A stretch of DNA of 64,000 nucleotides from Pseudomonadales bacterium (GTDB taxonomy: Bacteria > Pseudomonadota > Gammaproteobacteria > Pseudomonadales > Azotimanducaceae): NCBI GenBank assembly GCA_046582185.1, contig JAYGEX010000033.1, positions 168 to 64,167 on the forward strand. The letters are read 5' to 3'. This document shows positions 1-64,000 of this stretch, in pieces (positions within the stretch are counted from its first letter, which is position 1; the number at the start of each line of letters is the position of its first letter). The notes beneath the pieces are model-generated. The model was not told the DNA's origin. It worked only from the letters and a program-made list of their open reading frames with translations, and searched no databases. A program made the position numbers and the translations under genes.

Positions 1-224
1 GCGTCAAATATGAGGAGGTTTACCTGAAGGCATACGATGACATCAGAAGCGCCAGGAAGTCGCTTGACGTGTATTTTGACTTCTATAATATGGAGAGACG
101 ACACCAATCACTTGACCGGCAAACACCAGATCAAGTTTACTATGAGAACGCAGCCAGGAAGGCCGCGTAAACTAATGGAAGACACTTATAGCACTGTCCA
201 ACAAATGGGGTCCACTTCTCTACA
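1..224 (+). mobile_element. 3' end of an IS3-family insertion sequence (transposase OrfB C-terminus plus putative right inverted repeat), truncated by the window edge
   Basis: Frame 3, nt 3-170, reads VKYEEVYLKAYDDIRSARKSLDVYFDFYNMERRHQSLDRQTPDQVYYENAARKAA*. This is the YN..R.H.SL...TP..Y tail of rve/DDE integrase-core transposases. The reverse complement of 191-224 reads TGTAGAGAAGTGGACCCCATTTGTTGGACAGTGC, which from memory resembles IS150/IS3-group ends (TGTA..GACCCCA..TTGGACAGT). Confidence 0.75.
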
Positions 225-258
225 AATAACCATTGATCAAAAATTGGGGAACAGAAAC

Positions 259-882
259 TTGAATACCTTACGCATTATTTCATTGTTTAGCGCACTCTGC
301 TTTGCTATCGGGACGATAAACACGGCTCAGGCTACAACTGGTACGCGAATGAAATCACAGGATGAGTCGCCCACAGAAATTGCCGACCGACACTACAGGC
401 GTGGCCTAAAAGCAGCAAATAAAGCTGATGGTTACATTGCAAAAGCAGTCGAGCAATCCAATGAGAAGAAAAGACAGAGTCTGTTTACTAAATCCGACAA
501 GCAATTAAAGAAGGCAATCAAACTTTACGGGAAGGCGCTTGATTACAAACCTTCAATGTCAATTGTGCATTCCGACCTTGGTAAGGCGCTGGTAAAAACT
601 GGCCAGTTCGAAGCAGCAATTCCAGTACTGGACGATGCAATCAACGCAGCACGGGCCAGCGTACAAACCTTATCATTTCAAACTGAGGCACTCATTTGCA
701 TAGGCCAGGCTGATCAAGCTAATAAAGTCTACTCTGAGCTGATGGACCTCGATTCAGATGCCGCATCGGAATTCCTGAAATACGCCTCCAGCGTCGCCGC
801 TATGAATCGTAACGCTGGCAGCGCTGAACTACAGAAATGGCTGGCACATCAGAACATGCAATCCTCTGCAACGAGTCGTTAG
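259..882 (+). CDS. secreted TPR-like repeat protein
   Basis: In-frame TTG at 259 is preceded by GGGGA (246-250) and gives MNTLRIISLFSALCFAIGTINTAQA, a clean signal peptide. The rest is helical, TPR-like (AIKLYGKALDYKP.., GQFEAAIPVLDDAI). The longer 37..882 ORF reads through the IS end and is rejected. Confidence 0.5.
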   Translation: MNTLRIISLFSALCFAIGTINTAQATTGTRMKSQDESPTEIADRHYRRGLKAANKADGYIAKAVEQSNEKKRQSLFTKSDKQLKKAIKLYGKALDYKPSMSIVHSDLGKALVKTGQFEAAIPVLDDAINAARASVQTLSFQTEALICIGQADQANKVYSELMDLDSDAASEFLKYASSVAAMNRNAGSAELQKWLAHQNMQSSATSR

Positions 883-906
883 ACTTTAGAGATTAGGCTT
901 TAGAGA

Positions 907-2328
907 TTAGAGTTTCGTATTTCCGGGCGCTTCATCGCTGGCGCTGCTGTATGCCTTGGTTAAGCGGTACAGAAACTCCAGGCCATCAAAGAACGATTGT
1001 TTCAGTATCCGCTCATTCCTGCCATGACTCCTGTTCTCACCGGCAGTGGTGAAGATGCCGGACACGCCATAAACCGGCGTACCGGCATTCCTAAAGAATA
1101 GACCGTCTGTTGCCCCTGTACTCATTGCGGGCACCACGGCAACGCCTGGCCACATGTCTTCACTAATCTGTCTTATGGGCGACATGATATTTTCCTTCAA
1201 GGGCGACGGATCACTTGGCGTCGCGTCCTTCACCGGGGTTATCGACACGATGTCATCAGCAATGACCCTTGCGAGGGTGGCTTGAACTTTGGCGACCTCA
1301 AAACCCGGCAATATCCGGCAATTAACCGTTGCCCGAGCCCGCTGAGGCAGCGCGTTTTCAGCGTGTCCAGCCTCGAGCTGTGTGGCGACACATGTGGTTC
1401 GGAACAAGGAGCCGAAACTCTTCTCCAAAGAGCGAATGCTCTCTTCATCCGGTGGGCTTTGCAGAAGGCCGGGAATCATCACAGCCATGTTCTCTGGCAT
1501 CGTCGAAACAGAAGCTGCAAACATTGCCCTGGTGGTCGCGTTTAGCGCAAAGGGAAACTGATATTCCTCGATTTGAATCAACGCTCGCGCCAGCTGATAT
1601 ATGGCGTTGTCCGGCTTTGGACGGGAACTGTGTCCTCCGGGGTTGGTGACCTCCAATGTATAAGACTGGTACACCTTCTCCGCTGCCTGAACTCGAAGGA
1701 CATCGTGCTCGCCATTAAGAATGGTACCGCCGCCACCTTCGTTTAGAACAAATGCAACATCGATCAAATCGGGAAATTTCTCCAACAGGTATTGAACGCC
1801 ATTCTCTGGCCCACCTTCTTCATCTGCTGTCAGGGCAACGACGATATCTCGATTGGGTTTATAACCATGGGTCTTCATCCAGATCAGATTGGCAATATGA
1901 ATAGCAGCTTCATCCTTGTCATCAAGTGTGCCGCGACCGTAATAGTGATCTTTCTGTTCACGAAATTCGAAGGGATCAAAGCTCCAGTCTTCAGGGTTCG
2001 CCTCAACCACATCAATATGCGCCAGCAATAAAATGGGATCCTTAACTGGGTTTTCACTCCGCAGCCGGGCAACAAGATTACCCTTCCTTGGCGCATTGAT
2101 GATTACCTGCACATCTTCTTCAGGAAATCCGGCTGCAAGTAATCTATCCGCCATTTTCTGCGCTGCAATAACTGTATTGCCTCTCGAATAGGTCGTATCG
2201 GTTTCTATGAGTTCCTTGAAAATGTCCAGGGCAAGTTGTTCATGCTCTGTAAGCGCCTTGGCACCGGCAAATTGCATCACGAACATTGATAAGAAAATCA
2301 ACGTTAAGAAGAACAGCGAAAACTTCAT
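907..2328 (-). CDS. M20/M25/M40 family metallopeptidase, secreted
   Basis: Signal peptide MKFSLFFLTLIFLSMFVMQFAGA. Motifs LLLAHIDVVEA, YGRGTLDDKDE and TADEEGG are typical of M20 dinuclear metallohydrolases. Confidence 0.8.
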   Translation of the reverse strand: MKFSLFFLTLIFLSMFVMQFAGAKALTEHEQLALDIFKELIETDTTYSRGNTVIAAQKMADRLLAAGFPEEDVQVIINAPRKGNLVARLRSENPVKDPILLLAHIDVVEANPEDWSFDPFEFREQKDHYYGRGTLDDKDEAAIHIANLIWMKTHGYKPNRDIVVALTADEEGGPENGVQYLLEKFPDLIDVAFVLNEGGGGTILNGEHDVLRVQAAEKVYQSYTLEVTNPGGHSSRPKPDNAIYQLARALIQIEEYQFPFALNATTRAMFAASVSTMPENMAVMIPGLLQSPPDEESIRSLEKSFGSLFRTTCVATQLEAGHAENALPQRARATVNCRILPGFEVAKVQATLARVIADDIVSITPVKDATPSDPSPLKENIMSPIRQISEDMWPGVAVVPAMSTGATDGLFFRNAGTPVYGVSGIFTTAGENRSHGRNERILKQSFFDGLEFLYRLTKAYSSASDEAPGNTKL

Positions 2329-2374
2329 GGTCAGTAACCTCAGATCTTATTGTTTTTGGGGGAAAACTAAGCGT

Positions 2375-2683
2375 CTAACGGTGCTCCGGATTCTTCTCTT
2401 TAAAGGCCGCCTGCTGCTCAGGTGTTGCTTCCTTCTGATAGAGCCCCTTCCACTCCTTGTAGGGAATCCCGTAGATTATTTCCCTTGCCTCTTCATAATC
2501 CAGCTCAATTCCTTTATCCTCTGCCGCCGCCCGATACCACTTGCTGAGACAATTTCGACAGAAACTGGCAAGGTTCATCAGATCGATGTTCTGGACATCT
2601 TTGTTTTCGTCGAGATGCTGTACCAGTCGGCGGAAGGCCGCGGCTTCGACTTCGGTTTGAGTTTGTTGGTCCATTGGTTTCAC
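2375..2683 (-). CDS. DUF1244-family small protein
   Basis: 102 aa with AAFRRLVQHLDENKDVQNIDLMNLASFCRNCLSKWY. This matches my recollection of the DUF1244 family; not verified by search. Confidence 0.55.
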   Translation of the reverse strand: MKPMDQQTQTEVEAAAFRRLVQHLDENKDVQNIDLMNLASFCRNCLSKWYRAAAEDKGIELDYEEAREIIYGIPYKEWKGLYQKEATPEQQAAFKEKNPEHR

Positions 2684-2739
2684 CTTTCAATATTAGATAA
2701 GCGACACAATAGCGCATCAGGGAAAAGTTTCCACCAGCC

Positions 2740-5562
2740 ATGACTGATTTTAAAACCGGACAGAAATGGATTAGCAACGCAGAGCCAGAACTTGGAATGG
2801 GCCGTGTTCTAAGAATGGAACACAGGCAGATTACATTGTTTTTCGACCTGGTTGACGAAGAGCGAATCTATGCCCGATCAGAGGCTCCCCTGACTCGAGT
2901 GAAATTTAATCACGGCGACGAGATCAAAACGCTGGACGGCATTATTCTGCGAATTAATTCTGTGCTGGAACAAGATGGCATGCATATCTACTACGGGGAC
3001 TACATGGGGACCGAGACCATCATCCCGGAGACCGAACTGGACCCCAATGTTCGCTTCAGCAAACCCCAGGAGCGACTGTTTACCCATCAGCTGGATGATA
3101 ACCGCTGGTTCAATCTTCGCTATTATTCGCTGGACCGGATTGCCCAATTAGCAGAAGCAGGATCGCGGGGTTTTTATGGACCTCGTGTATCTCTCATCCC
3201 ACACCAACTCTATATCGCCAGTGAAGTCGCCAATCGATTCGCACCACGGGTCTTGCTTGCGGACGAAGTAGGACTGGGCAAGACAATTGAAGCCGGGCTA
3301 ATCATCCATCAGCAACTACAAACCGGGCGTGCACGTCGGGTACTGGTTGTTGTACCTCCGGCACTCACCTTTCAGTGGTTTGTGGAAATGATTCGCCGCT
3401 TTAACCTCCAGTTTACTGTCATGGATGAAGAGCGCTGCCTGCAGATCGCAGAGGATAATGCGCCCGAATTCGAAGACGATGACAATGACCTATTGCTGGA
3501 CAATCCCTTCGAAGCACAGCAACTGGTTCTGTGTTCCCTAGATCTCTTCACTGAACATCAAAAGCGCCTCGAGGAGGCAATGGCAAGTAAGTGGGATCTC
3601 GTCGTAGTTGACGAAGCCCACCACCTGAAATGGACGCCAGAGGAAACCAGTGATGAATACCATGTTGTTGAACAACTATCGAAGTCATCTACCGGACTCT
3701 TGTTGCTCACAGCCACGCCTGAACAGCTTGGCAGAACAGGCCACTTTGCAAGGCTTCGCTTACTGGATCCTCATCGATATCACGACTACGACACTTTTGT
3801 CGCCGAGGAAGATGCATTCTCGGACATCGCCGAGGCTGTTAACTTATTGCTGAGTGGTAACACTGAAGAACAGGCTTCTGCCCGGACAGGCATCATCAAA
3901 ATTCTGGGCACAACAGAATCACGAAGCGACGAGCAGCTGGTTTCGTCCCTGCTGGACAGGCATGGCACCGGCCGGGTTCTGTTTCGCAATGTTCGATCCT
4001 CTATTAAGGGTTTCCCAAAGAGAATTCCGATCACCGTGCCACTATCATTACCGACTATTTATCAGAACAGTACCGCCTTCTATCCCGAAACTGACTTTAG
4101 TTCCTGGACTAATTCCGATACGCGGGTGAGCTGGCTGGCCGAGCTCCTGGCAAATTCTAACGACAAACATCTGGTCATATGTGCCCATCAGGAAACTGCA
4201 GTTTCCCTGGACCAATACCTGAAAAACAATACCGTCATTCGTTCTACCGTCTTTCATGAAGGAATGGATCTTGTTGCCAGGGACAGAGCGGCAAATTATT
4301 TTTCCGAGACCTACAAAGGGGCGCAGGTCATGATTTGCTCCGAAATAGGCAGCGAAGGCAGGAACTTTCAATTCGCCAGCCATCTCGTATTGTTCGACCT
4401 GCCTCTGGGTGCGGACCTTCTCGAACAAAGGATCGGACGCCTGGATCGAATCGGCCAGAATAACGATGTCACCATTTATATTCCCTATTTTGAAGACTCG
4501 GTCACACAGGATCTGGTGCGCTGGTATCACGAGGCCCTGGATTTATTCTCTGAGCCCAATCCCGTTGGGCAAAGTCTGTTCGATGACCTCTTCGAAGAAT
4601 TTACAAGCAGCAACGATATTGATGCCTTTCTGGACAAGGCGAAAATATTAAATCAATCGCGCCTCGATGCTGTCAGTAAAGGCAGGGATAGACTTCTTGA
4701 GCTGAACTCCCACAGTCCGGAAAAATCAGCCCAGATCGTGAAAGACATAACTGCCGGTGAAGGCGGACCCTCACTGGAGGCCTATATGGAGCTTTCATTT
4801 GATGTCTTTGGCCTCGAGTCCGAACCCATGGGCAATGGCGTGCACGGCATCAAGCCGACAGAAACCATGGTACGAAATCAATCTATCAGCCTTGAAACCC
4901 TCGGGCATTTTCACTACCCCGAATTACCCGAAGAAGGCATTCTTATAAGCTATGACAGGGACACCGCCCTCAGCCGGGAAGATGTGAGCTTCTTTACCTG
5001 GGAAAACCCCATGGTCCAGCAAGCCATGGATGTGGTTCTGTCGGACGTTACCGGCAATAGTGCAATGATTGTCATCAAGAACCCGGACCTCAAGGCCGGC
5101 ACACTTTTGCTTGAAGTCTTACACGTCGTTCATTGTGTCGCGCCCAGCGAATTTATGGTCGACAGATTTATGCCGCCCCTGGTATTCCGGTCCATGATCA
5201 CGCCTGACTTCAAGGACATTGCTGATTCCCGCCCATTCGAAGACTTTCCCGGGCATCTGAAGATTCATAGCGACGCGCTGCACAAGATTCTGGACTCTCA
5301 GTCAGTAGGCTTAAATAATATGTTAGAACGAGCGCAGAAAAATGTCGCAGATGAACTTATTTCACTAATTGATCGTGGCAGAAATACCATGCACACGGAG
5401 CTGGACCTGGAAATAGAAAGACTTGAACAGCTGATGAAAGTTAACAGTAATGTAAGATTGGAAGAGATCGACTTTCTTAAGCACAGGCGAGAACTGTTAT
5501 CCGAGGCCATCAATAATACCAGCATGAGAATGGATGCAATTCGAGTGATTGTCTGCGCTTAA
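2740..5562 (+). CDS. rapA: RNA polymerase-associated SNF2 ATPase RapA (HepA)
   Basis: 940 aa. RapA-type N-terminus (F.TGQKWISNAEPELGMG.V), helicase motif I LLADEVGLGKTIEAG, motif II VVVDEAHHL, and a C-terminal helicase domain with LEQRIGRLDRIGQ. Confidence 0.95.
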   Translation: MTDFKTGQKWISNAEPELGMGRVLRMEHRQITLFFDLVDEERIYARSEAPLTRVKFNHGDEIKTLDGIILRINSVLEQDGMHIYYGDYMGTETIIPETELDPNVRFSKPQERLFTHQLDDNRWFNLRYYSLDRIAQLAEAGSRGFYGPRVSLIPHQLYIASEVANRFAPRVLLADEVGLGKTIEAGLIIHQQLQTGRARRVLVVVPPALTFQWFVEMIRRFNLQFTVMDEERCLQIAEDNAPEFEDDDNDLLLDNPFEAQQLVLCSLDLFTEHQKRLEEAMASKWDLVVVDEAHHLKWTPEETSDEYHVVEQLSKSSTGLLLLTATPEQLGRTGHFARLRLLDPHRYHDYDTFVAEEDAFSDIAEAVNLLLSGNTEEQASARTGIIKILGTTESRSDEQLVSSLLDRHGTGRVLFRNVRSSIKGFPKRIPITVPLSLPTIYQNSTAFYPETDFSSWTNSDTRVSWLAELLANSNDKHLVICAHQETAVSLDQYLKNNTVIRSTVFHEGMDLVARDRAANYFSETYKGAQVMICSEIGSEGRNFQFASHLVLFDLPLGADLLEQRIGRLDRIGQNNDVTIYIPYFEDSVTQDLVRWYHEALDLFSEPNPVGQSLFDDLFEEFTSSNDIDAFLDKAKILNQSRLDAVSKGRDRLLELNSHSPEKSAQIVKDITAGEGGPSLEAYMELSFDVFGLESEPMGNGVHGIKPTETMVRNQSISLETLGHFHYPELPEEGILISYDRDTALSREDVSFFTWENPMVQQAMDVVLSDVTGNSAMIVIKNPDLKAGTLLLEVLHVVHCVAPSEFMVDRFMPPLVFRSMITPDFKDIADSRPFEDFPGHLKIHSDALHKILDSQSVGLNNMLERAQKNVADELISLIDRGRNTMHTELDLEIERLEQLMKVNSNVRLEEIDFLKHRRELLSEAINNTSMRMDAIRVIVCA

Positions 5563-5568
5563 GAAATC

Positions 5569-5604
5569 TCTTTATTGGGTGAGGCCTCTTTATTAGGTGA
5601 GGCC
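5569..5604. repeat. 18-bp tandem duplication (2 units, 1 mismatch) between the convergent rapA and FKBP stops
   Basis: TCTTTATTGGGTGAGGCC / TCTTTATTAGGTGAGGCC. Each unit carries the 8-bp palindrome GAGGCCTC. Confidence 0.9.
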
Positions 5605-5610
5605 TCCTGT

Positions 5611-6096
5611 CTAAGATAAGCCTGGGCGCGATGGAGGCCGCTTGGCATTCATCACCTCCAGTTCTTCCGCGCTCGCCTCCCTTGCTTCCAGGACTTTGAT
5701 ATCAAAGTTGAAGGTGACGCCAGCCAGGGGATGATTTGAATCAATCGTTACGTGTTCATCACTTACTTCAACGACTCGCGCTACCTCTCCGTCACCACCA
5801 GCGCCTACCTGGAAAATCATACCCACTGCCAGATCATCGGCATCAAACATCTCACGAGATATGTTGCGTATCAACGATCGTTTGGAAAACCCATAGGCCT
5901 CTCCCGGCTCAATCGTGACCGAAAACTCTTCGCCAACGCTCCTGCCCGCAAGAGCCTCCTGCAGTCCAATAATTGTGTCGTTATCGCCCTCAACGAAGGA
6001 AATTGCTTCTCCTCCATCGGAGGAGTCAACGACGACGCCCTCATTATTGAGAATTGAATAGTTAAACCTGTAGAAACGGGGCATCGTAACATCCAT
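5611..6096 (-). CDS. FKBP-type peptidyl-prolyl cis-trans isomerase (SlyD/SlpA-like)
   Basis: Shows the Y.I.NNEG.VVDSS.., TIIGLQEALAGRSVGEEFSVTIEPGEAYG, HPLAG..F.F.I.V pattern of SlyD-type FKBPs with an insert-in-flap. An alternative start is M5 at 6084. Confidence 0.8.
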   Translation of the reverse strand: MDVTMPRFYRFNYSILNNEGVVVDSSDGGEAISFVEGDNDTIIGLQEALAGRSVGEEFSVTIEPGEAYGFSKRSLIRNISREMFDADDLAVGMIFQVGAGGDGEVARVVEVSDEHVTIDSNHPLAGVTFNFDIKVLEAREASAEELEVMNAKRPPSRPGLS

Positions 6097-6129
6097 TGAA
6101 TCGACGTTAAGTTTAATCGAAATTCCTGG

Positions 6130-7224
6130 CTAAGCACCAAGATAGGCTTTCCAGGAGCTGGATTGCCGCCGCCATGATATCGAATCAACGCTGCCGCTTT
6201 CCAGTGATACCTCGCCTCTTGCAATCCGTTCTATCAAATCTACAGCCCCAGCTGCATTGCAATAACGCAATTCCCGAGGAACGTATTCCGGATAGGAAAG
6301 CGAATCCGGGACCACCGGCGTACAAGCTGATGCCATGGCCTCCTGAACAGACAAACCCTGGAACTCGTGTTTAGCCGTTGATAATACGCAATGGCATGTG
6401 CCCAATAATGAAAGATATTCGTCTCGATCTTCGATAAAACCTAGTTTCCCGAGGGCTTTATTAACCTTCAACAAATCTATAATTTCCTGAATTGCCGAAG
6501 GTATTGACCTGAATTGTTGGCCAATCAGGTGTAGCTCAAAATCAAGGCCATGATTCAACAAGCCGTGAACAATTTGCCTGAGTTCACCCAGACCCTTGTC
6601 ATATTCCCAGCGGTGATTCCAGACAATAGAAAACCGGGGCGATTTCCTGTTGTTCTGATAACACTCATCACCAAGAGGCACAGGCAGGACACTTGATTTT
6701 GCCTCCAGTGAAACATCGATACCAGCTGGCACATGATCCGGCATTTTCCGTAGCAAGGACTTCACTCCGCTGAGAAAAGTATCCCGGTTGAATGCTGAAT
6801 TAAAAACCAATTGGTCAGCGGCAATGGCGCTATACAGGCTGGTAATCTGTCGTTCAATGACGCGGTCTTGCTTTTCTGTTTCTGAATGCTTCGACTGCGG
6901 ATATGCAAACTGGTTTTCATGGAAATACAAAACGCTGGGCAGGCCGGCAATTTTTTTGTTCATTCCGATGAGTGAGGACAGATCGGTCATCGATGTTGCG
7001 ATCAAAAGATCATATATGCCATCTAAACGTGCATCATGCGACATCGTTAAACTGTTACCCCTGAACCGCCAACTAAAGTACCTGGCGGGAAGAACAATCT
7101 GTGTGAACTCCACCTCTGCAAATTCACTAACCAGATTCTCCCGCCAATACCTGTGGCTCATTGCATCATAAGGAGATAGCAAGAGAACTCTCTTTGCAGC
7201 AGATTTTTTCTCAAGCCCTGGCAT
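6130..7224 (-). CDS. DUF3524 / glycosyltransferase family 1 protein (tRNA-queuosine mannosyltransferase-like, GTDC1/QTMAN homolog)
   Basis: N-terminus LLLSPYDAMSHRYWRENLVSEF..VLPARYFSWRFRGNSL matches the DUF3524 signature as I remember it. The C-terminal half is GT1-like (EFQGLSVQEAMASACTPVVPD). Confidence 0.65.
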   Translation of the reverse strand: MPGLEKKSAAKRVLLLSPYDAMSHRYWRENLVSEFAEVEFTQIVLPARYFSWRFRGNSLTMSHDARLDGIYDLLIATSMTDLSSLIGMNKKIAGLPSVLYFHENQFAYPQSKHSETEKQDRVIERQITSLYSAIAADQLVFNSAFNRDTFLSGVKSLLRKMPDHVPAGIDVSLEAKSSVLPVPLGDECYQNNRKSPRFSIVWNHRWEYDKGLGELRQIVHGLLNHGLDFELHLIGQQFRSIPSAIQEIIDLLKVNKALGKLGFIEDRDEYLSLLGTCHCVLSTAKHEFQGLSVQEAMASACTPVVPDSLSYPEYVPRELRYCNAAGAVDLIERIARGEVSLESGSVDSISWRRQSSSWKAYLGA

Positions 7225-7383
7225 AAGCCCTGAATTTTCCCGGTTGTTGGTTTATTGAGTGCGCACGAGGCACAATGGTACCGCTAATCTCGATGCTTCT
7301 GTAGAATGGGAAGATAATATACCGAATACAATAATTACACTGAAAGCACTTACACCGAAAAAATAAAACAGAGAGTTAGCACA

Positions 7384-8592
7384 ATGACAGCAATGGTCGT
7401 AGTAGGCGCAGGGCAGGCAGCAGGGCAAGCAGTAGCAAGTCTGCGCCAGGCAGGGTATGAAGGCGAGATCGTTCTCCTTGGCGATGAAGCCCACCCTCCT
7501 TACCAGCGCCCTCCATTGTCAAAGCAATACCTGTCTGGCGAGCATGGCCTGGAGAAGGTTTATTTGCGTCCGGAAAAATTCTATAAGGATAGAAATATCG
7601 ACCTGCGAACCGGCGTAACTGTGAGCAGCATTGATCCAGCGACAAAAACTGTCTCACTGGATGGCGGGGAAACCATCGAATACGAAAAACTTCTCATTGC
7701 CATAGGCAGTCGGCCACGAAAACTTAATATAGAAGGCAGCGATCTTAAGGGAATTCACTATTTACGTACGATTGCCGATGTCGATGAAATAAGCGAGGCA
7801 ATGAAAACAGCGAAGAGCCTGTGCATTGTAGGCGGCGGCTATATTGGATTGGAAGTTGCATCGGTTGCTGTGGTTGCAGGCCTCGAAGTTAACGTTCTGG
7901 AAATGGAAGACAGGATCTTGCAACGTGTTACGACGCCAGAAATGAGCGAGTTCTATCATCAGCTGCATACCAGTCGGGGCGTCAAGATACACCTGAATAC
8001 CGGCTGTTCCGGATTCGAGGGGACTGATAGTGTAGAACGCGTCATTTGCGGCGACAGGGCAATCGAAGCTGATCTAGTGATCGTCGGTATCGGTATTATT
8101 CCCAACATTGCACTGGGCAAGGATGCAGGCCTCACATGTGATAATGGAATTGTGGTTGATGATCACTGTCGCACCTCCGATGAGCACATCTATGCGGCAG
8201 GTGACTGTACCAATCATCCCAACCCAATACTCGGCCGCCGCTTAAGGCTGGAGTCCGTCCCCAACGCCATGGATCAGGCACGAACCGCGAGCTCTAATAT
8301 GCTTGGCACTGACAAAACCTACGCAGCCATCCCCTGGTTCTGGTCAGATCAGTATGAATTGAAATTACAAATGGTTGGATTTTCCTCCGATGGCGATACC
8401 CAGGTTGTTAGAGGCGACAAGGAAGCTAATCAGTTTGCCGTGTTCTATCTGAACGAAGGCGCGGTTGTTGCCGTTGATGCAGTGAATAGCCCGAGAGAAT
8501 TTATGGTAGCCAAACAACTCTACGGCAAACAGGTGGATGCCAGCCAGCTGGCAGATGTCGACTTTGAACTCAAGACGCTGCTGAAGAAATAG
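7384..8592 (+). CDS. FAD-dependent ferredoxin reductase (putidaredoxin-reductase type)
   Basis: VVVGAGQAAGQ (FAD GxGxxG), PPYQRPPLSK, second Rossmann motif IVGGGYIGLEVA, and AAGDC near the C-terminal third. Confidence 0.9.
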   Translation: MTAMVVVGAGQAAGQAVASLRQAGYEGEIVLLGDEAHPPYQRPPLSKQYLSGEHGLEKVYLRPEKFYKDRNIDLRTGVTVSSIDPATKTVSLDGGETIEYEKLLIAIGSRPRKLNIEGSDLKGIHYLRTIADVDEISEAMKTAKSLCIVGGGYIGLEVASVAVVAGLEVNVLEMEDRILQRVTTPEMSEFYHQLHTSRGVKIHLNTGCSGFEGTDSVERVICGDRAIEADLVIVGIGIIPNIALGKDAGLTCDNGIVVDDHCRTSDEHIYAAGDCTNHPNPILGRRLRLESVPNAMDQARTASSNMLGTDKTYAAIPWFWSDQYELKLQMVGFSSDGDTQVVRGDKEANQFAVFYLNEGAVVAVDAVNSPREFMVAKQLYGKQVDASQLADVDFELKTLLKK

Positions 8593-8621
8593 CCGTTACA
8601 AAGTTAGCACAACCTTGGTAC

Positions 8622-9644
8622 TCAGCGTGCGAGAATCTGCGTACGAAGTGCGCTCGGTGCGTAGCCAAACAATCGTTTGCAGGCCCGGCTGAAATTGCCG
8701 GCATCCTGGTATCCCAGTTGCAGGCTGATCTCAGACAGGGACTTCTTGTTTTCCTGGATCTGCTTCATGATCAGCTTTCTTAATAATTCATCCCGCAGGG
8801 TTTGAAAGGTTGTCTCGCAGCTCTTCAACCGCCGGATCAAGGTTCGTTTTGAAACTCCCATGGCGATTGCGACAGTCTCTGCATTGGGAATGGTCTTACT
8901 GGGCACTCGCTCTTCAATTCTTACCTGGTATGCTTCGTTCAGGATGCGCCTAACCACATGCAGCGTTGTGTCCTCTTCCCTGGCCGCGAGGATCTCCTCA
9001 CATTGGGCGATGCTGGATTGATAAACCACTTCATTGTGAAATGGTGACACAACCATGGCAACAGAACCTGGCACATCAAACATGAGCTTCTCAGCTGAAA
9101 ACACAAAACCACCATGGATCCATCGGCCATAGTGTTCACTGTTTTCTGGCTGAGGGAAGGGAAAATGCCACAGCGTTGGCGTAGTGGTCGCACCAATTGA
9201 TTCAATGTAAGACTGAAAGACCATGCACAGTGTTTCACACACTCGCTGCCGGTAACGATCAATATTCTGATGGCTCTCAAAGACAACCCTGATAGCATCA
9301 TTTTGGGTTTCAATGTAGCTGTGCGTATACGGCGTCCTGGTGCCGATATATTTCGAAAGTAAGGCTAAACCGTCTCGGGCAGTGGGCGCCGAAATCGCTC
9401 CAAACCCGAGTCCACCATGACTCGTAATACCAAGCCGATTACCAAAGGTGAACCCCCAGTCAGCCTGATCGTTCCAGCGTGTGTAGCGATCCAGTATGAC
9501 GAGGTAGTCCTCGTAGTGAAAATATTCTTTATTTTCAATATCTTCCAATGCAAAGTTAAGGCCATACAATAGGTCATCACCCTGGAGTAAGGCATCACGA
9601 ATCATCATTACCGCATATGCGGTTGGCATTTCCGGGATAGTCAT
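8622..9644 (-). CDS. AraC-family transcriptional regulator
   Basis: C-terminal double HTH: VAIAMGVSKRTLIRRLK...LSEISLQLGYQDAGNFSRACKRLFGYAPSALR. Divergent from the ferredoxin-P450 pair. Confidence 0.9.
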   Translation of the reverse strand: MTIPEMPTAYAVMMIRDALLQGDDLLYGLNFALEDIENKEYFHYEDYLVILDRYTRWNDQADWGFTFGNRLGITSHGGLGFGAISAPTARDGLALLSKYIGTRTPYTHSYIETQNDAIRVVFESHQNIDRYRQRVCETLCMVFQSYIESIGATTTPTLWHFPFPQPENSEHYGRWIHGGFVFSAEKLMFDVPGSVAMVVSPFHNEVVYQSSIAQCEEILAAREEDTTLHVVRRILNEAYQVRIEERVPSKTIPNAETVAIAMGVSKRTLIRRLKSCETTFQTLRDELLRKLIMKQIQENKKSLSEISLQLGYQDAGNFSRACKRLFGYAPSALRTQILAR

Positions 9645-9771
9645 TGAAGGCTGTTATTCACCGTTGGCACTATATGACAAGAATACTGTCACAAATGGAG
9701 ATTCGCCACAACACTTGGGATGGTTATGATGTCACTCGATTTAATTCAAACAAAAATGGAGTAAGTAATAA

Positions 9772-10092
9772 ATGCCTACAGTAAAGTTCATCGAACATAA
9801 TGGTACTGAACATCTTGTCGAAGGTACCACTGGTGATAGCCTGATGATTATCGCGACCGGCAATCTGATCCCGGGAATTGATGCAGACTGCGGCGGCGAA
9901 TGCTCCTGTGCAACTTGTCATGTATTGATAGATGACACCTGGCTTAAGAAGACTGGCGAAATTTCGGAAACGGAAAGCTCCATGCTGGACCTGAACCCGG
10001 ACCGTACCGCTAATTCCCGACTAAGCTGCCAGATCGACATGACAGAAGAGCTTGACGGCATCGTCATTCAACTGCCGGAATTCCAGTACTAA
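9772..10092 (+). CDS. 2Fe-2S ferredoxin (putidaredoxin/adrenodoxin type)
   Basis: 106 aa with CGGECSCATCHV...C cluster ligands. GGAG lies 10 nt upstream of the ATG. Confidence 0.9.
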   Translation: MPTVKFIEHNGTEHLVEGTTGDSLMIIATGNLIPGIDADCGGECSCATCHVLIDDTWLKKTGEISETESSMLDLNPDRTANSRLSCQIDMTEELDGIVIQLPEFQY

Positions 10093-10188
10093 AAGCACTT
10101 GCATCAGCAGCATCTATTTAAGAAGTACCGCAAACAGTTTGATATTCAGAACCAGTTCTAAATGTCAGCAAATTATTGAGGACACATC

Positions 10189-11451
10189 ATGAGTGAAGCA
10201 GCAATCGAAAAGTTTGATCTGGCGACATCCGATCCCTGGTCCGTTCCCCTGGATCAGATCAATATGAGCGACCCTACCCTATTCCAGACAGATACGCTCT
10301 GGGGATATTTCGAGAGATTAAGAAAAGAAGATCCCGTTCACTTTTGCAAAGAAAGTATGTTTGGCCCGTATTGGTCAATCACCAAGTTCAACGACATCAT
10401 GCAGGTCGATAAGAATCATACGGCCTTCTCGTCTGAATCCGGAATTACGCTGCCCGATCGCCAGGCGGATTTTACGACGCCCAACTTCATATCCATGGAT
10501 CCACCCAAGCATGATGTACAGCGCAAGGCGGTGACCAAGGTGGTTGCGCCATTCAATCTGGCCAAAATGGAACCTTTGATTCGCTCACGTATGGGCGTCA
10601 TCCTCGACAGTCTCCCGGTTGGCGAGGCTTTCAACTGGGTTGATCTCGTCTCTGTGGAACTGACCACACAAATGCTTGCAACACTATTTGATTTTCCCTT
10701 TGAAGAGAGACGCAAGCTGACCTATTGGTCCGACATGGCAACCAGCGGTGAACTCAACGGTGGCCCGACTCCTGAGCCAGTCCGTCGCGCAGCCTTACTG
10801 GAATGCCTTGAAGTATTCACCAAGCTCTGGAACGAACGCATCAACAAAGATCCGAGTGAGGACATCGATCTCATTTCAATGATGGCTCATAATCCCGATA
10901 CGCAAAATATGGATCCGATGGAATATCTGGGCAATATCATTCTGTTAATTGTTGGCGGAAATGACACAACCAGAAACTCAATGACCGGCGGCGTCTATTT
11001 CCTTAATAAATTTCCTAAAGAATACGACAAGCTTCGCGCCAACCCCGCGCTTATTCCCAAGATGGTGCCGGAGATTATTCGCTACCAGACACCGCTGGCT
11101 TATATGCGCAGAACGGCGCTGGAAGACATCGTTATCGGCGGCAAGACCATCAAGAAAGGCGACAAGGTTGTGATGTGGTATGTGTCCGGAAACCGGGACG
11201 ATGAAGTTATCGACAAGCCCGACGAATTCATCATCGACAGGGATAACCCCAGACATCATTTGTCATTCGGATTTGGCATCCATCGCTGCATGGGTAATAG
11301 GCTGGCAGAAATGCAGTTACGCGTCGCCTGGGAAGAAATCCTGAAGCGCTTCGAACGAGTAGAAGTGCTTGAAGAACCTGTCAGGGTGCAATCAAGTTTT
11401 GTTAAAGGATATTCGGAGTTAATGGTCCGGGTTCACCCACATCAGTCATAG
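10189..11451 (+). CDS. cytochrome P450, CYP153-like (terminal alkane hydroxylase family)
   Basis: Heme loop HLSFGFGIHRCMGNRLAE, I-helix LLIVGGNDTTRNS, EIIRYQTP (ExxR). The N-terminus (DP.LF..D..W.YFERLRKEDPVH...GPYWSITKFNDI) matches my memory of CYP153A proteins. Fdx, FdR and AraC are neighbours. Confidence 0.85.
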   Translation: MSEAAIEKFDLATSDPWSVPLDQINMSDPTLFQTDTLWGYFERLRKEDPVHFCKESMFGPYWSITKFNDIMQVDKNHTAFSSESGITLPDRQADFTTPNFISMDPPKHDVQRKAVTKVVAPFNLAKMEPLIRSRMGVILDSLPVGEAFNWVDLVSVELTTQMLATLFDFPFEERRKLTYWSDMATSGELNGGPTPEPVRRAALLECLEVFTKLWNERINKDPSEDIDLISMMAHNPDTQNMDPMEYLGNIILLIVGGNDTTRNSMTGGVYFLNKFPKEYDKLRANPALIPKMVPEIIRYQTPLAYMRRTALEDIVIGGKTIKKGDKVVMWYVSGNRDDEVIDKPDEFIIDRDNPRHHLSFGFGIHRCMGNRLAEMQLRVAWEEILKRFERVEVLEEPVRVQSSFVKGYSELMVRVHPHQS

Positions 11452-11507
11452 CTCGTATTGAAATAGCCTGTGTAGGAATAGCTTGTGCAGGATTAGCTCG
11501 TGTAGAA
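11448..11507. repeat. 15-bp imperfect tandem repeat x4 starting at the P450 stop codon
   Basis: ATAGCTCGTATTGAA / ATAGCCTGTGTAGGA / ATAGCTTGTGCAGGA / TTAGCTCGTGTAGAA. Confidence 0.85.
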
Positions 11508-11556
11508 AAAGTCACGTCTAGCAAGTTTCAGCTAAATGTAATGCTTGAGCTAACAA

Positions 11557-11588
11557 AAAAGAGCCCGCTTCATATAGCGGTTTTTTTT
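11557..11588 (+). terminator. Rho-independent (possibly bidirectional) terminator after the P450 operon
   Basis: AAAAAAGAGCCCGCT-TCATAT-AGCGGTTTTTTTT. A CCGCT/AGCGG stem, extendable through A/T pairing, is followed by T8. Confidence 0.6.
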
Positions 11589-11660
11589 GAACAGGCATTT
11601 TTGTGGACGGGCTTAGGGTTTATCATGCACATTTTGTAATTCGATACCCTGCGTTCAGGC

Positions 11661-11846
11661 ATGCGACGATTCAAACTATTCCATCAGACAGTCTACGATT
11701 TCCAGAGTGAGGTGAATCTCGGCGCGCATAAATTACTGCTGCGCCCGAGGGAAGGTCACGACATTAGAATTGAGAGCTCCTCACTAAAGATTTCACCCTC
11801 CGCAACGGTCAAATGGCATAGAGATGAGCTGGACAACTCTGTGGCA
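11661..11846 (+). pseudogene. N-terminal ~62-codon remnant of a transglutaminase-N-domain (Bact_transglu_N type) gene
   Basis: MRRFKLFHQTVYDFQSEVNLGAHKLLLRPREGHDIRIESSSLKISP...RDELDNSVA follows the M.l.i.H.T.Y.Y...V....H.LRL.PR... pattern. Recognisable homology stops at about 11846, where the opposite-strand gene begins. Confidence 0.55.
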
Positions 11847-12454
11847 TCGCGCCCATACGCAATGGATACTCTCCCTCCCGTTAGATGATCCTGGCTTGGA
11901 TCAAAGGTATACCAGCGATCTCCAACATAGGCCTCGAACCATGCATGTAAATCCATTGGCTCGAGGCCATGGAGATACTCCACGACCATGCGCGCCGGAA
12001 TGCTACTGGTGCCCGGCGCATAGGGAATATTGCCGCGAATCCAGTCGCATATTGACTGTACCTGGTCATAACCAAGCATAGACCCAGTCACGATCTGCCT
12101 GGCCGCTTCTCCTAATCTATCGGACTCACAGTAACGGGTAGGCACCAGGTAGCTCAATACTGATTCTGGCAATTCCTGCACGTTAATGAAAGGCGCACCA
12201 GGTGCTACGTCCATGGCATCCGCTGTCTCAACTTCCGCGGTGGTATTAATCTTGAATACACCAGCTGGCGCTAACAGCCGCTGGCACAGATTACCAAAAA
12301 TATCAGGATATTCCAGCACTTTGACCGGTTCAGAGAATGTATACTCCTCGCGCGAAACCCACTGGGAGGCGCCGCTTTGCGGGCGAAGTATAAGAATTAG
12401 AGGCGTCGTTACAGAGAGATGTAGTTCCAGATTACAGCTTGCACGAATCCTCAT
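11756..12454 (-). pseudogene. transglutaminase-like family gene, apparently missing the catalytic-Cys segment and its native C-terminus
   Basis: MRIRASCNLELH...YPDIFGNLCQRLLAP...TRYCESDRLG...ICDWIRGNIPYAPGTSS|IPARMVVEY...HAWFEAYVGDRWYTFDP...GRDAT. The expected ~25 aa (..GVCRDFAHL....) between GTSS and IPAR is absent. The last 27 codons are antisense to the + strand remnant. Confidence 0.5.
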
Positions 12455-12692
12455 GGCTGAAATTAAACGCCCGTCGAGCAAAAGATGAAGAATACCCCAT
12501 GCTCCAATAGAATGGAGCGATATTCAGTTCAAGGGAGGCTATAGATCACTGTGAATGGCATGCGGGGACTATTAACTGGCTCAAGGTGATCATTTTTCCT
12601 TCTGCGCTGTCTTAAATTTATGCACCAACAACGCCCATACTTACTTTATCGGTATTTACCGTACGTAAAGGGACTTCAACATCGGAATTATC

Positions 12693-13067
12693 ATGCGCGG
12701 CCTCTTAATCATGATCATCACTTTGCTCAGCTTTCCTGCCGCGGCGGTAGAGCAAAGTGATGACCTCGATCGTGGCATTTCCCGTTTGATTCATTCGGTG
12801 GAGCAATCCGATTGCCAGTTTATTCGTAACGGCAAAGCTTATTCCCCAAGGGAATCGGCCAACCATATCACAAGGAAGTACCAACACTACAAGAACAAGA
12901 TCAACTCAATAGAAAGATTCATTGAGCTTGCTGCAAGCAAGAGCGTAATAAGCGGGCGGCCCTATCAGATCGTTTGTGTAGAATCCGATCCAATATCTGC
13001 CTCCAGCTGGATGCGAATTAAAACCAGGGAGTTAGGGCTTTCATTAAGGAGAGACTCAGCAAGATGA
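12693..13067 (+). CDS. DUF5329-family secreted protein
   Basis: Signal peptide, then I.RLIHSVEQSDCQFIRNGKAYSPRESANHITRKYQHY...IERFIELAASKSVISGRPYQIVC, as I recall for DUF5329. Confidence 0.55.
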   Translation: MRGLLIMIITLLSFPAAAVEQSDDLDRGISRLIHSVEQSDCQFIRNGKAYSPRESANHITRKYQHYKNKINSIERFIELAASKSVISGRPYQIVCVESDPISASSWMRIKTRELGLSLRRDSAR

Positions 13068-13918
13068 ATCACCTGTACAAAATAGCGATTCAATTGATGT
13101 TTACGCCATTCCTGGCAATGGCAAACCCTGCGTATGCAGATGAGTCAGAGGAACTTAATGGCGTGCTCCTGATGACGCTAAATGTTGCCCACGCTCGTGC
13201 GACAGGTGTTTCTCAATTACTGCAATCCTCCAATACAGCGAGATCCAACCTCCTAGCCATCGCCGACACCATCATCCGCGAACAAGCTGACATTGTCGCA
13301 TTTCAAGAAATTGACAAAGACTCTTTCTGGAATGGCAAATTTAATCACGGCCAGTATCTCGCTGATAAAACAAAACTGGACAGCTTCTACATTGGATCTC
13401 ACCAACGCGGCATTCAATTGGACTACGGTACCGGCCTCATGAGTCGATATCAGCTGACAGATTCAAAATCGACAACCTTTGAAAAGCCGTTCGCTCGACC
13501 CAGTAAAGGATTTGTGATTTCAACGATCAAATGGCCCGAAGACGATTCGCCCGAAAAAAGGGAAATTGAAGTGGATCTGGTCTCCCTGCATCTCGATTTT
13601 CTCTCCCACGAGGAACGGCACAGCGAACTGGACACGCTGACAAAATTCCTGGCATCGAGGAATAATCTGCGCATCATCATGGGGGACTTTAATATGGAAT
13701 ATAAGGAGCAACATGACTTGATCCCCGAGATCGCGTCGAAACTCGGATTGCATACATGGTTGCCTGACGAGGATGACCTGGTTACCTATCAAAGGACAGG
13801 CAAGCGACTGGATTGGGTATTGGTATCAACCGCATTTGAGATCATCGAGCACAGGGTTCTTGACGACGCCCTGTCAGATCACCAGGCGGTATTAGTTAAA
13901 GTCTCCCTTTTAAAATAA
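13064..13918 (+). CDS. endonuclease/exonuclease/phosphatase (EEP) family protein, secreted
   Basis: ATGA overlap with the upstream gene and a signal peptide. EEP motifs LMTLNVAH, DIVAFQEID, IIMGDFN, LSDHQAV. Confidence 0.8.
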   Translation: MNHLYKIAIQLMFTPFLAMANPAYADESEELNGVLLMTLNVAHARATGVSQLLQSSNTARSNLLAIADTIIREQADIVAFQEIDKDSFWNGKFNHGQYLADKTKLDSFYIGSHQRGIQLDYGTGLMSRYQLTDSKSTTFEKPFARPSKGFVISTIKWPEDDSPEKREIEVDLVSLHLDFLSHEERHSELDTLTKFLASRNNLRIIMGDFNMEYKEQHDLIPEIASKLGLHTWLPDEDDLVTYQRTGKRLDWVLVSTAFEIIEHRVLDDALSDHQAVLVKVSLLK

Positions 13919-13946
13919 TGCGCGTTTAAAGTATTTGCGAGCTTAA

Positions 13947-14735
13947 CTAAGCAGAACGTCGGGCAAGAAATTCAGCCACAATCGAATTAAACTCGTCTGG
14001 ACATTCAAAATAGGATGAATGGCCGATACCCTCAAAGGATTTTAGCTCCGAGCCTTCAATCAAGCGGCTGGCTTCAGCGATCGCCGCCGGAGGCATCAGG
14101 ACGTCCATTGAAGCGGTGACAAACAAGGTAGGAATGGAGAAGCCCTTTAGATCTTCTTCTGTGGTTCCCGATCGAGTCCCGCCAATGCCAGAGAGTATTT
14201 TCTCCAGATTAATCGTGACGTTAAAATTGCCCAACTGATTATACAAATTAGCTTTTACCGGATCTTTCTCCGGAAGATCCGCAGCAATCGCCCAACTGCC
14301 AAATGGTTCTGATGCTGGTTGCCGGTCGCTGGCGGCAGCCTTCATACTATCCGTAATCTTATTGTTAGTAATGCCACCCGTAGTGTGGGACATTACCAGC
14401 GCACTAACCCTCTCCGGATACTTCAGTGAAAAGCTGATTCCCGTCCAGCCACCCAGCGACTGACAAACAAGGGCCGTCTTTTCTATCCCGGCATCATCCA
14501 GTATGGCAGCCAGGTCATCAGCAAATTTGCTGCTATGGTAGTCCTCTTCCTTACAATCAGACCTGGCAAAAGCCCGGTGGTCAAAGGTTATCGTTTTATA
14601 ATTCTTACAAAAAAATGGGACCTGCTGATACCAGCTGGCCGCATTACCGCCTGCCCCATGGGCGAAGGTAATCGCACTGCCGTCACCAATTACCTGATAA
14701 TAAAGTTTCGCACCGTTGTGATTAACGTAAGCCAT
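13947..14735 (-). CDS. alpha/beta hydrolase fold protein
   Basis: ITFAHGAGGNAASW near the N-terminus, nucleophile elbow CQSLGGW, C-terminal GIGHSSYFE. Confidence 0.8.
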   Translation of the reverse strand: MAYVNHNGAKLYYQVIGDGSAITFAHGAGGNAASWYQQVPFFCKNYKTITFDHRAFARSDCKEEDYHSSKFADDLAAILDDAGIEKTALVCQSLGGWTGISFSLKYPERVSALVMSHTTGGITNNKITDSMKAAASDRQPASEPFGSWAIAADLPEKDPVKANLYNQLGNFNVTINLEKILSGIGGTRSGTTEEDLKGFSIPTLFVTASMDVLMPPAAIAEASRLIEGSELKSFEGIGHSSYFECPDEFNSIVAEFLARRSA

Positions 14736-14811
14736 CTATTCACCCTTAACTTATCTTCAATTCTGTTTTACACACTTTAGATCCATGCGGCAAACATCGA
14801 GAATCTGGATT

Positions 14812-15681
14812 CTAGATTCTAAGCCCAGCAACAAACTCGTTTATCGCCTCACCAATGTCGTCCGGTGAATCCTCTTGAATAAAATGGCTACCAGCAACGG
14901 TCACTTCTGTGAGATTTGGCCACGAGCGTGCAAACTCGCGCTGTGCCCCAACTAAAAGCGCTCCGGGCTCTGCATTAACAAATAATTTTGGTAGATCAGA
15001 CTGTTTGAGCCAGTCAGCATATTCGGCGACAAGCTTAACGACATCGTTGGGTTGACCGTCCAGCGGTATTTGTCGCGGCCACGTCAGAGTTGGGCGCCGG
15101 TCTTCGCCTTCATTCATAAATGGTGCTCTGTAAACCTGCATGTCTGAGTCAGACAATTCGCCCAGAATCGATCCTGGCAGAACGGCCTCAATAAATAGAT
15201 TCTCCTTCAGAATCATGTCTTCACCGGCAGGAGATCGGAGACCTTCAAAAATTGGCGCCGCATCCTTAGGAAACTCACTCCATGCTAGGGGTCGAACGAT
15301 GCTCTCCATGAACGCGATTCCCTGCATGGCTTCCCTGTGCCGGTTCGCCCAGTCAAAGCCCAAAGCCGAGCCCCAATCATGGATCACTAATATGACGTTT
15401 ACCTCCACATTCAACTTGAATAACAATTCATCAAGATAAGTACGGTGCTCTGCAAATGTATATCGGTCAGGACCACTCTCATCAAGTTTCTCGGAATCCC
15501 CCATGCCAATTAGATCAGGTGCGATGCATCGACCTCTGTTAACGAGGTGAGGCATGACATTCCGCCATAAATAGGATGAGGTTGGATTGCCATGCAAGAA
15601 GACTATCGGGTCTCCCTCGCCCTCCTCTACATACGCCATCTTCTTGCCCAGGACTTCCAGATACTTTTTCTTTAACGTCAC
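14812..15681 (-). CDS. haloalkane dehalogenase (HLD-II, DhaA-like)
   Basis: [21 protein letters not shown], nucleophile motif [14 protein letters not shown]-terminal [11 protein letters not shown]. Confidence 0.85.
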
Positions 15682-15846
15682 GGTAATTCACTCCTTTAAT
15701 TAATACGTATAAGTATGCCCTGGGCGTCGATCATAAGAACCGGAGGCAGCTTAATTCGGTTCTATATCTCAGCTATAATGTGCCCTTTCAGATATCAGCA
15801 GTCAATGGCTGCCTTCCGGCACGCCCCATCTCGCTGATAGGAATCC

Positions 15847-17106
15847 ATGAATCCCACTATGACAGAGCACAATATCACCGAGAACAAAAGCGCTGACCAC
15901 AGTATCACTGCGCAAAGTATCAGACAGGCGCATCAATTGGTCTCGCCGAATCTCACCTCCACGCCGCTCATCGTCTCTCATACTTTATCGGATATGTGTG
16001 GCTGCGAAACCCTGTTCAAACTTGAAAATTTACAAATGACCGGCTCCTTTAAGGAAAGGGGCGCACTCAACAAGCTGGAGAGTTTGACTAGCGATGAAAG
16101 AGCACGTGGCGTTATAGCCGCAAGTGCGGGAAACCATGGACAGGCAGTCGCCTATCATGCTCGGCGAATGGGTATATCCACCAAGATCATCATGCCGAAG
16201 CACAGCCCTCTGATCAAAGTTCGCTCCACAGAGCATTGGGGGGCGGAAGTTATTCTTGAGGGCGACACCTTCGATGATGCTTACGCTCACTCGCAGCATA
16301 TCGCAAAGCAGGAGCATCGTGTCTATCTACATCCATTCGATGATCGATATGTGATTGAAGGACAGGGAACCGTTGCCATTGATATCCTGGAGCACCCACT
16401 GGCAAGCGACATTGATGCCATTCTGGTACCGGTTGGCGGCGGAGGATTAATTTCAGGTGTTGCGATCTATGCCAAGGCTGTTAATCCTGACATCAAAATT
16501 ATTGGTGTCGAAGAAACCAGTTGCGATGCCATGCATCAGTCCCTACAGTCAGGTCAGGTCATCAAATTACCGGCCGCCCCCATCATCGCAGATGGCATCG
16601 CAGTACGCGAAGTCGCCCCAGGAAATCTTGCAACAGTTAACCGACTAGTAGATGAAATGGTTCAGGTGACGAGCGACGAGATTGCAAATGCTGTGATGTT
16701 AATGCTCGAAATCGAAAAACTTGCCATAGAAGGGGCTGCGGCTGTCACCCTCGCTGCGCTTCTCAATCGACGATTACCACAGCTGATTAACAAGAAAGTC
16801 GTGTCCATCATTTCTGGAGGCAATATTGATGTGAATCTCATCTCCAAGATCATCAATCGCGGCCTGACTTTTGATGGGCGAATAGTAACTCTAAATTCCA
16901 TGATAATAGACCGGCCCGGGGCTCTGGAACGCATGCTGAAAATATTCAGTGAGGCTGGTGCAAATGTTCTGGAAGTTCATCACCATCGATATTCCGGAGC
17001 GGCACCTATTGGAGAGATTGGTGTATCAATTACCATCGAGACGAGAAACGAGGATCACATCGGGCAGATCAAGAAACTGCTGCTTAAGGGTGGCTACGCA
17101 ATCTAA
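15847..17106 (+). CDS. ilvA: threonine ammonia-lyase (threonine dehydratase) with one C-terminal ACT-like domain
   Basis: PLP lysine motif LQMTGSFKERGALNKL, AASAGNHGQAVAY, VPVGGGGLISG, and a ~80-aa C-terminal regulatory domain. Confidence 0.85.
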   Translation: MNPTMTEHNITENKSADHSITAQSIRQAHQLVSPNLTSTPLIVSHTLSDMCGCETLFKLENLQMTGSFKERGALNKLESLTSDERARGVIAASAGNHGQAVAYHARRMGISTKIIMPKHSPLIKVRSTEHWGAEVILEGDTFDDAYAHSQHIAKQEHRVYLHPFDDRYVIEGQGTVAIDILEHPLASDIDAILVPVGGGGLISGVAIYAKAVNPDIKIIGVEETSCDAMHQSLQSGQVIKLPAAPIIADGIAVREVAPGNLATVNRLVDEMVQVTSDEIANAVMLMLEIEKLAIEGAAAVTLAALLNRRLPQLINKKVVSIISGGNIDVNLISKIINRGLTFDGRIVTLNSMIIDRPGALERMLKIFSEAGANVLEVHHHRYSGAAPIGEIGVSITIETRNEDHIGQIKKLLLKGGYAI

Positions 17107-17128
17107 GCTCCTAAGTAAGATCTTATGA

Positions 17129-17524
17129 TCAGGAAGGCGCACTCACGATGAAATGGATCTTGTCAAATTGGAGGCGATCACCTTCTTTAAGCTTAACCTC
17201 TTCAATCTTTTCGGCATTCACGAAGGTACCATTGACCGAACCCAGATCCCTGATAATCAAGTCGTCACCAACCAATTCAAGTTCCGCATGTTTGCGTGAC
17301 AGCGCAGGTTCAAGGATGGAAATGTCACATTCCAGTGCACGACCAATTTCAACGCGATCCATAATAGCAATGACCTGCCCTTTCTCTGGCCCGGAACCCG
17401 CGACTAAAGACCAGCCACCAGTACCAAGTTCCATAAGTGCGGTTCCCGAGAGCACGAGCGTTTTGGCTCCCCTTGACACATCATCTTCGAGGATTTCAAG
17501 TTCGACGCCCTGAATTGTGATCAC
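17129..17524 (-). CDS. FHA domain-containing protein
   Basis: IGRALECDISILEPALSRKHAELELVGDDLIIRDLGSVNGTFVNAEKI is a canonical FHA core. GTG start in a GTGA overlap with the upstream gene. Confidence 0.8.
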   Translation of the reverse strand: MITIQGVELEILEDDVSRGAKTLVLSGTALMELGTGGWSLVAGSGPEKGQVIAIMDRVEIGRALECDISILEPALSRKHAELELVGDDLIIRDLGSVNGTFVNAEKIEEVKLKEGDRLQFDKIHFIVSAPS

Positions 17525-17769
17525 GTCGCCGGCCCGTTGGTAACGGACCCGAAAATTTTATCCCCGTTTACGCTGGTCCCCGAAGCCCTATTTATATCGG
17601 TAATGGTAACCCGATCGACTTCCACCTTAAGGTCGGCATGGAAGCCATTGACGCCAACCTCATTAATATTAATATCGTTAGCTTCACCATTGCCCACGGT
17701 CTTGCCTGGCTCAACCAGGGAGATCGGATCTGATCTGCCGTCCTTGAATTGGATCTTGAGCATCAACAA
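17521..17769 (-). CDS. small FHA-like domain protein
   Basis: 82 aa. VGNGEANDININEVGVNGFHADLKVEVDRVTITDINRASGTSVNGDKI is an FHA-like core with the S..H replaced by NGFH. Confidence 0.6.
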   Translation of the reverse strand: MLMLKIQFKDGRSDPISLVEPGKTVGNGEANDININEVGVNGFHADLKVEVDRVTITDINRASGTSVNGDKIFGSVTNGPAT

Positions 17770-18009
17770 GGTCCTTGTCTAAGATTTTCAATGAGTTACT
17801 GTATAGAATTAACCTAGATTACAGAGTGTTACCATGTTTGTAGAGATAGACATCACTACTAAAAAATGATTGGAAAAGACCCCTTTCATAGCTGAAAAAT
17901 ATCATTCGATTATCCGTCCATAGATTTAAGCGCGTCTTGCCTGTACACTTTTTATTCATGTCTTCAGATTCTCGTGCTAAATAGGCTGTGAGAAGAAGAG
18001 CTGTGTAAA

Positions 18010-18729
18010 ATGAGCGACGAAACAGACAACAATCAGGAACCCTTATCAGCAAGGTTAATCAGCCTTTGGGGTGAATGGCGCTCGCTGATTATTTTCATCG
18101 TAGTCATGGTTCTCTTTCGATCAGCGGTGGCAGATTGGAACCAGGTGCCAACAGGATCAATGAAACCAACCATTCTGGAAGGCGATCGTGTGGTCGTAAA
18201 CAAGCTTGCTTACGACTTAAAGATACCATTTACCACCTGGCACCTAACGGAGTGGGCTGACCCAAGTCGCGGAGAAATAGTCACATTCTACTCACCAGAC
18301 GATGAAAAATTACTGATCAAGCGCGTCATCGGCATCCCTGGGGATGTTGTTTCGATGCGCAACAATCAACTGTTTATCAACCAGGAACCAGCCACCTATT
18401 CCCGTCTTGATGATGACATAGTGAATCAGCTGGACGCATACCAGCAGCGGCGCCATGCATTCTTTTTCGAGCACTACCAGGACGTAAGCCATCCCGTCAT
18501 GCTTCGTCCGGCCCCACCCAATAGCTACAATAGCTTCGGCCCTATTGAGATCCCCGATGGTTATTACATGATGCTTGGCGATAATCGAGACAACAGTCGT
18601 GATTCCCGCCGCATAGGATTAGTTGAGCGAGCCCGAATTACCGGGCGCGCCCACACAATCGCATTCTCGGTAGACTACGAAGATTTTTACCTACCCAGAA
18701 CAGACCGCTTTATTCGCTCTCTGCAATAA
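18010..18729 (+). CDS. lepB: signal peptidase I
   Basis: TM segment, then GSMKPTILEGDRVVVNK (catalytic Ser box), LIKRVIGIPGD (Lys box), GDNRDNSRDSR. Confidence 0.95.
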   Translation: MSDETDNNQEPLSARLISLWGEWRSLIIFIVVMVLFRSAVADWNQVPTGSMKPTILEGDRVVVNKLAYDLKIPFTTWHLTEWADPSRGEIVTFYSPDDEKLLIKRVIGIPGDVVSMRNNQLFINQEPATYSRLDDDIVNQLDAYQQRRHAFFFEHYQDVSHPVMLRPAPPNSYNSFGPIEIPDGYYMMLGDNRDNSRDSRRIGLVERARITGRAHTIAFSVDYEDFYLPRTDRFIRSLQ

Positions 18730-18775
18730 GCATCAAACGCCCTACCCCTATTGGCATACACGAACAGGCCCAAGC

Positions 18776-19318
18776 TTGAATAGAATTGAACTTGCCAGAC
18801 AGATCTACAAAATTTCCCACATTACAGGTCACTTTACTCTCCGATCGGGGGCAACCAGCTCCGAGTATTTCGATAAATACCTATTCGAGGCAAATCCTGA
18901 GACCTTGCTCAGCATCGCAGAGCAGATGAAGGAGTCGCTCTATCCAGGCTTGTTTCGTGATACTCAGTTTCTTGCAGGTCTCGAAATGGGTGGGATTCCG
19001 GTGGTCACGATGCTCTCTCAAGTCACCCTGATACCAGCTCTATTCGTTCGCAAGACAGCAAAGACTCATGGCACCATGAAACTTGCTGAAGGTGAGACAT
19101 TCGATGGCGCAAGGGTGGTTGTGGTGGAGGATGTGGTCTCATCCGGAGGGCAAATTAATCTCTCCACCAAGGATCTTCGCGACAGGGGAGCCATCGTGAC
19201 CGATGCCGTCTGCGTCATCGATCGCGAGTCTGGCGGCCGCGAAAGTCTTGCTCGTGACGGCATCGAATTACATGCTTTATTTACGATGAGCGAACTCAAA
19301 GATTCAGTATCAGCTTAG
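18776..19318 (+). CDS. orotate phosphoribosyltransferase-like PRTase (short type), TTG start
   Basis: FTLRSGATSSEYFDKY, PRPP loop VVVVEDVVSSGGQ. Confidence 0.7.
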   Translation: MNRIELARQIYKISHITGHFTLRSGATSSEYFDKYLFEANPETLLSIAEQMKESLYPGLFRDTQFLAGLEMGGIPVVTMLSQVTLIPALFVRKTAKTHGTMKLAEGETFDGARVVVVEDVVSSGGQINLSTKDLRDRGAIVTDAVCVIDRESGGRESLARDGIELHALFTMSELKDSVSA

Positions 19319-19641
19319 TTAGTTTTTGTCGTCCCGGCTTCAGAAGAATCAGCATTGCCTAAGGACAAATCCCCAGCGGTCTCCTCGTCCTTCGCATGTT
19401 CCATCATAGAGCCATCAAGAAGTGAACTGGGTTTCTGGCGGAATATTCTAATAATTGGAAATATCAACAGCCCCACGACCACCATGATGGCCACAAAGCC
19501 AATCGAGTAGACAAATAGAACCTTTACTACTTCAGTTTCAACATCAAAGAATGCAACTGCGACCCAGATAAAGGCAGAGGCAAAGAATGCCGCGGAAATA
19601 AATCGACGAAGAAGTGGATCAGTGAGGAAGGATTTCAACAA
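19315..19641 (-). CDS. small two-TM membrane protein of unknown function
   Basis: Two hydrophobic spans (ISAAFFASAFIWVAVAFF, LFVYSIGFVAIMVVVGLLIFPII). No family recognised. Confidence 0.45.
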   Translation of the reverse strand: MLKSFLTDPLLRRFISAAFFASAFIWVAVAFFDVETEVVKVLFVYSIGFVAIMVVVGLLIFPIIRIFRQKPSSLLDGSMMEHAKDEETAGDLSLGNADSSEAGTTKTN

Positions 19642-19699
19642 TTAATATTCTGGATTGGTTTTTGATTAACGCTAGCTTACACTCGATCAACTTGTAGAC

Positions 19700-19797
19700 C
19701 TAGTTAGTTCCCGTCCATAAAACCAAATTAGAACAATATATGCAAAATTCTAGATCCGTTTGCTATATAAAACAATCACTTACTAGGGAAGTAACAC
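19700..19797 (+). repeat. ~100-bp MITE-like intergenic repeat, copy A
   Basis: CTAGTTAGTTCCCGTCCATAAA..CCAAATTAGAACAATATATGCAAAATTCTAGATCCGTT.GCTA.ATAAAACAATCACTTAC.AGGGAAGTAACAC is shared almost base for base with 34801-34900. The ends are inverted (GTTAGTTCCC vs GGGAAGTAAC). Confidence 0.9.
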
Positions 19798-19946
19798 AGG
19801 AAATTCCTAATTACGGACAAAAACCAGATCTACTTGTAGAAGGCTCTGCCTTAAGAAAGTTCAGACCAGAGAAATCCTTGAGGAACCAGAGACCACGCCA
19901 CAACTGGTTGAGAAAAAAGCCCCTTAACAAAATACGGAGATAAATA

Positions 19947-20861
19947 ATGCCCCTAGACCCCACGGTTGAAGCAATGTTGGAACAAATGGCCGAAGCCGAT
20001 GGCCCTAGCCTTTCGGAAATGAGTCCGCCTGATGCACGGGACATGTATCGAATGCTTCAAGCAAGCCTGCCAGCTCCCGAGGTTCACTCTGTTGAGGACA
20101 TGGATGCAAACGGTGTCCCGGTTCGGGTCTACAAGATGAGCAATGAAGCCAATCAGGCTGTAAGCGTTTTTTATCACGGTGGAGGATGGGTCATTGGTGA
20201 TCTCGAAACACACGAAGGTGTCTGCCGCCAACTTGCAGTCGCTGCGAACTGTACCGTCATCGCAGTAGATTATCGACTCGCGCCGGAGCATCCCTATCCC
20301 GCAGCAATTGATGATTGCTATGAAGCTACTCGCTGGGTATCTGATAATGCCGCCGAACTGGGTATAGACAAGAATAGAATCGCTGTCGCTGGCGATAGCG
20401 CCGGTGGCAATCTATCAGCCTGCGTTGTCCTAAAAGCCCGGGCAGAAAATGGGCCAGCGATATGCTTCCAGCTGCTTATTTATCCGGTGACGGATGCGAA
20501 GATGAATACGCCATCATTTGATGAAAATGGCGACGGATACATGCTGACGCGCGACACAATGCAGTGGTTCTGGAACTGCTATACAGATGGGCAGCATCTG
20601 GATGATCCCCTTGCCTCGCCGCTGGTCGAAACGGACTTATCCGGGCTGCCGCCAGCCTGCGTTATTACTGCTGAATATGATCCCCTTCGGGATGAAGGTG
20701 AAAAATATGCCAAAGTCCTTACCGCAGCTGGAGTGGAAGTGAATGCAATTCGCTTCGATGGAATGATCCACGGATTTTTTGGCATGACCGACATCCTGGA
20801 AGGCGCTAAGGCTGCCCTGGATCTTGCGGCCGCTGAACTCAACAAAGCCTTTAAACAATAA
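19947..20861 (+). CDS. alpha/beta hydrolase, hormone-sensitive-lipase (family IV) type esterase
   Basis: Oxyanion HGGGW, nucleophile GDSAGGN, and DPLRDEG...H near the C-terminus. GGAGA RBS. Confidence 0.85.
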   Translation: MPLDPTVEAMLEQMAEADGPSLSEMSPPDARDMYRMLQASLPAPEVHSVEDMDANGVPVRVYKMSNEANQAVSVFYHGGGWVIGDLETHEGVCRQLAVAANCTVIAVDYRLAPEHPYPAAIDDCYEATRWVSDNAAELGIDKNRIAVAGDSAGGNLSACVVLKARAENGPAICFQLLIYPVTDAKMNTPSFDENGDGYMLTRDTMQWFWNCYTDGQHLDDPLASPLVETDLSGLPPACVITAEYDPLRDEGEKYAKVLTAAGVEVNAIRFDGMIHGFFGMTDILEGAKAALDLAAAELNKAFKQ

Positions 20862-20866
20862 AACCT

Positions 20867-21625
20867 GTGAAAGAGATTAATTCAGTTGAGCAACTGGAAT
20901 CTTTTCTTGCAGGCCAGGAACAGTTCGGAAGTTTCGCCTTCAGCGAGTTTGAATGGCCAGAAGAATCAACTGATTATATCTTCAAACAATGTACTTTCCA
21001 TCAGATGATCTTCAGGGGGACCGAATGGCAGTCATGTGAGTTTACGGATTGTGAATTCGAACAATGTACTTTCGATTCCTCAAAACTTACCGACTGCCTG
21101 TTTCAGAAGTGCAAGTTCTATAACCCGGAGCTGGAAGCGGCTTGTTCTTTCAAGTTTGCTTCATTCCCTGGAACCACCTTTCGACAGTCTGACCTTTCTC
21201 TTTGCAATTTTAGCCGGTCAAATTTATACCGCATTGTTATCGACCAATGTCAGGCAACCGGAATGGATTGCTCTTATGCGACAGTTTCCCAGAGCATTGG
21301 CGGGTCACTGTCCTTAAACAGCGCCCGACTTTTCGACTGTAACTTCTCCTACGCGGATTTCACCGGCACCTGGTTATGCGAGGCAGAACTTCAAGAGAAC
21401 CGCTTTAGCCATGCGCTCTTCAACAGAGCAAACCTGGAAGGAGCGGAACTCAATGACTGTGATTTTCATGGCATTGAAGCAAAAGGCCTCACCATTGCCG
21501 GGGCTGACCTTAGAGGCGCTCAGATCTCTGGTCTCGACATCCGCGAAATTGATATGACCGGCGTAAGAATCAACGATTACCAGCAACGATTTTTATTGGA
21601 AGCGATTGGAATAGAAGTGGATTAA
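20867..21625 (+). CDS. pentapeptide-repeat protein (GTG start)
   Basis: Long runs of A(D/N)LxX-type pentads (FNRANLEGAELNDCDFHGIEAKGLTIAGADLRGAQISGLDI). Confidence 0.8.
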   Translation: MKEINSVEQLESFLAGQEQFGSFAFSEFEWPEESTDYIFKQCTFHQMIFRGTEWQSCEFTDCEFEQCTFDSSKLTDCLFQKCKFYNPELEAACSFKFASFPGTTFRQSDLSLCNFSRSNLYRIVIDQCQATGMDCSYATVSQSIGGSLSLNSARLFDCNFSYADFTGTWLCEAELQENRFSHALFNRANLEGAELNDCDFHGIEAKGLTIAGADLRGAQISGLDIREIDMTGVRINDYQQRFLLEAIGIEVD

Positions 21626-21705
21626 AACCCTCGTTTCGCTCGTTCAGCTTCTGTTCAACATTGGTCGAATATTCTGTTCTTCATTACGCGATGAGGGACA
21701 GAAAA

Positions 21706-22485
21706 ATGAAGCAAACACTCTTAGGATTAAACGACCCTGCCGCCAGAAACGACCCGCATAAGCTTCCGGGATTCCATCGCCCCAATGACCATTATTCGAA
21801 ATACCATTGTTCGGAATACACGGCACAGTTAGAAAGCCACTCATCGCGCTCAGGTTCAATACTCGGCAGCTTGTGCATGGTCACCTTTCTCTGCTTTTCT
21901 GTCAGCGCCTATGCCGATCATGGCCAGTCCAGGGGAAATTCATACTACACCTACGGGCAGGTCCTTGAAGTAGAACCAAACTATGTTCACTCAATCGAAT
22001 CAGTGCCTGAAAAGTCATGCACGCAAGTTCAGGTACGACAGACTCACCACAGACCTCACAGAAGAAGAGATGAAGGCACACTAATCCCATCTTTACTTGG
22101 AGGATTGCTTGGCGGGGTAATTGGCCACCAATTCGGCGGCGGCAATGGCAAGACGGCCCTCACGATTCTCGGCGCTTTCGCCGGTTCGAAAATCGCAAGC
22201 AGCAGCAACCATCATCACCAACATGATAGACATTCACAGGCGCGAGTCCGTGAACATTGCACCATCGTAGAGAGATGGGTTGAGACCACAAGAATCAAAA
22301 ACTATTCAGTGACCTATCGTTACAAGGGCAATGTGTTTACCAAAACAACACCTGAAAATCCCGGATCGCGAATCCGAATTCGTGTCCAGGTAGACCCTGT
22401 AGACAACTTGCTGGCACAAAACGATTCTCGTCAAAACTACTCTCGTCAAAACAACAGACGCTATACCTCTGGCAACACCTACTAA
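21706..22485 (+). CDS. glycine-zipper (Rick_17kDa_Anti/SlyB-like) envelope protein; start uncertain
   Basis: LIPSLLGGLLGGVIGHQFGGGNGKTALTILGAFAGSKIA Gly-zipper flanked by Cys-containing beta segments (YGQVLEVEP...C ; C.IVERWVE...YSVTYRYKGNVFT....PG.RIRIRV). ATG 21706 has GAGGGA upstream. The hydrophobic leader LCMVTFLCFSVSAYA sits ~55 aa in, so a later start (21877) is possible. Confidence 0.6.
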   Translation: MKQTLLGLNDPAARNDPHKLPGFHRPNDHYSKYHCSEYTAQLESHSSRSGSILGSLCMVTFLCFSVSAYADHGQSRGNSYYTYGQVLEVEPNYVHSIESVPEKSCTQVQVRQTHHRPHRRRDEGTLIPSLLGGLLGGVIGHQFGGGNGKTALTILGAFAGSKIASSSNHHHQHDRHSQARVREHCTIVERWVETTRIKNYSVTYRYKGNVFTKTTPENPGSRIRIRVQVDPVDNLLAQNDSRQNYSRQNNRRYTSGNTY

Positions 22486-22511
22486 AAAAAGACAACGAAC
22501 AGGAGTCTCTT

Positions 22512-23330
22512 ATGAAAGTTTATCTCACCCCTCACAGCCTCGCGAGTATCCTGCTGGCACTCAGCATTACAGGGACTGCAATGGCATCGCCAACAGGTCC
22601 GATAATGCGCCTGTTTCCAACCACTGTTCTGGAAGACATTCGTGAAACCAGCCTGGTGGCAGAAGAAATGGAAAACAATATTCAGGATGTGATTTCCCGG
22701 TTAGATCTGCAGCAACAGCTTTATAACGAATCTCACTGCGCTGGTGCAGATGAAGATCCAGGTTGCGAACGCATCGCCAAGCAAATCGGCGCTACCTATC
22801 TTGAGATGCTCGACATGATGACCAAGAAGTTACCAGACATGGAGCGAGCCGTAAATAATACGCGCAGCAGCCTGGAGAAACGCCTCAAAGTAGAATTAGG
22901 GCAAAAATCAACGCCAACCAGTCTGCAAAACTTACTATTAGGCAAGGTCGCCCAGAGCAAACCTACCGACAAACCAATGGCCCTGCGAGGTCGATCCGGC
23001 ATTCGACTCTCTGACCGCTTTAAGGAGTATTACGACCTCGTTGCCACTCGAAAGAACGGCGCAAATCAATCATTGGCAGTTATCGCATCCGATATCTATC
23101 TGGACATGGACGAGGCCGCCCGCCTTATCGCCGCGACCCAGGAAGAGATAAGCCGCGCAACCTTAATGGAACAGCTGAATCAATCCTTCGGACAAATCAC
23201 CCCGGAAATGTCCGAGGTCGTGAATGGAGTGAAGACTATTTTGTTCGGTGAGAATCTCGGCGATTCGCCCATCGCATCAGCCCCGTTTTTAGCGGGTGAA
23301 ACACCTTACATCAGTCCACTGGAATTTTAA
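22512..23330 (+). CDS. secreted all-helical protein of unknown function (operon gene 1)
   Basis: AGGAG RBS, signal peptide MKVYLTPHSLASILLALSITGTAMA, heptad-rich Q/E/L sequence. No family recognised. Confidence 0.6.
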   Translation: MKVYLTPHSLASILLALSITGTAMASPTGPIMRLFPTTVLEDIRETSLVAEEMENNIQDVISRLDLQQQLYNESHCAGADEDPGCERIAKQIGATYLEMLDMMTKKLPDMERAVNNTRSSLEKRLKVELGQKSTPTSLQNLLLGKVAQSKPTDKPMALRGRSGIRLSDRFKEYYDLVATRKNGANQSLAVIASDIYLDMDEAARLIAATQEEISRATLMEQLNQSFGQITPEMSEVVNGVKTILFGENLGDSPIASAPFLAGETPYISPLEF

Positions 23331-23341
23331 GGAGAACTAAC

Positions 23342-23920
23342 ATGAACAAATCATTCATTAACAAAACCATCATGAATATGAGATACATTTACATTTTACC
23401 TTTCCTGATCCTCGCATCAACCGCAATTACGTCCTGTACTACTACTGAAGTCGTGGACAATTGCGCCATAAACCTGAAAGGTTCGTTAGACAATGCGATC
23501 TACATCGCAGAAAGAAAATTATCCAGCGGCTGCGAATATAGCTTCGACAACTATCTGGGCCAGCTTCTGGCTATCGCCGCAGACAATCCAAGCCCTGACA
23601 ATAAACGGTCGTTCAGCGATTTCCTGATTCGTGCCAGCGACAATGGCACCATCAGCAAACGCCAGGCAAAGTCTACCTACAATCGCTACTTCAACATCAA
23701 ATTTGTATCCCTTGCTGGTGAGTACAATACATGCTCCCAGACCTGCCCCAGCAAAGCAAAAGTCCTTGCGGCTATGCGGCTGGAACTAAGGGACAAGGAA
23801 CTTGGACTAGTCAAGGCGAGCGACGATACCGCTTCCTACTATCGGGCTGATCATCTTCTGAAGGAAGTTGAATTGGTATTGGAAGCAACCTGTCGTGCTT
23901 GTGAAGCAGGCAGTTTGTAA
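23342..23920 (+). CDS. Cys-rich lipoprotein of unknown function (operon gene 2)
   Basis: AAGGAG 7 nt upstream. Lipobox ..LILASTAITS|C, plus six further Cys. Confidence 0.6.
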   Translation: MNKSFINKTIMNMRYIYILPFLILASTAITSCTTTEVVDNCAINLKGSLDNAIYIAERKLSSGCEYSFDNYLGQLLAIAADNPSPDNKRSFSDFLIRASDNGTISKRQAKSTYNRYFNIKFVSLAGEYNTCSQTCPSKAKVLAAMRLELRDKELGLVKASDDTASYYRADHLLKEVELVLEATCRACEAGSL

Positions 23921-24555
23921 TGGCTTCCGGCGTGGCGAGCTACATGGGGGGAGCCATTGCCGGTTTTGCAATGGGCCTACTCGCCATGCTGGTTTATTTA
24001 CCCTGGGAGGAGGTAGACCTGCTAGAAAGCATCAGCACCTGGCTGGTTCTAAACATGGGCCAATCAATTTGGCCATTTGGCACGGTACTTCTACTCTATA
24101 GCACTAATCTAATAAAACTAAGACGGCTCATCTCCGATAATGCTGCCTACAAGCATATCGTGCAACTGGATCAACTCAGCGATGTCTGGATTCATCTGTT
24201 TATAGGCATCGGTGTCATTTGGACTGCAATCGGAATGCGCAGTGCACTTTCCACCACCCTTGATTCTCCGGATGCACTCACGAATGGCGCTGGAGAAATA
24301 CTCTCTCGACTCGTTGATGGCGGCATTCTCCTGGCGCTTACAACAACAATTGTCGGCGCTATCGGCGGCTACCTTATGCAATTGACGAAGACATTTTCCC
24401 TGGGTGCGAGCCTTACCGGTTATTACCACGATGAAGAGCGCGGTGAGTTCAACATCTTGCTTGATCGCATTGGCAACATCGAATCACTGCTTTGCGAAGG
24501 ACCGCAGGTAAGCAGCAAAGCTGATGAGCGCGAGGCTTTAGCAGAAAATGCGTAG
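23920..24555 (+). CDS. MotA/TolQ/ExbB-family proton-channel-like protein, short form (operon gene 3)
   Basis: TAATG overlap. Three hydrophobic spans. LFIGIGVIWTAIGMRSAL ... DGGILLALTTTIVGAIGGYLM parallels ExbB/TolQ IGLLGTVWGIM ... GIAEAL.ATAIGL.AAIP. Confidence 0.6.
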   Translation: MASGVASYMGGAIAGFAMGLLAMLVYLPWEEVDLLESISTWLVLNMGQSIWPFGTVLLLYSTNLIKLRRLISDNAAYKHIVQLDQLSDVWIHLFIGIGVIWTAIGMRSALSTTLDSPDALTNGAGEILSRLVDGGILLALTTTIVGAIGGYLMQLTKTFSLGASLTGYYHDEERGEFNILLDRIGNIESLLCEGPQVSSKADEREALAENA

Positions 24556-25366
24556 GCACACTACCCACAAGCAACTTAATACCGCCGGACTTGAGGCCGA
24601 TGTAATGAGGTTTATGGCCATAATTGCCTTTTGCCTAATCGCCATTATGGCGCTGGTAAAAGATGTAGAGCCTCAGCTAGGTGTAGAGCCTCAGCCCGAT
24701 GTAAAGTCTCAGTCCGAGGTAACGACTGAAGCAATAGAAGATAGCAGTCATGAACCAGAGCCAAGCCTTGAATTAGTAACTGTTGTAAAGGCGCAAAAGC
24801 CATTAAAGCCTGAAGCAAAAACCTCTACCCAAGCAGTGAAGATTGGGAGCACGCGTGAGCGCACTTCAATATTATCAGCACCAGATATTTCAATACCAAT
24901 GCGTTCGCAAGTCATCGCCAATCATGACAATACAGTACAACCGGCATCAGTGAACGTGGCAGCCGAAGAGCAGCTCGAAGAAAGGGAAGAAGCGCTGACA
25001 TTTAGGTTTGACTCTGACTCAACCTTTATCCACCTGATAGGAAGTAAAAAGCTAAAACTTTTCGCCAGCACTCATGGCGCTTATCTTGAGATGGATGACA
25101 GGTTTAATGTCACCTCTTCCAGCCCCTCAGGGGAACTGTTTGAAATCATGAAGCAGTCCATTCCACGCACCATCACGACTATTTTTGAAAGGGAGTCAGG
25201 GTTTCACAAAGTGGATAGCTCACTAATTTACCTTGTCGCACTGTCGAAACGAACCAGGAATGACCTCGATCATTTCCTTGGCGCTAGTAACTCCAGGCAC
25301 AAAAAAAACCTGAACTCCGGCGTACTTGTAATCCATCAGGATGGACACATTAGTCATGAAACATAA
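24548..25366 (+). CDS. MotB/ExbD/TolR-like single-TM protein with Pro/Glu-rich linker and unknown C-terminal domain (operon gene 4)
   Basis: 8-nt overlap with the channel gene. GLEADVMRFMAIIAFCLIAIMALV places an Asp at the cytoplasmic end of the TM, as in MotB (YADFMTAMMAFF) and ExbD (IDVMLVLLIIF). A VEPQ-rich linker follows, then ~130 aa with no recognised fold. Confidence 0.5.
   Translation: MRRHTTHKQLNTAGLEADVMRFMAIIAFCLIAIMALVKDVEPQLGVEPQPDVKSQSEVTTEAIEDSSHEPEPSLELVTVVKAQKPLKPEAKTSTQAVKIGSTRERTSILSAPDISIPMRSQVIANHDNTVQPASVNVAAEEQLEEREEALTFRFDSDSTFIHLIGSKKLKLFASTHGAYLEMDDRFNVTSSSPSGELFEIMKQSIPRTITTIFERESGFHKVDSSLIYLVALSKRTRNDLDHFLGASNSRHKKNLNSGVLVIHQDGHISHET
24662..24715 (+). repeat. 18-bp in-frame tandem repeat x3 encoding DVEPQL/GVEPQP/DVKSQS
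   Basis: GATGTAGAGCCTCAGCTA / GGTGTAGAGCCTCAGCCC / GATGTAAAGTCTCAGTCC. Confidence 0.85.
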
Positions 25367-25460
25367 GAACAACCATGCGTTGAGCCATGCAAGCAACTAT
25401 CGGGCCATCTCTAACACTATCTATAATGCCAAAACCATCTCTAAAACTATCTCTAAAGTT

Positions 25461-26762
25461 ATGAAGGCATATGTATTTGGCTTGCTAATTTCCCTGCCGA
25501 CGATGCTCTACGCCGGGACTGTGATCGAAGGAGATCTCGGTGATTGGCTGGTTCAGGATGCAGCCCCAAAATTGAGTGAGGTGCTAACTCGCCATCCCCG
25601 ATTTAAGGGAAAGGCAATCAAAGTAACAGCAATGGAAGATGGATATCCTATCGAAGTCAGTGATGAGCTCACCCGACAGATCAAGGCACAGCTGGTGGAA
25701 AGCCTGTTATCCAACCCCGAAGTCAAAATTGTCTTTGGCGACAGTAACAGATGCCAACCCATCTCTGTGGATACGGTTCTTGGTATAGACGTGAACAAGA
25801 GATCCAACAATCGTTATCATGTCTCGATTGCCATGGTGGATATCGAGGAAGGTATCTGGCTGAGCGGTACCAATATTTCCTGGCAGGGTCGAGTCACGCC
25901 ACGTCAGAATCGCGCCTTTAATACTGCTTTTAGCAGCAGGGTTAACCAGCGACTATTTTCCAAAACTCAAAGTCGGGAAATTTCTGATTCACTGTATCTG
26001 CAGCTGCAATGTGGCGTTGAGATCCTCTCGCCGGTATATTTCAAGCCAGGAATTGATGGCACGAATTCAGAAGTACTTCGCTTGCTACAATCCCGGCTCG
26101 CCAACAACATGTCTACGACGCTTAATTTACGCGAAGCCGTTTCAGTTATCGGTATACAGGGTAAATCCAGGCAAAGCACCGGAAACGACTTTTATACCCT
26201 TGCCGTCACCTTATCTACGGCTGAAGACCCCGAGCAGGTACACCGTATCGCCGAAGTGAAAATTACCGGCAACACATTGCAACTTGCTCGAAATAATCCT
26301 GCAATTCCTGCAACAAGTAATCTGCTCTCTGATATCGGCATCGTCACAAAAAACAAGAGAGATGCACATTGCGGCCGTCGAGACAAACACTGCGTGGACA
26401 TAAGTTTCAAATTAAACGAAGCAGCTTATACCGTGCTGTTCTATTCCATCGGTGGCTATCTTGAGCCCCTGAATTGCGAGACGCCTCGCCGACAGAGAGC
26501 AGGCACTCAGCGTTATGGCTTGAAAATACCCAATAGTAATTCACCACTTGCGCCCAGCGTCGGCTTTTATGTTCTCGCCTTTAGGGATAAAGCAATCGCC
26601 GGACGAGTGAACAGAGTTCTGGCGAGCGGCGCAAAAAGTTGCAACCCACACGGCAAACGGCAACTCACTTCCTTTACCGACCTGCTGCAGCAGAACATTC
26701 ATCGTCTGGACTGGAAGGCGATCCACTTGAGCCGTTACAACAAGAGAATCATAGAATTATGA
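25461..26762 (+). CDS. 433-aa secreted protein of unknown function (operon gene 5)
   Basis: Signal peptide MKAYVFGLLISLPTMLYA. Alternative starts at 25356/25341 overlap the upstream gene. The C-terminal VDISFKLNEAAYTVLFYSIGGYLEPL...GFYVLAF is faintly DUF4384-like (unverified). Confidence 0.55.
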   Translation: MKAYVFGLLISLPTMLYAGTVIEGDLGDWLVQDAAPKLSEVLTRHPRFKGKAIKVTAMEDGYPIEVSDELTRQIKAQLVESLLSNPEVKIVFGDSNRCQPISVDTVLGIDVNKRSNNRYHVSIAMVDIEEGIWLSGTNISWQGRVTPRQNRAFNTAFSSRVNQRLFSKTQSREISDSLYLQLQCGVEILSPVYFKPGIDGTNSEVLRLLQSRLANNMSTTLNLREAVSVIGIQGKSRQSTGNDFYTLAVTLSTAEDPEQVHRIAEVKITGNTLQLARNNPAIPATSNLLSDIGIVTKNKRDAHCGRRDKHCVDISFKLNEAAYTVLFYSIGGYLEPLNCETPRRQRAGTQRYGLKIPNSNSPLAPSVGFYVLAFRDKAIAGRVNRVLASGAKSCNPHGKRQLTSFTDLLQQNIHRLDWKAIHLSRYNKRIIEL

Positions 26763-27397
26763 AAATATTCATTGGTATTGTACTTGGGCTCGTCATATCT
26801 GTTGGCCTCATGTCTATTCCCAAGTCTCGCCTCATGGTGCTCGGTACGCTTGCACAGCTGCGAGCTATACAACTGACCAGTTCCATAACAGCAAACGCCA
26901 AAACGGCAGACCCTGTGCTAACGGTTCCTGGGACAGCGATCCCTGAGACAGAAAAAGGTATCAGCGACATAAATATTTTGGACACAGGTATTTTCGAAAA
27001 AGACATTGTCAACAGGGCCATTAGCAAGGTTGCCACCAGCGAACCACTGGACGATGAACTCCCGGCCTTCAGGCACAATCAGGCGCCTGAAGGCCGACTA
27101 ATGCAGAGTCAAAAAGACAATTTTTTTGAGCGGGAAACCAACAATGTTATCGAGCTGCAAACCGAATTCTTTCAGGTGGTATGGACTCCATTCAGGAGCC
27201 AGATGTCAGCCCAGGGTTTTGCAGAAAAGCTGCAACGACAACTAGACCATGAATTTGTAATCATCAAAAGAGGGCCGGGAAAATATGAGGTCGGTTTCCA
27301 CTTCACGTCGGATGCCGCACGCTCTGATGTCCTCGATGCCATCGTTAACCTGACAGGATTCGCTTCCTCCAATCCACCCAGGGTCGTCCAATTGTGA
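26759..27397 (+). CDS. TM-anchored SPOR-domain (peptidoglycan-binding) protein (operon gene 6)
   Basis: ATGA overlap, N-terminal TM MKIFIGIVLGLVISVGLMSI. C-terminal FFQVVWTPFRSQMSAQGFAEKLQRQLDHEFVIIKRGPGKYEVGFHFTSDAARSDVLDAI fits the SPOR beta-alpha-beta-beta repeat pattern. Confidence 0.6.
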   Translation: MKIFIGIVLGLVISVGLMSIPKSRLMVLGTLAQLRAIQLTSSITANAKTADPVLTVPGTAIPETEKGISDINILDTGIFEKDIVNRAISKVATSEPLDDELPAFRHNQAPEGRLMQSQKDNFFERETNNVIELQTEFFQVVWTPFRSQMSAQGFAEKLQRQLDHEFVIIKRGPGKYEVGFHFTSDAARSDVLDAIVNLTGFASSNPPRVVQL

Positions 27398-28095
27398 AAA
27401 ATTTAACAATGATCCTGCTATTGATGATTCTGTCTGCCATGGCATCGGCATCGGGAAAAAATTACCCCTATATGGCATGTTTTGAAGTTGCCAGTCGTGC
27501 GCACGATATTGATCTTGACCTCTTGCTCGCGGTAGCAGCCGTAGAAAGTAACTGGAATGCCACGGCACGATCTGCTGCTAATGCACATGGGATAATGCAA
27601 ATTCGGTGGCCCCAAACCGCCAGGCATCTTGGCTCGAGGCGAGTGGCTGAACTCTATAATCCCTGCCTGAATATTGATCTGGGCGCACGATATATGCATG
27701 AACTGTCCCAGCGCTACAATGGCGATGTGCAGCTAATGCTTGCCGCATATAATTACGGACCCACTCGAATACAGACCATCGAAGACGTTCCCACAGGCGT
27801 GAATGCGTACGTTGAAAAGGTCAGTCGCAGGAGAAGCGAAATCTCTCGAAGCTTAAGAGCTTCAAACCCTGCTCATGCAAGCGATCGCATGGAGCTCTCA
27901 AGATTCCATAGCCTGAGTCGAGCTCAACATTACATGAAATCATTCGAACGTCTGGTTCCCGACATAGAGCTGTCGATTGAACACAGGAGAAATCAAAACA
28001 TCATTTATCTGGATAGCCGTAATCTTAGCGCTCAAGCGCTCTATCGCATCGGTGTGTTAATTCCGGAATTTGGAAATGGAGATAATAATCAATGA
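27394..28095 (+). CDS. lytic transglycosylase, SLT (family 1) domain, secreted (operon gene 7)
   Basis: GTGA overlap, signal peptide. LLLAVAAVESNWNATARSAANAHGIMQI (catalytic Glu in VES, GxMQ) and AAYNYGP. Confidence 0.85.
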   Translation: MKNLTMILLLMILSAMASASGKNYPYMACFEVASRAHDIDLDLLLAVAAVESNWNATARSAANAHGIMQIRWPQTARHLGSRRVAELYNPCLNIDLGARYMHELSQRYNGDVQLMLAAYNYGPTRIQTIEDVPTGVNAYVEKVSRRRSEISRSLRASNPAHASDRMELSRFHSLSRAQHYMKSFERLVPDIELSIEHRRNQNIIYLDSRNLSAQALYRIGVLIPEFGNGDNNQ

Positions 28096-28433
28096 AATTT
28101 TCCTTACTGGCACTACTTTGGGCATTGCTCATCCCTGCCGCCGCCTTCGCTGCAGAATTTTACGGAGAGGCTCAAGTCACAGGCTCGGTGCCCATATTGA
28201 AAACTGTCCAGAACCGTGAACAACGAGAAAACTGTCCGGCTATTAAGCCAACTAACGGCGGCCTGCTGGCGATGATCAACTGGGATCTGGCTAATCGTGA
28301 CTGTACAAAAGTGACCAGCAGACAAGTCATCAGCGCTTACAGGGTGAGTTATTTCTGGGACGATCAGAATTTCACCCGGATTTTTGCCAAACCTCCCGGC
28401 AATACAGTGCCCATCAAAATTTCAATTGATTAG
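28092..28433 (+). CDS. small secreted beta-rich protein, zipper-less paralog of the 21706-22485 product (operon gene 8)
   Basis: ATGA overlap, signal peptide. FYGEAQVTGSVPI...C ... C.KVTSRQVISAYRVSYFWDDQNFT.....PGNTVPIKISI aligns with YGQVLEVEPNY...C ... C.IVERWVETTRIKNYSVTYRYKGNVFT.....PGSRIRIRVQV. Confidence 0.6.
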   Translation: MKFSLLALLWALLIPAAAFAAEFYGEAQVTGSVPILKTVQNREQRENCPAIKPTNGGLLAMINWDLANRDCTKVTSRQVISAYRVSYFWDDQNFTRIFAKPPGNTVPIKISID

Positions 28434-29183
28434 GCTAACTTCCTTAATTTCCAGCAATTCCACTTCAAATATCAGCACAGCATTAGGCGGGATACCTCGC
28501 GTGCCTCCAGGGCCATAACCTAGCTCCGAGGGGATCACAAAGCGTGTCTTGCCACCCACCCGCATCAGTTGCAAACCCTCGGTCCAGCCGGCAATAACCT
28601 GATTGAGGCCAAATTCTGCGGGGGTACCACGCTTTATGGAACTATCAAACACCTTTCCGCTGATCAGCTGGCCTTCATAGTGAACAACCACCTTGCTCTC
28701 GGATTTTGGCCGAGCGCCCTTACCTTCTACAAGAGTTTCATACTGCAATCCCGATGATGTTGTTTTAACGTTTGGCTTCAATGCATTTTCAGCAAGATAG
28801 ACCTTGCCCTGCCCAATACCCTCAGCGGCTATCCTGTTACGTTCATTTTCCTTCTCTTCCTTAAGTGCTTGTTGTCGCAAACGAATCTCCTTAACGACAC
28901 CCTGTTGCTGTTCAGGCTCTAGATTGGGAAGTTCTCCGGCGATGGAATCATTTAGCCCCTGCAACAACATTTCAAGGTTAACGTCTGTATTACCACCTTC
29001 TTTGAGCATATTTCCAAAGGAATATCCAAAGAAATAGCCACGCTCATTCTTCAAGCTGGTATCCGCAGCCGCGGGCTCAGCGGGACTTTCTTCTGCCCAG
29101 ATGGGGTAAGAAGACATTAAACAAATAAGCACTAAGCCATTGATTATTAATGATTTACTATACATCGGCAAAAAGTTCCACAA
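28422..29183 (-). CDS. periplasmic FKBP-type peptidyl-prolyl isomerase (FkpA/FklB-like)
   Basis: Signal peptide, FKBP_N-like helical part, then VVHYEGQLISGKVFDSS...GLNQVIAGWTEGLQLMRVGGK..FVIPSELGYG...IPPNAVLIFEVELLEI. Its 3' end overlaps gene 8 by 12 nt (convergent). Confidence 0.9.
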   Translation of the reverse strand: MWNFLPMYSKSLIINGLVLICLMSSYPIWAEESPAEPAAADTSLKNERGYFFGYSFGNMLKEGGNTDVNLEMLLQGLNDSIAGELPNLEPEQQQGVVKEIRLRQQALKEEKENERNRIAAEGIGQGKVYLAENALKPNVKTTSSGLQYETLVEGKGARPKSESKVVVHYEGQLISGKVFDSSIKRGTPAEFGLNQVIAGWTEGLQLMRVGGKTRFVIPSELGYGPGGTRGIPPNAVLIFEVELLEIKEVSLIN

Positions 29184-29459
29184 GGTAAAATCGACGCATT
29201 ATGGCACATCGTCCCCGCCATGAAATCCAGTAATTTGCCGCCCATCGCCAAAAGGCTGGATCTTGTCTGGTAGGTACCTTGTAAGTCCTTGATTCTTAAG
29301 TCTCAACCTATCACACTGACTTCAGGCCTACTGCTGTATATGACTAATTTTTTTACATACAAATAGAAACTGTTATTCCCCGCGGGATAGAACCTTACAG
29401 GCGTTCATAGGTCACATATTCACCAACACATTTGTTTTAAACAACTGATTATTAGACCC

Positions 29460-29534
29460 CAAACTATTAAGCACCGAACTATTAAGCACCGAACTATTAA
29501 GAACAGAACTACCAAACACCAAATTAGAATTCTT
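29460..29534. repeat. 15-bp tandem repeat x~5 (decaying) immediately upstream of prc
   Basis: CAAACTATTAAGCAC / CGAACTATTAAGCAC / CGAACTATTAAGAAC / AGAACTACCAAACAC / CAAATTAGAATTCTT. Confidence 0.85.
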
Positions 29535-29537
29535 TAT

Positions 29538-31844
29538 ATGAACTACCCGTCGAACAACAGCATTGCTTCCTTCATGAAGTCGATTCAACCGCGATCGCAC
29601 CGCGGCCTGCTACAAGCTAGTCTGCTGACCATACTCGCACTTTCATCAAGCCTAAGCAGTGCCACAGTCCGCAGTGAGCGCGCTGCTCCGCTTGAACCCA
29701 TGGCGATCCACCGGCAAACAACCCGTAACATCGTTGATGCACTTGCCAGCCGGCACTACATTGCCACACGGCTGGACGACGACCTTTCGGATCGTATCTA
29801 TCAGGCTTATATCATCGATCTGGACCCAAGCAAGAGTTACCTGTTGGCGGATGATATCGCTCTCTTTGAAGTCAATCGGTTTGAGATGGACAACGCACTA
29901 CGCAAAGGCAATCTTAGCCCGGCATTCGATATTTTTAATCGCTACCACGGGAGAGTCATTGCACGATTCCAGAACATCATTGCGATGCTGGAAGAAGGTG
30001 TCGATCAGTTCGATTTCAGCATCGATGAAACCCTCGAATTAGATAGAGAAGATGCAGCCTGGGCAGTCAATGAAGAGGAGCTAGACGACCTGTGGCGCAA
30101 GCGAATCAAAAATGCAGTGCTGAATTTAATGCTTTCAGACAAAGAGCAGGAGAAAATTCAGGAGTTATTACTAAAACGATACAAGAATCGCCTCACCAGA
30201 ACGCTTCAGACAAACAGTGAAGACGTCTACCAGCTTTACATGAATTCATTCACGAAAACTTACGACCCACACACACAATATTTTTCACCAAGAACCAGTG
30301 AAAATTTTAATATCAATATGAGCTTGTCCCTGGAAGGCATAGGTGCAGTACTGCAACTGGAAGATGAATATACCAAAGTAGTCAGCCTTGTTCCTGCGGG
30401 CCCCGCGGCAAAATCAAAGCAAATTTCACCGGATGATAGAATAATCGCAGTAGGCCAGGATAAGCACGGCGAGATGGTAGACGTCATTGGCTGGCGTCTG
30501 GACGAGGTTGTTCAGCTCATCCGCGGCAAGAAAGGCACTATTGTACGGTTGGATATTATTCCGGCTGCCGATAAAAATGGCTCCCAGTCCAGAATCATTC
30601 ATATCACCAGGAATAAAGTTAAGCTGGAAGAACAATCAGCCAAGTCTGAAATCATTGAGATCGAACAGTTTGGCCATACGCGAAAGATAGGCGTCATCGA
30701 TATTCCAACCTTCTATATAGACTTCAAGGCTTTACAGCAGCACGACAGAAATTACAAAAGTACCACACGAGATGTTAAGAATCTGCTGATAGATTTAATA
30801 GCCGAAGGCGTGGACGGTGTTGTCATTGACCTACGAGACAACGGCGGCGGATCGCTGCAGGAAGCAAAGACACTAACAGGTCTGTTCATCGACAGGGGCC
30901 CTACAGTACAGATTCGAAGTAAGAGTAATCGACTCGATATATTAAACGACACAGATATCAGTACAACTTACGACGGGCCACTGGCAATTCTTGTAAACAG
31001 ACTCAGTGCCTCAGCCTCTGAAATTTTTGCTGGCGCAATTCAGGATTATGAACGGGGGCTTATCATTGGCTCACAGACATTTGGCAAGGGCACAGTTCAA
31101 TCACTGCAACCTCTCAACCGCGGCCAGCTTAAGCTGACACAGGCAAAATTCTATCGCATCAGCGGAGAAAGCACGCAACACAGAGGCATCATTCCCGACA
31201 TTGCTTATCCTTCCAATTATGACCCAGAGTCCATAGGCGAGAGTACTCTCGACAATCCCCTGCCCTGGGATGAAATCCTGCCGACCGGATTCCGTTCAAA
31301 AAATGCAATCGATAATCACCTTGAAGAGTTGATTTCCCTTCACCAAGAAAGAGTCAAAGTTGATGCAGATTTTACTTATCTAAAAGAGGCTATTGCATAT
31401 AGAAAAACAAGAAGCCTTGAAACACGCGTCAGCCTTAATGAAAAAACCAGGAAGGAGAAAAAGCAAACATCCGACGATTTCTGGCTTGCCCTGGAGAACA
31501 AAAAGCGTGTTGCTCAAGGCAAGGCGATGATCGATTCCCTTGATGATCTCGACAACGATGAGCCTGCCGTTGCCGCTGCGCCCAAACCATCCAGTGGTAT
31601 CGCACCTGCTGCCGAAAGTGCCGAGGGAAGCGATGAACTCACAGGCAACGAGATGGCTGTGGTTGTTGAAACTCCAATATTGGTTGAAACTCCCCTATTG
31701 GAAAGCGACTCATTTGAGGATGTGGAAAAAGATGAGAAGAAGGCCCCTGACGCTTATCTCATTGAGACCCGTAATATTCTTCTGGATCTAATCTCGATGA
31801 AGCATCGTACTGCCGCTAAAGCCTCCGGCAAGAAATCGACTTAA
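29538..31844 (+). CDS. prc: tail-specific (C-terminal processing) protease, S41A
   Basis: 768 aa. PDZ region (LEGIGAVL...), DLRDNGGGSL, RLSASASEIFAGAIQDY, GKGTVQ. Acidic low-complexity C-terminal tail. An alternative start at M13 (29574) gives a cleaner signal peptide. Confidence 0.9.
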   Translation: MNYPSNNSIASFMKSIQPRSHRGLLQASLLTILALSSSLSSATVRSERAAPLEPMAIHRQTTRNIVDALASRHYIATRLDDDLSDRIYQAYIIDLDPSKSYLLADDIALFEVNRFEMDNALRKGNLSPAFDIFNRYHGRVIARFQNIIAMLEEGVDQFDFSIDETLELDREDAAWAVNEEELDDLWRKRIKNAVLNLMLSDKEQEKIQELLLKRYKNRLTRTLQTNSEDVYQLYMNSFTKTYDPHTQYFSPRTSENFNINMSLSLEGIGAVLQLEDEYTKVVSLVPAGPAAKSKQISPDDRIIAVGQDKHGEMVDVIGWRLDEVVQLIRGKKGTIVRLDIIPAADKNGSQSRIIHITRNKVKLEEQSAKSEIIEIEQFGHTRKIGVIDIPTFYIDFKALQQHDRNYKSTTRDVKNLLIDLIAEGVDGVVIDLRDNGGGSLQEAKTLTGLFIDRGPTVQIRSKSNRLDILNDTDISTTYDGPLAILVNRLSASASEIFAGAIQDYERGLIIGSQTFGKGTVQSLQPLNRGQLKLTQAKFYRISGESTQHRGIIPDIAYPSNYDPESIGESTLDNPLPWDEILPTGFRSKNAIDNHLEELISLHQERVKVDADFTYLKEAIAYRKTRSLETRVSLNEKTRKEKKQTSDDFWLALENKKRVAQGKAMIDSLDDLDNDEPAVAAAPKPSSGIAPAAESAEGSDELTGNEMAVVVETPILVETPLLESDSFEDVEKDEKKAPDAYLIETRNILLDLISMKHRTAAKASGKKST

Positions 31845-31864
31845 GTGAAACCTTTGCTAACTTC

Positions 31865-32536
31865 CTAAATAAAAGTACTGATTTCAGCAAGGCTCTTCTT
31901 GCTGATGTCAGGAACCTTTGCATCAGCTGCCGGATATCCCACAATTAGAAGCAGGAACGGCCGTTCTGTCCGCGGTCGATCCAGCACTTCATTTAGAAAA
32001 CCCATCGGGCTCGGCGTGTGAGTCAGACTAACCAGGCCGGCATTATGAATCGCGGCGATTAGTAGTCCGGTGGCAATGCCGACAGATTCTGTCGCATAGT
32101 AATGTTTCACCTTCCGCCCATCTTCCAGAATACCGTAACGCTGCTGAAAAATTGCAATCAGGTATGGTGCTATCTCAATGAATGGCTTACTGGAATCCGT
32201 CCCAAGGGGAGCAAGCGCATCCAGCCATTCCTGTGGCGCCTTCTCCTCATAGAAGGCGCGCTCTTCCTTTTCTGCTGCCATCCGCAGCTTATGTTTAATG
32301 TTGGCATCCTCAACCACCACAAACTGCCAGGGTTGCATATTGGCGCCACTGACTGCTGTACCTGCGGTCTTGATGCAGTTCTCTATAATCTCTCTTGGCA
32401 CTAGCCGCGATGAAAAATCGCGAACCGTGCGCCGCCTCTTCATATCCAGATAAAAATCTGAGGATCGCTCGAGCATATCCGGAATTGGATATTCCAGATA
32501 TTGATCCAGATCTGCTAACTCGAGTTCGCCGTCCAT
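31865..32536 (-). CDS. nitroreductase-family flavoprotein, iodotyrosine-deiodinase-like subgroup
   Basis: RRTVRDFS....P.E.IENCI.TAGTA.SGAN.QPW.F.VV....K..L, and the lid region [20 protein letters not shown], recalled as IYD-like. Confidence 0.65.
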
Positions 32537-32537
32537 T

Positions 32538-34271
32538 CTATATCCTTGAGGCTGTTAGTTTGATATCTGACATCTGCCAGACTTCATCAAATTTGGCCTG
32601 GATTACACTGGCTTCACCTTGCTTGCTCTGCGCTTCAAGTGCCTGTACCAGGCCAAACATAGACCAGCCATTTCGTGGAAAGACTTCAAGGTCCTTTCGA
32701 TAAACTGCTTCCGCTTCGATAGCTTTGCCGTCCATAAGTAAAGCATGACCGAGCGCCTGTCGTGTTGGGTAGTACCAAAATGGCGGCTCTGTATACGCCA
32801 GCGTATCCTGCATTTCTACAGCATTGGCATAGTACGCGGCGGCACCTTTATAGTCCGAACCTGCGAACAGAATTTCACCCAGCAATAACTGGTTAGCAAT
32901 CTCTAACAGAAGGCTTGCCGGATAGTCCCGCTTATCAAGGAAGGCAATGGATACCGTGTCCTTTAATGGCAGCAGCGCCTGCTGCTCTGCCTTTGCGCCT
33001 TCAATATCACCCTTGGCAGTCAGGGCAATGCCCCTTACATAGTGACGAATACCCTGTGAGAATTTGAAATCAGCAGGAGGTTCCGGTGCATTCAGGATTT
33101 CATCCCATTTACCAAAGCGAACGTAAGAAAGTAGCGGGATGGTTCTAAAAAATTCTATGGTGGGAAATTGTTTTACCTGTTCAACATTGACGTTACTGGC
33201 AACCCGAAGAGCGGATTCAATGGACAAGGCACTTCGGCCTTCCATCGTCGAAGCTGCCCATAGAAAGTGAATGTTATGTGGGTAATAGAGGGCTGGATAA
33301 AAACCTTGCGCGTTACATTGGGCGATGTACGCCTCATCAACATTAGCCGCTGCAATATTGGCACTGGAAGCATCATGGTATCTGCCAACGCGCCAATAGA
33401 TATGTGAAGGCATGTGTACCATATGTCCAGCGCCAGGGACAAGTGCTGCCAATCGATCCGCGGCCTGTTCTGCCCTGCCAGGATTGCTGGACGCTTCTAC
33501 CGTATGAATATAAAGATGAATCGCCAGCGGGTGCTCAGGACTCATCGATAATACCTTCTCCAGCGCAGTAATCACCCTGATGGTATCTGCCCGGGGTTCA
33601 CCATCGTCGTTCCAGTAATTCCACGGCATGGTATCCATTAATGATTCTGCATAAAGCGCTTGCGCATCCATATCATATGGATACTTCATGGCGAGCTTAC
33701 CCATGGCACGTGCGTAAGCGTCATCAAGCCCATCACGCTCTTTGGTGACATCGCCGCTGTACCTCTTTTGCAGCGCTGAAATGTAATCCCGCTCCGCTTC
33801 AGAGACATTACCCACTCGAGCAACCGCACGTTGGAGCACAGCATAGGCCGTAAGACGCTCATCCTTAGACATAATCACTTTGCCATTGCTGGTGATATTA
33901 ATATTAGGGCCGGTAGCCAATGCTTCGCCCCAATAACACATGGCACACCCGGGATCGAGTCTCTGTGCGGCCTTAAAGCTTCTAATTGACTCGGCATGAT
34001 TGAAGGAGAAAGCAAGGATCAGGCCCTGATTAAAATATCTCTGCGCGCCTGGATCACTAGTAGTGATCTCGTGATGATGGCTTCCCATGCCGTCAAACAA
34101 AGGTGCGCCGGCACGATCAATTAGAGCGTGCTCAGGATGCTTGGTATCTGCCTGACTGCTCATACCTTCTGAGGATTTCATTGTCTCGGATGTACATGCG
34201 GGTAGACTCAACAATAAGCCTGTTAGAAAAGTGACCACGATCAATTGGAAATATCTGGAAAATTGATACAT
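32538..34271 (-). CDS. TPR-repeat protein, probable lipoprotein/secreted
   Basis: AAGGAA RBS before ATG 34271. Leader [26 protein letters not shown]. Multiple TPR-like helical pairs. Its stop abuts the nitroreductase start (1-nt gap). Confidence 0.6.
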
Positions 34272-34339
34272 TGATGATTCCTTCTTACTGGGAGTTCCGC
34301 TATCGTAAGGAAAAAACACCACCCCGTCCATTGGTACTC

Positions 34340-34804
34340 ATGACACCAGCAATTGAAGCCCTGGAAGCCAGAGGCTACCAATTTACCTTACATCTCTACG
34401 CAGCCAACACCGGCGGAAACTACGGCATGAAAGCTGCCGAGAAGATGGCGCTGGATCCGGACCAGGTATTCAAATCCCTGGTCGTTCATTTGGAGGGAAA
34501 AGATCCGGTAATCGCTCTGGTGCCGGTTTCAAAGCAACTCAACATGAAACGTCTGGCTAAGGTTGCGGGTACAAAGCGAGCCAGTATGTTAGCCACAGAA
34601 GACGCAGAAAAATTAACGGGTTATGTGATAGGTGGCATTTGCCCTATAGGCTTAAAAAAGTCTCTACAGATATTCGCCGACAGTGCACTGCAGCGATTCC
34701 ACAATGTCTTTATTAGCGGCGGCAAGAGAGGCCTGGAGCTCGAAATGAATTCAAACGACCTCCTAACGATCACCAATGCAGCCGTTGTCGACATCGCAGA
34801 CTAG
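34340..34804 (+). CDS. ybaK: Cys-tRNA(Pro)/Cys-tRNA(Cys) deacylase YbaK/EbsC
   Basis: MTPAIEALEARGYQFTLHLY..., KSLVV, TGYVIGGICPIGLKK. The ORF-track start at 34271 is an upstream extension. Confidence 0.8.
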   Translation: MTPAIEALEARGYQFTLHLYAANTGGNYGMKAAEKMALDPDQVFKSLVVHLEGKDPVIALVPVSKQLNMKRLAKVAGTKRASMLATEDAEKLTGYVIGGICPIGLKKSLQIFADSALQRFHNVFISGGKRGLELEMNSNDLLTITNAAVVDIAD

Positions 34805-34900
34805 TTAGTTCCCGTCCATAAATAGCCAAATTAGAACAATATATGCAAAATTCTAGATCCGTTAGCTACATAAAACAATCACTTACCAGGGAAGTAACAC
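34801..34900 (+). repeat. ~100-bp MITE-like intergenic repeat, copy B (same orientation as copy A)
   Basis: Near-identical to 19700-19797 (a few substitutions and a 2-nt indel). The first 11 nt, CTAGTTAGTTC, recur at 34926-34936. Confidence 0.9.
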
Positions 34901-35022
34901 CGGCGGTTTCTATTTCTGGACGAGCACTAGTTAGTTCTTGTGCGGAAATTCAATGTTATCCTTCTTGTCAGTACATTTTTATTATTTCTATTGCCCTACT
35001 TATTGAGCGCGTGGCGCTATAA

Positions 35023-35760
35023 CTAACGATTTCGAACATGCTTCTCAACCATGTCAAAAGCGTTTTGGATTTCCTTAAATTTATCCTCTGCTGCCTTGGC
35101 AAATTCCGGTGGCATGCCTTGTGATTGAACTCTGTCCGGGTGATATTCCATTGCCAGCTTTCTGTATTTCTTTTTAACTGCAGCCAGCTCATCACCTTCC
35201 TGGCTACCCAGGATCGCATAATAGCTCGCAATATCATTTGGTATACCAACAAAGCGGCTCTTCAATTGACGATAGTGATCTTGTAGGCCGAAGATACTCA
35301 CCGCTTCAAGTATCATCTCCTCCTCGGCATCATGAAACTCGCCATCTGAATGGGCAACCAGGAGCAGCAACTCGATGAGTGACGCTAGCATCTCCGGAGA
35401 ACTGCCAAATTCTGTATAGAACTGTGCGGCAAAGTCCTCAAAGCACTCATCTGAGTCCTTCGCCGCATTAAAGATATCGATGGCAAACTCCCGGGATCTG
35501 GCGTCGAGTCTCAGGTTGTCTCTCATTACGCGATCTATGACTTCAATTTCTTGCGCTGTTACCATTCCGTCTGCTTTTGCTATTTTACCCAGCATCGAAA
35601 ATGTTGCGCCAAAATAGATACCCTGCTTGGATTCAAGAGAGCTCAGGCCGCCACCGGAATCAAGCGTATGATGCCCGAGCGCGGCGCCAATGACGGCCCC
35701 TATCGGCCCGGCAAAGACGAAGCCCAGCCCTCCGCCGAGGATTTTTCCCATCCAACTCAT
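35023..35760 (-). CDS. djlA: co-chaperone DjlA (TerB-like domain + C-terminal J domain)
   Basis: Gly-rich N-terminal membrane segment MSWMGKILGGGLGFVFAGPIGAVIGAALGH. C-terminal J domain YYAILG....L..VKKKYRKLAMEYHPDR. Confidence 0.85.
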   Translation of the reverse strand: MSWMGKILGGGLGFVFAGPIGAVIGAALGHHTLDSGGGLSSLESKQGIYFGATFSMLGKIAKADGMVTAQEIEVIDRVMRDNLRLDARSREFAIDIFNAAKDSDECFEDFAAQFYTEFGSSPEMLASLIELLLLVAHSDGEFHDAEEEMILEAVSIFGLQDHYRQLKSRFVGIPNDIASYYAILGSQEGDELAAVKKKYRKLAMEYHPDRVQSQGMPPEFAKAAEDKFKEIQNAFDMVEKHVRNR

Positions 35761-35779
35761 TATTTACGCCCTGTGCTTA

Positions 35780-36661
35780 TCATTTAGCTCTAATTTTATT
35801 GCAGAAACCGAGGACCAGTTCAAGCAGTATAGGTATAACGCCATCGGGGATGTTATGCCCCATGCCTGGAATGATGTGCAGATCACATTCGGGAATACAT
35901 GCCGCTATGTCTTCACCTCCTTCTTTTGGAATTAGTGGATCATCCGCACCATGAATTACCATGCAGGGCACAGTAATGCTTGCCAACATTTCAACCCGGC
36001 TGCCAATTGAAACAACCGCCGCCATCTGACGGCTCACACCACCAGGATTATGATTTCGTTCCCGGCGCCTGCGAACTATGTCGAGGCGCTCCTCCAGGGA
36101 TTGGGGGTATGCAGGACTACCACAAATAGCCAGGCCTTCGGCGTGAAACAGGTCAATCGCTTCAAGCCCGGCATCCTCATCGGGTTCCCCGCCAAGGGAT
36201 GCCCAGGCCTCTGGCGTCGCCGCCGGTAAACCCGGTCGGCTGGATGATGACATGACGGCAATCATGCTAAGCAGACGATCACCATGGGCTGCCGCGAGTA
36301 CCTGAACGATCATGCCGCCCATGGATATTCCAAAGACATGAGCCTTGGCAATACCAAGAGTGTCCATCACTCCAACTACATCATCGGCCATATCATGCAA
36401 AGAGTAAGCAGCTTGCTGCTCGCCGCTGGCGATTTTTTCCATGGCGGGAATGCCGGATTCGTCGAAGTTTTGTGACAGACCCACATCCCTGTTGTCGAAG
36501 TACACAACGTAGAACCCGGCATCGACCAGGCTATCAATAAACGGCATCGGCCAATCGATGAGCTGGGTCCCGAGACCTCTGATTAACACTATGGCTTCGT
36601 TACCATGATCTCCCTTTTTTTCAACCTCAAGTTGAATGCCGTTGGCTTGTACCAAGCTCAA
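35780..36661 (-). CDS. alpha/beta hydrolase fold protein
   Basis: IVLIRGLGTQ, nucleophile elbow HVFGISMGGM, C-terminal GMGHN. Confidence 0.8.
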   Translation of the reverse strand: MSLVQANGIQLEVEKKGDHGNEAIVLIRGLGTQLIDWPMPFIDSLVDAGFYVVYFDNRDVGLSQNFDESGIPAMEKIASGEQQAAYSLHDMADDVVGVMDTLGIAKAHVFGISMGGMIVQVLAAAHGDRLLSMIAVMSSSSRPGLPAATPEAWASLGGEPDEDAGLEAIDLFHAEGLAICGSPAYPQSLEERLDIVRRRRERNHNPGGVSRQMAAVVSIGSRVEMLASITVPCMVIHGADDPLIPKEGGEDIAACIPECDLHIIPGMGHNIPDGVIPILLELVLGFCNKIRAK

Positions 36662-36903
36662 AAATATTACCTCCTACAGTTGTTTTAAGCGCATTGGATT
36701 CCCCGCATTTTCGAGTCTCCATCCTGGGATTCTACAACCAGGCGCATCACCGCTTGTTAATTGGGCATGTGAACAGAGTATAAGATGAATGATCAATACT
36801 TTTCCATCTAACGCAATGCATTCATGGGCAAGGAAATACCGGAACAATAACTGAGCGCAAGGTATATCTTATATTTGACGTATGTTTTTGATACGCTGAA
36901 TGA

Positions 36904-37410
36904 ATGATAAAGACCTACAACGGCGATACCCCTGTCGTCCCATCATCATGTTTTGTCAGTGAGACTGCCCTTTTAATGGGCGCGGTCATTCTTGGCGAAC
37001 AGGCGGGTATCTGGCCCGGAGCAATCCTGCGGGGCGACTTTGCGACCATCACCATCGGTAGCTGCACCATCATCGAAGACAATGTTGTTATCCATACTGG
37101 CCAGGATCTGAATATAGGTAACAATGTTATTGTGGGGCATGGCGCGGTGATCCATTGCAAGTCCATAGGCGACAATAGCCTTATCGCAAACAATGCCACA
37201 GTTTTGGACGATGCAGAAATCGGCTCTTTTTGTGTTATTGGCGCAGGCGCCGTGGTGAGCCCCGGGATGATCGTGCCAGATCGCTCGCTGGTGTTTGGCG
37301 TACCGGGCAAAATTGTAGGCGAGGTTAAGGCTCATCAAATTGAAAGATTGCAGCGAGGCAACAGCTCATATCTGTCGATGTTCGAGCAATACAAGAAAGA
37401 CGGAATATAA
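36904..37410 (+). CDS. gamma-class carbonic anhydrase / hexapeptide-repeat family protein
   Basis: Left-handed beta-helix hexapeptide repeats with ILRGD....I.IG...NI.D..VIH...... IG..V.VGH.AV.H, typical of YrdA/PaaY/CaiE-like proteins. Confidence 0.8.
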   Translation: MIKTYNGDTPVVPSSCFVSETALLMGAVILGEQAGIWPGAILRGDFATITIGSCTIIEDNVVIHTGQDLNIGNNVIVGHGAVIHCKSIGDNSLIANNATVLDDAEIGSFCVIGAGAVVSPGMIVPDRSLVFGVPGKIVGEVKAHQIERLQRGNSSYLSMFEQYKKDGI

Positions 37411-37448
37411 GACCAGAAAATAAACTCTGGAGATCAGAGGGAGTACAT

Positions 37449-38633
37449 ATGTTGGACGCAAGCCAAATTGAGCAGTACGAGCGTGACGGTTACCTGATAT
37501 TACGCGCTCGATTCAACGACGAAGAAATGGCACGCCTCGATCACGCCTTTGATAACAACCCGCCGCTGGACGGTTTAACCGGGGACGCAGAGTACCCGGC
37601 GCCAGGGCGTTACACTCTGGCCAAGAGTTGTCTAAAAGACCCTGATTTTGCCTTCATGGCCGAGCACCCCAATGTGGTAAACCCGGCGTCCGATCTTCTC
37701 CAGGATGATGTCTATCTCACTGCCTTCGTATTGTACGACCGCACGCCAGGCGGTCCGGGTATACCAATTCACAACGACTATAAGCGTTGGCGTCCTGTAG
37801 GGTCCTCACTAAACTGGTTGTTTTCCATTATCCCCATGACGGATTTTGACGAAGTCACGGGTCAACTCTTTATCGCGCCAGGATCCCACCAATTAGACAG
37901 AGTGTGCGATCGAGGCGAGGGTGTACTGCATATCAATGAGGCAAGCAAACCCAGCCCTGACGATTTTATCGATCCGGAGCTAAAGCGCGGCGACCTGCTA
38001 CTGATGAATATGCATCTGTGGCACCGCGCCGCTGAAAACAAGTCGGACCTGCATCGTGTAGGTTTGTTTAATAAATACTGTGCCGCCCACTATCCCCCTG
38101 CAACTGGTTATTACCTGTTCGACGATGACGTTCATAATATATTGTCTGATGAGGGTAAAAAATTACTGGCAGTTCATAGCGATAAACCCATTGCAACTAC
38201 GCGTCTACTGCTACAAAGAACGTTGAAAGAAGAACGGGAGTTCTTCTTTGTGACCGACGATAACGAACTGGTGCTTCCCGGCGGCCCTACCTTTCAGGAA
38301 CAGGCGATTGGAGACTGGGACATTGGAAACTATGTTGCGGCATTACAAGCTAACATCCGCGAGCAGCTCAGAATTGAAACGCCATGGGTTAGTTATATTG
38401 GCGACTTTGAAGAGGCCAGTCACCTGTGTCGTGTATACGGCTACCCAATGAATAACAATGGTTTCCCGGTTCCTTACCGCGAAGGCAAGTGGATAAAAGA
38501 AAGCGAGGTCCAGGCGGCCATGTTCAAGTTTGGCTATGAAGCCGAAGCCGTAGTTAAGTGGCTGGACCCGTCAATGATCAGAGGTAAAGCGCTTACCCAG
38601 GCACAATCACGAATAGACCAGTACGCTTACTAG
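37449..38633 (+). CDS. phytanoyl-CoA dioxygenase (PhyH) family Fe(II)/2OG oxygenase with ~150-aa C-terminal extension
   Basis: Q...YERDGYLILR, HNDY (HxD), WHRAAEN (distal His). Residues ~245-394 are an extra domain I cannot place. Confidence 0.7.
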   Translation: MLDASQIEQYERDGYLILRARFNDEEMARLDHAFDNNPPLDGLTGDAEYPAPGRYTLAKSCLKDPDFAFMAEHPNVVNPASDLLQDDVYLTAFVLYDRTPGGPGIPIHNDYKRWRPVGSSLNWLFSIIPMTDFDEVTGQLFIAPGSHQLDRVCDRGEGVLHINEASKPSPDDFIDPELKRGDLLLMNMHLWHRAAENKSDLHRVGLFNKYCAAHYPPATGYYLFDDDVHNILSDEGKKLLAVHSDKPIATTRLLLQRTLKEEREFFFVTDDNELVLPGGPTFQEQAIGDWDIGNYVAALQANIREQLRIETPWVSYIGDFEEASHLCRVYGYPMNNNGFPVPYREGKWIKESEVQAAMFKFGYEAEAVVKWLDPSMIRGKALTQAQSRIDQYAY

Positions 38634-38652
38634 GCCGTGGCGGACAATAAGC

Positions 38653-40011
38653 TCAAGCATCACCACCCATAAGTGCCAGAAGTGCTTGAGTCTTTTCCTG
38701 CATCAAGGCCTCATCGCCGCGAGATTCCACATTCAAGCGAACGACAGGCTCGGTATTGGACATACGCACATTGAATCGCCATTGTTCAAATTCAATACTC
38801 AGGCCATCAGTACGATCAATGCTTACGGAATTCTCGGCGTATTGATCTTCGATCTTCTTGATCGTGGCGATCGGATCATCGAGCGTCAGGTTGATCTCGC
38901 CGCTGGCTGGAAAGAGCGCCATCCGCGCATCAACAAGCTCTGCCAATGTTTTACCCTTGGTACTCATAAGACCTGCAACCAGCAACCATGGAATCATGCC
39001 GCTATCGCAATAGGCGAAATCTCTAAAGTAGTGGTGGGCGCTCATTTCGCCGCCGTACACTGAATCTTCCAGTCGCATCCTCTCTTTGATGAATGCATGA
39101 CCAGTCTTGCTCTGAATGGCAGTCCCGCCTTTGGATTCTGCAATATCGATAGTATTCCAGGTCAGCCTCGGATCATGGATAACACTATTGTTACTATCCT
39201 GGTCCAGGAAAGCCTCCGCCAGTAAACCGACGATGTAATAACCTTCAATGAAACGTCCGCTGGAATCAAAGAAGAAACACCGATCGAAGTCACCGTCCCA
39301 GGCGATACCGATATCGGCATTGTTTTGGTTAATCGCCTCAATCGTCGGTGCGCGATTCTCTTCGAGCAGAGGGTTGGGCACACCGTGGGGAAAATTACCA
39401 TCTGCCTCATGATGAACTTTTATGAATTCGAATGGCAGAAATTTCTCAATCCGGTCTATAACAGAGCCGGCGCCGCCATTGCCCGCGTTAACAACAATTT
39501 TAAGGGGTTTGAGGGTGGCTATGTCCACATACTCACGTAATTTGGCGATGTATGCGGCCCTATGATCAATAGACTCCAGAGCACCCCTGCTTTTAATCGG
39601 GCCAAAATCATCTGCTTCAGCCAGAGCCTGTATCTCCTTTAGGCCTGTATCTCCGCTAATGGGTTTTGACAAATCCCGCACCAGCTTCATTCCGTTGTAA
39701 TCTTTGGGATTATGACTTGCGGTCACGACGATTCCGCCATCCATTTCAAAATGCGATGTGGCGAAATATATTTCTTCTGTGCCGCATTCACCGATGTGGA
39801 AGACATTAACGCCTGAATCCCGTAAGCCTTCGACAAGCGCATTGCAAATTGCAGGACTGGACAAGCGAATATCATGGCCAACTACTACTTTTTTCGGTTT
39901 CAGCCAGGATGCGTAAGCGCGACCTACACGATAAGCAATCTCTTCATTGAGTTCATCCGGGATTCGACCGCGCAAGTCATAGGCTTTGAAACAACTTATA
40001 GCGCCACTCAT
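38653..40011 (-). CDS. phosphomannomutase/phosphoglucomutase
   Basis: FKAYDLRG, active-site [12 protein letters not shown], Mg loop [17 protein letters not shown]. Confidence 0.9.
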
Positions 40012-40079
40012 CAGGCTATATCCAATACTAAAAAACGAATTCTACACTAATTGCCACTAACATCCGGCGAACGACTGGC

Positions 40080-40853
40080 CTACAAGCGAAAAGCTTTGAG
40101 ATTGATACCCAGCTCAACATCCAGCTTAAGCGTCACCAATTGTTTACAACGAATCGCATTGTCCGCGTCCGCCTGTACCAGACGAACTTTCTTATCTTCA
40201 TCCCCATCACTGCAGCCAAGAATTTCCTCGAGACTGGCATACTTCAACAGCAGTTCTTCAGCGCTCTTCTTTCCTACCCTAGCCACGCCCTTGATATTGT
40301 TGCTGGCATCGCCGGACATAGCCCAATAGTCCGTTAGTTGGGCAATCTTCACACCGAGTCGTTGCATGACCTCTGCCTCCAGATATTCTGATTGCTTGAA
40401 ATGATCAAAGACGTGAATGTTGGCGTTTATCAGCTGCAGGAACGACTTGTCTGTTGACAGGATTATAACTTCACCACCGGCGCGCTGAATGCCAACCGCA
40501 AGTGTCGCAATAACATCATCTGCCTCATAATTGTTAAGTGAAAATGAGCAAAGGCCAAGCTCACTGAACTTTGCTTCAAAGCCAGCAATGCCGCCTAAAA
40601 GAGTTGGCGGCGTGGGTTTGCGCCCTGCCTTATATTCCGAATAGAGCATGTGCCGCCAGGTCGGATCGTGACACTCAAACACGACAACCCCATGAGTTGG
40701 ACGATGGGTATTCAACGCTCGTTGTAGGGACTTCCCCGCAGAATCGATAACCGCATTAATCTCGCTATCACCATTGGGGTGCGCCTCATAGAGCCTTCTG
40801 ACGAGATTGAAGCCATCAATGAGTAGAACCTTGCTTGCTGTTGTATGGGCCAA
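40080..40853 (-). CDS. xni: flap endonuclease Xni (5'-3' exonuclease IX family)
   Basis: LLIDGFNLVRR, EYKAGRK, EADDVIATL, and an H3TH region (GVARVGKKSAEELL). Confidence 0.85.
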   Translation of the reverse strand: MAHTTASKVLLIDGFNLVRRLYEAHPNGDSEINAVIDSAGKSLQRALNTHRPTHGVVVFECHDPTWRHMLYSEYKAGRKPTPPTLLGGIAGFEAKFSELGLCSFSLNNYEADDVIATLAVGIQRAGGEVIILSTDKSFLQLINANIHVFDHFKQSEYLEAEVMQRLGVKIAQLTDYWAMSGDASNNIKGVARVGKKSAEELLLKYASLEEILGCSDGDEDKKVRLVQADADNAIRCKQLVTLKLDVELGINLKAFRL

Positions 40854-40864
40854 TAACTTAGACC

Positions 40865-42601
40865 TTAGAAACCAATCGCACCACCTTCATTTCGTGGATC
40901 TTTGATGCCGTGGATAATGCCATCCTTGTACAAAATGGCATTGGCATCACCGATTCCGCGGCCGGAGCGTGCCTTTTGTATATTGATATGACCCATTTCC
41001 TCGAGCCTCTTCTTTGTATCCGCGCTAATCCTGAAACCATCATAGGAAATGGAATCCGGCACCCACTGATGGTGAAAGCGAGGTAGTGACACTGCATCCC
41101 CAATCTCAAGTTCATGATCTATGACATTGGATATGACTTGCAGGGTCGTGGTAATAATCGTCGCGCCACCAGGCGATCCAACAACCATAAAAGGTTCCCC
41201 ATCCTTTGTAATAAGGGTCGGCGACATTGAGCTTAACATACGCTTGCCGGGTGCAATCGAATTGGCAATTCCCCCTATGACATTATATTGATTCGGTATG
41301 TTGGCTTTTACAGAAAAATCATCCATTTCATTGTTCATCAAAATACCGGTACCCGGAACCACAATCTTGCTGCCATAGCCGCTATTCAAAGTCGTTGTCA
41401 ATGAAACCATCATGCCGCTCTTGTCCATCACGGAGAAATGCGTGGTTTCCATGCTCTCCTCTGGCCACGAACCTGAACCTACCAGGGCGCTTGGTGTCGC
41501 TCGTTCAAGGTCAAAATCCATAAATCGATGCTTTGCATATCGTTTGTTAATCAGCATTTCCGTTGGTACTTCATAATAGTCGGGATCGCCCAGATGTTGC
41601 GCCCGATCTGCATAAGCTCTGCGCTCTGCTTCTACCATCGTATGGATGAGCTCTGAACTGCTCCATCCCATAGCTTTAAGATCATAGAGCTCAAGCATGT
41701 TAAATATCTGGGCAATCAAAATACCGCCTGAAGAAGGTGGGCCCATACCCCATATTTCATAACCCCTGTAGTTGCTCTTGATAGCGGGACGCCATTTCGA
41801 CCGGTAATCGGCAAGGTCCTTTGCTGTCATTCCACCGCCACCACGTTTCATTTCCTCGGCAATTTTTGCTGCGATTGATCCTTTGTAAAACCCATCCCGT
41901 CCTTTTTTGCTAATCAGCTTTAGTGTTTTAGCAAGGTCTGGCTGTTTCCAAACATCACCAGATTCATAAGGGACCCCATTATTAGAAAATTTCGCCATGG
42001 AGGCTGGGTAAGCTTCCATTCGCTGCAACTGACTTTCAATCGATCGAGCTAGACTCCGGGTCAGTGGGAAGCCTTTTTCTGCTAATTTAATTACCGGAGC
42101 CAACACCTCTTGTCTAGATTTCAAACCATACTTCTCAAGCAACACAAGTAATCCATCAACTGAGCCTGGTGTGCCTGAAGCCTTGTGGGACCTGGTAGAC
42201 AAGCCCTTAATGACATTACCTTCATCATCAAGGTACATATCTGCGTAAGCACTGGCTGGTGCAGTCTCGCGATGATCAAGAGTCACAACTGTTCCATCTG
42301 TCAAGCGAATGACAGCAAAACCGCCGCCGCCAATGTTTCCTCCTGAGGGATGTGTCACCGCCAGAGCGAAGCCAGTCGCAACTGCAGCATCGACCGCATT
42401 TCCTCCATCCTTCATAATCTGTACGCCAACGGCAGAAGCCAATGCGGAGCGAGAGGTCACCAGCCCGTTTCGGGCATGAGCCGCCTCAGGACTCGCAGCC
42501 AGAGCCAGATGGGAAGTAAACTGCATGGCAGCTAGGAGCAGTAAGGAATAGGTAAATCTCATGAGGGTATTTCTAAATAAAACGGTGACGTATTTTAACA
42601 T
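40865..42601 (-). CDS. ggt: gamma-glutamyltransferase (periplasmic)
   Basis: Signal peptide (better from M14 at 42562), GGNAVDAAVA, autoprocessing site ..METTHFSV, GSPGGATII. Confidence 0.9.
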   Translation of the reverse strand: MLKYVTVLFRNTLMRFTYSLLLLAAMQFTSHLALAASPEAAHARNGLVTSRSALASAVGVQIMKDGGNAVDAAVATGFALAVTHPSGGNIGGGGFAVIRLTDGTVVTLDHRETAPASAYADMYLDDEGNVIKGLSTRSHKASGTPGSVDGLLVLLEKYGLKSRQEVLAPVIKLAEKGFPLTRSLARSIESQLQRMEAYPASMAKFSNNGVPYESGDVWKQPDLAKTLKLISKKGRDGFYKGSIAAKIAEEMKRGGGGMTAKDLADYRSKWRPAIKSNYRGYEIWGMGPPSSGGILIAQIFNMLELYDLKAMGWSSSELIHTMVEAERRAYADRAQHLGDPDYYEVPTEMLINKRYAKHRFMDFDLERATPSALVGSGSWPEESMETTHFSVMDKSGMMVSLTTTLNSGYGSKIVVPGTGILMNNEMDDFSVKANIPNQYNVIGGIANSIAPGKRMLSSMSPTLITKDGEPFMVVGSPGGATIITTTLQVISNVIDHELEIGDAVSLPRFHHQWVPDSISYDGFRISADTKKRLEEMGHINIQKARSGRGIGDANAILYKDGIIHGIKDPRNEGGAIGF

Positions 42602-42671
42602 GGTTGTCTGGCGACCGACCTGGGAGACAACTCTCAGGGCCGGGGTGGCCTCAATTTTTGCTCTTCTCTGG

Positions 42672-44432
42672 CTACCGCGGCGGGATGGCTCCTACTGTCC
42701 CATGCCGGCGGCTGTCGGCCGCACCTTGCATGCCATCTGGTCGCACGACGATCACATGCAGGCCTGAGTTTTCGCCTCGGCCCTCTCGCACGTCATAACC
42801 CAGTGCTTTCAGTTTCGCAGAAATTTCCTCACCGGGAGTCGCCGAATCTTCCACCCCCACGGATTCGCCACGAGCGACGATATTCGGGAAATCTACTGCC
42901 GCCTGGGCAGACAGGTCCCAGTCCAGTACGGCCAGTATCGTCTTCGTTGTATACGCGAGTATCGAACTGCCGCCTGCAGATCCGGTGAGCATCACGGGGT
43001 CGCCACGATCATCGAAAATTATCGTTGGCGACATTGATGATCGCGGTCTCTTGCCCGGAGCGATGGCGTTGGCGGCCAAAGTTCCGTCTTCATACTGTTT
43101 CCGGGAAAAGTCTGTCAATTCGTTATTCAGAAAAAAACCGTTTGTCATGCGTATCGAGCCGTAGGGAAATCCGACTGAAGCTGTCATCGACACGGCATTA
43201 CCGTCTCCGTCGATAATCGACAAATGTGATGTACCGACAGCTTCGATCGTACGGTCGCCTCCTCGGATCCGCGCAACCTTGTCCAGTTGAGCTGCAAATC
43301 CGGGGTCTCCGTGCGTGGACGTCTCAGCGGGTTCGAAACGCTCAGTCGCGCGGTGCGATATATACGCAGGATCGATCAACGCCTGTGTCGGCACATCAAC
43401 GAAACCCGGATCGCCGATGAAATGATCCCTGTCCGCATAGGCCAGCCGCTGAGCGTCGATGAACACCTGAATTTTGTCTTCAATGCTGCGGTCGTCCGGC
43501 GACAACAATTCATCGTACAGGGCAGGAATCATGATATGGGCGATACCCGAAGACGGTGGCGGTATCGAGCAGATTTTGTAATCGCGAAAAGCACCACACA
43601 CTGCATCACGCTTGACTGTCTTATACTCAACCACATCCGTTATAGTCATAGAACTCCCCAGGGGTTCCGCCTGCGCGCGATTGACGACTGCCCGGGCGAT
43701 ATCCCCACTGTAGAATGCTTGGCCTCCTTCCAGGGCAATACGCTCCAGTGTCTGCGCGTACTGCGGGTTTCTTTTCACACTGCCAACGGCAAGAGCTTTA
43801 CCTTCGGGAAACAGATATTTGGCGGTATTCGGAAAATCTTGCAAGTCAAACCTTGAGGCCATGCGAGCAAGATAACTGTTCATTTTACGTGTCACTTCAA
43901 AACCGTCTTTTGCTAGCGAAATTGCGGGAGTAAACAAATCAGCCCAAGGAACTTGGCCGTAGTCATCGTGTGCAGACTGATACAGGGACACGGCGCCAGG
44001 GACCCCGATCGATATACCCGCCGGCCACAAATCCACGAATCCAAGGGGCTCGCCGTTACGCACGAACATCTCGGCGGACGCTGATCCCGGTGCCGTTTCC
44101 CGTCCGTCATAGACAGTCAATGCATCCGTCGCCCGGTCATAGACAAGCATAAATGCGCTGCCACCGATGCCAGAACTCTCCGGTTCCACCAGGCCGAGAA
44201 CCGCGTGGGCTGCAATGGCTGCATCGACCGCATGCCCGCCTTTTTCAAGGATCGCAATAGCTGCAGCGACCGCCTCGGGATTGGCGGCGCTCACCATCGC
44301 CCCATGTGGCCAACTGCGTGTTGGCTCGGTGCTGATCTGCTGGCTGATCTGCTGGATAGTCGAACTCGAATCAGTTGACGTCGAGCAGCCGACGATCAGT
44401 GCGATCGTTAGCAGGGCATAAAATCGGCTCAT
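42672..44432 (-). CDS. second gamma-glutamyltransferase, lipoprotein form, GC-richer than its surroundings
   Basis: Start MSRFYALLTIALIVGC (lipobox) at 44432. GGHAVDAAIA, processing site AVGTSHLSI, GSAGGSSIL. The 106-codon upstream extension in the ORF track has no family features. Confidence 0.85.
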   Translation of the reverse strand: MSRFYALLTIALIVGCSTSTDSSSTIQQISQQISTEPTRSWPHGAMVSAANPEAVAAAIAILEKGGHAVDAAIAAHAVLGLVEPESSGIGGSAFMLVYDRATDALTVYDGRETAPGSASAEMFVRNGEPLGFVDLWPAGISIGVPGAVSLYQSAHDDYGQVPWADLFTPAISLAKDGFEVTRKMNSYLARMASRFDLQDFPNTAKYLFPEGKALAVGSVKRNPQYAQTLERIALEGGQAFYSGDIARAVVNRAQAEPLGSSMTITDVVEYKTVKRDAVCGAFRDYKICSIPPPSSGIAHIMIPALYDELLSPDDRSIEDKIQVFIDAQRLAYADRDHFIGDPGFVDVPTQALIDPAYISHRATERFEPAETSTHGDPGFAAQLDKVARIRGGDRTIEAVGTSHLSIIDGDGNAVSMTASVGFPYGSIRMTNGFFLNNELTDFSRKQYEDGTLAANAIAPGKRPRSSMSPTIIFDDRGDPVMLTGSAGGSSILAYTTKTILAVLDWDLSAQAAVDFPNIVARGESVGVEDSATPGEEISAKLKALGYDVREGRGENSGLHVIVVRPDGMQGAADSRRHGTVGAIPPR

Positions 44433-44952
44433 GGTATTCCTCGGACTGAGTCTCGAAAAGCGGCCAAATATACCGCATTTCCGCGGCGGGGAATATAGGG
44501 AGTAAATTGAAGTAAATTGGGACACCCCGGAATTAGGGACATAAGCTTTCGTGATGGTGAGCCAAGTTCCTTTTCCAATGTGCCCCGAACTTCGCTCTTT
44601 CTTGAGTGTCCTGAAGTTTCGTTCTAAGGCTTTGCTACCAATTTCCGGCCGGAAGTCAATGGTTTCCTTTTTGTCTGCCTTTGAGCTCAACCCGAACAAG
44701 CTGCGTTCTAATCTGACAACAGTTAGCACATAGAGGATTTCGAGCGCCAACCCAACTGTCCATAATTCATAGTTACTTCCAGTCTGAAGCAGTCATTGAG
44801 AATTTTTTAATCATTATCACAAACAATCATAAGTTGATTGATTGCGAGCCAGCCGCAGGTACACAGTAAGTGAATGTTCCTTCCCATAAGGACCGCATGC
44901 CTCAAGCAGCCTTAGAGCTTTACTGAACTCGGATAGTCTCTCCCCTGCCTCT

Positions 44953-45813
44953 CTATTGACCCAAATGGAAGTGCTCCATCGCATAAATTGTATTCTGCAA
45001 CATACAAACCCGGGTCATGGGTCCCACACCTCCGGGAACCGGAGTGATCCATCCGGCTCGCTTTGATGCCTCGTCAAACTCCACGTCCCCGTGAAGTCTG
45101 CCCTGGTCGTCGCGGGTAATTCCGATATCGATGACTGTTGCGCCAGGTTTAATCCAGGCGCCTTTAATCAACCCGGGAATGCCAACGGCCGATATGACAA
45201 TGTCGGCATACTCGACGTGATCCCGCACATTGGAAGTGAACTTATGAGTCGCGGAAACGCTACACCCTGCCAACAGCAGTTCCAGCGCCATAGGGCGACC
45301 GACATGGTTGGATACACCAATAACAGTGGCGTCTTTGCCCATTATTTCGACGCCAATTCTCTCCAACAGCTGCATGACACCCATTGGAGTACAGGGTCTA
45401 AGCCCAGGGTGTCTTAATACCAGTCTGCCGACATTGTATGGGTGGAAACCATCCACATCCTTGTTTGGGTCAATGGCTTCGAGTATTGCCAGGTTATCGA
45501 TGTGATCAGGCAGGGGAAGCTGAACCAGTATTCCATCGATAGTTGGATCGGCGTTGAACTCCGAAATAACCGCGAGCAATTCCTGTTGGGAAATATCCTT
45601 GTCGAATAATCGGACCTCAGATTTAATCCCTACCTCTTTACAGTCACGTTGTTTGTTTCTGACGTAGATGCTTGAACCGGGATCATCTCCCACGAGTATT
45701 ACCGCAAGCCCCGGCACTCGATGATTCGCCTGCTCCAGCGAGCTGACCTTCGTTCTGAGCTCCTTTCGGATTGAGGCCGAAATGGCTTTACCGTCAATTA
45801 TTCTTGCAGGCAT
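44953..45813 (-). CDS. folD: bifunctional methylenetetrahydrofolate dehydrogenase/cyclohydrolase
   Basis: IIDGKAIS, PGLAVILVGDDPGS.IYVRNK, DGILVQLPLP, VDGFHP.N.G, VPGGVGPMT. Confidence 0.95.
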   Translation of the reverse strand: MPARIIDGKAISASIRKELRTKVSSLEQANHRVPGLAVILVGDDPGSSIYVRNKQRDCKEVGIKSEVRLFDKDISQQELLAVISEFNADPTIDGILVQLPLPDHIDNLAILEAIDPNKDVDGFHPYNVGRLVLRHPGLRPCTPMGVMQLLERIGVEIMGKDATVIGVSNHVGRPMALELLLAGCSVSATHKFTSNVRDHVEYADIVISAVGIPGLIKGAWIKPGATVIDIGITRDDQGRLHGDVEFDEASKRAGWITPVPGGVGPMTRVCMLQNTIYAMEHFHLGQ

Positions 45814-46206
45814 CGATCTTGTTCCCTAGCATGATTTATCAGTTGTAACATATCATCTCCCGGTGACATCGTTTCCTTCACGCTGGGAATTCCTGGCCAG
45901 ATATCGACACTTTAGAGCTCGGCATAGACATTCAGGTGTGGTGCCAAATTGTCGGAGATACTATCCGGCTATTCCGGACCAGTGAATTTCGATGAATTTT
46001 CTGCTACGAAGCCGCAACGATCACACCGAACGATTCGCCATAAGGTGTACCATTTCTATACAAATGGAGCCAATAAATAGAGCCGACATCCAATACATAG
46101 GGAAGCAGTTTTTAAATGCTTGATAGTGGATGTCTGATTGAGTCATGACCTGCCTTCGACTCCAAAGCAGCATTCTTAAGAAAGGACGGGAAACGTACGT
46201 CGACAC

Positions 46207-47651
46207 TTACTGTTTCCTTAGCGCCTGCGAATCCGGTGTGCCCTGATCATCTGCGAGCGACGCCAGATGCTCATCTAACACTTTATACAAGGGCGTCTCT
46301 ACCCAAGTGTCTTCGATGTAGTGGCGAAGACGCTCTTGCTCCTGGGGATCTTTCAATAGATTGTAGATCGCGGGATCGAGGTTTGTTACGACAGGTTCAC
46401 CGATTCTCTCTATCTCCTTGAAGAGCATTTTCCAGTTCCGCCATTTCACCGCGGCAACTTCATTGCCAATGTAAAACACGATTGACTCTCGAGCAGACTT
46501 CTTGGCTTTGCCCATGAGGAAATCCGAATGGTCAGCACTGTCCATGATGCGATCGCTAGGGAGATCAAGACCCAGCATAGCGGCCAATGTGGCGTACACA
46601 TCCATCGCATGGACAATTTCGTTGGATTTTTGCCTCGGTGGAATTTTACCGGGCCAGCGGATCAAAAAAGGAACGCGAAAGGAACCTTCGTAGCTGGTAA
46701 AAAGGCTACCTCGCCAGGGTCCGTTGAATCCTTCTCTTCCGACTCCCCCATAGCCTCCGTTGTCAGAGGTAAAGATGAAAATAGTATCGTCCTTGATCCC
46801 CTGTTTTTCGATTGCATTCAGGAGTTCACCGATATAGGTATCCGTCTGTGCCAGGATATCAGCGAAATCACCGTTGCCAGTTTTACCCCTGGCCTCGGGG
46901 TGAGGATCATGAGGCGTATGTGTTTGCGTATATGGAATGAAAACGAAGAATGGTTTGTCTTTATTTGCCTTGCGTTGAATGAAGTCGAGCGCGTGATCGG
47001 TAATCTCTCGATCCATCGTCGCACGCTTCTTACGACCATAGACTTCGTGCTCTTTGGGCTTCTCACCACGCTTGGCGGACATGACATGCATGAAGCGGGC
47101 TCCCGAATCTTTTTGATAGGAGGCACTGTCCGGCCAGAAAGATCTATCCGAGGACCTGGGAATACCCCACCATTCATCGAAACCCTGATCGGTGGGGAAG
47201 CGGCCCTCGGTGTCTCCCAAATGCCATTTACCAAATAATCCCGTTGCGTAACCGGCATCCGATAGGAATTCAGCCAGCGTGTACTCCGACAAATTTAATC
47301 CATACCATGGATCTTGCGGCGGAGCACCTTTCCGTAGCCTTGTATGTATCGCGTAGCGGCCGGTCATCAACGCTGCGGTGACGGTGTGCACTCCGCATCT
47401 ACGTTATAGTTCGTCAGTTGGAAGCCTTCATTGGCAATGCTATCGATATTTGGCGTTGCGGCGCCGCGAATTTCGCCGCCGCCATAAACACCAGGTTCTC
47501 CATAACCAAAATTATCCATCAGAACCAGCACAATATTTGGATTGTCGTCGCGTCCAGCAGCATCCAAAGTCATTGGAATTGAGACAATTAAAACTAACAG
47601 TAACGCGGGGATTGTCGCTCTTCGAACGCATTGGCACATCGTGACCTCCAT
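46207..47651 (-). pseudogene. arylsulfatase (formylglycine-dependent type) interrupted by a 1-nt frameshift in the C-x-P-S-R motif
   Basis: The upstream piece ends ..NYNVDAECTPSPQR*. The downstream piece (other frame) continues ..TAALMTGRY. On the minus strand TGC ACA CCG TCA CC GCA GCG TTG ATG has 2 nt where an Arg codon is expected (+ strand 47377-47378). Confidence 0.75.
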
Positions 47652-48021
47652 TGAGGTTTTGAATAAAAGTCTTACCCAAGCTTACTAGACACTGTGGTTG
47701 TTTAGGCGCTAATTTTTCTCCACGCTGAAGCCACTCCCGCGATACCTCATACTGCTCACACAGGGTGTCGCAGTACAACGGGTCCTCTGAGTCAGCTGTA
47801 GTAGAGCGTCAGTTCGTCGTACACTGCATATCGCCCGGGCACGTAACGCCATACGCTCGCTCGTTCCTTTGCATATAGCGGAAACGGCGAAAACACCCCG
47901 GCCCTTGCCGGGCGTAACGCGAATCCTGTATGGGATACACAACCCCATATCGTCGTTCCCCGTCATATTCCAATCTCCTGACACAAACACTCAAAGCAGG
48001 CATTCTAAAAATTCGTGTGAA

Positions 48022-49407
48022 TCACTTCACAATGCCAGGTGCCTGATACCCACCCATCAACTGAGAGATGTGCCCGGCGAGTCGAATCGTTGTGAGGTCG
48101 GCTCCATAAGGCCCCACTACCTGGAAGCTGATTGGTAAGCCTGATTCGCCCAGTCCGATCGGCGGGACTGAAGCTGGCAGATAGGCCATGCCGGTCAAGA
48201 TTGTCCAACTCACCAGATCTGCATACGGACGCTGTTCACCATTGCAAACGAGAGTTCGGGTTGAGAAATCACCTCCGTGAACATGCTCGAAAGGTGGCAC
48301 GAACGATACGGGCATAATTATCGCATCATAATTTTCAAAGAACATGGACCACTCTGAACGAAGAGACTGACGTTTTAGATCAGCTTCAAGCCAGGCATGA
48401 TGACCAATATCTGTTTCCTGCAATTGTTGTTCAGAGTGACTTTGCAGCATCGCGGCTCCCACCAATTGCAAGCCAAGTGCTAATGCTTCTGCAGGATCAA
48501 TATTGGGTTGTGCATCGCGATCGACTTGAATGCCGGATTTTTCGAGCTCGTTAACTGCAGCTTGAATAACCGTTAGCACTTCATTATCTAATTTGCAGAA
48601 ATCGTGTTCCATCCAGACAGCAACGCGCATTTCGCTCAGCGCCTTAGCTGGCTGCAAGCGGGTCACCAGAGGGCCATCTTGTCGTATCATCAATTTAAGC
48701 AATAACTCCAAATCTTCTGCAGACCGGGCTATTGGACCATGCACGTTCACATCCGCCTCGGCCGTACCGCCCTGGACATGATCAATATAGCCACGGCTTC
48801 CAACAATTCCCCAACTTGGTTTATGGCCAAAGACGCCACAAAACGAAGCCGGAAATCGAATTGACCCTCCGATGTCGGTGCCAATCTCAAAGGACGACAT
48901 GCCTGTGGCGACCGCAGCAGCTGCACCACCCGACGATCCGCCAGGCACTCTATCTTTATTCCAGGGGTTGTTGGTCGTACCAAACATATCATTGTATGCC
49001 TGGATGTCCCCTGACCAACGAGGCAGGTTAGTCTTGCCGATGACAATAGCCCCGGCTTGCCTGACCGCTTTGACTACATCAGCATCTTTTGCTGGAACAT
49101 TGTTGTGCAGCTCTGTTGCTCCACCGGTTGAACGCATACCTTTGACTTCAAGCGCATCTTTTATTGTAATTGGGATGCCGTGCAATGGGCCTCGATTCAC
49201 CCCGCGCTCGAGCTGCGAGTCAGCTTCATCCGCAGCTTGCCGAGCAGAATCAAACTCGCGAGTAATGACTGCATTGAGCTCAGGGTCAACTTGTTCAATC
49301 CGGGCGATCATCGCCTCCAGTAGCTCACGACTGGTGATGTCCCTGTTTCGGATGGCTTCTGCCTGATGACTGGTTGACCATAAAGTAATATCAGATTCCG
49401 GATTCAT
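48022..49407 (-). CDS. amidase-signature family amidase
   Basis: GIPITIKD, GGSSGGAAAAVA, and GTDIGGSIRFPA Ser-cisSer-Lys signature. Confidence 0.9.
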   Translation of the reverse strand: MNPESDITLWSTSHQAEAIRNRDITSRELLEAMIARIEQVDPELNAVITREFDSARQAADEADSQLERGVNRGPLHGIPITIKDALEVKGMRSTGGATELHNNVPAKDADVVKAVRQAGAIVIGKTNLPRWSGDIQAYNDMFGTTNNPWNKDRVPGGSSGGAAAAVATGMSSFEIGTDIGGSIRFPASFCGVFGHKPSWGIVGSRGYIDHVQGGTAEADVNVHGPIARSAEDLELLLKLMIRQDGPLVTRLQPAKALSEMRVAVWMEHDFCKLDNEVLTVIQAAVNELEKSGIQVDRDAQPNIDPAEALALGLQLVGAAMLQSHSEQQLQETDIGHHAWLEADLKRQSLRSEWSMFFENYDAIIMPVSFVPPFEHVHGGDFSTRTLVCNGEQRPYADLVSWTILTGMAYLPASVPPIGLGESGLPISFQVVGPYGADLTTIRLAGHISQLMGGYQAPGIVK

Positions 49408-49498
49408 AAAGTTCTCCTAAGGCACCTATAATTCCAATAGTGTATCGCGAGTATAAGAAGGACGAAGACCTTTTTACAACACATGGTTAGCCCGGAAC

Positions 49499-50533
49499 TC
49501 ACAACTCCTCTTTGGCGAGTTGTTTTACCCTTGGTACAACCTCAGTAAACAGTTTTTCCAGACTCCCGGCCATCTGCTCGGTCCGTAATCCCGGTGGCAC
49601 TGCCATACTAACAATATCGGTCATGCCGAACTCGGTGATAAATGTGAAGAGCTGTTCTACACACTCATCAACGTTACCGATAATCCAGGTTTGAGGGATC
49701 GGTTCACCTTGATTGTTGCCAAAGCCGTCATCGTTGCTCTCCGCGAAAAAACGTTCATAAAGTTTCATGCGGTATTTTTCTGCGACGCGGACTATTGGCC
49801 AGTCAGTATCCCTGTCATCGGTCACCAGAATGCTGCGGATGATCCCAACGCGATAGTCCGATGGATTGCGATTACTTTTCGTTAACGCATCCACCCAGGG
49901 GTCGAAAGAGTTCTCCTTAAGTCCCTGGGGTAAAAAATGTGTATTGTACTCAGCGGCGCGTAGCGCACCCGCTTCAGACATTGCAGCGAGCCACAAAGGC
50001 GGACCACCTTCCTGTACATACCCTGGTGTAATGATGACATCCTCAAATTGATAGCGTTTGCCGGAATAGCTGAATTTCTCGCCTGTAAAGCAACGCTGTA
50101 AGACCTCAATGCCTTCATTCATTAACGACAACCGCCGACTCACAGGGAAACCGAAGCCGCGAAATTCATGAGGTGCGTAACCCATGCCGATGCCCACTTC
50201 GACCCTTCCACCTGAGAGGTTATCCAGTACCGCCAAATCTTCTGCCAATCGAATCGGATGATTAAATGGCATTAAGCAGATATCGGTGCCAAACCTGACA
50301 TGACTCGTTACGGCTGCCATGGCTGATGCCACAGGAATCCAACTGGGAAGGTAGCCATCATCAACAAAGTGATGCTCGGTAAACCAGACAAGATCCGCAC
50401 CCATTTTATCCAGCCATTGCACCTGCTCTATAATTTCGGCATACAGGTGTTGGTCCGTCACACCAGAATCCGGCGGATTACGAAAGTCGTAGCAAACACC
50501 GAATCGAAGGGCAGGTTTCTTGGGCGCGGGCAT
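49499..50533 (-). CDS. LLM-class (luciferase-like) flavin-dependent oxidoreductase
   Basis: GAGGA RBS before ATG 50533. MPAPKKPALRFGVCYDF.., FTEHHF, LDNLSGGRVEVGIGMGY. The 106-codon upstream extension in the ORF track is discounted. Confidence 0.8.
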   Translation of the reverse strand: MPAPKKPALRFGVCYDFRNPPDSGVTDQHLYAEIIEQVQWLDKMGADLVWFTEHHFVDDGYLPSWIPVASAMAAVTSHVRFGTDICLMPFNHPIRLAEDLAVLDNLSGGRVEVGIGMGYAPHEFRGFGFPVSRRLSLMNEGIEVLQRCFTGEKFSYSGKRYQFEDVIITPGYVQEGGPPLWLAAMSEAGALRAAEYNTHFLPQGLKENSFDPWVDALTKSNRNPSDYRVGIIRSILVTDDRDTDWPIVRVAEKYRMKLYERFFAESNDDGFGNNQGEPIPQTWIIGNVDECVEQLFTFITEFGMTDIVSMAVPPGLRTEQMAGSLEKLFTEVVPRVKQLAKEEL

Positions 50534-50662
50534 AGGATGATCCTCTACTTTGTGGATGCCTACACCATACACCCCGGTTTGACACCAGCCAAGATATGGG
50601 TGATAACGAGTATTGATTAATCGTAGTGAATTGAGCCTTGGCAGAAGATAAGGAGACGGTAA

Positions 50663-52354
50663 ATGGAATATGACATCATCATTCGGAACGGCACAGTAGT
50701 CGATGGCACGGGAGATGCGCCGCGCATGGCGGACGTTGCAATCAAAGGAGATCGAATTGCTGCTATCGGTGATATCACCGACGATGCAACGATGGTGATT
50801 GATGCAAAAGGTGCCTATGTAACCCCCGGTTTTGTCGATATTCATACCCACCTGGATGCACAGATAGCCTGGGACCCCATTGCCTCATCTAGTTGCTACC
50901 ACGGGGTGACCTCCGTTGTTATGGGGAATTGCGGGGTTAGCTTCGCGCCGTGCAAGCCGGAAGATCGAGAGTATCTTTCCGAGATGATGGAGTCTGTTGA
51001 AGATATTCCTAAAAAGGCGATTCAAACAGGACTACCCTGGAACTGGGAAACCTACGGCGAATATCTTGCCGCAATTGAGCGTATGCCAAAGGGTGTCAAT
51101 GTAGGCGGCATGGTGGGTCATTGTGCCGTGCGCTACTACGTCATGGGTGAGAGAAGCCTGGATGAAGCACCGGCAACTGGTGAAGACATCGAAGAAATGA
51201 AAGTGGTGGTGAAAGAAGCGATTGATGCCGGTGCTCTGGGCTTCTCTACGTCCAGAACGTTTATGCACAAGGTCCCTGACGGCAGGCCAGTGCCAGGCAC
51301 CTATGCGCAACCGGAAGAGTTGTTGGCCATTGGCGAAGTCATGGGAGCAGCCGGACGCGGTGTATTTGAAGCGGCGGCTAGACTGGGTGAACGCGATAAC
51401 CAGGAGTTAACCAACACCCGCGCTGAAATTGCGTGGATGGGCGAACTGTCACGACGCAATAATGTGAATATAACCTTTGGACTGACCCAGAGCGATCGTC
51501 GGCCACAGCTATATCAATCTGTGATTGATTTTTCTGAAGAAGAAAATGCCAATGGATCCAATCTCAGGCCACAGACGACCTCGAGAGGTATCGGAGCGTT
51601 AATGGCCTTTTTACATCGTACGCCATTTGATGGTGCACCTGCCTGGCGGGCCCTGAGAAAATTGTCGGGAGAGGAGAAAATGGCCATTCTTGCGGATGAG
51701 CAAGAACGTCAGAGGTTAGTGGATGATGTTAATCTTGAAGATATCCAGATGGACTTTGAAAAACTTTTTGTACTGATGCCAGATCACGTTCGTTACGATA
51801 TGGACCCATCTACTTCACTGGCAGAACATGCCCGGCAAAGAGGTGTCGACCCCGTAACCGCATTCTTGGAAATTAGCCTGGAAACACAAGGCAAAGCCGT
51901 ATTTACCTTTTCGTTCCTGAACCAGCAAATGGATGCAGTTGAATCCATGTTAAATCAACCTATTGTGGCGATGGGGCTGGCGGATTCGGGGGCGCATGTT
52001 GGGCAGATAATGGACGCGAGCCAACCGACCTGGTTATTAAAGTACTGGGTAAAAGAGAAAGGTCTGCTGTCCATTGAGGATGCGATTCGTCGTTGGACCT
52101 CAGACACGGCGGCAATTTTTGGTATTAAGGATCGCGGCACACTGGCTGTTGGTATGTATGCTGATGTTAACGTGATTAACCTTGATGAACTCGATTTGGG
52201 GTTGCCTGAATATGTATATGATTTCCCCCATGGCGCTGGTCGATACATCCAGCGAGCGAAGGGATATCAAACCACCCTCGTCAATGGCCAGGTGTTTATG
52301 AAAGATGGCGAACCTACCGGGAATCTTGCTGGTTTAATGCTTCAAAATCGGTAA
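50663..52354 (+). CDS. N-acyl-D-amino-acid deacylase (D-aminoacylase) family amidohydrolase
   Basis: YDIIIRNGTVVDGTG......DVAIKGDRIAAIG, PGFVDIHTHLD, DSGAH. Confidence 0.85.
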   Translation: MEYDIIIRNGTVVDGTGDAPRMADVAIKGDRIAAIGDITDDATMVIDAKGAYVTPGFVDIHTHLDAQIAWDPIASSSCYHGVTSVVMGNCGVSFAPCKPEDREYLSEMMESVEDIPKKAIQTGLPWNWETYGEYLAAIERMPKGVNVGGMVGHCAVRYYVMGERSLDEAPATGEDIEEMKVVVKEAIDAGALGFSTSRTFMHKVPDGRPVPGTYAQPEELLAIGEVMGAAGRGVFEAAARLGERDNQELTNTRAEIAWMGELSRRNNVNITFGLTQSDRRPQLYQSVIDFSEEENANGSNLRPQTTSRGIGALMAFLHRTPFDGAPAWRALRKLSGEEKMAILADEQERQRLVDDVNLEDIQMDFEKLFVLMPDHVRYDMDPSTSLAEHARQRGVDPVTAFLEISLETQGKAVFTFSFLNQQMDAVESMLNQPIVAMGLADSGAHVGQIMDASQPTWLLKYWVKEKGLLSIEDAIRRWTSDTAAIFGIKDRGTLAVGMYADVNVINLDELDLGLPEYVYDFPHGAGRYIQRAKGYQTTLVNGQVFMKDGEPTGNLAGLMLQNR

Positions 52355-52386
52355 AGAGAGGTAGAAGTAAACGAACAGGTGACGAA

Positions 52387-53256
52387 ATGAAATTCGGACT
52401 ACGCTACTGCAACACAGGTCAATATGTTGACCCAAAAAGAGCCGTGGAACTTATGCAAGCTGGTGAAGAAGCTGGATTCGAGTCGGCATGGACGGTCGAG
52501 CACACAGTTCTGCCAGAAGGATACGAATCACCGTACCCCTACTCACCCGATGGCAAGATTGCCGGTGGTCGTAACGATATTCCCCTGCCCGATCCGTTGA
52601 TATGGATGGCCTATGTCGCCGCTCACACCTCCACGATCAAGCTCGCGACAGGTATCCTTATCCTGCCGCAACACAATCCTGTTATCACGGCCAAACAGAT
52701 CGCAACTCTGGATGTTATGTCCGCAGGTCGAATCATCATCGGTATCGGCGTCGGCTGGTTGTCTGAAGAGTTCGACGCACTCGGTGTCGATTTCGCTTCC
52801 CGTGGTCCACGAACTGATGAATATGTTGCAGCGATGAGGATTCTTTGGGCGGAAGACTTACCAACATTTAGTGGAGAATTCGTTCAATTCAAAGGTGCGT
52901 ACTGTCGGCCACAACCCGTGAATAAACATGTACCCATTATCGTCGGTGGACATTCTAAAGCAGCGGCTCGACGAGCTGGTCGAATTGGAGATGGCTTCTT
53001 CCCGGCACGCGGAATTTCCGAAGAACTCCTGCAACTGGCTCGAGATTCAGCGCTTGAGGCCGGACGCGACCCTTCTAAGTTGGAAATTACGGCTAGCCTG
53101 CCGGAGAAACTCGAGGATATTCCCAGTCTTGCCAAACTTGGCGTGGAAAGAATCCTTGTTCCTGTCACGCCTACTCCCGGCATGGCGACATGGATCCGAA
53201 ATCCTGATGAGGCGACAGCCTGGAAAGACCTGATCGATAAATATCGCGAACTTTAA
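52387..53256 (+). CDS. LLM-class F420/flavin-dependent oxidoreductase
   Basis: MKFGL.., W..EH, LDVMSAGRIIIGIGVGW..EEF.A.G, IIVGGHS. Confidence 0.8.
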   Translation: MKFGLRYCNTGQYVDPKRAVELMQAGEEAGFESAWTVEHTVLPEGYESPYPYSPDGKIAGGRNDIPLPDPLIWMAYVAAHTSTIKLATGILILPQHNPVITAKQIATLDVMSAGRIIIGIGVGWLSEEFDALGVDFASRGPRTDEYVAAMRILWAEDLPTFSGEFVQFKGAYCRPQPVNKHVPIIVGGHSKAAARRAGRIGDGFFPARGISEELLQLARDSALEAGRDPSKLEITASLPEKLEDIPSLAKLGVERILVPVTPTPGMATWIRNPDEATAWKDLIDKYREL

Positions 53257-53422
53257 TCGCGATCAGAGAAACTGCTGCTATTCCCACGCAAAATTGGTCT
53301 CCAGGTAATCTAAGATCTTCTTGATCACAAGCTCCTGTTTTGAAAACATGGAGTTTCCTGTACATTATCATCAGCGGCGGTGGATACTCTCGCCTACGGA
53401 CATCATTCAATCAGGAGAAGGT

Positions 53423-54235
53423 ATGCCGCTGGAATACTTCAAATCCGATGCAGACTCCGACGATGTTGTCGCAGCGCTTAAACGCGATGGCGCCGCTGTC
53501 GTTACCAACCAGGTTTCTGATGAGATTGCGGACGCGATTCGGGCGGAACTCCGTGATCCTTTTGATACGCAGGGTCGTTCCGACGAGAGTGATTTTAATG
53601 GCTACAAAACGCTGCGAGCCAGTGGAATACTTGGGTGGTCCCCCACGTCCCCCGAGGTCGTAGCACATCCCCGTGTTATGGACGTCTGTGATGCGGTTCT
53701 TCTTGAGCACTGCCTAAACTATCGAATCGGCAGTCTGACTGCGATCGAAATTTATCCCGGCGAGACAGACCAATACCTGCATACCGATGACGGCATCTAC
53801 CCTGTCCGCATGCCCGGCATGCAGTTGCAGGTGAGTTCGATGTGGGCCCTTGATGATTTCACCGAAGAAAACGGCGCAACTCGCGTGGCGCTCGGCAGTC
53901 ACCGAGAGAACAACATGGACCGTTTTAGCGCAGAGAAAATGAAAAAGGAAAGCAACATCGTGCAAGCCGAAATGCCGAAAGGTTCGGTGCTTTTCTATTT
54001 GGGCACTACGTTACACGGTGGAGGTGCTAATCGTTCCTCTGCGCCGCGAACAGGTTTAATCAACACTTACGCCTTAGGCTGGTTGCGCCAGGAAGAAAAT
54101 CAGTATCTCAATGTGCCACGCGAAATTGCAGACAGGCATTCGAAAAAGATTCGTGACCTGATGGGATATAACATGCATCGAACCCTTGGGTCTTACCAGC
54201 ATCCGGACGGAACCTGGATGGCCAATAACAATTAG
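53423..54235 (+). CDS. phytanoyl-CoA dioxygenase (PhyH) family oxygenase
   Basis: CAGGAGAAGG RBS before ATG 53423. L.RDGAAVV, LHTDD (HxD), TLHGGGAN. Confidence 0.75.
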
Positions 54236-55647
54236 GCATCTTCTAAGCTTGCGACACTGGCGGCATGATGTAAGCGGCTAATGTTGTACCGCGATATTGC
54301 GTAACATGCTCCGAGCCATATCGCCGCAACAAGCGGACCATAAATCAGACCCAAGTTAAATATAATCGTCTCGTCAACATTGCCAACGCTTGTCACCGTC
54401 GGGAACGCGATGATCGCCAGTAATGTCCCAGCCAGTAACGAGCCAATAGCATCGGCGCACTTGGCACAAAATGTAACAGCGGAGGAAATCACCCCCTCGT
54501 TGCGACGGCCGGTTTCGATTTGGGTCTGCTCCGTAATGTCCGCCGTCATGGAGCGCCATGCAACATCAAAGAACAGAAACAAGACGGTTTCAAAAAAACC
54601 AATGACCAACATGGTCCAGAACAGCATCTCCGATCCGTTTTCAGGCCAGAACCCCAGTAAACGTAACGAGATCGGAATTAAGTTAGTTGCGATGGCGCCC
54701 ATAAGACCGACCATAGCGACAACCTTCTTTTCTTTGCCGATAGCGAAACGCTCTAGGATAGGTGGCAACAGTAACCCACCCAACGCCATCGGTATAACGA
54801 TGAGCGAAATCTGGCGGCTCGTAAATTCCCAAAAATAGCTGTACATATATACCCACATCACACGGTAGGTGCCCGAACCAGCGTAATACAACATGCCCGA
54901 TGTGATCATCACGCGCATGGCCTTGTTGGAAATGACGTCGCGTACCTGTATATAGAATTGCTTCAGGCTGACTGGCTGATGAATTTCCAGTTGTCTGGAA
55001 CGAGGAATGAATTTGTGCAAGCCAACGGTGAATATTAGTATTGCAGCGGCGATCATCAGCGCCCCATAAACACCGGCTGTCTTGTAGCCCTCTACATTTA
55101 ATACTCCGTCTGCATACTGCTCAGTTGGAACCAACCAGATGGCGTACATCAATACAGAGAAACCATTACCAACAACCGAAAGCACTGAGTGATATACGGT
55201 CAGTAATCGGGTGCGCTCCTCGTAATCGCTGGTAATCTCGGCGAGCAAGGCGTACGCGGGAATCAGAAAAAGCGTCGTGCAGAAACGCAGCGATGCATTA
55301 ACGACTAGCAGCCATACGAAAAGTTCCCAGTCACCCTGAAGTGTTAGTGGTGGATGCCATAGAAAAAAGTACGCTGCTGCAAGCGGTATTATCGAGGCAT
55401 AAAGATACGGATGCCGCCTGCCTAATCGTGACCGTGTATTGTCAGATAAATAGCCAACCAACGGATCGGTAACAGCATCGATAACAAGGCCGATTGCCAA
55501 CGCCATACCGGCTAGCCCTGGTGCTAACCCCAGAACCTGGCTGTAAAAGATGAGCGTAAAGTAGTGCGCATTGCTAATGACGCCATAGACAATGCCACCG
55601 GTGCCAAAATAGGCACGGGTATTCAGTCCAATGGCTGATTTCATCAA
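54232..55647 (-). CDS. MFS transporter, glycoside-pentoside-hexuronide (GPH)-like
   Basis: ~12 hydrophobic spans. [24 protein letters not shown] is the GPH loop 2-3 motif. Confidence 0.8.
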
Positions 55648-55965
55648 TAAGTCCTGATCTCAAAATACTGGAAGCTAATGACCGCAAACCTCTTTTTCGT
55701 TGCAGTGATATTACATCAGTTCACCATAACTATTAACCCTAGCACCATTTCAACCAGGAGGCATTGCGCTGGAAAGTTGAACTGATTCATCCCCCTGACT
55801 GTTTCGTGGTGGAATTAGTAAATCGCACTGGACAGGCGAGCGAATCCAGCGAATCAACAGAAAGCGTTTATTGTCAATGGGCAAAAAACCTATGCGATGT
55901 GTGAGCCCTGAGATATAGTTTAGATAGCTCTACTTTTTTGAACGCAAAGCAGCCAGGAAGCCAGT

Positions 55966-57375
55966 ATGGCCAAACATGAAAACAATCTAGGTGTTGAGCA
56001 GAAAGCACTATCGATAAACCTGGATGCACTCAAGTACGGCACTATAGTCGAGATAGGTGCAGGGCAAGAAGTTGCGCGGCATTTTTTTTCTGCTGGCGCA
56101 GCTGCTGGGACAATCGCAAAAACCATGTCAGCATACGATATGGAAATCAGCGATCAAATTTATGGAAAAGCCCATCGCTATGTTGGTCGGGAGCGGCTAG
56201 AGCAAATGTTGAGTTTCGAGTATGACCTGCTCGTCAAGCGATTGGGTGAGAGCCGGTCCAAAGAAACCACTTTTTTCGCCTATGCCGCAACCGTCTCTGC
56301 TATGAGTTTTAAGGGAGGCAAGGAATGCCATGGATGGGTCGGTATAAGACTGCAGCTTCGGCCCGGCGAACCATGCAGCAATGTTATTCTGCACGTGAGA
56401 ATGCTGGATGCTGAGAACCGATTACAGTCAGAAGCTTTGGGGATCCTCGGTGTCAACATAATACACAGCGCTTTTCGATCCGATGTCCCGCTGGCCGAAC
56501 ATTCCAAAATTGTGATTGAGAGCCTACTGGACAATATCGAGCAGGACCGACTGGAAGTGGATTTGATTCATTTTTCAGGTCCAGCATTCCAATCCGTCGA
56601 AAATCGGCTGATGAATTTACATCTGATACATTCAAAATTAACCCGCGCAGTCATGTTTGATGCACAAGGGGATTCTGTAGTTCCCGCAGACATAATGTAT
56701 CGTTGTGCTGCATCTATCATACGCGGTAGCTTCAACCCACCTATCAAAGTACACGAAGACATGATCCGTGCTTGCCTTGAAAAAATATTGAAAATCGACA
56801 GCGTGGAGCAAGATAAAGTCATAAGCCTTGCAGAAATTTCGATGTCAGAATTTGTTTCAGGCAACAAGATCGATGATGCCGATTTCCTTGCCCGTGTGGA
56901 TATGATGAACGAAATGGGCGTGTCGGTTCTGGTTTCAGATTATTTACGCTTCTTCAGAGTACGTTCATGGTTACAGCAGTACACGAACGAGCCAGTTGCC
57001 ATGATCATTAGCGTCAGAGATCTTGGCCAAGTGTTTGATGAAGAGTTTTACCAGGATATTGAAGGCGGCATACTCGAGGCCATAGGCAAGCTATTTGCGA
57101 CTAACACCAAGATCTATGTTTATCCTGCGCTTATAGATGGTGAATTGGTCACCCTTGAGAATGCCACAGTTCCTGAAGATCAATATTTCTTACTGAAGTA
57201 TTTGATCGCAACTCAACATTTACTGCATGTTGACGACTATAACGAATCGAATCTGCCTATTTCTGTCGAGGAAGTCACAAAACTTATTTCCTCGGGAAGC
57301 GATGAATGGCAGGAATTCGTTCCGGACAAGGTCACGGCATTGATCAAGAAACGAAATTACTATACTGCCAATTAA
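55966..57375 (+). CDS. conserved hypothetical cytoplasmic protein (469 aa)
   Basis: Long uninterrupted ORF with no TM or signal peptide. The N-terminal KYGTIVEIGAGQEVARHFFSAGAAAGTIAKTMSAYDMEISDQIYG block looks conserved, but I cannot name the family. Confidence 0.6.
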   Translation: MAKHENNLGVEQKALSINLDALKYGTIVEIGAGQEVARHFFSAGAAAGTIAKTMSAYDMEISDQIYGKAHRYVGRERLEQMLSFEYDLLVKRLGESRSKETTFFAYAATVSAMSFKGGKECHGWVGIRLQLRPGEPCSNVILHVRMLDAENRLQSEALGILGVNIIHSAFRSDVPLAEHSKIVIESLLDNIEQDRLEVDLIHFSGPAFQSVENRLMNLHLIHSKLTRAVMFDAQGDSVVPADIMYRCAASIIRGSFNPPIKVHEDMIRACLEKILKIDSVEQDKVISLAEISMSEFVSGNKIDDADFLARVDMMNEMGVSVLVSDYLRFFRVRSWLQQYTNEPVAMIISVRDLGQVFDEEFYQDIEGGILEAIGKLFATNTKIYVYPALIDGELVTLENATVPEDQYFLLKYLIATQHLLHVDDYNESNLPISVEEVTKLISSGSDEWQEFVPDKVTALIKKRNYYTAN

Positions 57376-57692
57376 TCATTCGACCGATACATAAATTCGT
57401 CGGTTATTTACCCTCAACCGTAAAAAAATACAGTCTTTATCTCACGAACGAATCAGAACACCCAGCATTACAGTCCGACGCAACTTCTGCGTCGGCCAAT
57501 TAAACATCAGTATCAGCTATGGGATCGCTCACAATCCCATCAAGGATCTCCGTTATCTGATCCTGATCACTTTTCGCTTGTGCCTAAAAGGGTGCGACCA
57601 GCACCAACAATATTAAAATAGCGTGAATCATTGTCATCGAATATACCCTTTCTGTTTATATTAGTGGGGCGAAGGGAATCATTCGTACTCCC

Positions 57693-58310
57693 CTAGGTGT
57701 GATCATTTTCATCATTTCCGTGGGTACCCTCTATTTTTACGTATGTCAGCATACCAGCCTCTGAGTGACCGGGAATATTACAGGAGAAAACGACTTCTGG
57801 CTCACCGTCGAATTTCCAGTAAAGCTCTTTCGTTTCACCGCTTTCAAGGCTGATGGTCGTGCCATCTTCATGCTTCATGTCAGGCATTTTACTCATCATG
57901 GCGACATGGGCAATCTGCTCTTCTGTATTGCTGATTAAGAATTCATGACGAGCTTTTCCCTCATTGGTTATAACAAACTTCACAACATTACCTGCTCTGA
58001 TATTCAGCGGGGCACTGTATTCAATTTTCATTGAGTCATGAAGTGACAAATCGATAACCACATCGACCCATGGTGTCGCTGGCAGCGGTGTCCCGGCTGA
58101 ATTTGCGTGACTACCATTGTGATCATCACCGTCGCCATCCGCATGATCCATGCCTTCCATATCATCATGGTTCATCCCCTGCATCCCGCTATGATCCATG
58201 CCTTTCATCCTGCTATGGTCCATACCTTGCATTGATTCCTTCTCACTATCTCCCTTGGCCATTACATTGATCGAGAAGAACACCAGCACTATCGTTAGTA
58301 TTATTTTCAT
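57693..58310 (-). CDS. periplasmic cupredoxin (plastocyanin/azurin-like) with Met/His-rich N-terminal region
   Basis: Signal peptide, repeated GMDHS/GMQGMNH motifs, and type-1 copper ligands in ..HEF.. and FSCNIPGHSEAGM. Confidence 0.8.
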   Translation of the reverse strand: MKIILTIVLVFFSINVMAKGDSEKESMQGMDHSRMKGMDHSGMQGMNHDDMEGMDHADGDGDDHNGSHANSAGTPLPATPWVDVVIDLSLHDSMKIEYSAPLNIRAGNVVKFVITNEGKARHEFLISNTEEQIAHVAMMSKMPDMKHEDGTTISLESGETKELYWKFDGEPEVVFSCNIPGHSEAGMLTYVKIEGTHGNDENDHT

Positions 58311-58336
58311 TTTAATTTGTCCTTAAATTATTGGTT

Positions 58337-59038
58337 TTAAAACCAGAGTTTGATACCCAGCATAATACTGGTGTTGGAGTAATTTTGACCGGTAAGCTTT
58401 GCATAATCCGCCGTATTGCCGTATTTCCTGGCGAACGTTACGCCGATATAAGGTGCGATCTCCCGCCGAACTTCATAACGCAGGCGCAAGCGAAATTCTG
58501 TATCAGACAAACCAGACCCGAGGCCAAGTTCCCTGTCATCCTTACCATAGAAATTGGCCTCAATCTCAGGCGTTAAAATCAGTTTCTGGGTGAACATCAG
58601 TTCATACTCAAAATCCAATCTCAGCGCCGTGCGCCCATTCTCCCCAACGAATGCAGTGATCTCACTCTCAAAGAAATAGGGTGCCAATCCCTGAATCCCG
58701 AAGGCAAGCCAGGTACGACTCGGTGACGGGTCAAAGTCATGCCTCACGCCCATCTGAACATCCCAATATCTGGCGAAGCCGCGGCTATAAAGTAGTTGCA
58801 GTTCTGTCTCCTCGAAGTCGCCATCTACAAGTTCAATCTCTGACTTGATCCAGATTTTGTTCAGATCTTTTCCGACCCATGCATCCAGATCAATAATGAC
58901 GGTATCCTCGTCGTCGTCCGTGACCTCAAACTGATTGAGCGACAGGCTGGCGAGAATTGGATCATCATTCATTCCCGCACTTACCGGATGGATAGTAAGG
59001 GTTAAAAGAAACGCAAATATAAGACTCTTGTTTTTCAT
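58337..59038 (-). CDS. copB: copper resistance protein B (CopB/PcoB outer-membrane protein)
   Basis: Signal peptide, beta-barrel-like alternating sequence ending ..GIKLWF, placed directly downstream of copA. Confidence 0.8.
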   Translation of the reverse strand: MKNKSLIFAFLLTLTIHPVSAGMNDDPILASLSLNQFEVTDDDEDTVIIDLDAWVGKDLNKIWIKSEIELVDGDFEETELQLLYSRGFARYWDVQMGVRHDFDPSPSRTWLAFGIQGLAPYFFESEITAFVGENGRTALRLDFEYELMFTQKLILTPEIEANFYGKDDRELGLGSGLSDTEFRLRLRYEVRREIAPYIGVTFARKYGNTADYAKLTGQNYSNTSIMLGIKLWF

Positions 59039-59050
59039 ACTTACCTCCCT

Positions 59051-60838
59051 TTAAGTAATTTCAACAGCACGGAACATACCGAGCATGTGATATAGGAGAT
59101 GACAGTGATAAGCCCAGGTTCCGCGGGCATCTGCTGTGACGAGATAGCTTATCTTTGCACCAGGCTGGACGATGATTGTGTGTTTTCTTGGAATATGTAG
59201 CGGATCACCCGTTTCCAGCTCACTCCAGACACCATGCAAATGGATCGGGTGATTCATCATCGTGTCGTTCACCAGGTTAATTCGTACCCGCTCACCATAT
59301 TTAAGTCGCAATGGCTGCGCATCAGCGAATTTGATCCCATTCATGGACCACATATATCGGCTCATATTGCTTGTTAGATGCAGGTTGATCTCACGGGAAG
59401 GCTCCCTTCTGTCTCTCGTTGGGTGCAGTGAGTAAAGATCAGCATAAGTCAGTACACGACGACCATGCTTTTCCTGATGGTCCCGCAAACCAATCCCCGG
59501 ATCGTTCAACTGATTTCCTGGTGCATCAGCCCTCATGTCTACCTGGGGACCAAACTCTGATGGCAGGTGAATAACTGAAGCTGCGGTACCAAAACCAGCC
59601 AGGCCTGAACCATAAGTGGAATGGGATCCATGCCTCGCGTGTTTCATATTTCCCATGCTCGTATGATCTATAGCCTGCATGCCGGAATGACCCATACCTT
59701 GCATGTCGCCATGGTTCATCCCATCCATGCTCATCCCCATGTCTCCATGGGTAAGAATTATCGGCTCATCCATCTTCGGGACAGGCGCGTTTAAGGAAAG
59801 ATCAGGCGTCAGCGTTCCCCGGGCAAATCCTGTGCGGTCGATAGATTGAGCAAACACGGTGTAGGCAATTTCCGCTGATGGCTCCACAAGAACATCATAG
59901 GTTTCCGCCACACCAATCCGAAACTCATCAACCGTTACCGGCTCAATATATTGTCCGTCAGATGCGACGACGGTCATCTTCAAACCTGGTATTCGCACAT
60001 CGAACAGTGTCATGGCGGCTGCATTGACGATTCGGAGCAGCACGCGCTCACCCTTCTTGAAGAGCCCTGTCCAACCGCTTGCCGGTACCTGACCATTCAT
60101 GAGGAAGGTATAAGTGTAGCCGGAGATATCTGAAATATCACGATCACTCATGCGTGCCTGGTTCCACATCGCTCGTTTAGCGCGAGTAGCACTGAGCCCA
60201 TCCTCCTTCAGGTCATGAATCAGATCACCGACCGTACGCTCCTGAAAATTGTAGTAGTCGCTCATCTTCTTCAATTTGGCGTAAACTTTTTCCGGCTTTT
60301 CATCACTCCAATCGGACAATACAAGTGCGTATTCGCGATCATACTGAAATGGCGGCGGTTCTTTCGGGTCAATGATGATTGCACCATAGACACCCGTCTG
60401 TTCCTGAAAACCCGAATGGCTGTGATACCAGTAGGTACCGCTCTGTCCCAGCTTGAATTCGTAATGATAGGTATCGCCGGGTTTAATTCCATCGAAGCTG
60501 AGGCCCGGGACACCGTCCATATCTGTGGGCAAAATAATGCCATGCCAATGAATGGAGCTATCGTGAGCAAGATTGTTCTTAACTCGTAAGGAAACCGTTT
60601 CGCCTTCTTTCCACCTTAATGTGGGTCCTGGTAACGACCCGTTTACAGTCGTCGCGATTACATCCTTGCCAGTTAAGTTAACAGGGGTATAACCAATATC
60701 CAGATTAAATTGATTCCCCTGCAATACGGATTGCGTACCGTTTTCACTTGCTCCAGCAAATCTCGAGAAGGACGCCGCTGCCAGGAGTGTCGTAGCACCC
60801 AGAATAAATTGTCGGCGCGTTGGCGAGTAATTATTCAT
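59051..60838 (-). CDS. copA: copper resistance multicopper oxidase CopA/PcoA (Tat-exported)
   Basis: Tat motif SPTRRQFILGA. Copper sites HWHGI, YHSH, HPIHLHG, HCHLLYHMLGM. Met/His-rich insert MGMSMDGMNHGDMQGMGHSGM. Confidence 0.9.
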   Translation of the reverse strand: MNNYSPTRRQFILGATTLLAAASFSRFAGASENGTQSVLQGNQFNLDIGYTPVNLTGKDVIATTVNGSLPGPTLRWKEGETVSLRVKNNLAHDSSIHWHGIILPTDMDGVPGLSFDGIKPGDTYHYEFKLGQSGTYWYHSHSGFQEQTGVYGAIIIDPKEPPPFQYDREYALVLSDWSDEKPEKVYAKLKKMSDYYNFQERTVGDLIHDLKEDGLSATRAKRAMWNQARMSDRDISDISGYTYTFLMNGQVPASGWTGLFKKGERVLLRIVNAAAMTLFDVRIPGLKMTVVASDGQYIEPVTVDEFRIGVAETYDVLVEPSAEIAYTVFAQSIDRTGFARGTLTPDLSLNAPVPKMDEPIILTHGDMGMSMDGMNHGDMQGMGHSGMQAIDHTSMGNMKHARHGSHSTYGSGLAGFGTAASVIHLPSEFGPQVDMRADAPGNQLNDPGIGLRDHQEKHGRRVLTYADLYSLHPTRDRREPSREINLHLTSNMSRYMWSMNGIKFADAQPLRLKYGERVRINLVNDTMMNHPIHLHGVWSELETGDPLHIPRKHTIIVQPGAKISYLVTADARGTWAYHCHLLYHMLGMFRAVEIT

Positions 60839-60986
60839 CACTGCCACCAATCTGGTAGGAGTCGAATCGGCTTCTCATTTCCATGCCGGGGCTTCCTACT
60901 GGCATTCCTGGAACAGAAAAGCCCGGAACAGCAAGGCCAATGCCGTTGATCCACAAGCAAAGTGTGAATACAAATTTATTCATCAT
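60831..60986 (-). CDS. candidate 51-codon small ORF overlapping the copA start (speculative)
   Basis: My hand translation: MMNKFVFTLCLWINGIGLAVPGFSVPGMPVGSPGMEMRSRFDSYQIGGSDE*. The stop overlaps the copA ATG by 8 nt. No clear RBS. Confidence 0.25.
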   Translation of the reverse strand: MMNKFVFTLCLWINGIGLAVPGFSVPGMPVGSPGMEMRSRFDSYQIGGSDE

Positions 60987-61082
60987 GTTGAATCCAGTTC
61001 CAAAAGATTAGGAAAGTTTCTGGCAAAAAATTGCCAGTTGAGCAGGCTTACACCAAAAAAAAGGTGCAACTATCCAGGGGAT

Positions 61083-61409
61083 CTAGATTGTAATTGGGGG
61101 GCGTATCAGGCGTTCAGCGGCCGGATCATCGGGATCCACTTGGCGGAGTATATTGCGCGGTTGCGCGAATGGGCTTGAATCCATCATGCTGGTTGCCAAA
61201 GGGAAGAAGTGCGCGACACAACAGCCGCATTCAGTTTTGCAACACTTTGACTCTTCAACCTTATGGCACTCTTCATGCTCAGCAAAGGACATGGTCGAAC
61301 CAGCCATAACCATCTGGTCATTCTCAGGCATTTTGACTGCTGCACCAGCTGCAATGGGCGCCATAATCAATGCCACGGTCAAAACAGATATGGTAATTTT
61401 ATGAAACAA
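61083..61409 (-). CDS. small secreted Cys/His-rich protein at the head of the cop cluster
   Basis: Signal peptide MFHKITISVLTVALIMAPIAAGAA, then HEECHKVEESKCCKTECGCCVAHF. The C-terminal ..RLIRPP tail is reminiscent of DUF2946-type copper-associated proteins (unverified). Confidence 0.55.
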   Translation of the reverse strand: MFHKITISVLTVALIMAPIAAGAAVKMPENDQMVMAGSTMSFAEHEECHKVEESKCCKTECGCCVAHFFPLATSMMDSSPFAQPRNILRQVDPDDPAAERLIRPPITI

Positions 61410-61721
61410 ATTTGAGCCAGGATTTTTCTTTCAAGACAATTAGAGCATAACAATGCAGGAAAGTTCCACCTTCCTGCGACTCTCGGTAATTGTGAGTGGG
61501 TGGATTGGGACACTGCAGAAAGGTGACCAAACCAATGTGTTGGCACTTGGATGGGCCTTAGGTTTCCCAAAGTCCCACTAGTGGTTAATGCGCTGCAATA
61601 AAATTGGTTTAGTAAGCGCCCATTTTCTGCAGAGTGTTCGTCACCGATTCTCACTGGACCACTAGAATGTTGTAATACATTGATACTAAAGATTAAAGTT
61701 ATCTTGGCATGAAACTAGCTT

Positions 61722-62150
61722 ATGTACCTGGATACCTTCAGGCTTTTGGAAATGACAAGTTTTATGACACATTCCTCTTACCGAGACAACATTTCACTCA
61801 CTAATACACGGCGTGAGCATGCAAGGGTACCGGCTAGAGGGCATGTGGTAGCCCAGGTAGTTGAAGGCCCAGACGAGTCACTCATTGGTTATACATTTCG
61901 CTCTCCAATAGTTGAAATTTCACCATGCGGGCTTCGTTTGAGCACCAACAGGCAATTATCAGGCTGCCGCCTGGATCTATGGCTCGAGATCAATGACCAC
62001 AACGAGAAGATGTTCTTAGCTGCTGATGTCAGATGGACAAGCCCTGAGGAAGCAGGAGATTATCAGATTGGGGTTGAGCTCGTTGCGAACCCGCTTACTG
62101 ATATAGAAGAGTGGTGTGAATTTCAACGTAAAGAATGGTTTCTCCAATAG
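61722..62150 (+). CDS. PilZ-domain protein
   Basis: RREHAR (RxxxR) followed 34 residues later by EISPCGLRL ((D/N)xSxxG-like), then ..ADVRW......YQIGVEL. The start could be 61752. Confidence 0.65.
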   Translation: MYLDTFRLLEMTSFMTHSSYRDNISLTNTRREHARVPARGHVVAQVVEGPDESLIGYTFRSPIVEISPCGLRLSTNRQLSGCRLDLWLEINDHNEKMFLAADVRWTSPEEAGDYQIGVELVANPLTDIEEWCEFQRKEWFLQ

Positions 62151-62167
62151 AGCCTAGAAATGTGCGA

Positions 62168-63361
62168 CTACTCTTTTGCCTTAAGAAGTCCAAATTCAGC
62201 AAGAATCTCCTCAGTATGCTCACCGTGTTTCGGTGGGCCGTGATGAAAACTGGCCGGTGAATCCTTGAACTTAATCGGATTTCCAGGCAACGCCCCCAGG
62301 GGGTTTTCCCCGGGATACTGATACTCCTGAATCATATCCCGGATCAAAGTATGTGGATCAGCAAAAACCTCTTTCATTGTGTTAGCCGGGCCACACGGGA
62401 CTTTGCCGCCAATCAGATCCAAAATCTCCTGCTTCGTTTTGGTTGTTGTCCATGCCGCAATCTGGGCCTCGGTAAACTCATGGTTTTTGGCTCGTTTCGG
62501 ATTCGTTCTGGTTCGTTCGTCATTAACAAGATCAGGACGTCCCATGGCTTCGCACAGTAAGCCCCAGTGTCGCTCAACAGGCGCGGCGATGGCAATACGA
62601 CCGTCAGCGGTTGGGAAAAGACCAAATGGAACCAGTGATTTTCCACCTGGCTTGCGCTCGGTATTGGTTAAACCATAAGCCGCTATACTGGGTTTGAGTA
62701 GGGTTAGTACGGCGTCATACATAGCAACATCAAAAAATTGACCCTTGCCCGTTTTCTGCGCACGATGCACAGCGGCAAGCAGACCAAGCGCCATTAACGT
62801 ACCTGGGTAGATATCAGATATAGCGATTCCAACAAGATCGCCAGTCGCCTCGACCAGGCCGCCCACACTTTGGCCCGCCACATCAAGACAAGGCCATGAA
62901 GAATAGGGGCTATCACCGGTTCGCGGGTCTCCGTAGCCCCGTACTGCGCCGTATACAATTTTCGGGTTTCTGGCTGAAATGGCGTCATAACCAACGCCAA
63001 GCTGATCCATGACGCCGGCCCGCATGTTTTCAACAATAGCGTCTGCCTGCTCACAAAGCCTGAATAGCGTTTCCCGATCTTCTGCTTTTTTTAGATCCAG
63101 GCAAATGCTGCGTTTGTTGCGATTAACACTGGCAAACGTCGCACCATAATCGACACCGGCGTCGCTCTTGCTACCGACTCGCGCATAGTCAGGTGGAAAC
63201 GGCGGCATCATCCTGAAATTATCGCCGCTCGGCGGTTCAACCTTAATAACATTGGCGCCGAGATCGGCCAGAAGTGTCGTCCCAAATGGACCCGCAAACG
63301 CCATGGTACAGTCAATTATTGTTATGTCCTCTAAAGGACCAGTTCGGACGACGTCTAACAT
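62168..63361 (-). CDS. CaiB/BaiF family (class III) CoA-transferase
   Basis: L.D..IID.T...AGPF.T..LADLGA.VIKVEPP.GD, and the central catalytic-Asp region (GIAISDIYPG). Confidence 0.85.
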   Translation of the reverse strand: MLDVVRTGPLEDITIIDCTMAFAGPFGTTLLADLGANVIKVEPPSGDNFRMMPPFPPDYARVGSKSDAGVDYGATFASVNRNKRSICLDLKKAEDRETLFRLCEQADAIVENMRAGVMDQLGVGYDAISARNPKIVYGAVRGYGDPRTGDSPYSSWPCLDVAGQSVGGLVEATGDLVGIAISDIYPGTLMALGLLAAVHRAQKTGKGQFFDVAMYDAVLTLLKPSIAAYGLTNTERKPGGKSLVPFGLFPTADGRIAIAAPVERHWGLLCEAMGRPDLVNDERTRTNPKRAKNHEFTEAQIAAWTTTKTKQEILDLIGGKVPCGPANTMKEVFADPHTLIRDMIQEYQYPGENPLGALPGNPIKFKDSPASFHHGPPKHGEHTEEILAEFGLLKAKE

Positions 63362-63376
63362 ATTGATACTCCAGGG

Positions 63377-64000
63377 TTAACGATCGAGTTCAGGCGCAAT
63401 TGTAGTATAGATTTTTCCAAGATAGTCGATCATGGCGTCAACAGTGCGATAACCATGTTGAAAAATCGGCACACAGTCAATTGAGATCTGATCAAAGCCG
63501 AGGTCTCGCAGTTCAATAACACGCTCGCGCAACAGTTCAGGGTCTGCATAAAATCGCTTGCGTTTTTCTCGGTCCAGCGCGCCTGGTGACAAGGACATCT
63601 GCATACCAATCTCGGATGGGTCGCGCCCCGCCTCCTCCGCAAAGCGACGAACTTTAGCCATACCTTCTTCAATAGGTGGATCACCTTTTATGGTCATCGC
63701 CATCCAGCCATCAGCCAGTTCACCCACTCTTTTCAGCATCGGCTCTGCCGTACCTCCGATCCAAATGGGTATACCGCCTGCTTGCGGCGGCTTGGGCTCC
63801 ATGGCAATTTCATCCAGTTGATAATAGTCACCATTAAAATTAACGTGCTCATCCTGCCAGTAGGCTCGAAGTACTTGAATCGCTTCCGACATTCTTTTGC
63901 CTCGCGAATGGAAGTCTTCATTAAGGGCTTCGTATTCCGATTTCTGCCAGCCAATACCGACGCCGAGACGTACCCTGCCAGCAGAGAGGGTATCGAGTGA
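63377..64000 (-). CDS. LLM-class flavin/F420-dependent oxidoreductase, 5' end beyond the window
   Basis: The frame continues upstream of the listed Met: LDTLSAGRVRLGVGIGWQKSEYEALNEDFHSRGKRMSEAIQVLRAYW... IPIWIGG. Confidence 0.75.
   Translation of the reverse strand, partial: SLDTLSAGRVRLGVGIGWQKSEYEALNEDFHSRGKRMSEAIQVLRAYWQDEHVNFNGDYYQLDEIAMEPKPPQAGGIPIWIGGTAEPMLKRVGELADGWMAMTIKGDPPIEEGMAKVRRFAEEAGRDPSEIGMQMSLSPGALDREKRKRFYADPELLRERVIELRDLGFDQISIDCVPIFQHGYRTVDAMIDYLGKIYTTIAPELDR

What the first reader, a model, noticed from the sequence alone, without database searches (positions are those of the whole stretch)
22512..28433. Eight-gene, translationally coupled envelope operon built around a MotA/ExbB-like channel, with none of the usual partners
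The sequence shows eight same-strand ORFs with almost no spacing. The junctions are an 11-nt gap carrying AAGGAG (23330/23342), a TAATG 1-nt overlap (23920), an 8-nt overlap (24548/24555), ATGA (26759), GTGA (27394) and ATGA (28092). Only 25366->25461 may be open.
Every product has a signal peptide, lipobox or TM segment. In order they are:
- a helical periplasmic protein
- a Cys-rich lipoprotein
- a short MotA/ExbB/TolQ-like channel
- a MotB/ExbD-like TM protein with a Pro/Glu linker
- a 433-aa periplasmic protein
- a TM-SPOR protein
- an SLT lytic transglycosylase
- a small beta-rich protein
Known stator-type motors (MotAB, ExbBD-TonB, TolQRA-Pal, GldLM, AglRQS, ZorAB) come with a recognisable output module. 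I see none here: no TonB C-domain, TonB-dependent receptor, TolB/Pal, OmpA-like domain, flagellar or gliding genes, and no nuclease or helicase.
My inference is a PMF-driven trans-envelope machine anchored to peptidoglycan in trans via SPOR and inserted with its own glycan-cutting enzyme. Its output is unknown.
Basis: partly seen in the sequence, partly recalled or inferred. Interest (0 to 1): 0.85.

Follow-up and report, generated by a model that had tools for sequence, protein, structure and literature searches.

The report
Orphan nine-gene stator-like envelope operon
This is a tightly packed, strongly conserved nine-gene cell-envelope operon found only in uncultured marine and sediment Gammaproteobacteria; seven of its nine proteins match no known family, and two of them weakly resemble the proton-driven motor pair of the Tol, Ton and flagellar systems, so it may be an undescribed envelope machine.

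Summary
Eight same-strand ORFs with the stated overlaps exist at 22512-28433. A ninth gene (glycine-zipper protein, 21877-22485) belongs to the unit. The order g0-g8 recurs in essentially all 83 related loci, drawn from 366 species genomes (the best 80 are all MAGs), while flanks differ. It is absent from plasmid and phage records.

Only two domains pass curated thresholds: SLT (g7, catalytic Glu-Ser invariant) and Rick_17kDa_Anti (g0). The MotA/ExbB label for g3 is suggestive but unproven:
- No window hit; Pfam MotA_ExbB is subthreshold in 4 of 45 family members (best E=0.0056).
- hhalign against a PDB-verified MotA/ExbB/TolQ core gives P=0.0026 in the functional register, exceeded by 0 of 200 shuffles.
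- TolQ, ExbB and ZorA crowd the top of the Foldseek list, non-significantly.

g4 has an invariant Asp (75/75) at the cytoplasmic end of its single TM helix, as in ExbD, TolR and MotB. Its periplasmic domain is a confident model with no solved relative. SPOR for g6 remains unproven. g8 is a paralogue of the g0 C-terminal domain.

Best reading (about 0.5): a Tol/Ton-like, PMF-driven trans-envelope system acting on peptidoglycan or the outer membrane. No published description was found.

The parts
21877..22485 (+). g0: secreted or outer-membrane glycine-zipper protein with a C-terminal beta domain.
   Evidence: Pfam Rick_17kDa_Anti E=3.8e-7, 30.4 bits against cut-off 24.2. The same gene lies directly upstream of g1 in L001, L002 and L003 and in 68 of 83 loci. 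A 26-nt gap containing GGAG precedes g1. The start at ATG 21877 was chosen by orthologue length and signal peptide; the mechanical ORF starts at 21661.
22512..23330 (+). g1: secreted, mostly helical 272-aa protein. It is the most conserved component, and its function is unknown.
   Evidence: Signal peptide ...TGTAMA/SP. 67% mean column identity, about 100 invariant columns and 2 invariant Cys across 33 diverse orthologues. No Pfam, NCBIfam, PADLOC or PDB match. At least 1,758 homologues, all 'hypothetical' from MAGs or metagenomes. Absent from plasmids and phages.
23342..23920 (+). g2: Cys-rich lipoprotein, probably in the outer membrane.
   Evidence: Lipobox ...AITS-C in the window and L-x-x-A-A-C in the consensus. 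7 invariant Cys including the lipobox Cys; 59% mean column identity. No family or PDB match. AAGGAG lies 8 nt upstream of the ATG.
23920..24555 (+). g3: 4-TM inner-membrane protein with a long C-terminal cytoplasmic helix. Candidate very distant MotA/ExbB/TolQ-like 'A' subunit.
   Evidence: AF2 model pLDDT 85.6, four TM helices plus helix 124-210. Invariant G-V-x-W-T-A-x-G-M-R and G-G-I-L-x-A-L-x-x-T-I-x-G motifs. Pfam MotA_ExbB subthreshold in 3 of 35 members and in P0253 at E=0.0056, 16.9 bits against cut-off 22.9. hhalign against a MotA/ExbB/TolQ core: score 24.8, P=0.0026, 0 of 200 shuffles as high. TolQ, ExbB and ZorA crowd the Foldseek list at E>=0.37. No significant hit in the PDB by profile or in hhalign against the 3-sequence profile.
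24548..25366 (+). g4: bitopic protein made of an N-in TM helix with an invariant Asp, a hypervariable Pro/Glu/Ala-rich linker, and a conserved about 120-aa alpha/beta periplasmic domain of unknown fold. Candidate 'B' subunit and transducer.
   Evidence: L15, D18, V19, M20, R21 and F22 are invariant in 75 of 75 orthologues. Protein length varies from 194 to 375 aa because of the linker. The TM aligns to ExbD/TolR/MotB at the Asp register, P=0.042, 8 of 200 shuffles as high. C-domain AF2 model pLDDT 82.9, pTM 0.75, with no PDB or BFVD structural relative (best E=0.28 and 0.085). No ExbD, MotB or OmpA profile hit. 8-nt overlap with g3.
25461..26762 (+). g5: secreted 433-aa periplasmic protein with conserved Cys and Trp. 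Function unknown.
   Evidence: Signal peptide MKAYVFGLLISLPTMLYAG. Invariant C98, D127, W133, W141, G143, C304, C311 and W418. No Pfam, NCBIfam or PDB match, either whole or split in halves. In other genomes it overlaps g4 by 17 nt.
26759..27397 (+). g6: bitopic protein made of an N-terminal TM helix, a variable linker, and a about 75-aa beta-alpha-beta-beta-alpha-beta (RNP/SPOR-like) C-terminal domain.
   Evidence: Conserved W-x-P-F-x-S-x-x-S-A-x-G-F-A ... Y-x-V ... T-G pattern. Pfam SPOR is the top recurrent family but subthreshold (4 of 33 members, best E=0.011). hhalign against 4 PDB-verified SPOR domains is not significant (P=0.14, 12 of 150 shuffles as high). ATGA overlap with g5.
27394..28095 (+). 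g7: secreted lytic transglycosylase (SLT domain) with a about 100-aa C-terminal extension of unknown nature.
   Evidence: Pfam SLT E=3.6e-26, 91.5 bits against cut-off 21.3. NCBIfam murein transglycosylase families. Catalytic E51-S52 invariant in 60 of 60 orthologues. The tail has no Pfam hit and no SPOR similarity. GTGA overlap with g6.
28092..28433 (+). g8: secreted small beta-rich protein, a paralogue of the C-terminal domain of g0.
   Evidence: Signal peptide ...AAAFA/AE. hhalign of the g8 family against the g0 C-terminal domain: probability 99.2%, E=8e-20, 0 of 100 shuffles as high. tblastn cross-hits in L017, L030 and L065. ATGA overlap with g7.

Best explanation
A chromosomally encoded nine-gene operon, conserved in uncultured marine and sediment Gammaproteobacteria, that builds a trans-envelope complex organised like the Tol-Pal and Ton systems but made of unrelated or barely related parts.

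Proposed mechanism:
1. g3 (4 TM helices) and g4 (one TM helix with an invariant Asp) form an inner-membrane, proton-conducting stator-type unit. They are very distant relatives or analogues of ExbB-ExbD, TolQ-TolR and MotA-MotB.
2. Protonation and deprotonation of the g4 Asp, facing the conserved Thr residues of g3 TM3 and TM4, drives a conformational or rotary cycle.
3. g4 is itself the transducer. Its hypervariable Pro/Glu/Ala linker carries a conserved C-terminal domain of a new fold across the periplasm to the secreted and outer-membrane partners: g1, the lipoprotein g2, g5, and the glycine-zipper proteins g0 and g8.
4. g6, a second bitopic linker protein with an RNP/SPOR-like domain, and the active lytic transglycosylase g7 tie the machine to peptidoglycan and open it locally.
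5. The likely role is energised envelope maintenance or remodelling, that is outer-membrane/peptidoglycan tethering or glycan processing, as Tol-Pal does at the septum.

Shown: the operon, its conservation, the envelope location of all products, SLT with an intact catalytic dyad, the glycine-zipper domain, the invariant TM Asp, the g0/g8 paralogy, and the new fold of the g4 domain.
Inferred: homology of g3/g4 to stator units, ion conduction, stoichiometry, physical contacts, and the physiological output.
For: Real, selected operon:
- Overlapping or near-abutting start and stop codons.
- The same nine-gene order in loci from many families with unrelated flanks.
- 366 species genomes encode g3.
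- Absent from plasmids and phages.
- g1-g3 are under very strong constraint (67%, 59% and 46% mean column identity).

Stator-like pair:
- g3 and g4 overlap by 8 nt.
- g3 is a confident 4-TM model whose best Foldseek matches are TolQ (rank 1, E=0.37), ExbB and ZorA, about 21 of the top 50.
- Pfam MotA_ExbB is the a-priori family and recurs subthreshold in 4 of 45 members, on the expected hairpin in P0253 (E=0.0056).
- hhalign of a 120-sequence g3 profile against 7 PDB-verified MotA/ExbB/TolQ cores gives P=0.0026. It aligns IGVIWTAIGM with IGLFGTVWGIM and GILLALTTTIVG with GIAEALIATAIG, the positions of TolQ T145 and T178. None of 200 column shuffles reaches that score.
- TolQ against MotA itself is only E=0.058 by phmmer, so HMMER silence is expected at this distance.
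- g4 carries L-x-x-D-V-M-R-F invariant in 75 of 75 orthologues at the cytoplasmic end of its TM, aligned to the ExbD FIDVML register.

Transducer logic: the g4 and g6 linkers vary from 194 to 375 aa and from 127 to 247 aa total protein length, while their end domains are conserved. One g4 orthologue even hits Pfam TonB_N polyproline.

Peptidoglycan link: SLT at 91.5 bits with an invariant Glu-Ser; SPOR is the top recurrent subthreshold family for g6.

Energy source: no ATPase or other energy source is encoded in the operon.
Against: - No curated threshold is met for MotA_ExbB, ExbD, MotB, OmpA or SPOR.
- The g3 profile finds no TolQ, ExbB or MotA chain in the PDB at E<=10.
- The first hhalign, against a 3-sequence TolQ/ExbB profile, found nothing. 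The better result still has only 11.7% HH probability.
- All Foldseek matches are non-significant (TM<=0.34).
- g3 lacks the two Pro residues present in all seven reference A subunits in the alignment. It also lacks the large cytoplasmic domain between TM helices.
- The g4 TM match is marginal (P=0.042). An acidic residue at a TM end is not unique to stators.
- The g4 periplasmic domain resembles no known B-subunit or transducer domain.
- No multimer model, no experimental data and no cultured host.
- g4 and g6 lengths do not co-vary (Spearman r=0.18, p=0.15).
Confidence: 0.5

Rival explanations
1. A passive (non-energised) peptidoglycan-remodelling and outer-membrane-tethering complex. g7 is the only catalytic part. 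g3, g4 and g6 merely anchor and position it in the inner membrane, and the secreted and lipoprotein components regulate or localise it. The resemblance of g3/g4 to stator units is convergent TM-helix composition.
For: Only SLT and the glycine-zipper domain reach significance. Every stator-related signal is subthreshold. g3 lacks the conserved Pro residues and the cytoplasmic domain of known A subunits. The g4 periplasmic domain has no B-subunit likeness.
Against: Mere anchors would not be expected to keep a TM helix invariant over 8 consecutive positions, including a buried Asp-x-x-Arg, in 75 of 75 genomes. Nor would they keep 41 invariant columns in a 4-TM protein. The best hhalign register coincides exactly with the functional Thr and Gly motifs, and none of 200 composition-matched shuffles scores as high. 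Independent methods (Pfam, hhalign, Foldseek) all point to the same superfamily.
Confidence: 0.3
2. A domesticated lysis-like or vesiculation module. g3 acts as a holin-like membrane protein, g7 as an SLT-type endolysin, and g4/g6 plus the lipoprotein g2 as a spanin-like inner-to-outer-membrane bridge. Together they are used for controlled envelope opening, for example vesicle release or programmed lysis.
For: The parts list superficially parallels a phage lysis cassette: a small multi-TM protein, a transglycosylase, bitopic periplasm-spanning proteins and an outer-membrane lipoprotein.
Against: No homologue of g1 occurs in 50,697 phage records or 72,556 plasmids. There are no phage genes in the flanks. 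Nine genes are kept in fixed order across hundreds of species, with housekeeping-like conservation. g7 has its own signal peptide, so it needs no holin. The g4 domain has no BFVD relative.
Confidence: 0.07
3. A Zorya-like anti-phage defence system in which a ZorAB-type stator senses envelope perturbation.
For: ZorA appears among the weak Foldseek matches of g3 (8qyh_A, E=1.5). g3 has a long C-terminal cytoplasmic helix. The flanks are not conserved between distant genomes.
Against: PADLOC models give no hit for any of the eight proteins. There is no nuclease, helicase or other cytoplasmic effector, and all other products are exported. Conservation is far higher and more uniform than in arms-race genes. 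The cluster is present in 366 species rather than patchily.
Confidence: 0.05
4. A chance juxtaposition of unrelated ORFs, or spurious ORFs.
For: None beyond the lack of annotation.
Against: The order, strand and overlaps are conserved in 83 loci. Each protein family has invariant columns. There are thousands of homologues.
Confidence: 0.01

Closest known systems
Tol-Pal system (TolQ-TolR-TolA-TolB-Pal-CpoB)
   Same: - One operon encoding a multi-TM protein followed by an overlapping bitopic protein with a TM Asp (the Q/R position).
- A further bitopic periplasm-spanning protein (the TolA position; g6, or g4 itself).
- A about 430-aa periplasmic protein (the TolB position, g5).
- Outer-membrane lipoprotein(s) (the Pal position; g2, g0) and a secreted helical protein (the CpoB position, g1).
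- A functional link to peptidoglycan. From established knowledge, Tol-Pal is needed for septal peptidoglycan processing and outer-membrane constriction (review PMC7391070, found).
- TolQ chains are the top Foldseek hits of g3.
   Different: - No component passes a Tol-Pal family threshold.
- There is no TolB beta-propeller, no OmpA-like Pal and no TolA domain III.
- g3 has 4 TM helices with a minimal cytoplasmic loop, against TolQ's 3 TM helices plus a cytoplasmic domain.
- The operon carries its own lytic transglycosylase and glycine-zipper proteins.
- The g4 periplasmic domain is a different fold.
ExbB-ExbD-TonB
   Same: - The g4 TM motif A-D-V-M-R-F-M-A-I-I aligns with ExbD I-D-V-M-L-V-L-L-I-I.
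- Pro/Glu-rich rigid-linker logic, as in TonB. One g4 orthologue hits Pfam TonB_N.
- The G-I-x-x-A-L-x-x-T-x-x-G motif is shared between g3 TM4 and ExbB TM3.
   Different: - No TonB C-terminal domain and no TonB-dependent receptor nearby.
- Here the Asp-bearing subunit itself carries the long linker. In Ton these are two proteins, ExbD and TonB.
MotAB / PomAB flagellar stator
   Same: - 4-TM topology of the A subunit, with N and C termini in the cytoplasm.
- Adjacent overlapping A and B genes.
- An invariant Asp at the cytoplasmic end of the B-subunit TM.
   Different: - No torque-generating cytoplasmic domain between TM2 and TM3 (about 25 residues in g3).
- No plug and no OmpA-like peptidoglycan-binding domain.
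- No flagellar genes.
- The conserved MotA prolines are absent.
GldLM (type IX secretion / gliding motor)
   Same: A minimal A subunit combined with a B subunit that itself spans the periplasm and acts as the output shaft. This is a conceptual parallel to g4, drawn from established knowledge of GldLM.
   Different: No sequence or fold match to GldL or GldM appeared in any search. The taxa and partners are different.
ZorAB (Zorya defence)
   Same: A weak Foldseek match of g3 to ZorA. A long C-terminal helix on the A subunit.
   Different: No PADLOC hit. No ZorC, ZorD or ZorE effectors. All partners are periplasmic.

Membership tests
MotA/ExbB/TolQ proton-channel family (Pfam PF01618) | Profile match at or above the curated threshold (22.9 bits) | tested here: not met
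   The window g3 has no hit at E<=1. The best family member, P0253, scores 16.9 bits, E=0.0056. 3 of 35 other members are subthreshold, best E=0.031. The g3 profile finds no TolQ, ExbB or MotA chain in the PDB.
MotA/ExbB/TolQ proton-channel family (Pfam PF01618) | C-terminal TM hairpin with the G-x-x-G-T-V-x-G and G-I-x-x-A-L-x-x-T-x-x-G motifs (pore-lining Thr residues) | tested here: inconclusive
   hhalign aligns the invariant g3 motifs to exactly these positions. Score 24.8, P=0.0026, probability 11.7%; 0 of 200 column-shuffled templates score as high. Invariance is shown. The result is suggestive but below the usual homology standard.
MotA/ExbB/TolQ proton-channel family (Pfam PF01618) | Conserved Pro before the penultimate TM motif and Pro in the last TM (present in all 7 reference sequences) | tested here: not met
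   The reference alignment shows SP-Y/LP-A/AP-T and IP-A/SP-L/HP-F/LP-I/NP-M. g3 TM3 and TM4 contain no Pro in any of 35 sequences.
MotA/ExbB/TolQ proton-channel family (Pfam PF01618) | Fold similarity to solved A subunits | tested here: inconclusive
   TolQ is the rank-1 hit, and about 21 of the top 50 Foldseek hits are TolQ, ExbB or ZorA. However, E>=0.37 and TM<=0.34. Only a monomer model was used.
MotA/ExbB/TolQ proton-channel family (Pfam PF01618) | Adjacent gene for a single-pass partner with an essential TM Asp | tested here: met
   g4 overlaps g3 by 8 nt. D18 is invariant in 75 of 75 orthologues.
MotA/ExbB/TolQ proton-channel family (Pfam PF01618) | 5:2 (A5B2) assembly and ion conduction | not testable with these tools
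   No multimer prediction or experiment was available.
ExbD/TolR (Pfam PF02472) | Profile match; ExbD/TolR-type periplasmic domain | tested here: not met
   No Pfam or NCBIfam hit in the window copy or in 33 orthologues. The PDB profile search is empty. hhalign of the C-domain against ExbD/TolR gives P=0.55. The confident C-domain model has no ExbD or TolR Foldseek hit.
ExbD/TolR (Pfam PF02472) | N-in single TM with a conserved Asp near the cytoplasmic face (ExbD D25, TolR D23) | tested here: met
   A-D-V-M-R-F is invariant. It aligns to F-I-D-V-M-L at P=0.042, with 8 of 200 shuffles as high. The feature is met, but the statistics are weak.
MotB/PomB | C-terminal OmpA-like peptidoglycan-binding domain and plug helix | tested here: not met
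   No OmpA or MotB_plug hit. No MotB or PomB among the Foldseek hits.
SPOR domain (Pfam PF05036), for g6 | Profile match at threshold; beta-alpha-beta-beta-alpha-beta RNP-like fold that binds denuded glycan | tested here: inconclusive
   It is the top recurrent Pfam family but subthreshold (4 of 33 members, best E=0.011). hhalign against FtsN, DamX, DedD and CwlC SPOR domains gives P=0.14. The secondary-structure-like conservation pattern is compatible. No structure was predicted for g6.
SLT lytic transglycosylase (Pfam PF01464), for g7 | Profile match and the catalytic Glu-Ser motif | tested here: met
   91.5 bits against cut-off 21.3. E51-S52 is invariant in 60 of 60 orthologues.
Glycine zipper 2TM / Rick_17kDa_Anti (Pfam PF05433), for g0 | Profile match at threshold | tested here: met
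   30.4 bits against cut-off 24.2. The same Pfam family is precomputed for the upstream gene in L001-L003.
Tol-Pal system | TolB beta-propeller, Pal OmpA-like lipoprotein, TolA domain III | tested here: not met
   No such Pfam or NCBIfam hits in any of the nine proteins or in the neighbours in L001-L003. The g5 profile finds no TolB in the PDB.
Ton system | TonB C-terminal domain; cognate TonB-dependent receptor | tested here: not met
   No TonB_C or TonB-dependent receptor hits. There is only a linker-composition hit to TonB_N in one g4 orthologue.
Zorya (ZorAB plus effectors) | ZorA and ZorB models; ZorC, ZorD or ZorE effector genes | tested here: not met
   PADLOC gives no hit for the eight proteins. 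No nuclease or helicase domains.

The most novel reading that the evidence does not exclude
g3/g4 define a new, deeply divergent family of ion-driven 5:2-type envelope motors. In it the Asp-bearing B subunit is itself a periplasm-spanning force transducer ending in a previously unseen fold. The motor works with a dedicated set of orphan periplasmic and outer-membrane proteins (g0, g1, g2, g5, g8) and its own lytic transglycosylase, coupling the proton-motive force to peptidoglycan or outer-membrane remodelling. That would be a functional class alongside Mot, Ton, Tol, Gld/Agl and Zor, so far confined to uncultured marine and sediment Gammaproteobacteria.
Probability: 0.35. Interest if true: 0.85.

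Novelty: new variant of a known kind. Interest (0 to 1): 0.62.

Why it matters
Ion-driven 5:2 motors (Mot, Ton, Tol, Gld, Zor) are the only known way for diderm bacteria to deliver energy to the periplasm and outer membrane. Each newly recognised family has revealed a new envelope process.

Recent surveys (PMC12505986, PMC12204202) start from proteins recognisable as MotA/ExbB/TolQ, so they cannot see a family like g3, which no Pfam, NCBIfam or PDB profile detects.

If g3/g4 is a motor, the operon offers three things:
- A compact, genetically self-contained system of nine genes with no external partners apparent.
- A new output architecture, with the transducer fused to the B subunit and a new fold at its tip.
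- A direct genetic link between such a motor and a peptidoglycan-cutting enzyme.

Even if it is not a motor, seven orphan protein families are conserved across several hundred species of abundant but uncultured marine and sediment Gammaproteobacteria. One of them, g1, shows about 67% mean column identity. Together they mark an unstudied, evidently important envelope function.

Tried and rejected
- Single-sequence Pfam, NCBIfam and PADLOC scans of the eight proteins returned only SLT.
- Domain-split Pfam scans of the g4 C-domain, both g5 halves, the g6 C-domain and the g7 tail returned nothing.
- Profile-HMM searches of the PDB sequence set for g1, g2, g3, g4, g5 and g6 gave no meaningful hit.
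- hhalign of g3 against a 3-sequence TolQ/ExbB profile found nothing. This was superseded by the broader test.
- tblastn for canonical TolQ, ExbB, MotA, ExbD and TolR in the window and in about 1 Mb of related loci found none. No in-house reference profile could be built that way.
- A viral-contig scan for TolQ/ExbB relatives found none.
- The transitive-homology route (full-database profile search, then Pfam on the divergent members) gave one subthreshold MotA_ExbB hit in 10 members.
- hhalign of the g4 C-domain against ExbD/TolR was negative.
- Foldseek of the g4 C-domain against the PDB and BFVD was negative.
- hhalign of the g6 and g7 C-terminal regions against verified SPOR domains was not significant.
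- The promoter and terminator scan found no excess over shuffles, so the operon boundaries rest on gene spacing and synteny only.
- Rfam found nothing in the window.
- The linker-length covariation test for g4 against g6 was not significant.
It was redone with database homologues.
- The phage-derived and plasmid-borne readings were rejected.
- The defence-system reading was rejected.

Full report
**1. The observation**

Reading the junctions base by base confirms each one:
- TAA/AAGGAG/ATG with an 11-nt gap (g1/g2).
- TAATG (g2/g3).
- An 8-nt ATG...TAG overlap (g3/g4).
- ATGA (g5/g6), GTGA (g6/g7) and ATGA (g7/g8).
- Only g4->g5 is open, by 94 nt. An alternative ATG at 25341 would close it, but it places 40 residues ahead of a good signal peptide.

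Every product starts with a signal peptide (g1, g5, g7, g8), a lipobox (g2) or TM segments (g3, g4, g6).

A consensus scan for promoters and terminators shows no excess over shuffled sequence. The boundaries therefore rest on spacing and synteny.

**2. It is a conserved unit, and it has nine genes**

- A search with g3 finds 2,943 homologues. All are named 'hypothetical' and none carries a Pfam domain. The window's own copy comes from a Pseudomonadales MAG.
- Gene neighbourhoods of two distant homologues show the same order with unrelated flanks. Both also have a glycine-zipper (Rick_17kDa_Anti) gene immediately upstream.
- A scan of one genome per species finds g3 relatives in 366 genomes. 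The best 80 are all MAGs: Pseudomonadales, Azotimanducaceae, Woeseiaceae, Ectothiorhodospiraceae and Sedimenticolaceae.
- tblastn of the nine window proteins against the 83 loci shows g0-g1-...-g8 in the same order and strand wherever the contig reaches far enough.
- The window's flanking genes recur only in the four closest loci.
- The window's upstream ORF, read from ATG 21877, passes the Pfam threshold for Rick_17kDa_Anti.
- g1 has no homologue in 72,556 plasmids or 50,697 phage records.

The cluster is thus a chromosomal nine-gene operon under selection as a unit, not a chance juxtaposition.

**3. What can be identified with confidence**

- Of the nine proteins, only g7 (SLT, 91.5 bits) and g0 (glycine zipper) reach curated thresholds.
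- g7 keeps the catalytic Glu-Ser in 60 of 60 orthologues.
- PADLOC finds nothing.
- Profile searches of the PDB sequence set for g1, g2, g4, g5 and g6 are empty.
- g1 is extraordinarily constrained: 67% mean column identity and about 100 invariant columns across orders. It has at least 1,758 homologues, all unnamed.
- g2 keeps seven invariant Cys. g5 keeps a set of Cys and Trp.
- A new result: g8 is a clear paralogue of the C-terminal beta domain of g0 (hhalign probability 99.2%, E=8e-20). The operon therefore begins and ends with the same domain.

**4. Is g3 a MotA/ExbB/TolQ-like protein?**

Formally it is not a detectable member:
- There is no Pfam or NCBIfam hit.
- The family profile finds no TolQ, ExbB or MotA chain in the PDB.
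- The family is small and sharply bounded: 232 representatives among 1.84 billion proteins, 198 of them below 1e-10, with no bleed into the very large MotA/ExbB superfamily.
- A first profile-profile comparison against TolQ x2 + ExbB gave nothing.

HMMER is at its limit inside this superfamily, however: authentic TolQ matches MotA only at E=0.058.

Four independent weak signals converge:
- (i) The AF2 model (pLDDT 85.6) has four TM helices and a long C-terminal helix. Its Foldseek list is headed by TolQ, and about 21 of the top 50 hits are TolQ, ExbB or ZorA, although none is significant (E>=0.37, TM<=0.34).
- (ii) Pfam MotA_ExbB recurs subthreshold in 3 of 35 members. In a divergent member, P0253, it reaches E=0.0056 on residues 71-159, the TM3-TM4 hairpin.
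- (iii) hhalign was run with a 120-sequence family profile against a core alignment of seven reference sequences checked against PDB entries. It scores 24.8 (P=0.0026, probability 11.7%). It aligns IGVIWTAIGM with IGLFGTVWGIM and GILLALTTTIVG with GIAEALIATAIG, that is, the invariant g3 Thr102 and Thr143 onto TolQ Thr145 and Thr178. None of 200 column-shuffled templates reaches that score (mean 12.2, sd 2.8, max 23.1).
- (iv) The next gene, overlapping by 8 nt, encodes a single-pass protein with an invariant TM Asp.

Against membership: g3 lacks the two prolines present in all seven references, and it lacks any sizeable cytoplasmic domain.

My judgement is that a very distant relationship is more likely than not (about 0.6-0.7), but membership is not demonstrated.

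**5. g4**

- The N-terminus L-(Q/E)-(A/T)-D-V-M-R-F-M-A-I-I-A-F-C-L-I-A-I is almost invariant. L15, D18, V19, M20, R21 and F22 are identical in 75 of 75 orthologues.
- The Asp sits at the cytoplasmic end of an N-in TM helix, as in ExbD D25, TolR D23 and MotB D32 (established knowledge).
- hhalign picks the same register (QADVMRFMAII against FIDVMLVLLII), but only at P=0.042, with 8 of 200 shuffles scoring as high.
- After the TM comes a hypervariable Pro/Glu/Ala-rich linker, so protein length ranges from 194 to 375 aa. A conserved domain of about 120 aa follows.
- That domain gives a confident AF2 model (pLDDT 82.9, pTM 0.75, mixed alpha/beta). The model has no structural relative in the PDB (best E=0.28, TM<=0.26) or in BFVD. 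It matches no ExbD, TolR, MotB, ZorB, TonB or TolA domain.
- By sequence it is also unrelated to ExbD/TolR.

So g4 combines an ExbD-like TM segment with a TonB-like spacer and a new terminal fold.

**6. g6 and the peptidoglycan link**

- g6 has an N-terminal TM helix without conserved polar residues, then a variable linker, then a domain of about 75 aa. That domain's conservation pattern reads as beta-alpha-beta-beta-alpha-beta.
- Pfam SPOR is the commonest subthreshold family (4 of 33 members, best E=0.011).
- hhalign against four SPOR domains verified against PDB entries is not significant (P=0.14).
- SPOR is therefore a reasonable but unproven label.
- The g7 C-terminal extension shows no SPOR signal.

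**7. Mechanism**

No ATPase or other energy-coupling protein is encoded in the operon. Every product other than the membrane proteins g3, g4 and g6 is secreted. The only candidates for energy input are therefore the strongly conserved membrane pair g3/g4.

The best-supported model is a Tol/Ton-like system:
- A g3-g4 proton-conducting unit sits in the inner membrane.
- Its Asp-bearing subunit is itself the periplasm-spanning transducer.
- It acts on the secreted and outer-membrane partners g1, g2, g5, g0 and g8.
- It works together with a peptidoglycan-associated bitopic protein (g6) and a lytic transglycosylase (g7).

The gene-by-gene layout parallels tolQ-tolR-tolA-tolB-pal-cpoB in logic, though not in sequence.

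The main rival is a passive peptidoglycan-remodelling scaffold in which g3/g4 are only anchors. The near-total invariance of the g4 TM segment and the coincidence of the g3 motifs with the functional register argue against it, but they do not exclude it.

Defence (Zorya-like), lysis-cassette and artefact readings are poorly supported.

**8. Novelty**

- Two recent surveys of MotAB-like and TolQR/ExbBD-like systems do not contain anything like this cluster (PMC12505986, PMC12204202).
- A full-text search combining lytic transglycosylase, SPOR, TolQ, glycine zipper and stator finds no description.
- Every homologue listed in three large protein searches is an unnamed MAG or metagenome protein.

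I rate it a new variant of a known kind, a stator-type envelope system with a new parts list. There is a real chance that it is either a new motor class or not a motor at all.

**9. Limits**

- No multimer modelling, no HHpred-scale profile library, no AFDB fold search, no whole-genome access and no cultured host were available.
- The key P-values come from single, hypothesis-driven comparisons with small reference profiles.
- The reference sequences were recalled from memory and then checked against the PDB. TolQ and the four SPOR domains matched exactly, and ExbD matched at all but one residue, which was corrected. E. coli ExbB matched over the aligned residues 8-202.
- E. coli MotA, TolR and MotB were not checked residue by residue. 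The PDB set holds no E. coli MotA, the TolR chains were matched by the ExbD query rather than by my TolR sequence, and MotB was not searched.

Noticed in passing
window 25405-25426 and 25435-25456: The only open intergenic gap of the operon (g4->g5) contains an imperfect 22-nt direct repeat with a 30-nt period: CCATCTCTAACACTATCTATAA and CCATCTCTAAAACTATCTCTAA. In other genomes g5 instead overlaps g4 by 17 nt. It could be a regulatory element, or the remnant of an insertion that displaced the g5 start.
   Followed up: no
window 28092-28433 and 21877-22485: g8 is a paralogue of the C-terminal beta domain of the glycine-zipper protein g0 (hhalign probability 99.2%, E=8e-20). The operon is therefore bracketed by two copies of one domain. 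g8 also gives a faint NCBIfam hit to PRK11280 (E=0.1).
   Followed up: partly
L075-L082 (Woeseiaceae, Ectothiorhodospiraceae and Sedimenticolaceae-type loci): In the most distant carriers, g0 is missing from its usual place upstream of g1. g0-like matches sit at the far end of the locus on the opposite strand in L077, L080 and L082. The core unit may therefore be g1-g8, with g0 a lineage-specific addition or relocation.
   Followed up: no
L011 (CAXPUI010000232.1): A contig binned as 'Candidatus Fonsibacter ubiquis', a freshwater SAR11-type alphaproteobacterium, carries the cluster with 53-65% identity to the window proteins. This is most likely a mis-binned gammaproteobacterial contig rather than a real alphaproteobacterial occurrence.
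   Followed up: no
window 28422-29183 (-) and 29538-31844 (+): The two genes downstream of the operon are a 253-aa minus-strand ORF and a 768-aa plus-strand ORF. By eye they read like an FKBP-type peptidyl-prolyl isomerase (FkpA-like) and a tail-specific protease (Prc-like); neither was profile-tested. They are shared only with the four closest loci, L004, L005, L008 and L016. Both would be envelope-quality-control genes, but the linkage is not conserved more widely.
   Followed up: partly
window 1-64000 and loci L001-L083: No canonical tolQ, exbB, motA, exbD or tolR homologue occurs anywhere in the 64-kb window or in about 1 Mb of related loci. No Rfam family reaches threshold in the window.
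   Followed up: yes
g4 orthologues (alignment A3; e.g. L067:7489-8475, L050:7574-8512): The g4 linker is highly plastic. Some orthologues carry tandem peptide repeats (for example KEPSAD x4 in L050) or a about 70-residue charged Arg/Gln/Ala-rich insertion (L067). Two hit Pfam Trypan_PARP and one hits TonB_N purely through Pro/Glu repeat composition.
   Followed up: no

Follow-up and report, generated by a model that had tools for sequence, protein, structure and literature searches.

The overlapping genes g3 and g4 encode a small polytopic inner-membrane protein and a single-pass partner whose only transmembrane (TM) helix carries an invariant Asp and Arg, and the two are organised like a stator. 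We tentatively favour the reading that the pair is an orphan by sequence and serves a nine-gene envelope machine (g0–g8) as a motor-and-tether module, probably coupled to the PMF; the machine is encoded in the window, as we call the whole stretch of 64,000 nucleotides analysed. An earlier note on this DNA had described a stator-like pair with a MotA/ExbB-like channel; the stator-like organisation survives, whereas the likeness to MotA/ExbB by sequence does not.

Ion-driven stator units comprise MotAB, ExbBD, TolQR, GldLM, and ZorAB. To our knowledge, they are the known way in which Gram-negative bacteria deliver energy to the periplasm and outer membrane, and so far each newly found stator family has revealed a new envelope process. 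The g3/g4 pair goes unseen by Pfam, by NCBIfam, by PADLOC, and by searches of solved structures with either sequence or fold, yet it has a motor-like conservation pattern and gene organisation, and its nine-gene operon, wholly unannotated, offers no other plausible source of energy. Should it be a motor, the class would extend beyond the reach of homology searches, mechanistic studies would gain an A subunit that is minimal by nature (~200 residues), and an axle and a tether would occur naturally in one chain. If it is a scaffold only, the operon would still be a sizeable piece of envelope 'dark matter' tied to peptidoglycan remodelling.

The g3/g4 gene pair and its operon

Both g3 and g4 are real genes rather than chance ORFs, as judged from their many relatives and their adjacency in all loci long enough to hold the two. 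A search of protein clusters at E≤1e-3 returned 2943 relatives of g3 (about 2,900); among the 120 of these 2943 that were listed, every name is 'hypothetical' and none has a Pfam domain. The g4 family consists of 945 clusters (50% identity, E≤1e-3), also named 'hypothetical' only, and g4 lies immediately downstream of g3 in every locus of sufficient length. The two ORFs overlap by 8 nt in the window, where the start codon of g3 and the stop codon of g2 have one base in common. Across 81 loci, the g4 Asp codon is found at a median of 44 nt past the stop codon of g3, which places the two genes end to end or in overlap. The motifs quoted from both proteins in the earlier note are present in the ORF list, with LFIGIGVIWTAIGMRSAL spanning residues 93–110 and GGILLALTTTIVGAIGGYLM residues 134–153 of g3, and MRRHTTHKQLNTAGLEADVMRFMAIIAFCLIAIMALVKDVEPQLGVEPQPDVKSQSEV... 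forming the N-terminus of g4.

Table 1 Coordinates of the nine operon genes and of the g3 and g4 segments within the window.
Feature	Coordinates	Strand	Description
g0	21661..22485	+	Envelope protein with a glycine zipper (Rick_17kDa_Anti / YcfJ-like); opens the conserved cluster
g1	22512..23330	+	Secreted 272-aa protein, fold unrecognised; signal-peptide-like N-terminus
g2	23342..23920	+	Cys-rich lipoprotein; lipobox ...ITSC, family consensus AGC
g3	23920..24555	+	211-aa inner-membrane protein, four TM helices (N-in, C-in), long C-terminal cytoplasmic helix; candidate ring ('A') subunit
g3 TM3-loop-TM4 hairpin	24184..24384	+	Residues 89–155; near-invariant FxGxGVxWTAxGMRxAL and LVDGGILLALTTTIVGAxGGYLM
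g4	24548..25366	+	272-aa bitopic protein, N-in; candidate axle-plus-tether ('B') subunit
g4 TM helix	24590..24661	+	Residues 15–38; invariant Asp18 (24599–24601) and Arg21 (24608–24610)
g4 disordered periplasmic tether	24662..24991	+	Residues 39–148; from AF2 pLDDT
g4 C-terminal alpha/beta head domain	24992..25363	+	Residues 149–272; from AF2; no recognisable fold or family
g5	25461..26762	+	Large secreted protein; six invariant Cys, several invariant Trp
g6	26759..27397	+	Bitopic; TM anchor, Pro-containing variable linker, SPOR-like C-terminal domain
g7	27394..28095	+	Secreted SLT-family lytic transglycosylase; Pfam PF01464, E=3.6e-26
g8	28092..28433	+	Small secreted protein akin to the g0/YcfJ domain outside the zipper; closes the cluster

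The nine genes are colinear, and all nine products look like envelope proteins, with g3/g4 as the only polytopic inner-membrane module. None of g0–g8 encodes an ATPase or another cytoplasmic component, so an active periplasmic process would need PMF coupling through g3/g4. The first gene, g0, matches Pfam PF05433 (E=5.4e-7) and NCBIfam PRK11280 (E=1.8e-21, below the PRK11280 cut-off); its true start is probably internal to the listed ORF, and it occupies the cluster-start position in most of the 84 loci tabulated. At the other end, g8 has a weak PRK11280 match, and in several loci its profile picks up the gene that occupies the g0 position as well. Conservation within the operon is highest in g1, for which an alignment of 22 diverse loci gives a mean column identity of 57% and >100 invariant columns; g1 finds no match in Pfam, NCBIfam, or the PDB. 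The lipoprotein g2 contains the invariant motifs C-x3-C-P and C-x2-C, with invariant Cys at positions 32, 41, 64, 131, 135, 184, and 187, and likewise matches no Pfam, NCBIfam, or PDB profile. The listed ORF of g5 starts at 25341, with a signal-peptide-like start (MKAYVFGLL) at the position given in Table 1, and no match was found in Pfam or the PDB. A SPOR match to g6 appears in five of 18 orthologues by Pfam (best E=7.7e-4), which suggests that g6 may bind peptidoglycan; a PDB sequence-profile search with g6 gave no match. The SLT enzyme g7 is found in the cluster at other loci as well.

The order of the nine genes is fixed across the species genomes sampled, while the flanks differ and contain ordinary metabolic genes; the SLT enzyme and the SPOR-like protein are always present. 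A g3 relative occurs in 366 species-representative genomes. The best 80 of these 366 are all MAGs, from which the carrier lineages are so far known, and belong to uncultured Gammaproteobacteria (Pseudomonadales, Azotimanducaceae, Woeseiaceae, and relatives). A tblastn search of plasmids with g3 returned no match, and a promoter and terminator scan of the operon gave nothing above shuffled expectation.

Architecture and conservation of g3 and g4

The AF2 model of g3 (mean pLDDT 85) contains helices at residues 2–26, 34–72, 77–115, and 124–193. The predicted topology has four TM helices with both termini inside, as in MotA, whereas ExbB and TolQ have three; the last two helices carry long cytoplasmic extensions, and the C-terminal cytoplasmic helix is conserved. 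The frequency of the major residue rises along the chain, from 0.46 in TM1 and 0.60 in TM2 to 0.89 in TM3 and 0.92 in TM4, which makes the TM3–TM4 hairpin of this small polytopic protein highly conserved. Residues T102, D133, T143, and G96/98/105/134/135/146/149 are invariant in the family alignment, and T142 is nearly so. Neither TM3 (residues 89–110) nor TM4 (residues 132–155) contains a Pro anywhere in that alignment.

The single N-in TM helix of g4 (residues 13–40 in AF2) carries Asp18 at its cytoplasmic end, at the very edge of the hydrophobic stretch. This residue, whose conservation among orthologs the earlier note had put forward as a check, is kept in 243/243 g4 relatives with the segment covered, and 19 residues, most of them hydrophobic, lie between it and an Arg/Lys. 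The logo of the helix reads L-Q/E-A/T-D-V-M-R-F-M-A-I-I-A-F-C-L-I-A-I-L-A-L-V-R/K, and positions 0 to +12 are 81–100% conserved, most at ≥98%, on all helical faces. The TM segment is the most conserved part of g4, with major-residue conservation of 0.87 compared with 0.23 for the linker and 0.43 for the C-terminal domain.

Past the membrane, g4 continues into a linker that AF2 predicts to be disordered (pLDDT ~41–56 per 10-residue block). Its composition in the window is 15% Glu, 11% Val, 11% Ser, and 9% Pro; in the family it is 21% Pro, 16% Ala, 12% Glu, and 9% Val, over a length of 45–193 residues (median 104). The earlier note had put this TonB-style linker at ~60 residues; in the model it measures ~110, and it is a Pro/Ala/Glu-rich, disordered tether whose length varies in the family. 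The C-terminal domain is globular and unassignable as first described, with ~124 residues rather than ~130, and its pLDDT is mostly >90 (blocks 76–97). The Foldseek search of this head that the earlier note had suggested matched nothing in the PDB, the best hit (E=0.5) being among unrelated proteins, with no ExbD, TolR, OmpA, or TonB match. Pfam searches of g4 from the window and of 27 family members gave nothing significant; ExbD, MotB_plug, and OmpA did not appear even at E≤10, and TonB_N was matched in one member at E=0.84. No TonB_C or TolA_C domain was found in g4 by Pfam or Foldseek, and the TM logo has no His or Ser motif of the SHLS/His type known from TonB and TolA.

The same calculation applied to TolR gives 0.85 for the TM helix and 0.44 for the periplasmic part, and applied to TolQ gives 0.61, 0.83, and 0.91 for TM1, TM2, and TM3. 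The g3/g4 pair copies this segment pattern, with the inner hairpin and partner helix at ~0.9 and the rest at ~0.45. Conservation of this kind fits a buried intramembrane core rather than an anchor; the ordinary TM anchor of g6 reaches only 0.46.

In the model that we infer for complex formation, stoichiometry, ion flow, and force transmission, g3 and g4 would be tightly coupled in a single complex of the inner membrane, which would serve g0–g8 as the module that is embedded in the membrane and probably couples energy. Specifically, several copies of g3 would enclose the g4 TM helix with their near-invariant Gly/Thr-rich TM3–TM4 hairpins, with Asp18 at the cytoplasmic mouth, paired with the invariant Arg21 one helical turn away. 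PMF-driven protonation and deprotonation of Asp18 could then make g4 rotate, or change its conformation, with respect to g3. This movement may be relayed through the 45–193-residue tether to the novel head of 115–125 residues, which would engage periplasmic, peptidoglycan, or outer-membrane partners (g1, g2, g5, the SPOR-like g6, and the SLT transglycosylase g7). Speaking for a motor are the conservation pattern, the invariant Asp18, the constant adjacency of the two genes, the MotA-like topology of g3, the leaning of non-significant Foldseek, Pfam, and hhalign hits towards stators, the lack of a cytoplasmic component in the operon, and the precedent of an Asp-bearing helix joined to a linker and a foreign head (PMC12204202). 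Points against a motor are the lack of significant sequence similarity to known stator families, the lack of conserved MotA/ExbB inner-helix prolines in g3, the low Foldseek TM-scores, the Arg that follows the Asp, and the unmatched fold of the head.

The main rival, which we consider possible but on the unlikely side, is a passive inner-membrane scaffold: g3/g4 would only anchor or position the g4 head and the g1/g2/g5/g6/g7 assembly with no ion flow, and Asp18–Arg21 would be a structural salt bridge or an interfacial assembly motif. Such a role agrees with the lack of detectable homology to any ion-driven motor and with the marginal position of Asp18, whose charge the invariant Arg one turn away could neutralise in a static salt bridge; Gly-rich helices such as TM3 and TM4 of g3 are typical of static tight packing too. 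However, ~20 consecutive near-invariant TM positions, together with two g3 helices, far exceed the needs of an anchor, as the g6 value illustrates. Moreover, a polar pathway is suggested by the Thr, Asp, and Arg residues that are invariant within the g3 hairpin and next to it, and nothing else in the operon could supply energy.

A role for g3/g4 as a transmembrane regulator or sensor of cell-wall remodelling, in which the g4 head controls the SLT enzyme g7 and the SPOR-like g6, seems improbable. Such a device would respond to an envelope or cytoplasmic cue by allostery instead of acting as a rotary motor, and can be likened to FtsEX–EnvC or to Tol-Pal hydrolase control. The constant company of the SLT enzyme and the SPOR-like protein speaks for it, and the conserved cytoplasmic C-terminal helix of g3 could receive the input, but Pfam and NCBIfam recognise no sensor or signalling domain in the nine proteins, and the flanks, which vary between genomes, contain no conserved partner regulator.

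Searches for kinship with known stators

Pfam, NCBIfam, and PADLOC profiles gave nothing significant for g3 or g4. The earlier note had read g3 as MotA/ExbB-like and had named the lack of a significant MotA_ExbB match as grounds for refutation; no profile search returned such a match: PF01618 (gathering score 22.9 bits) does not match g3 of the window, nor does any NCBIfam model, and the family consensus and divergent members score 6.8–10.4 bits against it. MotA_ExbB is nevertheless the commonest weak Pfam match in the g3 family (five of 34 members, best E=0.031), and wherever coordinates are shown it is the TM3–TM4 hairpin that falls on profile positions ~40–111 of 127. A PDB sequence-profile search with g3 found no match, and Foldseek of the g3 model against the PDB gave nothing at E≤1e-3. 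TolQ, ExbB, and ZorA chains account for 21 of the first 50 Foldseek hits, all non-significant, with ranks 1, 2, and 4 among them (E 0.3–2), at TM-scores of only ~0.3 for TolQ and ExbB; the ZorA chain 8vvi_C, also non-significant, reaches 0.64 when normalised to a 99-residue target fragment.

Profile–profile comparisons led to the same result. The g3 and g4 family profiles aligned by hhalign to single E. coli TolQ, ExbB, MotA, and MotB with Prob ≤3%, and to TolQ/ExbB (76 sequences) and TolR/ExbD (66 sequences) profiles built from 80 metagenome loci with Prob <1% (0.35% for g4 versus TolR/ExbD). The resemblance of the g3 helices to the ExbB/TolQ signature helices, as claimed in the earlier note, proved no better than column-shuffled controls, and the same holds for the TM similarity of g4. 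TolQ/ExbB/MotA and TolR/ExbD/MotB HMMs run on 6630 ORFs of the fetched loci placed g3 and g4 within noise. As for the register of the Asp, the best local hhalign alignments of g4 with MotB and with TolR/ExbD both put Asp18 on the functional Asp, as had been suggested, but neither is significant; the MotB alignment pairs EADVMRFM...AFCLI with YADFMTAM..MAFFLV. No significant alignment links T102 and T143 of g3 with T145/T178 of TolQ. Canonical tolQ, exbB, motA, tolR, and exbD are absent from the window, and a viral-contig scan for diverse TolQ/ExbB sequences found none.

Membership of g3/g4 in the MotA/ExbB or ExbD/MotB families is thus not supported by sequence, and the pair would be either an extremely diverged branch or an independent solution. 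The first option, a true but extremely diverged homologue of MotA/ExbB-TolQ and MotB/ExbD-TolR, is a special case of the motor hypothesis to which we assign a small probability: every similarity signal lies within noise, whereas the same profile method clearly detects MotA versus TolQ, and the conserved prolines and a G-T-V-W-G-type motif are missing.

A domesticated phage-lysis-like cassette is scarcely credible and was rejected on the PHROGs result and synteny. In this reading, g3 would be the holin, g7 the endolysin, and g4 and g2 the spanins of the inner membrane and (as a lipoprotein) of the outer membrane. The parts match superficially: g3 is small and polytopic, g4 is of the type II membrane kind, g2 is a small lipoprotein, and the SLT enzyme matches endolysins and tail lysins in PHROGs. 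However, PHROGs are matched by the generic SLT domain only, and g2, g3, and g4 match neither holins nor spanins there. Across the species genomes sampled, the nine genes keep their order among differing flanks of metabolic genes, plasmids gave no matches, and the periplasmic part of g4 is a disordered Pro-rich linker plus a globular domain instead of a coiled coil.

Comparison with known systems

Under the motor-and-tether reading, g3/g4 would be functionally analogous to ExbBD-TonB, TolQRA, and GldLM, with axle and tether in one polypeptide. ExbB-ExbD-TonB and TolQ-TolR-TolA are PMF-driven 5:2 motors with a separate periplasmic force transducer. They share with g3/g4 a small polytopic protein in which conservation peaks in the final two TM helices, a partner gene that adjoins or overlaps and whose N-in, single-pass product has an extremely conserved TM helix with an invariant Asp at its cytoplasmic end, a Pro-rich spacer reaching into the periplasm, and an operon with periplasmic, lipoprotein, and peptidoglycan-associated partners. 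In contrast, g3/g4 has no significant sequence or fold match to them, and g3 has four TM helices with almost no cytoplasmic domain between TM2 and TM3. Its inner helices contain no counterpart of the TolQ/ExbB 'SPY/F-I/V-GLFGTVWG' and 'AIPA' motifs or of the MotA prolines P173 and P222. The tether sits on the Asp-bearing g4 itself rather than, as with TonB/TolA, on a third protein, and the head is not a TonB, TolA, or ExbD domain. The TM helix of TonB/TolA docks on the outside of the motor through the SHLS/His motif (PMC12204202), which the g4 helix lacks. The invariant Arg21 of g4 also has no equivalent three residues past the Asp in E. coli MotB, ExbD, or TolR.

MotA-MotB and PomA-PomB resemble g3/g4 in their four-TM, N-in/C-in A subunit, their overlapping A and B genes, and an Asp near the cytoplasmic end of the B helix that is followed by a disordered linker. 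ZorA-ZorB of Zorya anti-phage defence is a non-flagellar stator-like pair, and a ZorA chain is among the top Foldseek matches, but g3 lacks the long ZorA tail, no ZorC/ZorD-type effectors are present, and the context is an envelope operon. A Zorya assignment was rejected, with no PADLOC match for g1–g8 and operon partners that are envelope proteins, none of ZorC/D/E type.

GldM and PorM, which belong to the motor of type IX secretion and gliding, are axle subunits that themselves extend far into the periplasm, and Arg9 of GldM is a charged Arg in the axle helix. GldL-GldM and PorL-PorM further resemble g3/g4 in an A subunit of ~200 residues and in having no detectable sequence similarity to MotAB. 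GldL differs from g3 in having two TM helices, and GldM from g4 in its folded periplasmic domains, which replace a disordered tether, and in lacking a TM Asp. The hosts of GldLM are Bacteroidota, those of g3/g4 Gammaproteobacteria, and the Gld/Por families of Pfam match neither g3 nor g4. A bolder claim, that g3/g4 is a new sequence-orphan class of ion-driven envelope motor powering a peptidoglycan/outer-membrane-associated nine-gene machine, is possible but doubtful. The corresponding picture has a minimal four-TM ring subunit around an Asp/Arg axle that carries a disordered Pro-rich tether and a novel head.

The earlier note had called the combination of an axle and a long reach in one chain unusual, which is overstated in view of GldM/PorM and of the 'transpore-helix-vWA' proteins predicted in 2025, which join a TolR-like Asp helix to a linker and a foreign head (PMC12204202). 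Their genes adjoin tolQ-like genes with no separate tolR/exbD gene (PMC12204202, section 8). These proteins have a recognisable TolQ homologue as partner and a vWA head, whereas neither partner is recognisable in g3/g4 and the g4 head is unmatched; both nonetheless combine a TolR/ExbD-like Asp helix, a linker, and a non-ExbD head in a single polypeptide.

Organization and distribution of the g0–g8 operon

All nine products of the + strand envelope operon g0–g8 carry a signal peptide, lipobox or TM helices. Counted from g1, the two genes at issue, g3 and g4, are frames 3 and 4 in a closely packed run, in which the g2 stop codon and the g3 start codon have one base in common and the g3 and g4 ORFs share 8 nt. 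Every peptide quoted for this pair in the earlier note was located in the two ORFs. NCBI labels g1–g4 of this Pseudomonadales MAG as 'hypothetical protein' (VB957_13180 to VB957_13195).

Coordinates of the operon genes and neighboring features
Feature	Position	Strand	Description
Qnr-like gene	20867–21625		just upstream of operon
g0	21661–22485	+	immediately upstream of g1 in the run
g1	22512–23330	+	ORF
g2	23342–23920	+	ORF
g3	23920–24555	+	ORF, 211 aa
g4	24548–25366	+	ORF, 272 aa
Direct repeat	25405–25456		between g4 and g5
g5	25341 or 25461 to 26762	+	ORF; likely start 25461, signal peptide MKAYVFGLL
g6	~26759–27397	+	ORF
g7	27394–28095	+	ORF
g8	28092–28433	+	ORF
Convergent gene	28422–29183	−	12-nt overlap with the 3' end of g8

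Both g3 and g4 are real, widespread genes. A 90%-identity protein collection contains 2943 g3 relatives at E ≤ 1e-3, and every one of the 120 listed lacks a precomputed Pfam domain and is either 'hypothetical' or unnamed. An exhaustive g4 profile search yielded 945 clusters (50% identity) at E ≤ 1e-3; of these, 746 also passed E ≤ 1e-10. In a scan of one genome per GTDB species, 366 were found to encode a g3 relative, and the 80 with the best matches are all MAGs, labeled Pseudomonadales, Candidatus Azotimanducaceae, Woeseiaceae, Ectothiorhodospiraceae, Sedimenticolaceae and unclassified Gammaproteobacteria. Iterated profiles of the nine window proteins, searched against the ORFs of 83 fetched loci and the window, revealed the order g0-g1-g2-g3-g4-g5-g6-g7-g8 in essentially every fetched locus with a long enough contig, the sole change being g0 at the 3' end, after g7, in a few Ectothiorhodospiraceae-type loci. 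Because the flanking genes vary from genome to genome, the nine genes constitute a self-contained unit. One contig (CAXPUI010000232.1), which carries g1–g7 and ends before g8, is binned as the alphaproteobacterium 'Candidatus Fonsibacter ubiquis' and is probably mis-binned; the other carriers are labeled Gammaproteobacteria or broadly only (Proteobacteria/Pseudomonadota, 'bacterium').

Architecture of the g3/g4 pair

The single TM helix of g4, the candidate axle subunit, bears the aspartate (Asp18) singled out in the earlier note, and its conservation was borne out. Among 257 non-redundant g4 relatives, 14 lack the segment because the gene call is truncated at the N terminus or the ORF is over-extended, and all of the remainder (243/243) carry Asp at this position, invariably with Arg at +3. 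The helix logo reads L100, Q/E, A/T, D100, V100, M100, R100, F100, M92, A98, I100, I81, A91, F90, C98, L98 ... V92, R/K. Such conservation on all faces is what a helix surrounded by protein on every side should show.

The AF2 model of g4 places the TM helix at residues 13–40, followed by a disordered linker (res. 41–148, pLDDT ~41–56 per 10-residue block) and a confident α/β head (res. 149–272, pLDDT mostly >90) with the order β-α-β-β-β-β-α-β-α-β-β. Across the family, the linker spans 45–193 residues (median 104) and contains 21% Pro, 16% Ala, 12% Glu and 9% Val. This composition is TonB-like. The same linker type is also common in inner-membrane-anchored periplasmic proteins, including g6. 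Foldseek found no match for the head (best E 0.5, GHKL ATPases and ribosomal proteins, TM-score ~0.1), and ExbD, TolR, OmpA and TonB domains are absent from its results.

The candidate ring subunit g3 was modeled by AF2 from a 34-sequence alignment (mean pLDDT 85) as an all-helical protein, with helices at residues 2–26, 34–72 and 77–115 and a 70-residue helix at 124–193, therefore predicting four TM helices, the last two reaching into the cytoplasm. About 25 residues lead from TM2 to TM3, and the charge distribution is consistent with an N-in/C-in topology.

Expressed as major-residue frequency per segment, conservation of g3/g4 runs closely parallel to that of TolQ/TolR. Values for g3 are 0.46 (TM1), 0.60 (TM2), 0.89 (TM3) and 0.92 (TM4), and those for TolQ are 0.61, 0.83 and 0.91 (TM1–TM3); g4 scores 0.87 in the TM helix, 0.23 in the linker and 0.43 in the head, and TolR 0.85 in the TM helix and 0.44 in the periplasmic part. 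An ordinary anchor from the same operon, g6, has 0.46 in its TM helix and 0.45 in its SPOR-like domain. The distance from the g3 stop to the start of the g4 Asp codon has a median of 44 nt and a minimum of 19 (81 loci); since the cytoplasmic tail is ~17 residues long, the two genes must overlap or abut.

Relation to known stator families

Neither g3 nor g4 has a significant match in Pfam, NCBIfam or PADLOC. MotA_ExbB is the commonest weak Pfam match of the g3 family, yet it occurs in only 5 of 34 diverse members (best E = 0.031), and unrelated TM families (DUF973, DUF4064) equal or beat its scores. Three such matches with coordinates reach 6.8–10.4 bits, short of the 22.9-bit gathering score, always placing the TM3-TM4 hairpin of g3 on profile positions ~40–111 of 127. 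Per-member Pfam scans of g4 gave 0/27 matches to ExbD, MotB_plug, OmpA or TonB_C, and the g3 family profile retrieved no PDB sequence, even at E ≤ 10.

We built TolQ/ExbB (76 sequences) and TolR/ExbD (66 sequences) alignments from E. coli tolQRA, exbBD and motAB and 80 metagenomic tolQ-tolR loci. In hhalign, an 85-sequence g3 profile matched TolQ/ExbB with Prob 0.4%, about equal to the reversed-alignment control, and g4 matched TolR/ExbD with Prob 0.35%. Hairpin against hairpin, GILLALTTTIVG paired with GIAEALIATAIG at a score of 12.1, the level of a column-shuffled null (11.2 ± 2.6; ≥12.1 in 33/100 shuffles). The motif resemblance is the chance expectation for two Gly/Ala/Thr-rich TM helices. 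The best alignment of g4 with full-length MotB sets Asp on Asp, EADVMRFMAIIAFCLI to YADFMTAM--MAFFLV, at a Prob of 1.4%. When TolQ/ExbB/MotA and TolR/ExbD/MotB HMMs were run against 6630 ORFs, g3 and g4 stayed within noise.

Foldseek returned no significant PDB match for the g3 model. Its ranking is non-random, with TolQ chains at ranks 1, 2 and 4, and with TolQ, ExbB or ZorA accounting for 21 of the 50 best-ranked hits (E 0.3–2, TM-score ~0.3); a 99-residue ZorA chain reaches a target-normalized TM-score of 0.64 (rmsd 4.3 Å). This is a weak hint only, because generic helical bundles score alike.

By sequence, the pair thus falls outside MotA_ExbB, ExbD/MotB, TonB/TolA and Zorya, and no significant fold match ties it to any of them; by architecture, it has the N-in Asp helix, adjacent partner gene and Pro-rich spacer. 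Homology of g3 to MotA_ExbB is refuted by the lack of a significant profile match, the first refuting test named in the earlier note, and the likeness of its quoted motifs to the ExbB/TolQ signature helices is at chance level. What survives of the stator-like pair is an organization resembling that of a stator and tether, with an invariant Asp.

ExbBD-TonB and TolQRA are closest in architecture, differing in that g4 joins axle and tether in one chain. The earlier note considered this unusual, but it is not unprecedented, because GldM/PorM likewise have both in one chain. New in g3/g4 are two unrecognizable partners, a minimal A-like subunit, Asp followed by Arg at +3, and an orphan head. A 2025 study predicted TMH-tethered vWA proteins in which the 'transpore helix' resembles that of TolR and bears an Asp, and whose genes adjoin tolQ-like genes without a tolR partner (PMC12204202), and a 2025 survey of non-flagellar MotAB relatives stressed the structural plasticity of 'generic ion transporters' (PMC12505986).

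Possible role of the pair and its operon partners

Our preferred, though tentative, reading of g3/g4 is a sequence-orphan inner-membrane module, probably coupled to PMF, that would drive or position a peptidoglycan- and outer-membrane-associated machine. Cytoplasmic proteins such as an ATPase or kinase are absent from the g0–g8 unit, and g3/g4 are its only plausible route to cellular energy. A passive scaffold, one of the two main rival readings, is somewhat less likely. Only g7, an SLT lytic transglycosylase (Pfam E = 3.6e-26), and g0, a glycine-zipper, YcfJ-like protein (Pfam, NCBIfam), reach a Pfam gathering score, and the other seven products have no such match; the SPOR-like domain of g6 gives weak Pfam matches in 5/18 orthologues (best E = 7.7e-4). 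The other main rival, allosteric regulation of this SLT/SPOR pair by g3/g4, is rather improbable.

Family and solved-structure searches returned no match for g1, g2 or g5. The most conserved operon product is g1 (57% mean column identity), in which >100 columns are invariant, RGRSGxRLSDRF and a conserved Cys pair among them. Neither a family nor a solved relative of g1 is detectable, and conservation this strong suggests that it acts catalytically or is central to the structure. The g2 lipoprotein, in which seven cysteines are invariant, some of them within C-S-Q-T-C-P and C-R-A-C motifs, lacks the CxxCH haem motif and may be rich in disulfides or bind metal. At the two ends of the operon, g0 and g8 have a YcfJ-like domain in common (NCBIfam PRK11280), g0 with an extra glycine-zipper segment, and in several loci the gene occupying the g0 position is recognized by the g8 profile.

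The ~94-nt gap from the g4 stop to the likely g5 start contains a 22-nt direct repeat, CCATCTCTAAcACTATCTaTAA, in two copies that are 91% identical and 30 nt apart. Because the operon has no other sizeable gap between its genes, the repeat could be a regulatory element. The upstream pentapeptide-repeat protein scores 128 bits (E = 4.4e-37) with the Qnr family of NCBIfam, under the 240-bit cut-off, and is therefore a chromosomal Qnr relative, not a named resistance allele. At the other end, no terminator-like site was found between g8 and the convergent gene, whose product is, by its sequence, a putative FKBP-type peptidyl-prolyl isomerase.
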